Source: a virus
Taxonomy: Duplodnaviria; Heunggongvirae; Uroviricota; Caudoviricetes
Virus record (IMG/VR): IMGVR_UViG_2778261644_000009
Reading direction: 5' to 3' (one strand)
DNA length: 7,869 nucleotides
In this document: one piece after another, positions 1 to 7,869 of the stretch
How the letters are laid out: every line of letters begins with the position of its first letter
How positions within the stretch are numbered: the first letter of the stretch is position 1
The notes under the pieces: generated by a model
What the model saw: the letters and a program-made list of their open reading frames with translations, nothing else
Database searches by the model: none
Told to the model about the DNA's origin: nothing
Program-made: the position numbers and the translations under genes

Positions 1-12
1 AATTAGCTACCA

Positions 13-144
13 CCACAGAATTCTGTTAATCTTAACTTTTAAAGAGATTTGTACCCAAACAAAAGTCTGTTACCCCACCTATACAGAAAACTGTTAGATT
101 CAACCACAGAAAACTGTTAGACACCCCCACAGAATTCTGTTACC
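13..144. repeat. Array of five direct repeats (iterons), each with a 12-bp internal dyad ACAGAAnnCTGT followed by TA; putative initiator-binding sites of a replication origin
   Basis: Dyads at 15-26 (ACAGAATTCTGT), 59-70 (ACAAAAGTCTGT, degenerate), 83-94 and 106-117 (ACAGAAAACTGT), 129-140 (ACAGAATTCTGT); each preceded by a C-rich stretch; centres 20.5, 64.5, 88.5, 111.5, 134.5, i.e. 22-24 bp or multiples (about two helical turns). Window starts inside or just before the array, so it may extend upstream. Confidence 0.6.
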
Positions 145-148
145 TATT

Positions 149-206
149 AGATCATTTATTAAATTACTTATTAAATTATAATATTATATATTTATTTATA
201 TGATCT
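149..206. promoter_or_regulatory. AT-rich block, putative DNA-unwinding element of the origin
   Basis: About 46 bp of almost pure A/T (155-200) immediately after the iterons, flanked by inverted 6-mers AGATCA (149-154) and TGATCT (201-206), each with a GATC site; tandem TTATTAAATTA at 156-166 and 168-178. Confidence 0.4.
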
Positions 207-375
207 TTTGCCTTCCGGCGTTAAGCTTCACTCCCTGGCAAGCAGCCTTACTCCGCTACCTTTGGGCTTCGTGGCTGGCCCGTTCCGCTCACACCGAAAG
301 CAAAGCGTTACTTTCTTCGTGTAACTATCGTTGGCGGTAACGCCCACGAAGAAATACTATTGCGCTGTGCGCAGA
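207..375. other. GC-rich hairpin-dense island; candidate structured RNA or single-strand initiation/packaging signal, function unknown
   Basis: GC-rich in an AT-rich context, no ORF. Nested stem-loop: TTTCTTCGTG (312-321) pairs with CACGAAGAAA (345-354), enclosing GGCG-GTAA-CGCC (333-344, GNRA-type tetraloop). CTTCGTG also at 267-273. Small hairpin TGCGC-tgt-GCGCA at 361-373. Confidence 0.3.
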
Positions 376-437
376 AGAGTAATCACCTAACCAATCATAC
401 TGATTGCTTACGTGTTAACTCTATCTCTCTACCTCTT

Positions 438-595
438 AATTCCACTTCCTACATTCTGTAGTCGTGTAATTACTCGAAGAGAGAGCGGCTAAAGCTCAAT
501 TACACTCTGCTTTCCTCGTGTAATTTCACTAAGCCTCAATACAATTCCACTTCCTACATTTAATAACTCTCGTTATTCTCTGTAGTTGTGTAATT
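438..595. repeat. Two copies of a composite direct repeat: AATTCCACTTCCTACATT followed by CTGTAGTYGTGTAATT, the second copy with a 24-bp insertion
   Basis: Perfect 18-mer at 438-455 and 543-560. CTGTAGTCGTGTAATT at 456-471 and CTGTAGTTGTGTAATT at 580-595. YGTGTAAYT also at 318-326 and 517-525, and inverted (AATTACAC) at 498-505, giving mutually exclusive pairings 464-471/498-505 or 498-505/518-525. Confidence 0.6.
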
Positions 596-1107
596 GTTTT
601 CGGTGGAAAAGCCAGAGGCGACACCGAAAGAGAATTCTGATCTTATTAATCTTATCTATCTTAGTTAATCTTCTTACTTATCTTACTTACTTTATCTACT
701 TTATTATTAATAATAGCTTTATAAGCTCTCTGACGCAAGAAACAGAGTTCAGGAAGGGAATCACCTTAGAAAAGTGTTCTTTGCGTCATAATGTGTTTTA
801 TGAAGGATTCAGAGGTGTTTCATAACAGGAGTGTATAGAGGATACTTTAATTAATTAAATATAAGGGGTCTAAATGCTTCTCTAACAGCATTAAGCAGGG
901 TAGGGAATGGAAACGCATTGCCTACATATATAATCTCACTACAGGGCTTTACAGAGCGTTTTATAAAGTGACTCTCTATCTTATATCTACCATTACCTTT
1001 TCATATACCTAACAAATACAAAATAAGCCCCTTAAATAAGCCTCTGGCGAGCTAAACAACCTCTACATAAGAGAATGTATTGCTTTTATCAAAACTTCGT
1101 TAGAACG

Positions 1108-1127
1108 CGTTTTAGAGCGTTTTAGAC
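1108..1127. repeat. Perfect tandem duplication GCGTTTTAGA x2 (candidate operator) upstream of the early promoter
   Basis: GCGTTTTAGA at 1108-1117 and 1118-1127; related GCGTTTTATA at 956-965; adjacent 8-bp palindrome AACGCGTT at 1104-1111; about 90 bp upstream of the -35 at 1219. Confidence 0.5.
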
Positions 1128-1218
1128 AATAATGAAGAATAGCACCACACAGGAGAGCACGAATTGCTAAGAAAAAATGTAAGTGCATGAAAAAGATCAG
1201 ATTTTTTATGAAAAGGTA

Positions 1219-1247
1219 TTGACAAATGTTTCTTTATATGTAATAAT
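1219..1247 (+). promoter_or_regulatory. Sigma70-type promoter for the early operon
   Basis: TTGACA (1219-1224), 17-bp spacer, AATAAT (1242-1247); A/T-rich upstream; first gene starts at 1358 with SD AAGGAG (1346-1351). Confidence 0.5.
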
Positions 1248-1357
1248 AGGTATTAGAGGGACAGAAAACATTCTTCTCTAAATAATCAAAATCAATGCAC
1301 TTTGAAGCCGTCAGGCTTGCAAGGTGTTTTTTCTTTTAACTGAATAAGGAGTTTTTT

Positions 1358-1546
1358 ATGAAATGGTTTACATCGGAGCACGTCATCGAGGCATTTAAAA
1401 AAGGTGAGCTAACACGCCACCAAGTAGTAATGAACCGTAATATGGCAAGGAGTCGAGGTTATCCAGAGCGAGCAGCTTGCTTCAATGAAGCACTCAAGAT
1501 TATTGATGAACTAAGAAAAAATGAAAAAGAATCTGAAACAGAGTAA
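1358..1546 (+). CDS. Small hypothetical protein (62 aa), possibly regulatory
   Basis: ATG 1358 with SD AAGGAG 6 nt upstream; first gene after the promoter; stop 20 nt before the next SD-led gene. No recognisable motif. Confidence 0.55.
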   Translation: MKWFTSEHVIEAFKKGELTRHQVVMNRNMARSRGYPERAACFNEALKIIDELRKNEKESETE

Positions 1547-1565
1547 AGAATAGAAGGAGAAAACT

Positions 1566-1733
1566 ATGAGCGAAACTAAGAAACCAATTCCGCGCACTTA
1601 CCTACACGTTGACCCTGAAATCTTCAAGGTTTTATTTGCTGAAGCCAAGAAAAGGCAAATTATGGTCAGTGATTTGATGTTAGAAATCATTACTGAAGCA
1701 GCAGAGAACATCAAACAAAAAAAGGGTAAGTGA
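1566..1733 (+). CDS. Putative ribbon-helix-helix (CopG/Arc/MetJ-like) DNA-binding protein, 55 aa; absent from the supplied ORF track
   Basis: ATG 1566 with SD AAGGAG (1554-1559); translation MSETKKPIPRTYLHVDPEIFKVLFAEAKKRQIMVSDLMLEIITEAAENIKQKKGK; strand-like RTYLHVDPEIF followed by two amphipathic helices, the RHH pattern; stop TGA 1731-1733. Confidence 0.5.
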   Translation: MSETKKPIPRTYLHVDPEIFKVLFAEAKKRQIMVSDLMLEIITEAAENIKQKKGK

Positions 1734-1784
1734 TCCTCATTCACTTTAGTAGCGCATTAAGCGTGATTTATAAGGAGATTTTTA

Positions 1785-2438
1785 ATGATTAATGAAGAAC
1801 AATTTGTAAAAGTTCCTATGTGGATTCTAAAAATAAGCCAAGTAAACGGGCATAAATTTACAGATAGTGCTAAAAACCTTTACTGCTATCTGAAAGGGTT
1901 TGATCGTGCATTTCCCTCTTACGCTAAGATAGGCGATGTTTTTGGCATAACACCAAGAGCAGCAGAGGAAAGGGTTAAGAAATTGCTCGAAATGGGATTA
2001 ATTATAAAAGATGCACGACCAGGAAGTTCTAATGTCTATCAAGTGGTAGATATTCCACAAGAAGAAGCTAGACAAGAAGCCCAGACACAACAAGAAGCTA
2101 CTGTTAAAGCTGTTCCTGATCAGCTTCCCCCTACGGAAGATAATAAAGAGTCTTCTTTTGATGTTCTTGATGATTGGGATGCGCCTTTGCCGTGGGAGAC
2201 GGAAGAAACACCTGTTTCATCAAGTGAAAAAGTAGCTAATGATAATGAGGAGGATGTGTTAGAGAATTTTGCCTCTCTTATCTGCCAGCAGAAACACACC
2301 AGAACAGGAGGGGCATCATTTATTGAGTTTGCAAATTCACTAGCTTATAGATACGGGCTAAAGCTACCAAATGGTATTGAGGCATATTTTTCTAAGCATT
2401 ACCCAAATGTGTATGATGACTTTGATATTCCATTTTAA
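1785..2438 (+). CDS. Putative replication initiator / replisome organiser: N-terminal winged helix-turn-helix, acidic linker, C-terminus ending DDFDIPF (SSB C-terminal-tip-like)
   Basis: SD AAGGAG (1772-1777) 7 nt before ATG. N-terminal pattern LYCYLKGF...PSYAKIGDVFGITPRAAEERVKKLLEMGLII typical of phage/plasmid initiator wHTH; acidic stretch PQEEARQEAQTQQEA...; last seven codons (2415-2435) encode D-D-F-D-I-P-F, cf. E. coli SSB ...DFDDDIPF. Confidence 0.8.
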   Translation: MINEEQFVKVPMWILKISQVNGHKFTDSAKNLYCYLKGFDRAFPSYAKIGDVFGITPRAAEERVKKLLEMGLIIKDARPGSSNVYQVVDIPQEEARQEAQTQQEATVKAVPDQLPPTEDNKESSFDVLDDWDAPLPWETEETPVSSSEKVANDNEEDVLENFASLICQQKHTRTGGASFIEFANSLAYRYGLKLPNGIEAYFSKHYPNVYDDFDIPF

Positions 2439-2449
2439 TAAGGAGGGTT

Positions 2450-2728
2450 ATGATTCAATATTTAGTAAAAAATCAAGTAGACAGAATTCAGTGTAATGAC
2501 ACAGGAAAACGCATCTACGAAACACTTGCTTACCTCTATAAAGGAAAGCCAACACCGCTAAAATATAGCGATGTGTTACACCGAGCAGGGTGCTCTGAAG
2601 ATGGTTTAAAATTCTGGCTGAAACAGCTATCAAACTTCGGTGTTATAGAAATTAAAGAATTATCTTTCTCTACATTCAATCTCAAAAGACTAGATAAAGA
2701 AATAGAATTCATCTATTCCACTCTCTAA
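2450..2728 (+). CDS. Small winged-helix DNA-binding protein (92 aa), resembling the N-terminal module of the preceding gene
   Basis: Strong SD AAGGAGG (2439-2445... ) before ATG 2450; pattern IYETLAYLYKGK...LKYSDVLHRAGCSEDGLKFWLKQLSNFGVIEI parallels the wHTH of the 217-aa protein. Confidence 0.7.
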   Translation: MIQYLVKNQVDRIQCNDTGKRIYETLAYLYKGKPTPLKYSDVLHRAGCSEDGLKFWLKQLSNFGVIEIKELSFSTFNLKRLDKEIEFIYSTL

Positions 2729-2767
2729 AATCTCTCTATGTAATTAATATAAAAGGAAAACATTATT

Positions 2768-2884
2768 ATGATAGTAGCTATGTATTGGTTATTGTTCTTC
2801 CTCACGTTAGAAACATACTTTGGGGTGTTTTCCTTTAAAAGAAAAGGAAAAGTAAATGGCAAAAAGAAAAAACAACGTTGTTAA
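2768..2884 (+). CDS. Possible small hydrophobic peptide (38 aa); uncertain, may be spurious
   Basis: ATG 2768 about 10 nt after AAGGA (2753-2757); translation MIVAMYWLLFFLTLETYFGVFSFKRKGKVNGKKKKQRC; overlaps the start of the next gene in another frame; basic tail comes from A-rich sequence. Confidence 0.2.
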   Translation: MIVAMYWLLFFLTLETYFGVFSFKRKGKVNGKKKKQRC

Positions 2885-3266
2885 GAAAATCGGTGATTCA
2901 GCTTCTCTTCTAAGTAAACCTAAATCTATTCTAAGACGTAAAGATTTTAAAGAGCTAGTTACGCTCACCAAGCAAAATAGCGCCCCTGGCGAATGGAAAA
3001 CAGAGATCATAGAACATTCTCCCTCTGTGCCTTGTGGAGATGAATATATCGCATTACAAGAAATCTTATCTTCAACACCTGGTGTATTCTGGAAACCTAG
3101 AAAAAGAAAAGAGTATATCGTTGATAGCTCTGATTTGCGCAAATACCAGATTTTAGGATTTGAAGATTATAATCACTACGTCGGTTATCTCGCCACCAAT
3201 GGCCTAAATAATTTAGTTCCTGAATTCCAAATTCTATGTAATGCTGATCACTATGGAGACTTTTAA
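2856..3266 (+). CDS. Hypothetical protein (136 aa) with basic N-terminus; function unknown
   Basis: ATG 2856 after AAGGAAAAG; N-terminus MAKRKNNVVKK...; stop TAA 3264-3266 is 1 nt before the next start. Confidence 0.65.
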   Translation: MAKRKNNVVKKIGDSASLLSKPKSILRRKDFKELVTLTKQNSAPGEWKTEIIEHSPSVPCGDEYIALQEILSSTPGVFWKPRKRKEYIVDSSDLRKYQILGFEDYNHYVGYLATNGLNNLVPEFQILCNADHYGDF

Positions 3267-3267
3267 T

Positions 3268-3603
3268 ATGAACAAAAACACGTATGACACAATTTACTCA
3301 CTAATTAATTATTATGAGGATGATTACCTCCTGCCTTTAAACCGCGCTGAACTTGAAGCATACAAAGAAAACACGCCAGCGGCACTAAATGAGGCGTTTA
3401 AACACTGGGATTTAGCTGTGAATGCCTTTGAGCACCTCTCTAAGCGTGTAGAGATGCTCTGTAAGCGCGAAAACGCATATCTGACAGCCGATCAGGTATG
3501 GGAGCTATCAAACTGGATAGAAGATATTGAATCGGACGTTCGCTATGTAGGAGACGGACTTGTTGAACTAGCTCAACGCTTAGGCGCTATCACAGAAGAA
3601 TAA
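3268..3603 (+). CDS. Hypothetical acidic protein (111 aa from ATG 3268); function unknown
   Basis: Track starts this frame at 3241, but ATG 3268 has SD GGAGA (3255-3259) 8 nt upstream and sits 1 nt after the upstream stop; upstream in-frame ATGs lack an SD. Confidence 0.65.
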   Translation: MNKNTYDTIYSLINYYEDDYLLPLNRAELEAYKENTPAALNEAFKHWDLAVNAFEHLSKRVEMLCKRENAYLTADQVWELSNWIEDIESDVRYVGDGLVELAQRLGAITEE

Positions 3604-3632
3604 AAAAAGCAACAAAAAAGTTGTAAAATATC

Positions 3633-3661
3633 TTGACATTTCATCTATTGTATGTTAATAT
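3633..3661 (+). promoter_or_regulatory. Strong sigma70-type promoter with extended -10, upstream of the structural-looking gene block
   Basis: TTGACA (3633-3638), 17-bp spacer, TG at 3653-3654, TAATAT (3656-3661); a perfect TATAAT overlaps at 3659-3664; no ORF for about 280 nt downstream. Confidence 0.55.
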
Positions 3662-3792
3662 AATTATATAGGGTGATTATTTTTCCTTTATTGGTTCGAT
3701 ATTAAAAATTCTTCTTGTCGTTAAAGGGGAGTAAAATCTCCGCTCCCCGCTTCTCCTCCTCCTTAAGTGTCATTATTACCTCTTTTTTCCTT

Positions 3793-3824
3793 TGTTATGC
3801 ATACATCTTGGAGTATGCATAACA
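3793..3824. repeat. Perfect 12-bp inverted repeat TGTTATGCATAC / GTATGCATAACA with 8-nt spacer
   Basis: 3793-3804 is the exact reverse complement of 3813-3824; loop ATCTTGGA (3805-3812); no flanking U-tract on either strand, so not a terminator. Confidence 0.6.
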
Positions 3825-3852
3825 TAGGGTAATTACATAGGTACAAGTTAAT

Positions 3853-3884
3853 AAAAGGCGGCTTTAAATGCTGCCTTTTATTTT
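3853..3884 (+). terminator. Rho-independent terminator between the promoter at 3633 and the downstream genes
   Basis: Stem GGCGGC (3857-3862) / GCTGCC (3870-3875), one G-U pair, loop TTTAAAT, then TTTTATTTT (3876-3884); A-tract 3853-3856 upstream. Confidence 0.55.
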
Positions 3885-3946
3885 GCCCGTTATGCAACTT
3901 AAAAGTTGTATTTCTTACTTTAAACAAGGTAACAAGGTTTATATAA

Positions 3947-4159
3947 ATGTTGTTTTTAAATGATAAAGAGCAAATCATCAAGTATCGCGATGAAATGCTA
4001 AAGATCAATCCACAAATTACCGAAATGGTAGCTAAATACGCTGGGTGTTCTGTCGAAGAAGTGGAACGTTGTGTTGAAAAATATTTTTCTCCTTCTTCTC
4101 CGTCTACACCTTCCCTTAATGAATTAATCAAATTAAAAGCTAAGGAGATTACTAAATGA
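3947..4159 (+). CDS. Small hypothetical protein (70 aa)
   Basis: ATG 3947 with weak SD AAGG (3934-3937); stop TGA overlaps the next start (ATGA at 4156-4159). Confidence 0.5.
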   Translation: MLFLNDKEQIIKYRDEMLKINPQITEMVAKYAGCSVEEVERCVEKYFSPSSPSTPSLNELIKLKAKEITK

Positions 4160-4518
4160 TTATTGATTTAGACACTCTTTTTCCAAGTCGAAAGACTTTC
4201 ACAGATATTGTAAGTTATTGTACTGATCCGTTTGCCTCTGTAGAAAACAAGGTTTTTGCTTCTCTTCCTGCTGATGTTGAATGCGGAGACTTGATCACCA
4301 GCACTGGCGCTAAATATGAATCAGGAGATGATATCTATGTTGTTATGAGTGAATTTTTAACGGCTGGAGCAAATAAGCCTGTAGATGTTTTACGTAGCAA
4401 TGCTGGGCTTGTATGCATTAAAGCTGATGCGCTGAATGCTGTAAGTGAAGCAGCAAAAACAGCCTTAATTAAAAAAGGCTTCCAGCTTGAAGGCTTTAAT
4501 ACGGTTTTCACTTCTTAA
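4156..4518 (+). CDS. Hypothetical protein (120 aa); possible small virion accessory (decoration/scaffold-like) by position only
   Basis: SD AAGGAG (4142-4147) 8 nt before ATG 4156; coupled to the upstream gene; immediately precedes the 342-aa gene. No diagnostic motif. Confidence 0.7.
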   Translation: MIIDLDTLFPSRKTFTDIVSYCTDPFASVENKVFASLPADVECGDLITSTGAKYESGDDIYVVMSEFLTAGANKPVDVLRSNAGLVCIKADALNAVSEAAKTALIKKGFQLEGFNTVFTS

Positions 4519-4536
4519 TAAAAGGAATAATAATAA

Positions 4537-5565
4537 ATGATTCTAGGTAATGATTACGTTGATTTAGCTCCTCTGTTCTCTGCGCATAGCACTAGAAACT
4601 ATCTGCTTTCTACTCTCGACTTCACTGATCCGGTGGGCGTTAGTTCTCATAAAGTAGCTGTTTCCCAGCTTGTCGAAAGCAACGAATCTCTGTTCAACAA
4701 AGAAACCTCTCGTTTCTCTTCTGAACACAACGTTACTAAGCGAGAACAAGGTAAAGAATGGCTGATCGAGATCCCTTACTTCCTGCGTGAAGATGTGATC
4801 CGTCCTTCTGATGTTCAAGGCAAACGTAAACCTGGCACTGATTTCCAGGAAACACTCACTGATATCTACGCGGAATATGTTGCTAAACACAATGTTGCAT
4901 TCCAGCGTACAAAAGAGAGCGTGTTGGCGGCTTCTTTGTTCTCTGGCAAAACTTACACGCCTAAAACTGATGATGTTCTTATCGAATGGGGCAAGCTGTT
5001 TAACGTATCAGCTATGAAAGCCACTGTGAACGCTTCCAGCACTGACACCACGAAGATTTTTAAAGAATTTGATCAGATTGCTACTGACATTATCGAAAAA
5101 GCACAAAGCCAGGCGGCTGCTGTAGAGCGTATTGTTGTTTTCTGTAAGCCGGAAGCATTCTCTGCAATTCGATTCTCTGCGGGTATGGCAAACGCATTCC
5201 AGTATGTAAGCCCACTGGAAGAAGGGAACGTTGTGTACCAGCGTCGTGACCTGCTACCGGGGGTGACAGCGTTCACTATTCCAGGAACTAACATTGATGT
5301 TATTAAACTGGTAGATCCGCTACACCTTGCACATATGACCGCAGACGCTGTAGCGATTCCGAGGTTTGCTAAGGGGGCAGGTGTTTATGCCAACATCTTC
5401 GGGGCGGCTTCCAGCACCTTTGAACTGATTAATACCGCTCCTGCTGAGGTTTATAGCTATAGCTATGAATCTTCTCGTGGTGATGCTGTTAACGTTGTTA
5501 CAGAGAATAGCCAGATGGTTGTAAACCACGGCGTTGGCTTCTCCGTTCAAATCACTGTGAAATAA
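4537..5565 (+). CDS. Highly expressed 342-aa protein; putative major structural (capsid-like) protein, assignment tentative
   Basis: ATG 4537 after AAAGGA; codon usage visibly different from the AT-rich early genes (CTG, CGT, GGT/GGC, TCT, AAA, GAA, as in highly expressed enterobacterial genes); no signal peptide or nucleotide-binding motif; followed by the strongest terminator in the window. Confidence 0.85.
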   Translation: MILGNDYVDLAPLFSAHSTRNYLLSTLDFTDPVGVSSHKVAVSQLVESNESLFNKETSRFSSEHNVTKREQGKEWLIEIPYFLREDVIRPSDVQGKRKPGTDFQETLTDIYAEYVAKHNVAFQRTKESVLAASLFSGKTYTPKTDDVLIEWGKLFNVSAMKATVNASSTDTTKIFKEFDQIATDIIEKAQSQAAAVERIVVFCKPEAFSAIRFSAGMANAFQYVSPLEEGNVVYQRRDLLPGVTAFTIPGTNIDVIKLVDPLHLAHMTADAVAIPRFAKGAGVYANIFGAASSTFELINTAPAEVYSYSYESSRGDAVNVVTENSQMVVNHGVGFSVQITVK

Positions 5566-5583
5566 TATTTTAACGTGTAATAG

Positions 5584-5618
5584 AGGCGTGGCGTGTATTC
5601 ACGCTTCGCCTTTTTTTT
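5584..5618 (+). terminator. Strong rho-independent terminator after the 342-aa gene
   Basis: GC-rich stem 5584-5595 / 5600-5610 (about 11 bp, one bulge, two G-U pairs), loop TATT, then T8 (5611-5618). Confidence 0.75.
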
Positions 5619-5652
5619 ATTTATTTTTTAAATTTTGAGAGGTGATTAAAAT

Positions 5653-5856
5653 ATGGAAGTGATTCTGAAATCAAAAAATGGTGTACACGTACATTTAGAT
5701 GCTAATGATTCTAGAGGCTTGTTAAATCTGAAATATCTCTGTTCTCTTTTAGATGTTCCATATGAAGGAGTAAAAGCCCGTATGTTCAGACTAAACGAGA
5801 GTATTGATCAGGCTCTACACCATTTCTTAAGTAAAGAAGGTGGTAAAAATGATTAA
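5653..5856 (+). CDS. Small hypothetical protein (67 aa)
   Basis: ATG 5653 with SD GAGGTG (5639-5644) 8 nt upstream; stop 14 nt before the next gene. Confidence 0.55.
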   Translation: MEVILKSKNGVHVHLDANDSRGLLNLKYLCSLLDVPYEGVKARMFRLNESIDQALHHFLSKEGGKND

Positions 5857-5870
5857 TAAGGGGATTTTAA

Positions 5871-7703
5871 ATGTTAGAAATTAACACTTCTAAAATTAAG
5901 AACACAGTTACATTTAGTGTAGATAAAGACAGCTTGAAAAAAGCGAAAGACTCTATTACAGGCTTAAAGGAATTCGCCGAAAATATCAAGCCAGCTAAGC
6001 TGAGATTTGATAGTGTCACTAAAGGCTATAAGAAAGCACAAAGTGAAGTAGACAAGATTGCTCAACAGAAAGCTAAAACAGAAAAACAAAATCAAAGAGC
6101 ACAAGCTGCCGCAGCAAGAGCACAGGCAAGGCAACAGCAACAAATAGCAGCACGTAAAGAGAAAGCAGAATTAAAGCTCCTTGATGTATCAAGCTCTATC
6201 AGTGCAATGCACCGTCTCTCTGTAGCTGAACAATACAAAGCTATTGCACAGGCTAGAGAGATAGCAAAACAATATGAGCAAGGGGCTATCTCGCTTGCAC
6301 GTATGAATAGCCAAATGAAACGCCTACAACAGCAACAACGTAAGATTAATGGCAACAGAAAAGCTCAATTAGCCCCCGTTAAGGGAGGAGGATCAGGGAA
6401 TGCCGCCACTATGGGCGCTCTGTTATTTGGAGGCGCTACAGCGGCTGCTGGCGTGATGGCTGTTAGTAAAACCTCTGAATTTATGGCTAATAGCTTTGCT
6501 AACGCAGATACCCAAGGGGAGCTAATTCAACGTGCCAAGCTGGGCGGTGTAGACGTTAACCAGATGTATAATATTACAGAATGGGCGTATAGAAACGGCG
6601 TTGACTCTATGATGGGTGATCAAGGGGCTAGGAAATACCTGGATCAGATGAAAGATGTTAGGGAACGTGCCGCAAAATCCTACAGTGAAGCTGAATTGGT
6701 GAAAGATAAGAAAACCGGAAAATCTGAATGGAAAGGCGGTGATAACGCTATTAATGAACTTCTAAACATCGGTGTTATTAACAAAAGCGACCTTAAAAAA
6801 TTTGCTGATAATCCGGCTGGATTAATTTCTAAGGCTGTTAATGGAATGATGAAAAAAGGGTTTTCAGACTCCCAAATTGGACAACGTTTAGAAGACCTGG
6901 GCGATGATTTGATGCTTACATCAAAATATTGGCAACGTTCCGTTAAAGATGTACAAGAAAGTATTAATCAGCAAAAAGCCTCTGGAAAATGGCTAACAGA
7001 AACACAGCAAGACTCTATTGTTAAATTCAGAGAACTAAACAGACAGCTTTCACAGCTTTCTGATGCAAGACAAGTAGCATTCGTAGACGGCTTTATGAAA
7101 TCTCTCGATCCAAAAGTAACGGAAGAGTTTATGAAAAACCTTTCTAATCTCACTCCGTATTTTACGAAACTAGGGGAAGCTGTAGGAAGTCTCTTTGAGG
7201 CTATTATGAAGCTTGTAAACTGGTTTAATCGTAATGATGATAAGACAGATGCTATTCAGAAAAATTTAGGTGATGCACCGCCATTAAGCAATGAAGGGAT
7301 GAAACAGCATCTTTCTAATCTCGTTCCTGACCAATATAAAGGCGCTGGAACTGCAACAACTGCACCTGATAATAGTCATTCTCTCTTTAATACAATTAAG
7401 GGATTGCTTTTTGATGATAATTCTTCTGTGTCAGATGTAAAAATGTCAGTTAGTGAAGCACCGATAACCAATCTCAAACAGGGTGCTTTAAATAATCTTG
7501 CAATGACAACTCCGGCTTATAATTTATCTCCTGTGTTTAATCTGAATCCAACGTTTGAAGTGGTAACAGAGGTTCCTCTTACTATTAATTCTGACACATC
7601 AAGATTAAGCGATTATGTGGATTTTACAGCGAGAGCAAGTCGGGATAGCTTCTTGAAATCATTAACATTAACCAGCTTATCAGGACAATCCAACGGCGGG
7701 TAA
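5871..7703 (+). CDS. Large coiled-coil protein (610 aa) with internal Gly/Ala-rich hydrophobic segment; tape-measure-like or ejection/pilot-type structural protein (tentative)
   Basis: ATG 5871 after AAGGGGA; N-terminal 160 aa rich in K/Q/A/R heptad-like sequence (KAKTEKQNQRAQAAAARAQARQQQQIAARKEKAELK); then GGGSGNAATMGALLFGGATAAAGVMAV; no N-terminal signal peptide, no HUH or Walker motifs. Confidence 0.85.
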   Translation: MLEINTSKIKNTVTFSVDKDSLKKAKDSITGLKEFAENIKPAKLRFDSVTKGYKKAQSEVDKIAQQKAKTEKQNQRAQAAAARAQARQQQQIAARKEKAELKLLDVSSSISAMHRLSVAEQYKAIAQAREIAKQYEQGAISLARMNSQMKRLQQQQRKINGNRKAQLAPVKGGGSGNAATMGALLFGGATAAAGVMAVSKTSEFMANSFANADTQGELIQRAKLGGVDVNQMYNITEWAYRNGVDSMMGDQGARKYLDQMKDVRERAAKSYSEAELVKDKKTGKSEWKGGDNAINELLNIGVINKSDLKKFADNPAGLISKAVNGMMKKGFSDSQIGQRLEDLGDDLMLTSKYWQRSVKDVQESINQQKASGKWLTETQQDSIVKFRELNRQLSQLSDARQVAFVDGFMKSLDPKVTEEFMKNLSNLTPYFTKLGEAVGSLFEAIMKLVNWFNRNDDKTDAIQKNLGDAPPLSNEGMKQHLSNLVPDQYKGAGTATTAPDNSHSLFNTIKGLLFDDNSSVSDVKMSVSEAPITNLKQGALNNLAMTTPAYNLSPVFNLNPTFEVVTEVPLTINSDTSRLSDYVDFTARASRDSFLKSLTLTSLSGQSNGG

Positions 7704-7737
7704 TTTCCGCCATAAAATTACAAGGAAAATTATTTTT

Positions 7738-7869
<132 letters not shown>

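Follow-up and report, generated by a model that had tools for sequence, protein, structure and literature searches.

Sequence features of the repeat region

The window analysed here, the whole 7,869-nucleotide stretch of viral DNA IMGVR_UViG_2778261644_000009, begins with a repeat array and an adjoining AT-rich block at 13-206. Further downstream come the genes for four small proteins, including a 217-residue protein encoded at 1785-2438 and here called Rep, and then several hypothetical proteins. Five direct copies of ACAGAAnnCTGTTA are present on the + strand, starting at 15, 59, 83, 106 and 129, with start-to-start distances of 44, 24, 23 and 23 bp; copies 3-5 form contiguous 23-bp units (TTAGACACCCCCACAGAAnnCTG). 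All five are + strand matches to the pattern ACAGAANNCTGTTA, the copy at 59 having one mismatch (ACAAAAGTCTGTTA). When up to two mismatches were allowed, eight matches were obtained on the two strands of the 7.9-kb window against an expectation of 1.02, and eight was not reached in any of 200 dinucleotide shuffles. Two of the eight are the - strand readings of perfect palindromes, ACAGAATTCTGT, at 15-26 and 129-140.

The window's own class of repeat is designated A. Iteron 1 (13-28, + strand, as are the other four) reads CC-ACAGAATTCTGT-TA, and its perfect 12-bp palindromic core is invariant in all four of the aligned A-type arrays. Iteron 2 (57-72) is degenerate, AA-ACAAAAGTCTGT-TA, through its single mismatch; alignment shows that its counterpart in the related locus L127 is a full ACAGAAAACTGTTA. 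Iterons 3 (81-96, ACAGAAAACTGTTA), 4 (104-119, CC-ACAGAAAACTGT-TA) and 5 (127-142, CC-ACAGAATTCTGT-TA) were each defined by pattern scan and alignment, the last of them directly adjoining the AT-rich block. The original prediction described five phased direct iterons flanked by CC and TA: the number and the orientation hold, whereas the CC flank is limited to copies 1, 4 and 5. The cores are identical among A arrays and differences are confined to the central NN and the spacers, a constancy which, in these alignments, supports the action of selection on the cores.

The AT-rich block (144-206, without strand) is a putative DNA-unwinding element, as judged by its GC content and GATC sites. The GC content of 151-210 is 8.3%, the lowest in the first 1.5 kb. 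As originally described, the block contains a tandem repeat, TTATTAAATTA at 157-167 and 169-179, and is bracketed by inverted AGATCA (149-154) and TGATCT (201-206) sequences. The latter provide Dam GATC sites at 150 and 202, and no other GATC lies within 430 bp. The A/T block proper, previously given as 46 bp, measures around 48 bp and includes one C only. The statement that no reading frame crosses the iterons also holds, there being no ORF of 40 or more amino acids across 1-199, and the region homologous to 1-199 is unannotated in E. coli genomes. Taken as they stand, five direct phased repeats of iteron type adjoining an AT-rich block constitute the layout seen at origins of theta plasmids and lambda. 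Folding of the neighbouring 205-400 segment as single-stranded DNA gave weak z-scores of -2.1 and -1.7.

An integrative element common in E. coli

Chromosomal segments of 195 complete E. coli genomes match the window from end to end at 93-95% identity. Matches to parts of it occur in 742 of 5426 E. coli genomes (around 14%), at a median of two places per genome, and copies of the backbone occupy approximately 1260 places in the same 5426 genomes. The window is part of an integrative element of 11-12 kb that is common in this species. The order within the element is attL, then 0.7-2.2 kb of nearly gene-free DNA, the window, a Dit-like 'baseplate' gene and, on the opposite strand, a tyrosine integrase. 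Downstream of the hypothetical proteins are encoded a lambda-E-type major capsid protein and a tape-measure-like protein. Domain and PHROG searches of the element recognised no terminase, portal, helicase, primase or loader. From this gene content we infer that the element is a phage-satellite-like island, and the lack of a recognisable helicase, primase or loader gene makes its autonomous replication doubtful. Contigs of 10.7-10.8 kb were considered as possible excised circular copies and rejected as such, being assembly fragments that end in integrase genes.

The only phage relatives of the capsid protein are the major capsid proteins of Pseudomonas Pakpunavirus and Otagovirus, at 23-26% identity. 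That clade has been placed near the major capsid proteins of Stephanstirmvirinae and Vequintavirinae (PMC12846349), which provides a weak tie between the element and Stephanstirmvirinae. The searchable literature yielded no description of this element or of any E. coli satellite of Stephanstirmvirinae, although one may exist elsewhere.

The position of the element in its hosts bears on whether the array might instead be a recombination site, i.e. arm-type sites for an integrase or excisionase forming part of attP, or else a transposon end. Direct repeats located close to one end of an integrative element are a typical sign of arm sites, and in one genome an IS3 copy lies about 90 bp upstream of the array. 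However, among the matches listed the IS3 is present in a minority of copies, and the array is separated by 0.7-2.2 kb from attL, with the integrase at the opposite end. In strain Z0117EC0116 the element splits the LysR gene srsR, while in SA186 it follows tRNA-Thr (thrW), beside proA, and the same A array is found at both sites. The occurrence of the A array at both insertion sites and its distance from attL argue against an att arm site, and the class of the array follows the N-terminal part of Rep (see below). We consider a recombination site most improbable, and the proviso originally attached to the origin, that the repeats might prove to be an att site or transposon end in close relatives, does not apply.

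Exchangeable classes of repeat at the same position

Many of the E. coli matches begin only at 145-178 and many end at around 1790. Many span 145 to 1796, so that the array is left out entirely and the rep gene is covered for about its first dozen bases only. Match ends at these two places indicate that the iterons and the start of the 217-residue gene have been replaced while the DNA between them was kept. Related elements accordingly contain five unrelated families of repeat, each forming a same-orientation array with its own AT-rich, GATC-bearing block: class A, ACAGAAnnCTGTTA; class B, GGTCAnnGTGAnCTAGGGGGTA; class C, CCCTATCAAnnnTGATACC; class D, TAGGAARTGRKTTCC; and class E, of the type GTAACG...GTTACA.

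The cassettes are often stacked, with non-cognate copies, whole or as remnants, upstream of the cognate array. In SA186 a B array with its AT block is followed by two further B units and then by the A array and its AT block. In APEC O1 a single A unit comes first, then a pair of C units; four D units and their AT block follow, and the series closes with four B units and another AT block. The window itself preserves a trace of such stacking. Its bases 1-12 (+ strand) are the tail of a final B-type unit (GGTCAnnGTGAnCTAcc; GGTCAnnGTGAnCTA...), as seen in alignments with loci L002, L139 and L127, and in L002 a B array is present upstream, at 5790-6005. The suggestion that the window might begin inside the array was therefore correct in that it starts inside a repeat array, but that array belongs to a different family from the A iterons.

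It had also been noted that the core recurs alone at 630-638 and might allow looping or handcuffing. The sequence AGAATTCTG is indeed there, within GACACCGAAAGAGAATTCTGATC, but it is identical in elements of all five classes. Such invariance marks it as part of the backbone and not as a cognate iteron, and the proposed handcuffing role was rejected.

Rep and its pairing with the repeats

Rep can be divided into two parts. Residues 1-95 or so (1785-2069, + strand) form a predicted N-terminal winged-helix DNA-binding domain, the putative class-A specificity module, assigned through the class tracking described below, PHROG matches and a weak match to Pfam HTH_36. The remainder (2070-2438, + strand) was delineated by alignments as an acidic linker and a conserved helical C-terminal domain. 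This C-terminal half (the acidic linker plus ...WETEETPVSS...DFDIPF) is common to classes A, B, C/M, D and E, with 76-95% identity between classes and near-invariant residues in the cross-class alignments over positions 124-217. The first 90-100 residues, by contrast, exist in unrelated versions, five of which are paired with iteron classes.

The pairing was assessed at 27 integrative-element loci, namely those with enough upstream DNA and including a few duplicates of the same contig. The array adjoining the last AT block agrees with the class of the Rep N-terminus throughout, without exception. Array A accompanies the head MINEEQFVKVPMWIL... at 11 loci, array B the head MINQLTFTKHYDTFD... 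at 10, array C the head MIKHTKPFLGIDYDLL... (the 'M' head) at four, array D the head ...WYSPSGNEYTATLP... at two and array E the head ...IREKYQYVDKQ... at one. The pairing of C with M was written down as a guess before the M-type loci were fetched, and was then found. Since many of the 27 loci are closely related, the number of independent events is nearer to the five class pairings plus three class-A backgrounds. The latter arise from the occurrence of the A head with three different C-termini, one of them in a second element lineage with about 78% DNA identity; in each case A-type iterons lie upstream.

The correspondence extends to the wider genome set, in which the A array is present in 174 of 5426 E. 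coli genomes (179 places) and the DNA encoding the A-type N-terminus in 173 (176 places). Array and head are not simply a single swapped block, given that around 1.6 kb of class-conserved DNA separates them. A tblastn matrix showed that residues 1-90 of Rep alone track the iteron class, no tracking being seen for RHH55, ORF62, ORF92, ORF136, the Rep C-terminal part or the major capsid protein. For example, the RHH protein is 100% identical among A, B and E elements and ORF92 is 90-98% identical in all classes. The RHH and 92-residue proteins, put forward earlier as further candidates for binding the repeats, make poor ones, and both were rejected because neither follows the class. Co-variation of this kind is evidence of functional coupling between the protein head and the repeats, and by itself is silent on whether replication is the purpose. 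From these sequence comparisons it is very probable that the N-terminal part of Rep reads the window's iterons.

As to the nature of Rep, its PHROG matches bear the annotations 'replication initiation protein', 'replication initiation O-like' and 'DnaD-like helicase loader', at E-values from 3e-10 to 1e-3. The replication-initiation and O-like matches range from 3e-10 to 5e-8, and O-like families from 4.7e-8 to 5e-6. The window's Rep scores 19.9 bits against Pfam HTH_36, below the cut-off of 25. Scores in the sister classes are 19.9-25.2, one of them above the cut-off, and the phage copies discussed below score well above it. Rep has no match to the Pfam families Phage_rep_O (PF04492) or RepA_N; its C-terminal domain has neither a family match nor a PDB match, and PDB sequence searches revealed no informative relative. 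An AlphaFold2 (AF2) model of low confidence (pLDDT 52) places a helix-helix-helix-β-β arrangement at residues 27-87.

RefSeq labels Rep as 'transcriptional regulator' or 'helix-turn-helix domain-containing protein', raising the alternative that the repeats are an operator array through which the protein controls genes of the element, or an unannotated RNA, and has no role in replication. Palindromic ACAGAAnnCTGT-like sites do act as operators in unrelated gut phages. Many initiators also autoregulate. The similarities of the Rep family, however, point to initiators, and five same-orientation copies with an AT block are not the layout of an operator. The sigma70-like promoter nearest to the array, at 1219-1247 (11 of 12 matches, with an extended -10), is the only convincing one and precedes an ORF62-RHH-Rep-ORF92 operon. 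No copy of the iteron is near this promoter, and the array lies approximately 1.1 kb from it and 1.2 kb from the first ORF, a separation of over 1 kb that argues against an operator role. Nor does the window hold an Rfam RNA: a scan of its whole length at E ≤1 gave two chance-level matches only, both distant from the array. An operator array without a replicative role thus appears quite improbable.

A probable replication origin and its proposed mechanism

Our preferred reading is that 13-206 is probably the vegetative replication origin of the 11-12 kb integrative phage-satellite-like element. The assignment of the iterons and AT block as origin, and of the 217-residue ORF as initiator, had been made in the original prediction. 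It is now supported in silico by the co-variation of classes, by the PHROG initiator matches and by the near equality of the genome counts for array and head (174 and 173). These same comparisons identify Rep as the predicted iteron-specific initiator, encoded in cis.

The proposed mechanism would run as follows. Rep dimers would use their N-terminal winged-helix domain to occupy the five iterons, phased at 23 bp, as the co-variation and family similarity suggest. Each iteron would be recognised by way of its palindromic ACAG..CTGT core, its asymmetric flanks conferring direction. Judging from the layout, the resulting nucleoprotein array may then melt the neighbouring block of 8% GC. Through its conserved C-terminal domain, Rep would recruit a helicase or replisome for which the element has no gene of its own, and which would be supplied by the host or, more likely, by an infecting helper phage. 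Array and initiator head would together make up an exchangeable specificity module, represented by at least five unrelated pairs, on an otherwise conserved backbone.

The main rival to an origin is a packaging (pac) site, with Rep acting as a small-terminase-like factor whose N-terminal HTH binds the repeats and whose C-terminus recruits the large terminase (TerL) of a helper. Small terminase (TerS) proteins combine an HTH at the N-terminus with a linker and, at the C-terminus, a conserved domain that binds the partner, an architecture that Rep resembles. The element also has capsid and tail parts with no recognisable terminase, and co-variation of head and repeat is equally to be expected at a pac site. 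Against this, the annotated PHROG matches of Rep are replication initiators, O-like proteins and DnaD-like loaders, with no terminase small subunit among them. The AF2 model, though of low confidence, has a disordered acidic linker in the middle of Rep and not an oligomerisation core. Finally, phased direct iterons followed by an 8%-GC block are the canonical layout of an origin. A packaging site, on balance, is improbable.

Phage proteins carrying the same heads

A megablast search of phage genomes with the window gave only four matches, all of them in Stephanstirmvirinae: Mt1B1_P17 (window 1746-2138, 90.0% nucleotide identity), BI-EHEC (1760-2079, 95.3%), muut (1554-2138 in two pieces, 99.3%) and inny (1554-1787, 97.9%). 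This recent exchange of DNA points to these phages as partners of the element. The matched genes encode proteins of 328-332 residues, in which two tandem HTH_36 heads are followed by a C-terminal domain. In QNJ49226 of Mt1B1_P17 an A head is followed by a D head and the C-terminal domain, whereas in muut_154 an M head, the partner of C iterons, precedes the D head and the same C-terminal domain. By tblastn the full chimera is confined to the four phages, in six records.

The C-terminal domain of the chimeras matches PHROG 681, 'endonuclease', at 2e-18 to 2e-19. It scores 22.5 bits against Pfam MUG113 (cut-off 22.3), with a weak match to T5orf172, and tblastn aligns it with annotated homing and GIY-YIG endonucleases of T5-like, jumbo and Vibrio phages. 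With the C-terminal 130 residues of the nuclease as query, a search for homologues returned nothing, as did NCBIfam. The AF2 model of a phage chimera (P0017) has a pLDDT of 42, falling to about 25-30 in the nuclease part, and low values of this kind make both the Rep and the chimera models too poor for fold searches.

Neither Mt1B1_P17 (151,202 bp) nor muut (146,307 bp), when scanned over its complete genome, has an iteron cluster of any of the classes A-E, whereas element loci, serving as control, give 3-6 sites per 200 bp. With heads present and arrays absent, the proteins of these two phages would carry the specificity of satellite origins without having sites at home. The same result led us to reject mimicry of a helper origin, in which the satellite would copy a phage origin for the phage initiator to fire. 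Matches to the iteron or to iteron pairs in IMG/VR were also considered as a possible phage origin and rejected, those inspected being either the element itself or unrelated, such as a 50-bp tandem repeat in a 153-kb contig and TGTACAGAAnnCTGTACA operators in gut phages of around 57 kb.

The union of a satellite head and a nuclease in virulent phages suggests, as far as comparison of sequences can, an arms race over the origin. Were the array a packaging site, a phage nuclease aimed at it would likewise harm the satellite. There is one experimentally established precedent for such a chimera, Odn of phage ICP1, which marks a satellite origin. The N-terminal domain of Odn is 42% identical to the PLE RepA_N and is fused to T5orf172 (Barth et al. 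2021, PMC8263062), and the protein cuts the PLE origin in an iteron-dependent manner (PMC8263062). This parallel favours the window's iterons being initiator binding sites at an origin and, more speculatively, class swapping that may be driven by nucleases. No Odn-like nuclease of E. coli was encountered in the searchable literature, although one may be described elsewhere.

Combining these lines of evidence, the window's origin would be one of at least five interchangeable cassettes of an undescribed family of E. coli satellites, found in about 14% of complete genomes and often in two or more copies. It would also be the direct target of 'two-headed' origin-directed nucleases that Mt1B1_P17, BI-EHEC, muut and inny made by capturing satellite Rep heads onto a homing-endonuclease domain, the swapping and stacking of cassettes being the record of escape. 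We regard the chances for and against this larger proposal as evenly balanced.

On its own, an origin with iterons and an AT block in a phage-related island is an ordinary feature. The present reading would nevertheless give a role to a 200-bp stretch that lacks annotation, and to a gene named as a transcriptional regulator, in an element of approximately one in seven complete E. coli genomes, and at least five specificities on one backbone would amount to a natural set of orthogonal Rep/ori pairs. The phage chimeras come from sequenced, isolated coliphages. If they are origin-directed anti-satellite nucleases, what has so far been seen only with Vibrio PLE and ICP1 becomes general and open to study in E. 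coli with standard tools, and this tractable model host would offer a second, independent and far more diversified counterpart of the PLE/ICP1-Odn arms race.

Comparison with known systems

The locus shares features with several well-characterised types of origin. Like iteron-controlled theta plasmids (R6K π, pSC101 RepA, F RepE and P1 RepA), it combines direct iterons with an AT-rich unwinding element and a winged-helix initiator encoded in cis, and the specificities of iteron and Rep are matched. It differs from them in that no DnaA box (TTATCCACA, at up to one mismatch) or IHF site (WATCAANNNNTTR) was detected in 1-1400. There is also no sign of a second, copy-control set of iterons, the look-alike at 630-638 being independent of class. 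Furthermore, RepE and π have a fold of two winged helices whereas Rep, in the low-confidence AF2 model, has a single one plus an acidic linker, and the present element is chromosomal.

The description of the origin as lambdoid in the original prediction is apt as an analogy. As at the lambda origin, several phased iterons, each with dyad symmetry of its own, lead into an AT-rich region. In lambda O the N-terminal half binds DNA and the C-terminal half recruits the helicase complex, and PHROG 'replication initiation O-like' families match Rep. The analogy goes no further, in that the origin lies outside the initiator gene, 1.6 kb upstream in non-coding DNA, Rep has no Phage_rep_O match and no P-like loader gene is present among the ORFs of the window. 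The host element, too, is an integrative island of 11-12 kb and not a lambdoid phage.

With the SaPI/PICI islands it shares a satellite-borne, island-specific origin whose iterons surround an AT-rich stretch and correspond to the initiator of the island itself. The PICI Rep, however, is a helicase-type initiator with the origin just downstream of its gene, while the initiator here has no NTPase, primase or helicase domain and the origin is far upstream.

The most extensive resemblance is to PLE, in which semi-palindromic iterons are also found in non-coding DNA away from the rep gene (PMC8263062). In both systems the origin varies in step with the N-terminal domain of the initiator, whose C-terminal domain is conserved, and modules have been exchanged many times. 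In both, too, a protein of a virulent phage joins a Rep-like DNA-binding domain to a C-terminal T5orf172-type nuclease. There is no sequence relationship, the head being HTH_36-like here and RepA_N in PLE. The host here is E. coli and the phages are Stephanstirmvirinae. At least five specificity classes are seen here compared with two in PLE, and non-cognate iteron/AT cassettes are stacked in one element. The chimera, unlike Odn, carries a tandem pair of heads that differ in class (A+D or M+D), with 90-99% DNA identity to the satellite compared with the 42% amino-acid identity of Odn. By analogy, the predicted mode of action is closest to that of the PLE ori/RepA module, to which it is unrelated in sequence. 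We infer that the five specificities, the stacked cassettes and the two-headed chimeras at 90-99% nucleotide identity take the present system beyond the PLE precedent.

Sequences flanking the proposed origin

Upstream of the cognate iteron array, i.e. the array whose class matches the winged-helix head of the 217-aa Rep protein, complete non-cognate arrays are stacked, every one with its own AT-rich block. These cassettes lie at 5790-6005 in the A-type locus of strain SA186 (L002), directly upstream of the position at which the window starts, and at 3190-3470 and 3200-3480 in two further related loci (L125 and L126, respectively). In one element with an A-class Rep, for example, a B array and its AT block precede the A array. 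Single units are also left over, among which the order B-A-C-D recurs. The stacked cassettes may be fossils of past swaps or alternative origins fired by co-resident elements, of which there is a median of two copies per genome, or they may have some other explanation.

The proposed origin is further bracketed by two convergent sets of the motif WTTACACR (extended form GnATTACACAGGGAATA), found in every Rep class. Seven copies, all on the + strand, precede the origin zone (L002 4975-5749), and three on the - strand follow it (window 463-470, 517-524 and 587-594). The locus of strain Z0117EC0116 (L001 8680-9935), which has an IS3 copy around 90 bp upstream of its A array, has neither the ATTACAC repeats nor the cassettes that other elements carry upstream.

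Downstream, the AT-rich block of 8% GC gives way directly to a GC-rich island (window 211-300, 58-62% GC). Beyond it, two 10-bp arms (312-321 and 345-354) make up a perfect inverted repeat, which forms a branched hairpin on folding. Folded as single-stranded DNA, 205-400 reached overall z-scores of only -2.1 and -1.7. The stretch at 210-400 may serve as a priming or single-strand initiation signal. The conserved non-coding backbone also includes a second AT-rich, repeat-laden portion at 637-703, where degenerate CTTATCT and CTTACTT repeats lie within a stretch of 18-23% GC.

A near-consensus sigma70 promoter (window 1219-1247; TTGACA, 17 nt spacing and AATAAT, with the TG of an extended -10) precedes the gene string ORF62-RHH-Rep-ORF92. 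The regulatory and small-ORF segment at window 984-1787 is also present, at 90.7% identity, on the 166-kb conjugative E. coli plasmid NZ_CP126938.1, the plasmid copy having neither iterons nor a rep gene.

Related genes in virulent phages

The RHH-like gene of this string (window 1566-1733; 55 aa) has counterparts with 98-99% nucleotide identity in two phages, muut (muut_153) and inny, and both phage copies lie directly upstream of a chimeric nuclease gene. The phages seem to have acquired the RHH gene together with the Rep head. Chimeric proteins combining heads and endonuclease were found in only four phages in the collection. Two of them, QNJ49226 of phage Mt1B1_P17 (L004 4040-5023) and muut_154 (L003 4232-5227), both annotated as 'hypothetical', combine a GIY-YIG/T5orf172-like endonuclease domain with a pair of wHTH heads of the replication-initiator type, each belonging to a different satellite class. 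Both are candidate origin-directed anti-satellite nucleases.

Structural genes

The island also carries structural genes of its own (window 4537-5565 and 5871-7703, with a downstream gene at 9249-9962 of L266), encoding a major capsid protein of the lambda E type, a tape-measure-like protein and a distal tail protein resembling Dit. The closest phage relatives of the capsid protein belong to the Pseudomonas phage genera Pakpunavirus and Otagovirus, at 23-26% amino acid identity. No terminase or portal gene was recognised in the island, whose set of genes is unusual for a satellite.

Follow-up and report, generated by a model that had tools for sequence, protein, structure and literature searches.

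Hairpin elements that adjoin a replication origin are already known, in the form of the ssi/PAS signals, of ssiA/ssiB in RSF1010 and of par in pSC101. The oriV of RSF1010 is ordered as iterons, an AT-rich segment and then two paralogous hairpins (ssiA/ssiB), and pSC101 par consists of related segments, some of them direct and others inverted. In the CI RNA of satellite P4 (seqA/seqB/seqC) and in the c4 RNA of P1/P7, direct copies with a complementary copy between them result in mutually exclusive pairings. The ColE1-type ssi is an 82-nt stem-loop that adjoins the origin and binds DnaB/DnaG (PMC5935869), and pSC101 par is a specific gyrase-binding site (PMC4041236).

We analysed a 7,869-nt stretch of DNA (IMG/VR record IMGVR_UViG_2778261644_000009; the whole stretch is referred to as the window), in which a first-pass annotation had pointed to a dense array of short repeats and hairpins at positions 438-640. 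Comparison with relatives indicates that these repeats are part of a conserved stem-loop module which is fused to a replication origin and independent of Rep and iteron specificity. The module has no sequence relative in the collections that we searched, and it is several times larger than the known origin hairpins.

The likeness of this module to the ssi/PAS signals (ColE1-type ssi, phiX174-type PAS, G4-type G-sites, RSF1010 ssiA/ssiB) lies in stem-loops that are placed next to an origin and are independent of the iteron specificity of the initiator. The ssi signals act as folded ssDNA, and ssDNA folding of the module is predicted here from its sequence. The module differs from ssi/PAS in being 3-6 times longer, with at least 8 helices and invariant unpaired stretches, and from ssi in having no similarity to plasmids and residing on an island with no recognisable primase; a priming role is putative. 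Its paralogous hairpins are direct and on the same strand, whereas those of RSF1010 are inverted and on opposite strands. With pSC101 par, it shares the arrangement of a gene-free locus beside an iteron origin, with segments in direct and inverted orientation, and its action in cis, established for par, is proposed for the module. However, sequence similarity by which a par-like gyrase site might be recognised was not found (no plasmid match), the island family conserves pairing within a segment and not the sequence of the segment, and relatives of the island carry unrelated sequences in the “inverted” segment.

A family of chromosomal islands resembling phage satellites

A ~12-kb chromosomal island of E. 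coli and relatives provides the context of the window, which covers its left and middle part. At least part of the window is matched by 742 of 5,426 complete E. coli genomes, 195 of which cover at least 80% of it at about 94-95% identity. Positions 200-1000 are covered to at least 80% in 414 genomes, with nothing annotated there among the 40 records listed. Some 8-14% of the complete E. coli genomes carry the island, which is also found in other enterobacterial genera; the strains NC101, BEN2908 and SA186 are among its carriers. Its insertion sites vary (tRNA-Thr, tRNA-Leu, inside srsR) and different tyrosine integrases are found at its far end. Apart from this far-end integrase, all island genes are on the + strand. 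The genes listed for the island are:

+ strand, two small ORFs, the first of the listed island genes
1785-2438, + strand, lambda-O-like winged-helix initiator, Rep (phrog_270; HTH_36)
+ strand, several small ORFs after the initiator
4537-5565, + strand, lambda gpE-type major capsid protein (Pfam and PHROGs)
5871-7703, + strand, tail tape-measure-like protein (Pfam and PHROGs)

In RefSeq, a “phage baseplate protein” is annotated next, after the tape-measure-like gene. Neither Pfam and PHROGs searches with the ten largest ORFs of the window nor the RefSeq annotation of full islands revealed a terminase or a portal. The island therefore looks like a phage satellite, since it has capsid and tape-measure-like genes and no recognisable terminase or portal. 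No description of it was found in the literature by keyword and accession, and this ~12-kb, capsid-gene-carrying island family of Enterobacteriaceae is apparently undescribed.

About 3.6 kb of the 12-kb island is gene-free. In the genomes, ~2.3 kb of nearly gene-free DNA to the left of the window includes arrayed ATTACACAG motifs as well as a first iteron set, the latter just left of the window (5780-6005 in locus L002); the window itself opens in the second set (1-143). The true iterons are located 300-600 nt to the left of the studied region. Pfam and PHROGs returned no primase or helicase-loader gene among the island proteins, a result that counts against a priming role of the module.

Anatomy of the stem-loop module

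From the origin to the end of the module, the following elements can be distinguished:

1-143, iteron array of the island origin, of CCCCCACAGAATTCTGTTA type, defined by its repeat families; the window begins inside the origin region
145-206, AT-rich spacer (23-28% GC) with GATC 13-mer-like elements, the presumed unwinding element, defined by composition profile and sequence; this layout is common to all relatives
205-436, 5’ domain of the structured module, with a hairpin 312-321/345-354 containing inner stems and a TGCGC-tgt-GCGCA hairpin at 361-373
438-471, stem-loop A (unit 1), the 18-mer plus CTGTAGTCGTGTAATT, with stems AATTcCAC/GTGtAATT and CTACA/TGTAG and loop TTC; a bare unit
487-535, stem-loop B, with closing helix GGCT (487-490)/AGCC (532-535) and apical stem AATTACAC (498-505)/GTGTAATT (518-525)
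541-597, stem-loop C (unit 2), with ACAATT/AATTGT, CAC/GTG, CTACA/TGTAG and an apical AATAAC-tctc-GTTATT (562-577)
598-629, stem-loop D, TTTCGGTG/CACCGAAA around an invariant GCCAGAGG (611-618)
631-639, AGAATTCTG, a look-alike of the iteron core, retained in the Escherichia sp. island L004 and absent from diverged relatives
640-870, insertion of the E. coli lineage, with a CT/AT-rich tract and a hairpin 731-744/775-788, absent from the Franconibacter island L005 and other diverged relatives
870-965, 3’ conserved block of the module, with TTAAGCAGGGTAGGGAAT (891-908) and, at 945-964, a small hairpin that has GTTTTAT after it

The module thus consists of ~0.45 kb of non-coding DNA (about 205-640) and of the block at ~870-965, the two being split by the insertion at 640-870. 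Its first helix and the final GATC element of the origin spacer overlap, and a perfect TATAAT is present within the spacer at 177-182. The stems in the window contain zero wobble pairs. A long-range pairing, 292-303/594-605, was discarded as it is not kept in relatives.

The first-pass annotation had held the region to be non-coding and the ORF at 586-825 to be an artefact. This ORF, most of which lies in the insertion, is the sole one within 438-640 when ORFs of at least 40 aa are considered. We rejected it as a coding gene because neither its start nor its frame is conserved (the TTG start is TCG in 44 of 53 relative copies, and the frame stops after 34-52 aa in 41 of the 53) and because window positions 640-870 are missing from diverged relatives. 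The earlier assessment therefore stands.

Repeats and short motifs

An 18-bp perfect direct repeat had been reported at 438-455 and 543-560, each copy being followed by the same sequence. Indeed, the 18-mer AATTCCACTTCCTACATT is present in exactly two copies where shuffles predict none, and both have CTGTAGTYGTGTAATT 3’ of them (456-471 and 580-595); a further copy of CTGTAGTYGTGTAATT, with 3 mismatches, is located at 510-525. A single imperfect hairpin, which occurs twice, has the 18-mer as its 5’ half and CTGTAGTYGTGTAATT as its 3’ half. The resulting 34-nt unit (18-mer plus CTGTAG..AATT) is an imperfect palindrome (AATTcCAC/GTGtAATT, CTACA/TGTAG), and the two units are 105 nt apart, not tandem. 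The extra segment in the second unit, which had been given as a 24-bp insertion, is in fact 19 nt long (561-579, TAATAACTCTCGTTATTCT), and it forms the hairpin AATAAC-tctc-GTTATT.

The motif YGTGTAAYT is found four times, on the + strand only (318, 463, 517 and 587), against an expectation of 0.21, and four copies were reached in 0 of 200 shuffles. It is the 3’ arm of several stems, and its spacing is uneven (54, 70 nt). Four direct copies and one inverted copy had been counted within 438-640; the four direct copies are real, but that at 318-326 lies outside this span, and the inverted one at 498-506 (AATTACACT, reverse complement AGTGTAATT) matches in its 8-mer core alone, i.e. in 8 of 9 bases. 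The mutually exclusive pairings proposed on this basis are possible in the E. coli lineage. Beyond this lineage, however, they do not hold: 464-471/498-505 is possible there only, and 498-505/518-525 is replaced by unrelated hairpins in relatives. The hairpin described between TTTCGGTG (598-605) and CACCGAAA (622-629) is present. As to the iteron-core copy reported at 630-638, AGAATTCTG does exist, but at 631-639, and it is kept in L004 despite the other iteron type of that island; it is probably not a Rep site.

E. coli-type islands carry, in the 1.75 kb left of the origin, a mean of 5.2 ATTACAC (5-7 copies) on the + strand and of 0.03 on the - strand, with ~0.1 expected per strand, and ~2.7 (about 3) copies of GTGTAAT in the studied region. 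Both the ATTACAC array and the GTGTAAT copies are absent from the non-E. coli-type islands examined. A co-variation of the upstream array with the stem arm (ATTGCAC in GTGCAAT-type islands) was ruled out, ATTGCAC being found about once in every type.

The recurring motifs resemble iteron or operator arrays in that short motifs are over-represented near an origin. They differ from such arrays in that they are not conserved, are irregularly spaced, do not co-vary with Rep type and are halves of hairpins. Judged from these sequence properties, they are very probably hairpin halves and not a row of equivalent protein-binding sites.

Conservation of the module in relatives

The island of an Escherichia sp. 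(L004) and that of Franconibacter (L005) were found via Rep. Pattern scans of metagenome and IMG/VR contigs with conserved DNA strings yielded 127 related stretches, 74 of them non-redundant, which represent one island family with the capsid gene and the tape-measure-like gene downstream. When the search was made via the capsid protein, no relative below 64% identity was found in IMG/VR. At least 7 iteron types, judged by eye, occur among the relatives and, in every relative, whatever its iteron or Rep type, the module begins where the AT-rich/GATC spacer after the iterons ends. The module of L004 shares 90-93% identity with that of the window even though the iterons and the Rep N-terminus of this island are different. 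Between the window and the Franconibacter island, the module core has 76% DNA identity and Rep 49% protein identity. The block at ~870-965 aligns with the block which, in diverged relatives, is immediately 3’ of stem-loop C.

No phage or plasmid match to this region was obtained when window positions 1-1360 and the module of a relative (L038) were searched with blastn (word size 11) against 50,697 phages and 72,556 plasmids, for phages even at E <= 1. Likewise, searches of Rfam 15, at E <= 1 for the window and at the gathering score for 12 relatives, gave no match for the region, with tRNAs and chance hits only.

Stem-loop C is, in this comparison, the most conserved element of the family. In 24 diverse sequences, 40 of its ~60 positions are invariant, and 96.3% of the cells of stem-loop C and its closure are paired, compared with 23-44% in slid controls. 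Three of its pairs are changed on both sides (CG<->AU; AU<->UA in 7 sequences; AU<->UA), and its covariation score was reached by 0 of 500 shuffles. In diverged relatives, GTGTAATT is changed to GTGCTATT or GTGCAATT and the partner arm follows (ACAATT/AATTGT, CCAATA/TATTGG, CCAATT/AATTGG). The 19-nt extra segment of the window is the apical hairpin of the ancestor, in which A-T has replaced G-C, this hairpin being GATAAC/GTTATC in relatives and AATAAC/GTTATT in the window.

The other elements vary to different extents. The closing helix of stem-loop B is invariant in 44 of 44 relatives, and six unrelated apical sequences above it share one three-tier architecture. In diverged types, the arm sequences of stem-loops B and C differ inside one and the same island. 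The outer helix of the 5’ domain shows a UA<->CG exchange in 14 of 44 relatives. For stem-loop D, the stem is limited to the E. coli lineage and the sequence TTTCGG...GCCAGAGG is family-wide. A hairpin loop is inverted in some relatives (CGTGAAACG vs CGTTTCACG). A motif search across relatives, which the first-pass annotation had suggested as a check on its proposal, went against it: the motif is not conserved beyond the E. coli lineage and the arms change with their partners. Together, these patterns show that selection keeps base pairing rather than motif sequence.

The duplication of the unit must be old, since a homologous unit 1 (stem-loop A) occurs in some diverged relatives (L046, L063 and L081). 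Of 51 E. coli-type copies, 6 resemble the window; two units lacking the apical hairpin are present in 39, one unit that has the apical hairpin, but no stem-loop B, in 4, and one bare unit in 2. Stem-loops A and B have been lost in 6 of the 51. The units thus go back to an old tandem duplication, and they are still being re-shuffled by recombination.

Folding statistics and the question of the strand

Region 430-640 folds better than its dinucleotide shuffles, whether as RNA (z = -3.85 for the + strand and -4.43 for the - strand) or as DNA (z = -4.55), and the DNA fold of 200-640 reaches z = -6.05. When folded alone, stem-loop A has a z-score of -3.81 and stem-loop C of -5.46. Energy, z-scores, two-strand alifold and three wobble censuses are contradictory as to which strand is folded. 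One-sided changes in stem-loop C produce G.T on the + strand 4-6 times and A.C once, and a strand-symmetric helix finder gave 13 G.T and 5 A.C pair columns, both of which point to the + strand. In an unbiased census of single-mismatch hairpins, however, this + bias is absent (12 G.T vs 20 A.C), and the - strand has the lower shuffle z-score in 9 of 10 relatives (mean -4.16 vs -2.97), which points to that strand. The stems are nearly all Watson-Crick and folding is significant on both strands, as expected from a hairpin constraint at the DNA level.

Promoter- and terminator-like sites were found on both strands, with no promoter conserved across types or at either border of the module. In ~20 relatives, a perfect TATAAT is present on the - strand, 160-200 nt to the right of stem-loop C, and a terminator-like TGCGC hairpin is found on the - strand. 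At the 3’ border of the module, a hairpin and T-tract are followed in many relatives by a strong promoter, an arrangement that hints at transcription of the module from the + strand.

A putative cis-acting origin accessory and its rivals

The reading that we prefer, tentatively and at somewhat less than an even chance, is that the module is a cis-acting, single-strand-folding accessory of the origin which provides an entry or priming site for replication proteins. Rep would melt the AT-rich spacer and the adjoining strand would then fold into the stem-loops. The folded stem-loops would be the entry or priming site for replication proteins common to all islands (a helicase/primase of the host or of a helper), an action that would resemble that of single-strand initiation signals. 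The near-invariant stem-loop C and the flanking TTTCGG..GCCAGAGG may form the recognition element, and the duplicated stem-loop A and the variable stem-loop B may be dispensable or redundant; variants without stem-loops A and B (6/51) fit with such redundancy. Like the single-strand initiation signals, the module has conserved stem-loops of one strand that directly adjoin the origin. In contrast to them, it is not compact (~440 nt plus the 3’ block, compared with 60-150 nt) and has no similarity to a known ssi or, in the collections searched, to the origin region of any plasmid or phage. Its length, its multi-branch elements and its long invariant unpaired stretches look more like RNA and speak against an origin accessory. 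Another point against an accessory acting at the DNA level is the hairpin and T-tract before a promoter at the 3’ border, by which transcription of the module is suggested, and the one-sided G.T changes on the + strand in stem-loop C would also be explained by RNA.

A structured transcript is a close rival to the origin accessory. The module might be the gene for a large structured non-coding RNA (~0.3-0.75 kb) on either strand, which we regard as possible if rather unlikely. Such an RNA could be made from the + (gene-sense) strand, starting in the AT-rich spacer, where TATAAT is found at 177-182, and ending at the hairpin and T-tracts before the first operon promoter; or it could be made from the - strand, its promoter then facing that of the operon. 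Whether in trans or on the leader of the operon, its action might concern replication control or RNA-based island immunity, for instance. As is expected of a structured RNA, the secondary structure is conserved and shows compensatory changes, and variable peripheral hairpins on an invariant core, a three-way-junction-like element and the long invariant unpaired stretches are in keeping with it. So are the G.U-compatible one-sided changes on the + strand (4-6 vs 1 in stem-loop C; 13 vs 5 pair columns), the hairpin and GTTTTA at the 3’ border before a promoter, the TATAAT of the - strand in ~20 relatives with the terminator-like TGCGC hairpin, the lower z-scores of that strand in 9 of 10 relatives and the ~3.6 kb of the island without genes. 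On the other hand, these strand signals contradict one another, the stems of the window lack wobble pairs, a hairpin loop is inverted in some relatives, the first helix shares sequence with the final GATC element of the spacer, and there is neither a promoter conserved across types nor an Rfam match. The P4 CI and P1 c4 RNAs offer the nearest likeness here, with P4 a satellite of similar size and with direct and complementary copies in the window at 464-471, 498-505, 518-525 and 588-595. However, the cross-complementarity is seen in the E. coli lineage only; in other types, stem-loop B has arms that are unable to pair with A or C. No promoter-leader arrangement is seen around the island motifs, and neither a match to a curated family (Rfam, E <= 1) nor complementarity conserved in relatives was found. 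That the module is an undescribed large structured RNA (about 0.3-0.75 kb, absent from Rfam 15) which governs satellite replication or the switch between silent and induced states is a possibility that we hold with similar reserve.

The most conserved sequence of the island is not a gene but a stem-loop module welded to the origin, and knowledge of its role should reveal by what means these islands are replicated or kept silent, and on which factor of the host or helper they rely. Should it serve as folded DNA for priming or loading, its size and elaboration would be unusual. As an RNA, it would represent a new class of large structured RNAs in the best-studied bacterium, and the island would be an RNA-governed satellite in the manner of P4, with an unrelated and much larger RNA. 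Under either reading, the compensatory changes and the natural deletion variants amount to a ready experimental design.

Several other explanations were weighed. Stem-loop C with TTTCGG..GCCAGAGG could be a pac or cos signal read by the terminase of a helper phage, given that an island with capsid and tape-measure-like genes and no terminase or portal needs a helper-specific signal and that the core is invariant across islands with differing replication and integration modules. We consider this very improbable. No sequence in common with a helper packaging region was found, the 50,697-record phage collection containing nothing similar even at E <= 1; the pattern matches in IMG/VR are the islands themselves; every whole-contig locus recovered is an integrated copy and none ends at this site; and a pac or cos signal requires neither four conserved hairpins nor a fixed place beside the origin. 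It is even harder to believe that the island is decaying and that the repeats are functionless, neutral traces of local duplications and inversions. E. coli does have many structural variants, as would be expected of such traces (the apical hairpin is missing from 39 of the 51 copies, and unit 1 and stem-loop B from 6), but this non-coding DNA is better conserved across genera than the neighbouring proteins, and the 40 invariant positions of stem-loop C (of ~60, in 24 sequences) come with compensatory changes. 

Three further candidates were rejected. Repeats of a type III toxin-antitoxin system or a mini-CRISPR would not be 105 nt apart and non-tandem, without an adjoining toxin or cas gene. 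Arm sites of the integrase would not be expected ~2.7-3 kb from the tRNA junctions (L002, L003), in islands that have the same module and differing integrases. Nor would a resolvase res site be expected in E. coli-type islands, where no such enzyme is annotated, and the half-sites are unlike in diverged types.

Finally, the first-pass annotation had proposed a multi-site platform for protein binding. In this case, a DNA-binding protein would occupy the double-stranded region, as a regulator, at a pSC101 par-like partition or gyrase site or at recombinase accessory sites, and the inverted repeats would be dimer sites. Several observations could be accommodated: the strand-biased ATTACAC array left of the origin and the GTGTAAT copies in the E. 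coli type, the presence of CTTTCYTCGTGTAA twice, the small RHH-like (judged by eye; 1566-1733) and wHTH-like (HTH_36, 1785-2438) putative DNA binders that the island encodes, and two direct repeats flanking an inverted copy beside an iteron origin, which recall pSC101 par (PMC4041236). Symmetric changes in half-sites could, moreover, imitate covariation. Nevertheless, we find such a platform improbable for the family. Its recognition motif is kept within the E. coli lineage alone, the ATTACAC array being likewise missing elsewhere, and motif sequence changes while pairing stays. In diverged types, a single island has different arm sequences in stem-loops B and C. Dimer sites would not be expected to have stems of 5-9 bp and loops of 3 nt, or an inserted hairpin such as that at the dyad of unit 2, the spacing is uneven, and there is no similarity to a plasmid par. 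Nor do the sites co-vary with Rep, L004 keeping the motifs, including AGAATTCTG, with different iterons and a different Rep N-terminus. The part of the proposal that fits is the ATTACAC array of the E. coli lineage, and it is possible that, in E. coli-type islands, a lineage-specific DNA-binding protein acts on ATTACAC/GTGTAAT.

Gene content of the island

The island is an integrative element of about 12 kb (L001-L003, its E. coli-type copies in genomes; window 1-7869) that encodes a capsid protein of the lambda E type together with tape-measure-like and 'baseplate' genes, while neither a terminase nor a portal was recognisable in these same copies or in the window. It occupies at least three integration sites, with integrases that differ between them, and about 3.6 kb of its length is free of genes. 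It appears to represent a satellite family that has so far gone undescribed. The gene immediately upstream of the capsid gene is possibly decoration-like.

A double origin and the non-coding DNA on its left

The origin contains two adjoining iteron arrays, and a second conserved non-coding block was located beside the iterons in relatives:

L002 (E. coli-type copy extending left of the window) 5780-6005: first iteron array, GGTCACTGTGAACTAGGGGG seven times, adjoining the second array
Window 1-143: second iteron array, CCCCCACAGAATTCTGTTA four to five times, adjoining the first array
L005 (Franconibacter island) 6590-6670, and the equivalent place in the relatives L011, L016 and L038: second conserved non-coding block (TTGTTGCATGG..CGGAGTGAGCAGGGCGACG...), immediately left of the iterons

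The two arrays differ from one another and each is followed by an AT-rich stretch. Only a single initiator gene was recognised by Pfam and PHROGs. The start of the window falls mid-way in this double origin. Further left, the gene-free DNA at L002 4975-5760 carries five to seven ATTACAC(A/G)G motifs that share a single orientation, an array limited to E. coli-type islands. The reverse complement of the motif, GTGTAAT, lies on the opposite side of the origin, within the hairpin module. The hairpin in the block left of the iterons varies through compensatory and G.T changes (CGACG/CGTCG, GATGAT/ATCGTT), and more conserved blocks, for example AAACAGATGTTTGAACGTTGCCAAAT, lie upstream of it.

Sequences shared with phages

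Two stretches connect the island with phages. One is a short repeat:

Window 1100-1126 (also 951-963): TTAGAACGCGTTTTAGAGCGTTTTAGA, three units of about 10 bp

It is matched by the T5-like phages KPN4 of Klebsiella (E = 6e-5) and TrudiRoth of Escherichia (E = 1e-2), in which the matches are placed at the edge of a large gene-free region with many DnaA boxes and repeats. A related motif, AGAGCGTTTTA, is found repeatedly in relatives. TTAGAACGCGTTTTAGAGCGTTTTAGA is possibly a helper-phage-linked signal.

The other stretch, window 1554-2138, is 90-99% identical in DNA to the Escherichia phages muut, inny, Mt1B1_P17 and BI-EHEC, of about 150 kb; it takes in a small gene (1566-1733) plus the Rep-like gene's N-terminal half. 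Identity this high indicates a recent exchange of DNA between the island and large lytic phages, and the phages sharing this stretch are candidate helpers. By eye, the product of 1566-1733 resembles a ribbon-helix-helix protein.

Promoters and leader to the right of the module

Predicted promoters were found to the right of the hairpin module:

Within window 1219-1340: strong predicted sigma-70 promoter, TTGACA-17-AATAAT with TG, 11/12 matches
L038 8150-8222: facing promoter pair, a + strand promoter (TTGATC-17-TATGAT type) against one on the - strand that contains a perfect TATAAT

The sigma-70 promoter is followed by a leader of about 75 nt that ends directly before the first gene, its end forming, by eye, an imperfect hairpin with a T-run (about 1296-1335). 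The leader, 84% identical in Franconibacter, may function as an attenuator or a small RNA. Pairs like that of L038 stand at the module's right border in about 20 relatives, where they may act as a transcriptional-interference switch; an equivalent was looked for in the window and not found.

Ends of the contig

Matches to genomes span window 5-7 to 7839-7845. No genome copy matches the first six or so bases (1-6) or, at the 3' end, the two long poly-A runs (7809-7862); these ends are probably an assembly or library artefact.

Follow-up and report, generated by a model that had tools for sequence, protein, structure and literature searches.

Does the DNA-binding protein encoded at this locus start replication by impersonating SSB? 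The C-terminal tip of SSB is the central docking code of bacterial genome maintenance, and a tip of this kind was found at the end of a 217-aa protein encoded in the window, that is, the whole stretch of 7,869 nucleotides that was analysed (IMG/VR virus record IMGVR_UViG_2778261644_000009). An undescribed, phage-satellite-like island of E. coli of ~11 kb very probably uses this protein as its origin-binding initiator. The reading favoured here, to which a probability of roughly 0.55 is given from the sequence, is that the island initiator would sit on iterons and present its DIPF tip as a mimic of the SSB docking tip, thereby bringing in replication proteins.

The 217-aa protein and its C-terminal end

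The gene and the parts of its product, with positions counted in the window, are the following:

1785-2438, + strand: gene of the putative origin-binding (initiator-like) protein of 217 aa with an SSB-like C-terminal tip, ATG start
1785-2099, + strand: N-terminal winged-helix DNA-binding domain, allele A, residues 1-105 (from profile, fold and phage identity)
2100-2246, + strand: acidic linker, predicted to be disordered, residues 106-154 (13 acidic and 3 basic residues)
2247-2414, + strand: small helical C-terminal domain, residues 155-210, with the last helix reaching F213 (AF2)
2415-2435, + strand: tip D-D-F-D-I-P-F (codons GAT GAC TTT GAT ATT CCA TTT)
2436-2438, + strand: stop codon TAA

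The ATG of the open reading frame is preceded by AAGGAG, and the translation ends in ...KHYPNVYDDFDIPF* (also given as ...SKHYPNVYDDFDIPF), the last residues being NVYDDFDIPF. A terminal DDFDIPF at 2415-2438 had been proposed in the sequence-only reading and is borne out by the codons at 2415-2435, the longer interval also taking in the stop codon. The fetched loci (521 kb) contain 1,043 ORFs of 60 aa or more, of which only 20 copies of the 217-aa protein and one phage SSB have the ending [DE][IL]PF. The chance of a C-terminal DIPF, estimated from background frequencies, is ~5e-6 per protein, and the probability that the tip is a chance match is negligible.

The best family matches of the N-terminal domain were phrog_270 'replication initiation protein' (E=3.1e-10) and phrog_391 'O-like' (E=4.7e-8), followed by further 'O-like' PHROGs. 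In Pfam, this domain matched HTH_36 with E=6.5e-4 and 19.9 bits, below the 25-bit cut-off, and HTH families over residues 26-73 were the sole matches of the whole protein at E<=0.1; at that threshold, no match to an SSB family or OB fold was obtained, and a Pfam match to RepA_N was likewise absent. The whole AF2 model gave weak fold matches to winged-helix proteins of the MarR/GntR type, none of them significant. The linker that follows starts with QEAQTQQEATVKAVPDQLPPTE, which is common to phage proteins of the muut_154 type, and its first part (2072-2134) is still common to phage muut, while its second half contains the conserved acidic-aromatic motif SFDVLDDWDAPLPWETEE (2154-2207). The tip had also been described as preceded by an acidic linker; such a linker exists at residues 106-154, but it does not directly adjoin the tip, as the helical domain of residues 155-213 lies between them.

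In the AF2 model, residues 155-213 form a four-helix domain (pLDDT 81-90), with Y210-F213 placed inside its last helix, and only D214-I-P-F217 is predicted to be free, as coil of lower confidence. Access of the tip to the pockets of its partners is thus not guaranteed, with only about four free residues after a folded domain in the model, and Y210 and F213 may be structural. The C-terminal module had no fold match in PDB or BFVD and no family match in Pfam or NCBIfam, and only 7 relatives were found among 1.84 billion cluster representatives. Furthermore, a scan of 185,579 species genomes detected the module in just one further genome, that of Escherichia sp. E1V33, which makes a broad phylogenetic test of its conservation impossible.

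Conservation of the tip on two unrelated modules

An intact C-terminal tip, with the ending [NK][VI]Y[DE][DE]FD[IL]PF, was seen in 114 of the best 120 cluster representatives (at 90% identity) listed. The six exceptions among these 120 were two phage proteins that shared the N-terminus alone and four proteins that were truncated, frameshifted or extended by one residue. Moreover, all the 20 fetched island copies carried the tip. In 11 distinct nucleotide versions of the 3′ end, the codons of the tip varied synonymously (TAT/TAC, GAT/GAC, CCA/CCC, TTT/TTC and ATT/ATA), and the amino-acid changes were D/E and I/L only. The change from I to L occurs among natural SSB tips. Conservation among these close homologues is weak evidence in itself, as their C-modules are at least ~80% identical, with the exception of P0127 and of a second island lineage. 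The former, the most distant relative found, has a different linker and a C-domain with 52% identity, belongs to a different island without a capsid gene, and ends in TFYDDFEIPF.

The second island lineage encodes a 226-aa protein with an allele-D DNA-binding domain, accompanied by allele-D iterons. Between its C-module and that of the first type, neither BLASTP (E=4.8) nor hhalign (probability 1.1%) detected any similarity. This protein ends in ...EKSEIYDSIPF, and variants of it end in ...SESTIYDSLPF, the preceding 25 residues differing as well. The terminal Y-D-x(1-3)-[IL]-P-F is thus kept on two unrelated effector modules, and no other finding argues as strongly for a function of the tail itself. 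An objection raised along with the sequence-only reading, namely that the tip might not be conserved in homologues, fails, as it was found in every intact homologue and, in addition, on the second, unrelated C-module. The two types of C-module were also tested as diverged homologues, and BLASTP and hhalign found nothing. Synteny suggests that the type-1 and type-2 genes are positionally equivalent, so that their C-modules may have undergone extreme divergence.

An origin of the tip by recombination with an ssb gene is not supported, since the proximal residues differ and the only DNA in common with the phage ssb is one 13-mer within GAT ATT CCA TTT, which is explained by codon constraint. Against mimicry, the proximal half of the tip reads YDDF, compared with DFDD in the SSB C-terminus (SSB-Ct), and the second lineage has Ser instead of Asp before IPF.

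In an alternative reading, the resemblance is coincidental or the role of the tip intramolecular: the terminal Y-D-x-[IL]-P-F would be a structural cap, an oligomerisation element or an auto-inhibitory acidic tail that engages no SSB partners. The acidic tails of SSB, T7 gp2.5 and T4 gp32 also act intramolecularly, and the AF2 placement of Y210-F213 in the last helix, with DIPF alone left free, agrees with such a role. Nevertheless, this explanation is considered unlikely: the retention of the terminal IPF on two dissimilar C-modules is hard to explain by the packing of one fold, the last four residues are predicted as coil with lower confidence, and the substitutions seen in the tip are those that occur among natural SSB tips.

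An iteron array that covaries with the DNA-binding domain

The features of the window that bear on the role of the N-terminal domain are the following:

15-140, no strand assigned: five palindromic iterons, 12-mers like ACAGAATTCTGT, at 15, 59, 83, 106 and 129
145-250, no strand assigned: AT-rich tract right after the iterons, resembling a DNA-unwinding element by its GC content
1219-1247, + strand: sigma-70-like promoter, TTGACA-17-AATAAT with TG (11 of 12 matches), upstream of the initiator operon
1358-1546, + strand: 62-aa ORF, the first gene of the operon, kept in all the islands examined
1566-1733, + strand: 55-aa ORF, whose protein is 100% identical to muut_153 of phage muut

The iterons of the window are spaced by 44, 24, 23 and 23 bp, and the GC content falls to 0.23 (101-200) and 0.28 (151-250), compared with ~0.35-0.45 elsewhere in the window. 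The same layout of an array followed by an AT-rich tract was found in two further elements, L006 and L028, the former being a different island with a distant relative of the 217-aa protein. In every island, four to five palindromic repeats with a spacing of 22-24 bp precede an AT-rich tract, and the initiator gene follows ~1.5-1.7 kb downstream of the array, which occupies the left margin of the conserved island sequence. No DnaA box and no Rfam match were found in the window.

At least five alleles of the DNA-binding domain (A-E) are joined to the same downstream sequence, and each has its own repeat:

Allele A: ACAGAATTCTGT (window 15-140)
Allele B: TATCAATATTGATA
Allele C: TAGGTCAyrGTGArCTA
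Allele D: GTAACGATACGTTAC
Allele E: CTAGGAAATGAGTTCCTA

In 18 of the 18 island copies examined, which cover the five alleles and two island lineages, the cognate repeat type was the proximal one, the other repeat types being present only as distal remnants. This covariation between allele and iteron is strong in-silico evidence for binding of the repeats by the N-terminal domain; in the window, that domain of the 217-aa protein would bind the iterons at 15-140. The layout is that of an iteron origin, and by analogy the array would act as the origin of the island, although it could instead be another kind of cis site. A role of the iterons as operators of the operon was rejected: the only strong promoter-like site is that at 1219-1247, and its distance of >1 kb from the array speaks against the array being its operator.

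A satellite-like island and its presumed helper phages

The whole window was 94-95% identical to a chromosomal island present in 195 of 5,426 complete E. coli genomes, and partial matches to it were found in 742 of the 5,426. The second lineage has the same synteny, its full query region occurring in 183 and parts of it in 507 of the 5,426 E. coli genomes, besides one plasmid copy. In strain KK19-02, the island adjoins tRNA-Leu and is ~11 kb long; it starts with small ORFs, the 217-aa protein, five small ORFs and a major capsid protein (Phage_cap_E), followed by a 67-aa ORF, a 610-aa tape-measure-like protein, a Dit-like 'baseplate' protein and an integrase. Other copies occupy other integration sites and keep this gene order. 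No helicase, primase, polymerase or loader gene was recognisable in the islands examined. The element looks like an integrative, phage-satellite-like island, and not like a plasmid or phage replicon.

Stephanstirmvirinae myophages have homologues of the island structural proteins, with identities of 56% for the Dit-like (tail-tube-initiator) protein, 31-44% for the 610-aa protein and 21% for the capsid protein. The island appears to parasitise these virulent myophages of E. coli; in the literature, no description of a satellite of these phages was found. The similarity also extends to the initiator operon. In particular, positions 1746-2138 of the window share 90-95% DNA identity with the Phapecoctavirus phages Mt1B1_P17 and BI-EHEC, while positions 1554-1792 and 2072-2134 are 99% identical to Justusliebigvirus muut. 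The 55-aa ORF lies immediately upstream of the initiator gene in the island and of the gene of its homologue in phage muut. Regarding the alleles, A has 82% amino-acid identity to a protein of Mt1B1_P17, B equals the N-terminus of muut_154 and, for D, a protein of phage inny shows 95% identity; the allele most frequent in the islands, C, had no counterpart in the phage collection searched. The N-terminal winged helix would be the specificity module, which is exchanged with helper phages.

The phage proteins that carry the satellite-type domain (muut_154, 332 aa; QNJ49226, 328 aa) start with an allele B or A domain, which is followed by a second winged helix corresponding to satellite allele E. 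Their C-domain, searched alone, scored 23.7 and 25.0 bits on MUG113 (cut-off 22.3) and 17.1 and 17.6 bits on T5orf172, below the cut-off of 20; both families belong to the GIY-YIG superfamily. Moreover, the phage protein matched phrog_681 'endonuclease' with E=2.4e-18. No cognate iteron arrays were found in the Mt1B1_P17 genome, which led to the rejection of a role for the phage homologue as initiator of the phage itself at a phage origin of the same type. By analogy with Odn of phage ICP1, the phage proteins are probably nucleases directed against satellite origins, and chimeras of this Odn-like kind support, by inference, both the repeats as satellite origin and the 217-aa protein as initiator.

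The sequence-only reading had taken the 217-aa protein for an origin-binding, initiator-type protein, and this has gained support from three sides: the PHROG matches, the allele/iteron covariation beside an AT-rich tract, and the nuclease-like proteins of the helper phages with the same domain. It could be argued that the protein is no initiator, that is, that it is a transcription factor, a guard of the array against the phage nuclease, or a protein of a partition or packaging site, with a tip that recruits some other partner or serves as a degradation signal. PGAP indeed labels it 'transcriptional regulator', and its HTH_36 match stays below the cut-off. However, its best family matches are replication initiators, the arrays are >1 kb from the operon promoter and stand beside an AT-rich tract in three divergent elements, and the phage chimera parallels an origin-directed nuclease. 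No degron is known to end in DIPF. The chance that the protein has a function other than initiation is consequently judged to be small.

The replisome encoded by the phages of the helper type is T7-like and includes a primase-helicase and a family A polymerase; these phages also encode an SSB-like protein that carries the EPPMDFDDDIPF of E. coli (MDFDDDIPF). In AV126, EPPMDFDDDIPF is the true C-terminus of the SSB-like protein, while the proteins of Mt1B1_P17 and EmilieFrey continue for another 15 residues beyond it. As the SSB of the presumed helper carries the EPPMDFDDDIPF of E. coli, the docking code that would be mimicked is present in both possible donors of a replisome. As a separate observation, a neighbouring nucleotidyltransferase-like protein in Phapecoctavirus ends in EEDDIPW.

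A proposed recruitment by a cluster of SSB-like tips

In the mechanism proposed, the N-terminal winged helix would bind the five palindromic iterons (15-140) beside the AT-rich tract, and the C-terminal effector module would end in a free ...D-I-P-F that mimics the docking tip of bacterial SSB. Several iteron-bound initiators would then present a local cluster of SSB-like tips next to melting AT-rich DNA. To proteins with an SSB-tip pocket, such a cluster would look like single-stranded DNA coated with SSB, and they would dock on it. The candidate partners from the host are PriA, PriC, DnaG and the chi subunit; those from the helper are replisome proteins (polymerase, primase-helicase) that would normally read the identical tip of the helper SSB. 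In this way, the origin could be fired without a recognisable helicase, primase or loader gene in the island. Such functions must be borrowed, as none of these genes is recognisable in the island and a DnaA box is absent from the window.

The sequence, its conservation and the covariation of allele and iteron are observed, whereas the array as origin, the binding of the tip to SSB partners and the identity of the partner are inferences. The partner could be the helper replisome, instead of or besides the host SSB interactome that the sequence-only reading had in mind, since the helper has a T7-like replisome and an SSB with MDFDDDIPF. Within recruitment, the odds are about even between the host route (PriA/PriC loading DnaB; DnaG; chi) and the helper route.

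The same resemblance of the tip to SSB would equally suit a decoy that competes with SSB for its partners and so starves the helper or the host. Interference with the helper is common among satellites (PMC8263062), and the identical tip is in use by the helper SSB. Titration is nevertheless considered improbable, as a site-specific DNA binder expressed from a small operon would be a poor stoichiometric competitor. Cellular SSB, with thousands of tips per cell, cannot be out-competed by the few molecules bound at the origin. Furthermore, the tip invariably comes on a protein whose DNA-binding domain covaries with its iterons, which fits local action on DNA. Both considerations favour recruitment over titration.

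A wider account, held with slightly less than even confidence, would combine these elements. According to it, an undescribed family of E. coli satellites would fire its origin through an SSB-tip-mimic initiator, whose tips would impersonate SSB-coated DNA and capture a replisome or primosome without any recognisable helicase, primase or loader gene. The family would have its own capsid, tape-measure-like and tail-tube-initiator genes and would be engaged in an Odn-like arms race with Stephanstirmvirinae, and the tip would have been kept, or have evolved twice, on two unrelated modules.

If true, this would represent a minimal way of starting replication, in which a sequence-specific binder and four to eight residues of hub mimicry replace a dedicated helicase loader. 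It would also provide, in E. coli, a tractable equivalent of the PLE/ICP1 system of Vibrio, with a natural allelic series of five pairs of DNA-binding domain and iteron and two effector modules, and with sequenced helper phages available from standard collections. Direct experiments on satellite replication, helper dependence and phage counter-defence would become possible, and the tip would be a natural probe for which SSB partners suffice for origin firing. No report of an SSB-tip mimic on an origin-binding or initiator protein was found in the literature; as far as found, such a mimic is new, while the recruitment by an initiator through a short hub-binding motif is already known from TrfA.

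Comparison with known systems

The SSB-Ct is made up of a proximal DFDD and a distal DIPF; IPF is required, while the Asp residues and the proximal Phe add affinity, and the crystal structures of its partner complexes resolve only IPF or DIPF (PMC10143822). The island tip is alike in its free C-terminal DIPF, which is identical and preceded by acidic and aromatic residues, and the variation tolerated in SSB-Ct (D/E, I/L) is also found in it. In contrast, the island tip has YDDF in place of the proximal DFDD, with another order of acidic and aromatic residues, and its carrier is a winged-helix protein of the type that binds double-stranded DNA, with no match to an OB fold or SSB family. Moreover, the SSB tip comes after a disordered linker of ~60 residues, whereas that of the island comes after a folded helical domain (pLDDT 81-90).

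Acidic C-terminal tails that terminate in Phe and dock on the polymerase are known from T7 gp2.5 (SSB) and gp4 (helicase-primase). In gp4, an SSB-type acidic tail ending in Phe stands on a replication protein that is not an SSB, as in the island protein, and the presumed helper has a T7-like replisome. The T7 tails are unrelated in sequence, long and disordered, and the carrier is a helicase, compared with an origin-binding protein in the case proposed here.

Lambda O and the island protein are alike in having an iteron-binding domain at the N-terminus, then a flexible linker, and at the C-terminus an effector part, which in lambda O brings in the helicase route; the two are also connected by the similarity of the island protein to 'O-like' PHROGs. 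However, the island has no gene for a lambda P-like partner, its C-module is unrelated, and recruitment is proposed to proceed through the SSB-tip mimic.

The TrfA protein of RK2 is, like the island protein, an iteron-binding initiator of a mobile replicon with a short motif copied from the interaction code of the host replisome (PMC4980987). This motif brings parts of the replisome to the origin, and the same use is proposed for the island tip; the difference is that TrfA mimics ligands of the beta-clamp with an internal motif (PMC4980987), while the island protein would mimic the SSB tip with a C-terminal one. Besides, TrfA works with DnaA, DnaB and DnaC, whereas the island window has no DnaA box.

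A parallel for the exchange with helper phages is that of the Vibrio satellite PLE and its phage ICP1, whose Odn, a fusion of a DNA-binding domain of the PLE RepA type with a nuclease domain (T5orf172), cleaves the origin of PLE at its iterons (PMC8263062). Both systems have a swappable DNA-binding domain in the satellite initiator, cognate iterons and a helper chimera with a domain of the GIY-YIG superfamily. No report of an SSB-like tip on PLE RepA was found. The PLE RepA domain belongs to RepA_N and that of the island is an HTH_36-like winged helix, which makes the two analogues and not homologues. The identity between the phage and satellite domains is 82-100% here, compared with 42% in the Vibrio system, and the phage protein stacks two satellite-type DNA-binding domains, unlike Odn. 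Finally, multiple alleles are found both in PLE/ICP1 and in the island and its Stephanstirmvirinae, which is consistent with an arms race in both.

Iteron arrays and upstream repeats

In the window and in the island loci, the arrays upstream of the gene of the 217-aa initiator-like protein each comprised 4-5 palindromic repeats, spaced 22-24 bp apart, and an AT-rich tract followed each array. Repeat sequence and N-terminal allele of this protein changed together, with five allele/iteron pairs being found, and distal remnants of several non-cognate array types were retained in some islands (e.g. L001 and L024).

Iteron arrays with their AT-rich tracts
Window, 15-250
L007, 8193-8351
L009, 8239-8346
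L011, 8161-8323
L018, upstream of the anchor
L028, 7097-7253
L001, 8628-9140

Moreover, 4-5 copies of GAATTACACAGG-like 12-mers were observed upstream of the iteron arrays, beyond the window (7966-8145 in L007, L009 and L011). As these were kept across islands whatever the DNA-binding allele, they may be sites for a different protein.

Docking-like motifs and SSB-like tails

The acidic-aromatic linker motif SFDVLDDWDAPLPWETEE of the initiator (window 2154-2207) is conserved in all type-1 proteins, but neither P0127, the most distant relative found, nor the type-2 proteins have it. It could be an additional short motif for docking. The type-2 proteins belong to a second, syntenic island lineage, in which the initiator C-module differs and ends in YDSIPF. 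One copy of this lineage was located on an IncF conjugative plasmid, adjoining an IS3 element. The L028 island adjoins a P4-like element with primase-helicase and Icd-like genes.

Copies of the second island lineage
L026, plasmid pEND_Eco 19019-1
L028, 8278-17682, E. coli SC467 chromosome

Furthermore, the EPPMDFDDDIPF of E. coli was present in a phage SSB-like protein (phrog_4477), being its true C-terminus in some phages and followed by 15 more residues (APIGLQYGRNFLHCF) in others; this extension would bury the terminal carboxylate. A nucleotidyltransferase-like protein of Phapecoctavirus (L004:4814-5407), encoded near the SSB-like gene, ended in EEDDIPW.

Phage SSB-like proteins (phrog_4477)
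L004:5862-6794, phage Mt1B1_P17
L013:1501-2388, phage AV126
L014:1501-2448, phage EmilieFrey

Structural genes and non-coding stretches

Genes for a major capsid protein, a tape-measure-like protein of 610 aa and a Dit-like protein (tail-tube initiator) are carried by the island itself (window 4537-5565, 5871-7703 and from 7739 to its end; L001 16704-17417); the proteins are 21%, 31-44% and 56% identical, respectively, to their homologues in the presumed helper phage. This gene set is unusual for a satellite, and no description of a satellite carrying it was found in a literature search. Two long A runs were observed within the start of the Dit-like gene (window 7809-7868), where the corresponding coding stretch of the E. 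coli KK19-02 island copy is just rich in A and in Lys/Asn codons; they represent a tract prone to slippage or else an artefact of assembly at the end of the window.

The early and structural gene blocks are separated by an intergenic gap containing a 16-nt inverted repeat (94% complementary, 8-nt loop) and an adjoining hairpin (window 3789-3828 and 3850-3882), a candidate terminator or regulatory site. A further stretch of more than 1.1 kb (window 200-1357) had no convincing ORF, yet its conservation among islands was 89-94%. It includes a GC-rich patch (201-350) and internal repeats (436-471/560-595 and 438-455/543-560), and no Rfam match was found in it.

A chimeric nuclease-like protein in phages

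The protein of a 55-aa ORF (window 1566-1733) was 100% identical to muut_153 of phage muut. In the island this ORF immediately precedes the initiator gene, and its phage counterpart immediately precedes the nuclease-like gene. Judged by eye, the 55-aa protein looks ribbon-helix-helix-like, a reading backed by no family match. The nuclease-like protein of Stephanstirmvirinae is a chimera with three parts: a DNA-binding domain of the satellite type, sharing 82-100% of its amino acids with that of the satellite; a second winged helix that matches allele E of the satellite; and a MUG113/T5orf172 domain (GIY-YIG superfamily). Allele C, the commonest among islands, had no counterpart in the phage collection searched.

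Phage chimeras
L003:20722-21708, Mt1B1_P17
L002:4232-5230, muut_154
120157-120549, phage inny

By analogy, the phage chimera appears to be an E. coli equivalent of Odn, the origin-directed nuclease of ICP1.

Follow-up and report, generated by a model that had tools for sequence, protein, structure and literature searches.

Introduction

In phage lambda the late genes lie behind a leader in which transcription from PR' gives the 6S RNA and stops at tR', with Q-dependent read-through carrying transcription into the late genes. In satellite P4 a structured CI RNA that derives from a leader controls the downstream genes, and it is represented in Rfam by the C4 antisense RNA family. Long hairpins are also found in phage mRNAs as RNase III sites, such as R1.1 of T7 and the site in the lambda N leader, which typically form a helix of ~20 bp or longer that is interrupted by an internal loop.

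The leader described here resembles the lambda PR'-tR' region in having a constitutive-looking sigma-70 promoter, a transcript of ~200 nt and an intrinsic terminator directly before late (morphogenesis) genes, all three being predictions. With the P4 immunity leader it shares its place in a satellite element, a constitutive promoter and an early-terminating transcript, and with phage RNase III sites it shares a long, near-perfect hairpin that lies in the untranslated part of a phage-type operon and has no U-tract. The hairpin is encoded by an exact palindrome that was first noticed in a sequence-only reading of this DNA. On balance we favor the view that the palindrome works as an RNA stem-loop within the termination or read-through module of the leader.

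Results

The island and its late operon

The window, by which we mean the whole 7,869-nucleotide stretch of IMG/VR record IMGVR_UViG_2778261644_000009 that was analyzed, can be read as part of an uncharacterized phage-satellite-like island of E. coli. The island is ~12 kb long and encodes a tyrosine integrase; its insertion site is either thrW or a LysR-family gene. Of 5,426 complete E. coli genomes, 742 contain parts of the window, with at least 80% of the window present in 195 of these, and the leader itself is present in 307 E. coli genomes. A scan of a genome collection with the capsid protein returned at least one near-identical locus. We found no description of the island, of a link to a helper, or of the palindrome or leader sequence strings in the literature.

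The late operon is encoded on the + strand and begins with a 70-aa ORF (3947-4159), which is followed by a 120-aa ORF (4156-4518) and by a gene for a lambda-gpE-like major capsid protein (4537-5565; PF03864, E = 9e-15). The order of these three genes is identical in all relatives. On the 3' side of the capsid gene the island encodes a tape-measure-like protein of 610 aa and carries a gene annotated as baseplate protein, and elsewhere it encodes an HTH/replication-initiator-like protein and several small unknown proteins. No portal, terminase or protease gene is present among the called ORFs and annotated features of the island, in whose annotation all genes but those for the integrase and the capsid protein are "hypothetical". 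We also observed a strong intrinsic terminator at 5583-5617, directly past the capsid gene and before a 67-aa ORF and the tape-measure-like gene. Because of this additional terminator, the late region is punctuated by at least two.

Several features lie outside the operon. Window positions 1554-2138 take in a 55-aa ORF together with the sequence for the N-terminal half of the HTH/Rep-like protein (217 aa). At the DNA level this segment shares 90-99% identity with virulent phages of the Stephanstirmvirinae (muut, inny, Mt1B1_P17 and BI-EHEC). This identity implies recent exchange and suggests that the island meets Stephanstirmvirinae phages in the same cells, and we regard this group as candidate helpers. 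A 136-aa protein (window 2856-3266) with a basic N-terminus (MAKRKNNVVKK...) is found across all island types at 32-54% identity. It corresponds to 387 database clusters, mostly from Klebsiella and all labeled hypothetical, and its AlphaFold2 model is poor (pLDDT 60, pTM 0.33). Searches of Pfam and PHROGs assigned no family to the small proteins of the island, including those of the ORFs upstream of the leader, and identified no read-through factor among them.

Apart from these genes, four iterons (CCACAGAAWWCTGTTA) are located at the left end of the window (1-200). In strain SA186 (L094:240-3835) the leftmost ~3.6 kb of the island has one 52-aa ORF as its sole annotated gene, an unusually large amount of non-coding DNA for a 12-kb element.

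The palindrome and hairpin P2

The palindrome consists of the arms TGTTATGCATAC (3793-3804) and GTATGCATAACA (3813-3824), which form an exact inverted repeat of 12 bp with 0 mismatches around an 8-nt loop, ATCTTGGA (3805-3812; AUCUUGGA as RNA). The sequence-only reading had claimed an exact 12-bp repeat with an N8 spacer at 3793-3824, and the sequence bears this out. With a repeat finder the arms reach 3789-3804 and 3813-3828, which gives 16 nt that are 94% complementary; the sole mismatch is a T/T (U.U in RNA) at 3792/3825, followed by 3 further pairs. We refer to the + strand hairpin at 3789-3828, with its 12-bp core, 8-nt loop, U.U mismatch and 3 outer pairs, as P2. The self-complementary octamer TATGCATA is contained in each arm, at 3796-3803 and at 3814-3821.

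The same reading had called the repeat unusually long for chance. The palindrome is indeed the only perfect stem of at least 12 bp with a 3-20 nt loop in the window, but such a stem was also held by 4 of 300 dinucleotide-preserving shuffles of the window. A chance origin is thus unlikely, though not extremely so. The stem is followed by UAGGGUAAUUAC on its 3' side on the + strand and by CAAAGGAAAAAAGAGG on its 3' side on the - strand. Because neither strand has a T-run after the stem, as judged both by reading the sequence and by a terminator scan in which the site is absent, the palindrome is not an intrinsic terminator, which agrees with what had been proposed from the sequence, and we rejected this candidate function.

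The non-coding gap in which the palindrome lies extends for 344 nt from the end of the upstream ORF at 3603 to the 70-aa ORF. A near-consensus sigma-70 promoter is predicted on the + strand at 3633-3661 (TTGACA, 17 bp, TG-n-TAATAT; 10/12 matches plus TG), with a predicted transcription start at ~3668, just 5' of AUAGGG. The predicted leader RNA of ~215 nt runs on the + strand from this promoter to a terminator (3668-3886), as judged from the consensus prediction and the fold. The 223-nt leader stretch folds with -65.9 kcal/mol (z = -6.1 vs shuffles), and its main helices are P1, P2 and the terminator. P1 (GGGGAGU / GCUCCCC; + strand, 3726-3748) contributes a fold of -12.2 kcal/mol and is followed by a pyrimidine-rich, G-poor single-stranded tract (CUCCUCCUCCUUAAG...; + strand, 3749-3788). 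The length of this tract differs among copies (diversity 0.084), as does its number of CUC repeats between strains.

The palindrome itself lies 125-155 nt past the predicted start, and 25 nt separate it from the intrinsic terminator on its 3' side. This terminator (+ strand, 3850-3886) is composed of AAUAAAAGGCGGC / GCUGCCUUUUAUU and then UUUG, and its hairpin at 3850-3882 folds with -17.4 kcal/mol; the terminator loop varies among copies (U to C) and the stem is kept. A consensus terminator scan omits this terminator, apparently because, with its A/U-extended stem, no more than 4 T remain for the tail window. Both neighbors between which the palindrome had been placed, a GGGGAG/CTCCCC hairpin at 3726-3748 and the terminator, were therefore found, and the context assumed for it (promoter, leader, terminator, then late genes) holds on consensus predictions. 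A promoter scan predicted no promoter between the terminator and the 70-aa ORF.

Past the terminator the fold contains a small + strand hairpin with one G.U pair, AUGCAAC-UUAAAA-GUUGUAU (3893-3912), which falls in the least variable part of the region (3887-3946). We also noticed that the inverted repeat GCAAC-N6-GTTGT occurs twice, at 3610-3625 just 5' of the -35 box and at 3895-3910 just past the terminator. In addition, the 5' end of the leader, (A)UAGGGUGA (3668-3676), pairs with UUUUGCCC (3884-3890) in the predicted folds of most of six natural variants. As UUUUGCCC sits just past the terminator, this pairing would form only in read-through transcripts.

As + strand RNA, P2 folds with -19.7 kcal/mol. 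Its 12 core pairs have a probability of at least 0.84 across the predicted folds of six natural leader variants, and no helices other than P1, P2 and the terminator are constant in all six. It is thus well supported that the palindrome is a very stable stem-loop of the leader RNA, situated between a strong promoter and an intrinsic terminator that precede the capsid operon. With respect to an alternative antiterminator pairing, we detected only a weak one (CCUCCUU / AAGG-C-GG) in one co-transcriptional folding intermediate.

Motif content also distinguishes the strands of the leader. CUCC/CCUC motifs occur 5-15 times per leader, compared with 0-4 GGAG/GAGG motifs at similar C and G content. 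These motifs resemble an anti-Shine-Dalgarno sequence, and CCUCC is located in hairpin loops of many relatives. The asymmetry between the strands fits selection on the transcript. Enrichment of anti-Shine-Dalgarno-like CUCC motifs could mean that the ~215-nt terminated transcript is itself the product, a trans-acting small RNA (e.g. an immunity or anti-helper RNA) in which P2 would serve as structural or target-recognition module. A strong promoter and a terminator do constitute a self-contained unit, and leader-derived CI RNA is used in this manner by P4 satellites. However, the arms of P2 have no complementary target beyond a chance-level 2-mismatch site at 4411-4422, there is no Rfam match of the C4/CI type, and the leader unit is always directly upstream of the late operon, for which no other promoter is predicted, a placement that fits control in cis. 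RNAduplex comparison of the leader with translation-start regions was uninformative. We consider a small RNA product quite improbable.

Natural variation of the leader

Variation among island copies was assessed in two samplings. The first comprised 21 leader copies with 18 distinct segments (from E. coli, an Escherichia sp. and IMG/VR contigs), and the second, made with a longer anchor, comprised 26 copies with 15 distinct long segments. In both samplings the 32 nt of the palindrome and its loop exhibit a single variable position, A3815G (GTATGC to GTGTGC), which is present in 8 of the 21 copies. In the aligned copies A3815G always occurs with a downstream 17-nt deletion, so it probably reflects a single event. 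By this change a U-A pair becomes U.G; on the + strand the hairpin has -19.7 kcal/mol with either allele, while the - strand hairpin loses 4.3 kcal/mol. In a second case, the variant with a 9-nt deletion (L038/L005) has U in place of C3789, which gives U.G with G3828. Both stem changes thus keep pairing only in + strand RNA. The P2 stem is variable at these two positions only, probably as a result of two mutational events, and two wobble-compatible changes out of two are statistically weak, with a chance of ~0.25 when counting transitions only.

The flanks of P2 are more labile, with a CU tract of varying length and deletions of 1, 9 and 17 nt, all of which leave the hairpin intact. Since copies that lack 17 nt between P2 and the terminator exist, the spacing of these two elements is not critical. 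Leader-peptide attenuation by an AUC-initiated frame through the stem was also considered and rejected, since the natural indels (+9, -3, +5 and +2 nt) break any frame.

Nucleotide diversity computed among the 15 distinct copies is 0.014 for P2, 0.016 for the 5' leader, 0.015 for the terminator and 0.007 for 3887-3946, compared with 0.055 for the upstream ORF, 0.030 for the 70-aa ORF, 0.038 for the 120-aa ORF and 0.077 for the capsid gene. Leader diversity is 2-5 times below that of the flanking genes, which indicates that the non-coding leader is constrained at least as much as the genes are. Within the leader, P2 does not stand out by higher conservation.

These patterns bear on the possibility that P2 is a passive structural insulator, a hairpin that locks up the stretch separating the pyrimidine tract from the terminator so that the terminator folds reliably and that has no specific partner. 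Such a role is in keeping with P1, P2 and the terminator being the only constant helices in the natural-variant folds, and with the tolerance of indels in the flanks. On the other hand, a stem with a merely structural role would not require an invariant loop and 12 invariant pairs, although the copies have diverged too little overall to decide this point, and loss of 17 nt between P2 and the terminator is accommodated. We think that a purely insulating function is improbable.

The A3815G allele is likewise informative about a second reading, in which the palindrome is an operator in DNA for a dimeric or tetrameric regulator, encoded by the island or by a helper phage, that possibly engages the two TATGCATA cores 18 bp apart. 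Once bound, the regulator might also form a roadblock to elongation into the late genes or loop the DNA. This allele, which is common, breaks the DNA symmetry inside a core and is neutral for RNA. The dyad is otherwise perfect over 12/12 bp with its two TATGCATA cores, the site including the loop or spacer is conserved among copies, and the island encodes at least one HTH protein (the 217-aa Rep-like protein is the only one that we found in it). GTATGCATAC pairs moreover flank a -10 box in an operator-like manner in unrelated IMG/VR phages (L077, L087). The palindrome is nevertheless located well past the predicted start, with no promoter predicted over it on either strand, and its 40-bp extent of symmetry is long for one operator. 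Related islands, furthermore, keep a hairpin at this position of the leader and not the palindrome sequence.

Searches for additional copies of the site were also negative. We found no further 11-nt half-site (1 mismatch allowed) and no further TATGCATA in the 12.8-kb locus L094 that spans the island, and the window contains no second half-site beyond the chance-level match at 4411-4422 noted above and no TATGCATA outside the two arms. BLAST against 50,697 phage and 72,556 plasmid records returned nothing beyond chance (E of 3 or more), either with the palindrome or with the leader, which leaves a cos/pac site shared with a helper, or a helper operator, without support. A scan of IMG/VR for TATGCATAC-N4-12-GTRTGCATA returned 12 island copies and 28 unrelated contexts; the latter number is about the chance estimate for a collection of this size, so the motif is not mobile or widespread. 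Taken together, these results give no support to the dimeric-regulator operator that had been suggested from the sequence: there is no predicted promoter at the site, no second half-site in the window or L094 and no copy in the phage and plasmid records searched. The palindrome is probably not a DNA operator, and we judge that role unlikely.

As a separate observation, the GTATGCATAC pairs at L077:4411-4439 and L087:12320-12345 are arranged around a TATAAT box that follows a TTGACA box, as repressor operators would be. Since such pairs flank the -10 box in these two phages, the core can act as an operator elsewhere, in an arrangement that is not comparable with the one described here.

Leaders of related islands

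Homologues of the 120-aa protein with ~60% identity are found in Citrobacter, Klebsiella, Kluyvera, Leclercia and Enterobacter, and diverged island types also exist within E. coli. In every related locus that was fetched, a near-consensus sigma-70 promoter lies directly 3' of the upstream ORF, followed by a non-coding stretch of 550-1000 nt that starts with (A)UAGGG and then by a terminator 50-100 nt before a ~70-aa ORF. The 344-nt gap of the window is the shortest version among these loci. Long leaders with one or two terminators each are located at L003:5789-6666, L004:6453-7187, L011:2072-2788, L014:2062-2785, L016:2135-2785, L019:2238-2785 and L049:909-1900, among others. In a plain MAFFT alignment of 17 long leaders, RNAalifold predicted 38 pairs, 17 of them with compensatory changes. 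The long leaders may thus represent an undescribed large structured RNA.

Just 5' of the last terminator the long leaders contain a hairpin, which we term hairpin A (UUAACAUCAU - loop - AUGACGUUAA), whose loop usually carries CCUCC. In a stem alignment of 10 types that was registered by hand with the structure in view, and that leans toward it, 89% of cells pair, 5 of 10 pairs exhibit changes on both sides, and the covariation score exceeds those of all 500 shuffles and all slid controls. RNAalifold on MAFFT alignments did not recover hairpin A because the right arms are misaligned. The pre-terminator hairpin is thus a feature of the family whose sequence is free to change.

The window leader resembles the long leaders in several respects. 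In the E. coli type L003, CCUCCUCUUUAAGUUCAU is followed by an 8-bp hairpin with one U.G and then by the terminator, an order that matches CCUCCUCCUUAAGUGUCAU, P2 and terminator in the window, and the motif CCUCCUC-UUAAGU of the window's pyrimidine tract is also common to L003. A pairwise alignment of L003 with the window leader is marginal (score 63, vs 40 +/- 8.5 for shuffles with a shuffle maximum of 65.5). From its position and this marginal alignment, P2 may be homologous to hairpin A of the relatives. By eye, P1 with its 5' flank UUCUUCUUGUCGUUAAAGG resembles a module of the long leaders that consists of GUUCCGAAGG, a GC-rich hairpin and CUCCU, and this 5' part of the leader (UUCUUCUUGUCGUUAAAGG, GC-rich hairpin, CUCCU...) looks homologous to that module.

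The earlier suggestion to weigh conservation of the palindrome against compensatory change therefore has a divided outcome: the palindrome is kept in the 26 island copies, where stem changes are of the wobble type, while in relatives its sequence is not kept and a hairpin is. A stable RNA hairpin in the leader, one of the functions originally envisaged, is favored by the predicted transcript, by U.G changes that are neutral on the + strand and by the compensatory hairpins of relatives.

Signals of a different type are found in the long leaders as well. BoxA-like 12-mers (up to 2 mismatches to GCUCUUUAACAA) occur in 14 of 26 leaders vs 1.1 expected in shuffles, and they lie 75-118 nt before the first ORF. 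They are located at L004:7106-7125, at equivalent positions in L053-L059 and L063, and in the loops of a hairpin B in L011, L056, L058 and L064. Leaders of the L004 type carry ACAAUCUGUGUG, which is identical to the boxC region of the rrnB leader (L095:287-298). These boxA/boxC-like motifs hint at Nus-factor antitermination in the long leaders.

The relatives also bear on RNase III processing, in which a cut at P2 would split the 5' leader from the read-through mRNA and would thereby govern how stable the late transcript is or how well it is translated, or would mature a small RNA. P2 is very stable, and its length and regularity fall within the range of bacterial RNase III substrates, with 16 bp certain and ~21 bp possible if a lower AUUAC/GUAAU stem pairs across a 9-nt bulge. 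The natural 9-nt deletion (L038) shortens this bulge, and by eye and in the L038 fold the extended pairing is still possible. The variants with a 1-nt deletion (L041 and L046) have a weaker lower stem, however, and the positional counterparts of P2 in relatives are 5-10 bp, which is too short for RNase III. We consider processing at P2 unlikely.

Discussion

The analysis shows that P2 exists, that it is very stable and conserved, that it tolerates only wobble-compatible changes and that it has positional counterparts in related islands. Transcription from the promoter, termination at the terminator and a docking role of P2 are what we infer from the sequence. In the model that we prefer, in which the palindrome acts as part of a termination or read-through module, P2 would be the apical stem-loop of a ~215-nt leader RNA made from a strong sigma-70 promoter. 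By default this RNA would end at the intrinsic terminator 25 nt downstream of P2. Because the leader would by default end before the operon, the capsid operon (70-aa ORF, 120-aa ORF and major capsid protein) would depend on read-through for its expression. P2 would dock or position a read-through factor, which could be a protein of the island, a protein of the helper phage or a host factor, and it would fix how the pyrimidine tract located 5' of it and the terminator's 5' arm located 3' of it lie relative to each other.

A broader proposal, which we put forward tentatively and regard as rather doubtful, is that the palindrome forms a helix in what would be the smallest representative of a so far undescribed family of large structured leader RNAs (~215 nt, vs 550-1000 nt in Klebsiella, Citrobacter, Leclercia and other E. 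coli) that gates the capsid operon of widespread, unannotated, satellite-like islands of enterobacteria. In such a scheme the RNA would be a switch that couples late read-through to infection by a virulent helper, possibly of the Stephanstirmvirinae, and the long forms may borrow host Nus-factor signals of the boxA/boxC-like type.

Taken by itself, a stable leader hairpin is nothing out of the ordinary, and the newer lead is the leader RNA family, which is large, structured and absent from Rfam and is found on a family of unannotated islands. The islands occur commonly in E. coli, EHEC-type genomes among them, as well as in Klebsiella. If the hairpin and leader gate read-through into the capsid genes, they would constitute a control point for when the island makes particles. 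How a satellite senses its helper is a key unknown for any phage satellite, and P2 would offer a concrete and easily mutated handle on this leader.

Among the described systems, the P4 immunity leader is close in setting and differs in content. We found no seqA/seqC-like repeats complementary to the P2 arms, and the genes behind the leader described here are capsid genes, unlike the replication genes of P4. An Rfam search with 3640-3950 alone at E up to 10 gave best scores of at most 21 bits vs gathering thresholds of 42-100 bits, and a search with the whole window together with L003 and L004 gave sub-threshold noise only. With no Rfam match, assignment to the P4 CI/C4 RNA family failed. Compared with typical RNase III sites, P2 has a certain helix of 16 bp, and ~21 bp would require the lower stem, whose pairing is weaker in part of the variants.

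Two antitermination systems provide further points of reference. As in the nut sites of lambda and P22 (boxA plus boxB, with N), a leader hairpin upstream of a terminator could recruit an antitermination factor, and the conserved 136-aa island protein with its basic N-terminus is a further nut-like aspect. In contrast to boxB, which has a 5-bp stem and a GNRA-like pentaloop, P2 has a stem of 12-16 bp and a loop of 8 nt. No match to boxA (CGCUCUUA / GCUCUUUAACAA) is present within 2 edits in 3601-3950, and Pfam and PHROGs revealed no N homologue in the island. With no such boxA and a stem far too long for boxB, a lambda-type nut site was rejected. The rrn leaders (boxB-boxA-boxC) find their closest parallel in the related long leaders, which have a hairpin before boxA-like motifs and in one type carry ACAAUCUGUGUG; the window leader differs in that it has no boxA/boxC-like motifs and its palindrome precedes the terminator with no boxA after it within the leader.

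In its architecture the leader described here would operate like the lambda late leader or a nut-type site. No Q homologue was detected upstream of the leader with Pfam or PHROGs, the 6S RNA of lambda has no counterpart of the 16-bp hairpin, and lambda Q acts through a DNA site at the promoter and not through a leader hairpin. The arrangement of a promoter, a short terminated transcript and late genes that characterizes PR'-tR' is, on the predictions made here, present in this island.

Follow-up and report, generated by a model that had tools for sequence, protein, structure and literature searches.

Capsid genes in phages and phage satellites

The gpD-gpE pair of phage lambda, gp123-gp124 of phi92, and the equivalent pair of phiTE follow the same plan, in which a decoration gene encoding about 120-130 amino acids (aa) directly precedes a capsid gene of the gpE family (about 335-345 aa), which is then followed by a terminator. 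In the satellite SaPIbov5, the protein Ccm has a capsid fold and is found in the small capsids produced with phage phi12, for which the helper capsid protein is still needed. PmCI172, EcCICFT073, and the type A PICIs of SatelliteFinder are enterobacterial islands of about 9.5-12 kb that carry an integrase and a capsid homologue of the PF03864 type, with neither a portal nor a large terminase. The cf-PICIs make capsids from their own proteins, encoded by a complete set of head and packaging genes (PF05065 capsid, portal, protease, adaptors, HNH, TerS, and TerL), and steal only the tails; their capsid genes form lineages apart from those of phages. Finally, P4 (Psu, Sid) and PLE (TcaP) are small-capsid satellites of about 11-18 kb, whose shells consist of capsid protein from the helper that external scaffolds redirect; P4 supplies the capsid-decorating Psu, and PLE parasitizes the virulent myovirus ICP1.

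The locus described here is centered on a pair of open reading frames (ORFs), for proteins of 120 and 342 aa, in a 7,869-nucleotide stretch of DNA (the window) that makes up most of an integrative island of 11-12 kb flanked by att repeats. It appears likely, with a probability of about 0.6, that this pair makes up the shell module of a mobile element that is small and depends on a helper, that is, a phage satellite, with a helper of the phi92/phAPEC8 type. The features of the locus are as follows.

3-142, plus strand: iterated repeats of about 23 nt with the core CCACAGAATTCTGTTA; candidate replication origin or other cis-acting site
1566-1733, plus strand: 55-aa gene, encoding a protein identical to gp153 of phage muut
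1785-2438, plus strand: 217-aa helix-turn-helix (HTH) protein, replication-initiator-like (matches to HTH_36 and phrog_270)
3633-3661, plus strand: putative sigma-70-like promoter, TTGACA-17-TAATAT with TG upstream (10/12 matches)
3853-3884, plus strand: leader hairpin with U-tract, terminator-like as read from the sequence (RNAfold, -19.3 kcal/mol)
3947-4159, plus strand: 70-aa ORF, first gene of the capsid operon; may encode a small scaffold-type protein
4156-4518, plus strand: 120-aa ORF with ATG start; probable head decoration (cement) protein, partner of the capsid protein
4537-5565, plus strand: 342-aa ORF; predicted major capsid protein of the lambda gpE family (HK97 fold)
5582-5618, plus strand: intrinsic terminator closing the capsid operon (stem 5583-5607, then eight T; hairpin, -19.8 kcal/mol)
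5653-5856, plus strand: 67-aa protein, possibly helix-turn-helix, invariant among the E. coli islands
5871-7703, plus strand: 610-aa tail tape-measure homologue (phrog_16051 at 1.7e-53)
Right end of the island, outside the window, opposite strand: tyrosine recombinase (integrase) of 425 aa

The island pair shares the fold of the phi92-type pairs, and in both, the capsid gene is the most codon-adapted one; the capsid proteins are about 20-22% identical, and the likeness of the decoration proteins is seen at the profile level only. Unlike the phi92-type and lambda pairs, the island pair lies outside any head module, with no terminase, portal, or protease ahead. Likened by gene content, SaPIbov5 also has a single capsid homologue of the HK97 fold, with about 20-23% identity to that of its helper, and obtains other head functions from the helper. 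It differs, however, in having no decoration partner and no tail genes, a Gram-positive background, a temperate cos siphovirus as helper, and the standard SaPI modules for regulation, replication, and packaging.

The similarity to PmCI172, EcCICFT073, and the type A PICIs is one of family membership: the 342-aa protein matches PF03864, the profile type of the capsid-morphogenesis component (capsidPE) of the PICI model, and, as in that model, an integrase is present. The island departs from the model in its tail genes, namely, the tape-measure homologue and a Dit-like gene, which the model forbids, in giving no terminase-like match where a small terminase or Rpp is expected, and in its integrase, which is encoded at the far end and on the other strand. 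Moreover, the presumed helper is a virulent myovirus of about 150 kb, whereas PICIs depend on temperate phages. Pfam, PHROGs, and NCBIfam searches of the island identified no AlpA/MerR/Stl regulator and no primase-replicase, the 217-aa HTH protein being the product of the only related gene; divergent versions of these components may be present.

Like the cf-PICIs, the island would form its capsid from its own proteins and take the rest from the helper, but none of the cf-PICI portal, prohead protease, head-tail adaptor or connector, TerS, and TerL genes was found between its att sites. In size, it resembles P4 and PLE, and in the provision of a probable decorating protein, P4; as with PLE, the presumed helper is a virulent myovirus, and the capsid protein of ICP1 is among the closest structural matches of the 342-aa protein; the proposed shell would nevertheless differ from those of P4 and PLE in not being built of redirected helper protein. 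Neither the ten main ORFs of the window nor five further island ORFs, which comprise the integrase, the Dit-like gene, and three ORFs of the left flank, gave a Pfam, PHROG, or NCBIfam match to Psu, Sid, Delta, the alpha primase, Epsilon, or TcaP. A lone capsid homologue in a satellite is already known from SaPIbov5, PmCI172, and the E. coli PICIs; what the island adds are the decoration and tail-core genes, and what it is missing are the core genes of PICIs, cf-PICIs, and P4. We found no published description of this island, nor of any satellite of Stephanstirmvirinae, phi92, or phAPEC8, nor of a thrW island. A paper on a jumbo-phage island and a preprint on small HK97 viruses proved unrelated.

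An integrative island of E. coli with relatives in Klebsiella and Serratia

The att repeats lie about 2.3 kb to the left and about 2.2 kb to the right of the window. In one genome, a 24-bp repeat at tRNA-Thr bounds 12.2 kb, and in another, a 52-bp repeat inside srsR bounds 12.0 kb, an IS3 element included. Housekeeping genes flank the island on both sides, with no further phage genes there, which speaks against the suggestion that the remaining head genes are encoded beyond the window. The island occurs at different chromosomal sites with identical cargo, and island sequence is present in 742 of the 5,426 complete E. coli genomes, nearly complete in 195 and in up to 4 places per genome; islands in Klebsiella and Serratia have the same gene core in the same order, integrase included.

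From att to att, Pfam and PHROG searches of the island ORFs detected nothing resembling a portal, a protease, a scaffold-protease, or a terminase, so that an absence originally noted between the late promoter and the pair extends to the whole island; of the terminase, portal, and integrase genes that had been proposed to be sought in the flanks, only the integrase was found. Terminase, portal, and protease or scaffold genes are not contiguous with the capsid gene in the way of a complete prophage head module. The island is also devoid of head-completion, sheath, tube, and lysis genes, and no small terminase or Rpp-like packaging-redirection gene was recognized in it; homologues could not be detected for many of its small proteins, and a packaging factor that has diverged very far may be among these. 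The att bounds and the lack of head genes support the second of the two outcomes offered by the sequence-only reading, in which the element relies on a helper; the accompanying idea of an element making shell components only is not compatible with the tape-measure homologue and the Dit-like gene, the latter present in E. coli islands.

The capsid operon

The 70-, 120-, and 342-aa genes would constitute a single operon with a long leader and a strong terminator. The start of the 120-aa ORF forms an ATGA overlap with the stop of the upstream 70-aa ORF, and a Shine-Dalgarno-like motif precedes each of the 120- and 342-aa ORFs. The coordinates assigned to these two ORFs before any searches are exact, and the terminator, which extends to 5618, is real. 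Full-length homologues in many Enterobacterales, together with low dN/dS, place the reality of both genes far beyond chance. In all 26 loci examined, the capsid gene is preceded, at a distance of 15-54 nt, by a gene of the 120-aa type.

The 342-aa protein is identified by profile searches and by its predicted structure as a major capsid protein of the lambda gpE family with the HK97 fold. It scores 54.9 bits against Pfam PF03864, passing the gathering threshold of 22.9, with residues 19-341 aligned to profile positions 14-329 of 329, and also matches phrog_29; the profile of its family retrieves phi92 gp124, the best sequence match with a solved structure, at 2.9e-18. The AlphaFold2 (AF2) model (pLDDT 74.6, pTM 0.74) yielded 260 Foldseek matches in the PDB at E <= 0.001, the top ones all being capsid proteins of tailed phages with TM scores of 0.6-0.7; the best, with E-values down to 6.6e-18, are those of phiTE, Bas63, ICP1, Sf14, and lambda. 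The conjecture that this is a major virion protein is thereby borne out, and the structural comparison that could have pointed to a non-capsid fold gave capsid proteins. The island capsid lineage is a distant one, with no protein above 26.5% identity among 50,697 phage records.

The codon adaptation index (CAI) of the 342-aa gene, calculated with the Sharp-Li weights for E. coli, is 0.46, where the codon usage of the remaining ten ORFs predicts 0.263 +/- 0.017 (z = 11.7), and the G+C content rises to 0.45-0.47 alongside. The codon shift of the 120-aa gene is not significant (CAI 0.30, z = 1.4), so that of the pair originally described as highly expressed, the description is supported for the 342-aa gene only. 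In the phage, the capsid and decoration genes have CAI values of 0.56-0.58, and tape-measure and terminase genes of about 0.25. Both genes of the pair have low dN/dS ratios (342-aa gene, 0.11-0.16; 120-aa gene, 0.12-0.22), as does the 70-aa gene (0.08-0.12), and the range across all five genes of the module is 0.0-0.2; for the 67-aa gene, dN is 0 and dS is 0.16-0.29, and a gene for a 62-64-aa protein occupies the equivalent position in the Klebsiella and Serratia islands. The module is, therefore, under purifying selection and is not decaying. The 120- and 342-aa proteins have diverged at equal rates, with 56% and 57% identity, respectively, to the Klebsiella copies and 36% and 37% to the Serratia copies, as expected for interacting partners.

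The identity of the 120-aa protein is less straightforward. Several weak, concordant lines suggest that it is probably a head decoration protein and a distant relative of phi92 gp123, the best sequence match with a solved structure on the decoration side. A decoration signal arose solely when family was compared with family: hhalign gave probabilities of 63-73%, which are below the usual acceptance level, and at best 73% with an E-value of 3e-5 over 102 collinear columns. The same comparison with the single sequence was negative. A transitive link is suggestive, in that the intermediates P0154 and P0155 match the 120-aa family at 99% and phrog_2680 at 1.7e-5 and 6.9e-4. The protein and 15 members of its family had no Pfam or PHROG match at E <= 0.1, including PF26074 and phrog_2680; the protein did not match the lambda gpD family model (Pfam PF02924), and NCBIfam, PADLOC, and PDB sequence searches gave nothing significant. 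Its AF2 model is poor (pLDDT 51), which makes fold searches with it suggestive at most, and the Foldseek search of BFVD returned nothing significant. The decoration role, and with it the lambda D-E order, is probable on moderate evidence. The absence of a direct family match, the poor model, and the 63-73% profile-profile probabilities all leave some room for another capsid-associated factor, for instance one that scaffolds or chaperones assembly or sets capsid size, and scaffolds are often encoded just upstream of capsid genes; we consider such a role the less probable one, although it retains appreciable weight.

A scaffold-like role may fall to the 70-aa protein. In phage muut, the gene between those for the protease and the decoration protein encodes gp2, which is helical, and the 70-aa protein can be aligned, co-terminally, with its final ~66 residues. 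The match is weak, with a Smith-Waterman score of 55 against 31 +/- 5 for shuffled sequences, of which 0.15% reach 55.

Connections to Stephanstirmvirinae

Several stretches of the island are common to virulent phages of the Stephanstirmvirinae, with genomes of about 150 kb. The 55-aa protein is 100% identical over 55 aa (tblastn) to muut gp153, and the DNA is 99.6% identical over 239 nt, which marks a recent exchange with the presumed helper lineage. The N-terminal part of muut gp154, a protein with matches of its own to replication-initiator PHROGs, is related to the 217-aa protein (41% identity over 110 aa). On the side of the tail, the Dit-like protein is 60% identical to its Stephanstirmvirinae counterpart, the tape-measure gene has 86% identity to phage DNA over its initial 87 nt, and the 610-aa protein is 28% identical to muut gp231 over 373 aa and 53% identical over the first 66 aa; its best phage matches are all tape-measure proteins of Stephanstirmvirinae, and the Klebsiella copy behaves alike. 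In addition, a 46-nt non-coding stretch of the island recurs with 91-93% identity in 62 phage records from the ~145-150-kb group, namely, Justusliebigvirus, Phapecoctavirus, and their relatives, where it often lies about 300 bp from the end of the record. Phage muut also has the gene order of a decoration gene (130 aa), a capsid gene, and a terminator.

No phage record matches the DNA of the Klebsiella island in a way that would indicate recent exchange. In a scan of IMG/VR, the contigs with the capsid gene were prophage-style predictions of 19-76 kb, with no virion-type contigs of about 11 kb among them. The iteron motif of the island was sought in muut and is absent there, so an origin common to the two through these repeats is unsupported.

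A probable satellite with its own shell and the alternatives

The head functions that the island is missing are most likely borrowed from large virulent phi92-like phages, as the sequences shared with these phages suggest. We infer the identity of the helper and the following course of induction, small-capsid formation, packaging, and transfer. Upon infection by a large virulent Stephanstirmvirinae myovirus of the phi92 or phAPEC8 type, the island would excise and replicate, and its capsid and decoration proteins would be made in bulk. These would assemble on the portal and scaffold of the helper into a capsid of a size to hold about 11-12 kb, into which the helper terminase would pack island DNA; the filled capsid would then join helper tails formed around the tape-measure protein of the island and, in E. 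coli, its Dit-like protein. Given that the two capsid proteins are only about 20-22% identical, the compatibility of the helper portal, scaffold, and protease with the island capsid protein is uncertain.

A variant of this satellite scenario is that the 342-aa protein redirects capsid size in the manner of Ccm, co-assembling with the helper capsid protein, for example at the vertices or in bulk on a helper nucleus, to give small capsids. Ccm itself is the precedent, with a capsid fold and 23% identity to the helper capsid protein, similar to the identity seen here; PmCI172 and EcCICFT073 have lone capsid homologues as well, and capsidPE is a core gene of the E. coli PICIs. However, the capsid gene has a decoration gene dedicated to it that evolves in step, and its own codon adaptation is very high; both features suggest a lattice made largely of island protein, and decoration proteins bind between capsomers, such that a role confined to the vertices would not need one. 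These arguments are not decisive, and yet, they make the Ccm-like variant seem unlikely. Interference with helper assembly is common among satellites, and it is conceivable that the island, without being packaged at all, produces decoys, the capsid, decoration, tape-measure, and Dit-like homologues serving to poison Stephanstirmvirinae assembly. The structural homologues all match one phage group, high expression of the capsid homologue would suit a competitor, and no packaging-specificity gene was found in the island. A capsid protein with about 20% identity would, however, be a poor dominant-negative partner, and the intact att sites, integrase, replication module, iterons, varied insertion sites, and presence in several genera speak of mobility and replication. 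Because the island looks mobile and the PADLOC defense models gave no significant match, we rank this reading low, below the Ccm-like variant, although interference and transfer are compatible with each other.

The RefSeq labels of these genes as phage genes and the placement of the region by IMG/VR inside prophage-like predictions would fit the remains of a prophage, or the head module of an ordinary one with the rest just outside the window. This explanation is largely refuted by the att repeats, which close the island off at about 12 kb between housekeeping genes, with no more phage genes there, by the gene set and order common to E. coli, Klebsiella, and Serratia, with purifying selection on the tested genes, and by the strong codon adaptation of the capsid gene; we consider it highly improbable.

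Returning to the satellite with its own shell, a broader and more tentative proposal, to which we give somewhat less than even odds, is that of a satellite family widespread in Enterobacterales that exploits large virulent myoviruses of the phi92/phAPEC8 type and is the E. coli counterpart of the PLE-ICP1 system. Such satellites would contribute their own capsid and decoration proteins, perhaps with the 70-aa protein as a mini-scaffold, and their own tape-measure protein to seed tails, and would rely on the helper for the portal, the protease, the terminase, and all other tail parts, with a cis packaging site copied from the phage in place of a satellite terminase subunit. The mimicry of a cis site for packaging is the speculative part of this proposal.

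Should this scenario hold, about one in seven complete E. coli genomes would contain at least part of a satellite that targets virulent phages, namely, phi92, phAPEC8, and their relatives, which are often proposed for therapy and biocontrol, and both the efficacy of such phages and gene transfer could be affected. The island would then represent an intermediate type of satellite, contributing shell proteins and the tail core only, whereas PICIs, P4, and PLE reshape the helper capsid protein, and cf-PICIs bring a whole head module. It would also raise the question of how a capsid protein with about 20% identity to that of the helper makes use of the helper portal, scaffold, protease, and terminase. 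Satellite finders that forbid tail genes and require AlpA, a primase, and TerS would miss such elements.

Signals around the capsid operon

The putative promoter at 3633-3661, the sequence of which is kept in the E. coli islands L001 and L002, opens an untranslated leader of about 290 nt ahead of the capsid operon. Upon visual inspection, the upstream regions in the phage look sigma-70-like, as does this promoter, and no sigma70-independent late-promoter motif common to island and phage is evident. The Rfam search of the window, leader included, matched no family. The leader hairpin ends about 60 nt ahead of the first gene of the operon and may be a point of attenuation or antitermination, or else, the 3' end of an RNA of about 220 nt. 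In the Klebsiella and Serratia relatives, the leaders are long too (350-570 nt), and in these relatives as well as in muut, the capsid gene is also followed by a hairpin and U-tract, with differing sequences.

A capsid operon in a chromosomal island of Escherichia coli

The window is most of an E. coli chromosomal island. It has a match in 742 of 5,426 complete E. coli genomes, and at least 80% of its length is present, at 93-95% identity, in 195 of these. The layout of the island, from left to right, is as follows.

Left end: about 2.3 kb largely devoid of genes, followed by two iteron sets
Next: promoter and small genes, including one for a 217-aa HTH protein resembling replication initiators
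Next: second promoter and a leader of about 290 nt containing a terminator-like hairpin
Next: genes for the 70-aa, 120-aa and capsid proteins, then a terminator
Next: 67-aa gene and gene for a 610-aa tape-measure homologue (phrog_16051, 1.7e-53)
Next: gene for a 237-aa Dit-like tail protein (PF21821, 3.9e-29)
Right end: tyrosine integrase gene, in the opposite orientation

No portal, protease, terminase, head-completion, sheath, tube or lysis gene is recognizable in the island. The sequence-only reading had seen no portal, protease, scaffold or terminase between the late promoter and the gene pair; none was recognized in the complete island, and the flanks yielded the integrase. Islands of Klebsiella pneumoniae and Serratia have the same core: two small genes (66-74 and 119-126 aa) are followed by the capsid gene, another small gene (62-64 aa) and a tape-measure-like one of 616-629 aa, and an integrase is present as well. 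Among the E. coli copies, dN/dS is 0-0.2 for all five module genes. PADLOC produced no significant match to a defence model.

The operon itself comprises the following features.

3947-4159: 70-aa ORF, directly upstream of the 120-aa ORF
4156-4518, plus strand: 120-aa ORF; its start overlaps (ATGA) the stop of the 70-aa ORF, with a Shine-Dalgarno-like motif in front
4537-5565, plus strand: 342-aa ORF, preceded by a Shine-Dalgarno-like motif
5583-5607: stem of a terminator hairpin, followed by eight T, closing the gene pair; folding energy -19.8 kcal/mol

The adjacent 120-aa and 342-aa ORFs and their terminator, initially described as a highly expressed pair, are present, and the signature of high expression is borne by the larger gene only. 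Across the 342-aa gene, G+C rises to 0.45-0.47 from 0.31-0.38, and CAI (Sharp-Li E. coli weights) reaches 0.46, against 0.263 +/- 0.017 predicted by codon usage in the ten remaining ORFs (z = 11.7), whereas the CAI of the 120-aa gene, 0.30, does not depart significantly from expectation (z = 1.4).

The capsid protein and its probable decoration partner

The 342-aa protein is an HK97-fold major capsid protein that lacks the N-terminal delta domain, as befits the major virion protein that its codon usage had suggested. The protein matches Pfam Phage_cap_E (PF03864) from end to end (54.9 bits, cut-off 22.9), and phrog_29, major head protein, is a further match. With a family profile of 27 homologues, phi92 gp124 ranks first among sequences of solved structure (E 2.9e-18), followed by other phage capsid proteins. 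The proposed structural check, run with an AlphaFold2 model from the same alignment (pLDDT 74.6, pTM 0.74), likewise placed HK97-type capsid proteins on top: the best Foldseek matches in the PDB were the capsid proteins of phiTE, Bas63, ICP1, Sf14, YSD1, Chi and lambda (E down to 6.6e-18, TM-scores 0.6-0.7), that of ICP1 being the form found in PLE capsids.

The 120-aa protein, for which a decoration-like role had been proposed, presents a less direct case. It has no direct match in Pfam, PHROGs, NCBIfam, PADLOC or PDB sequences, its family is restricted to Enterobacterales islands, and its AlphaFold2 model is poor (pLDDT 51), if mostly beta-strand. Nevertheless, several independent weak signals agree, and it is fairly probable that this is a decoration protein. 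An exhaustive profile search recovered two full-length remote relatives, P0154 (E 5e-6) and P0155 (E 2e-5), which match phrog_2680, 'head decoration' (E 1.7e-5 and 6.9e-4, respectively), the same PHROG that the decoration protein of the virulent coliphage muut matches at E 3e-39. In hhalign comparisons, the 120-aa family aligns with the P0154 group at 99% probability, the P0154 group with the phage decoration family at 63%, and the merged family with the phage decoration family at 73% (E 3e-5, 102 collinear columns); phi92 gp123 belongs to the phage family, as does the head stabilisation/decoration protein of phiTE, and solved capsids contain both. The island and muut proteins both end in ..VFTS, and the 3' ends of their genes share 16 identical nucleotides. 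A member of the 120-aa family is encoded 15-54 nt upstream of the capsid gene in all 26 of 26 loci, and 19 nt separate the P0154 gene from a PF03864 capsid gene downstream of it. Finally, the 120-aa and capsid proteins have diverged in step, their identities being 56 and 57% in the comparison with Klebsiella and 36 and 37% in that with Serratia.

Connections to Stephanstirmvirinae

At 1554-2138, the window is 90-99% identical to virulent Stephanstirmvirinae coliphages of about 146-151 kb, muut, inny, Mt1B1_P17 and BI-EHEC, which indicates that the island and this lineage of phages have recombined recently. When the island was compared against the entire muut genome, the 55-aa protein proved 100% identical to gp153 (DNA 99.6% over 239 nt), and the 217-aa protein showed 41% identity with the N-terminal part of gp154, which fuses a replication initiator to an endonuclease; a further 67 nt inside the 217-aa gene match gp154 at 94%. 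The tape-measure homologue is 28% identical to gp231 over 373 aa, rising to 53% over the first 66 aa, with the first 87 nt of its gene 86% identical to muut, and the identity between the Dit-like protein and gp230 is 60%. The best matches of both proteins in 50,697 phage records are all from Stephanstirmvirinae, as are the best phage matches of the Klebsiella tape-measure homologue. The island capsid protein, by comparison, is only 20-22% identical to that of the phage, and no capsid protein in the same records exceeds 26.5%. The capsid lineage of the island is old and distinct, the tail-core and early genes having been exchanged more recently.

The muut head module runs from terminase through portal, protease-like gp3, helical gp2 and decoration gp1 (130 aa) to the capsid gene and a terminator, with CAI peaking at the capsid and decoration genes (0.56-0.58). 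By this gene order and CAI pattern, the island cassette is a stripped-down copy of the muut layout. The C-terminal ~66 residues of gp2, which occupies the scaffold position, can be aligned co-terminally with the 70-aa protein (the observed score was reached by only 0.15% of shuffles); the Klebsiella and Serratia counterparts of the 70-aa protein show little or no resemblance to gp2. Tentatively, the 70-aa protein may be a mini-scaffold, which calls to mind CpmB of SaPI, a mimic of the capsid-binding end of the helper's scaffold.

A putative helper-dependent satellite

We consider the island to be a helper-dependent satellite with a probability of about 0.6. In the absence of recognizable packaging genes, the alternative raised in the sequence-only reading, that the element encodes its own shell and borrows the rest from a helper, is favoured; an element making only shell components is not what was found, given that tail-core genes (tape-measure homologue and Dit-like) are encoded as well. 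Under this scenario, the island would supply its own shell proteins, capsid and probable decoration, and a helper of the Stephanstirmvirinae type would supply the portal, protease/scaffold, terminase, connectors, remaining tail parts and lysis, with induction, assembly, packaging and transfer as the putative steps. Small capsids might be produced; the 11-12 kb genome is similar in size to that of P4, which has 11.6 kb and fills T=4 capsids.

The sequence-only interpretation is supported overall, with three corrections: the codon bias belongs to one gene only, tail-core genes are encoded too, and a lone capsid homologue has precedents among satellites. Ccm of SaPIbov5 adopts a capsid fold, shares 23% identity with the capsid protein of its helper and enters small capsids for which the helper protein is still needed; PmCI172 encodes a capsid homologue and makes small capsids, and EcCICFT073 likewise encodes one. 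Proteobacterial PICIs have five core components, among them a 'capsid morphogenesis / capsidPE' gene, and a 2026 study put the number of PF03864-type proteins in published PICIs at 356. The cf-PICIs build whole capsids, but carry the full set of head and packaging genes. Like PICIs, our island has an integrase and a capsidPE-type gene, but has no recognizable AlpA/MerR/Stl regulator, primase-replicase or small terminase/Rpp, carries tail genes, which the PICI model forbids, and differs in layout; it also falls outside the definitions of both cf-PICI and P4. A literature search of incomplete coverage found no description of a Stephanstirmvirinae, phi92 or phAPEC8 satellite, or of this island. 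The island would then be a PICI-like satellite whose shell module is minimal (capsid and probable decoration) and which also carries a tape-measure gene; it is apparently tied to virulent phi92-type phages. The element is common in E. coli and open to direct testing, and the satellite finders now in use would miss it.

Related islands and non-coding regions

The same cargo occupies different chromosomal sites, in srsR and beside tRNA-Thr in the E. coli reference islands (L001, L002) and elsewhere in Klebsiella and Serratia (L006-L009), where the integrases are 400 and 554 aa long and a second, small tyrosine recombinase (183-205 aa) is encoded at the left end. The Dit-like gene is confined to E. 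coli, and the Klebsiella island also encodes a Dam methylase. The 67-aa protein (5653-5856, between the capsid and tape-measure genes), which looks like a putative helix-turn-helix protein, has zero amino-acid changes in three E. coli islands at dS 0.16-0.29, and a size-matched gene holds its position in Klebsiella and Serratia. Another type of island, more distantly related (L033-L035, around 8001-9378), has a 113-aa decoration-like gene, a 337-338-aa PF03864 capsid gene and a 59-aa gene; opposite these lies a divergent block that encodes a 720-aa TMP_3 protein and includes a gene of the phiTE_211 family. The chromosomal neighbours of this island type (Rap1a, Sua5/YciO, PHP) are those of the Serratia island. 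Given the shared cassette and neighbours, the cassette may mark out a wider group of elements linked to rV5 / phiTE-like phages.

The segment directly ahead of the capsid operon (3633-3884) opens with a strong promoter-like site and has a terminator-like hairpin about 190 nt further on; it could encode an RNA of about 220 nt or be a leader under antitermination control. An Rfam search of it gave no family match, and leaders of 350-570 nt at the same place in the Klebsiella and Serratia islands align poorly to it. Farther upstream, window 1-1357 is about 1.3 kb without a convincing ORF, in which a strong promoter-like site at 1219-1247 is the sole feature standing out; together with some 2.3 kb to its left, it makes up about a quarter of the island, unannotated DNA with repeats such as 438-455 / 543-560. 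Two adjacent iteron arrays (L002:7781-8136) comprise six units of ~22 nt (TAGGTCACTGTGAACTAGGGGG) just left of the window and five of ~23 nt, with the core CCACAGAATTCTGTTA, at its start (3-142); neither motif was found in muut.

At the other end, the last ~130 nt of the window (7740-7869), where the Dit-like gene begins in the two reference islands, degenerate into long A runs, with non-A bases progressively replaced and one homopolymer a base longer; this looks like a read-end or contig-end artefact, and the window end is not trustworthy. In the left arm, outside the window, a 46-nt non-coding stretch (L002:6854-6899) is 91-93% identical to one in 62 phage records. Its counterpart lies inside a 1.8-kb gene-free region in Stephanstirmvirinae records of the ~145-150-kb group, in several of them about 300 bp from the end of the deposited sequence, and, as a weak lead, it could be a candidate shared packaging (pac) or replication (ori) site.
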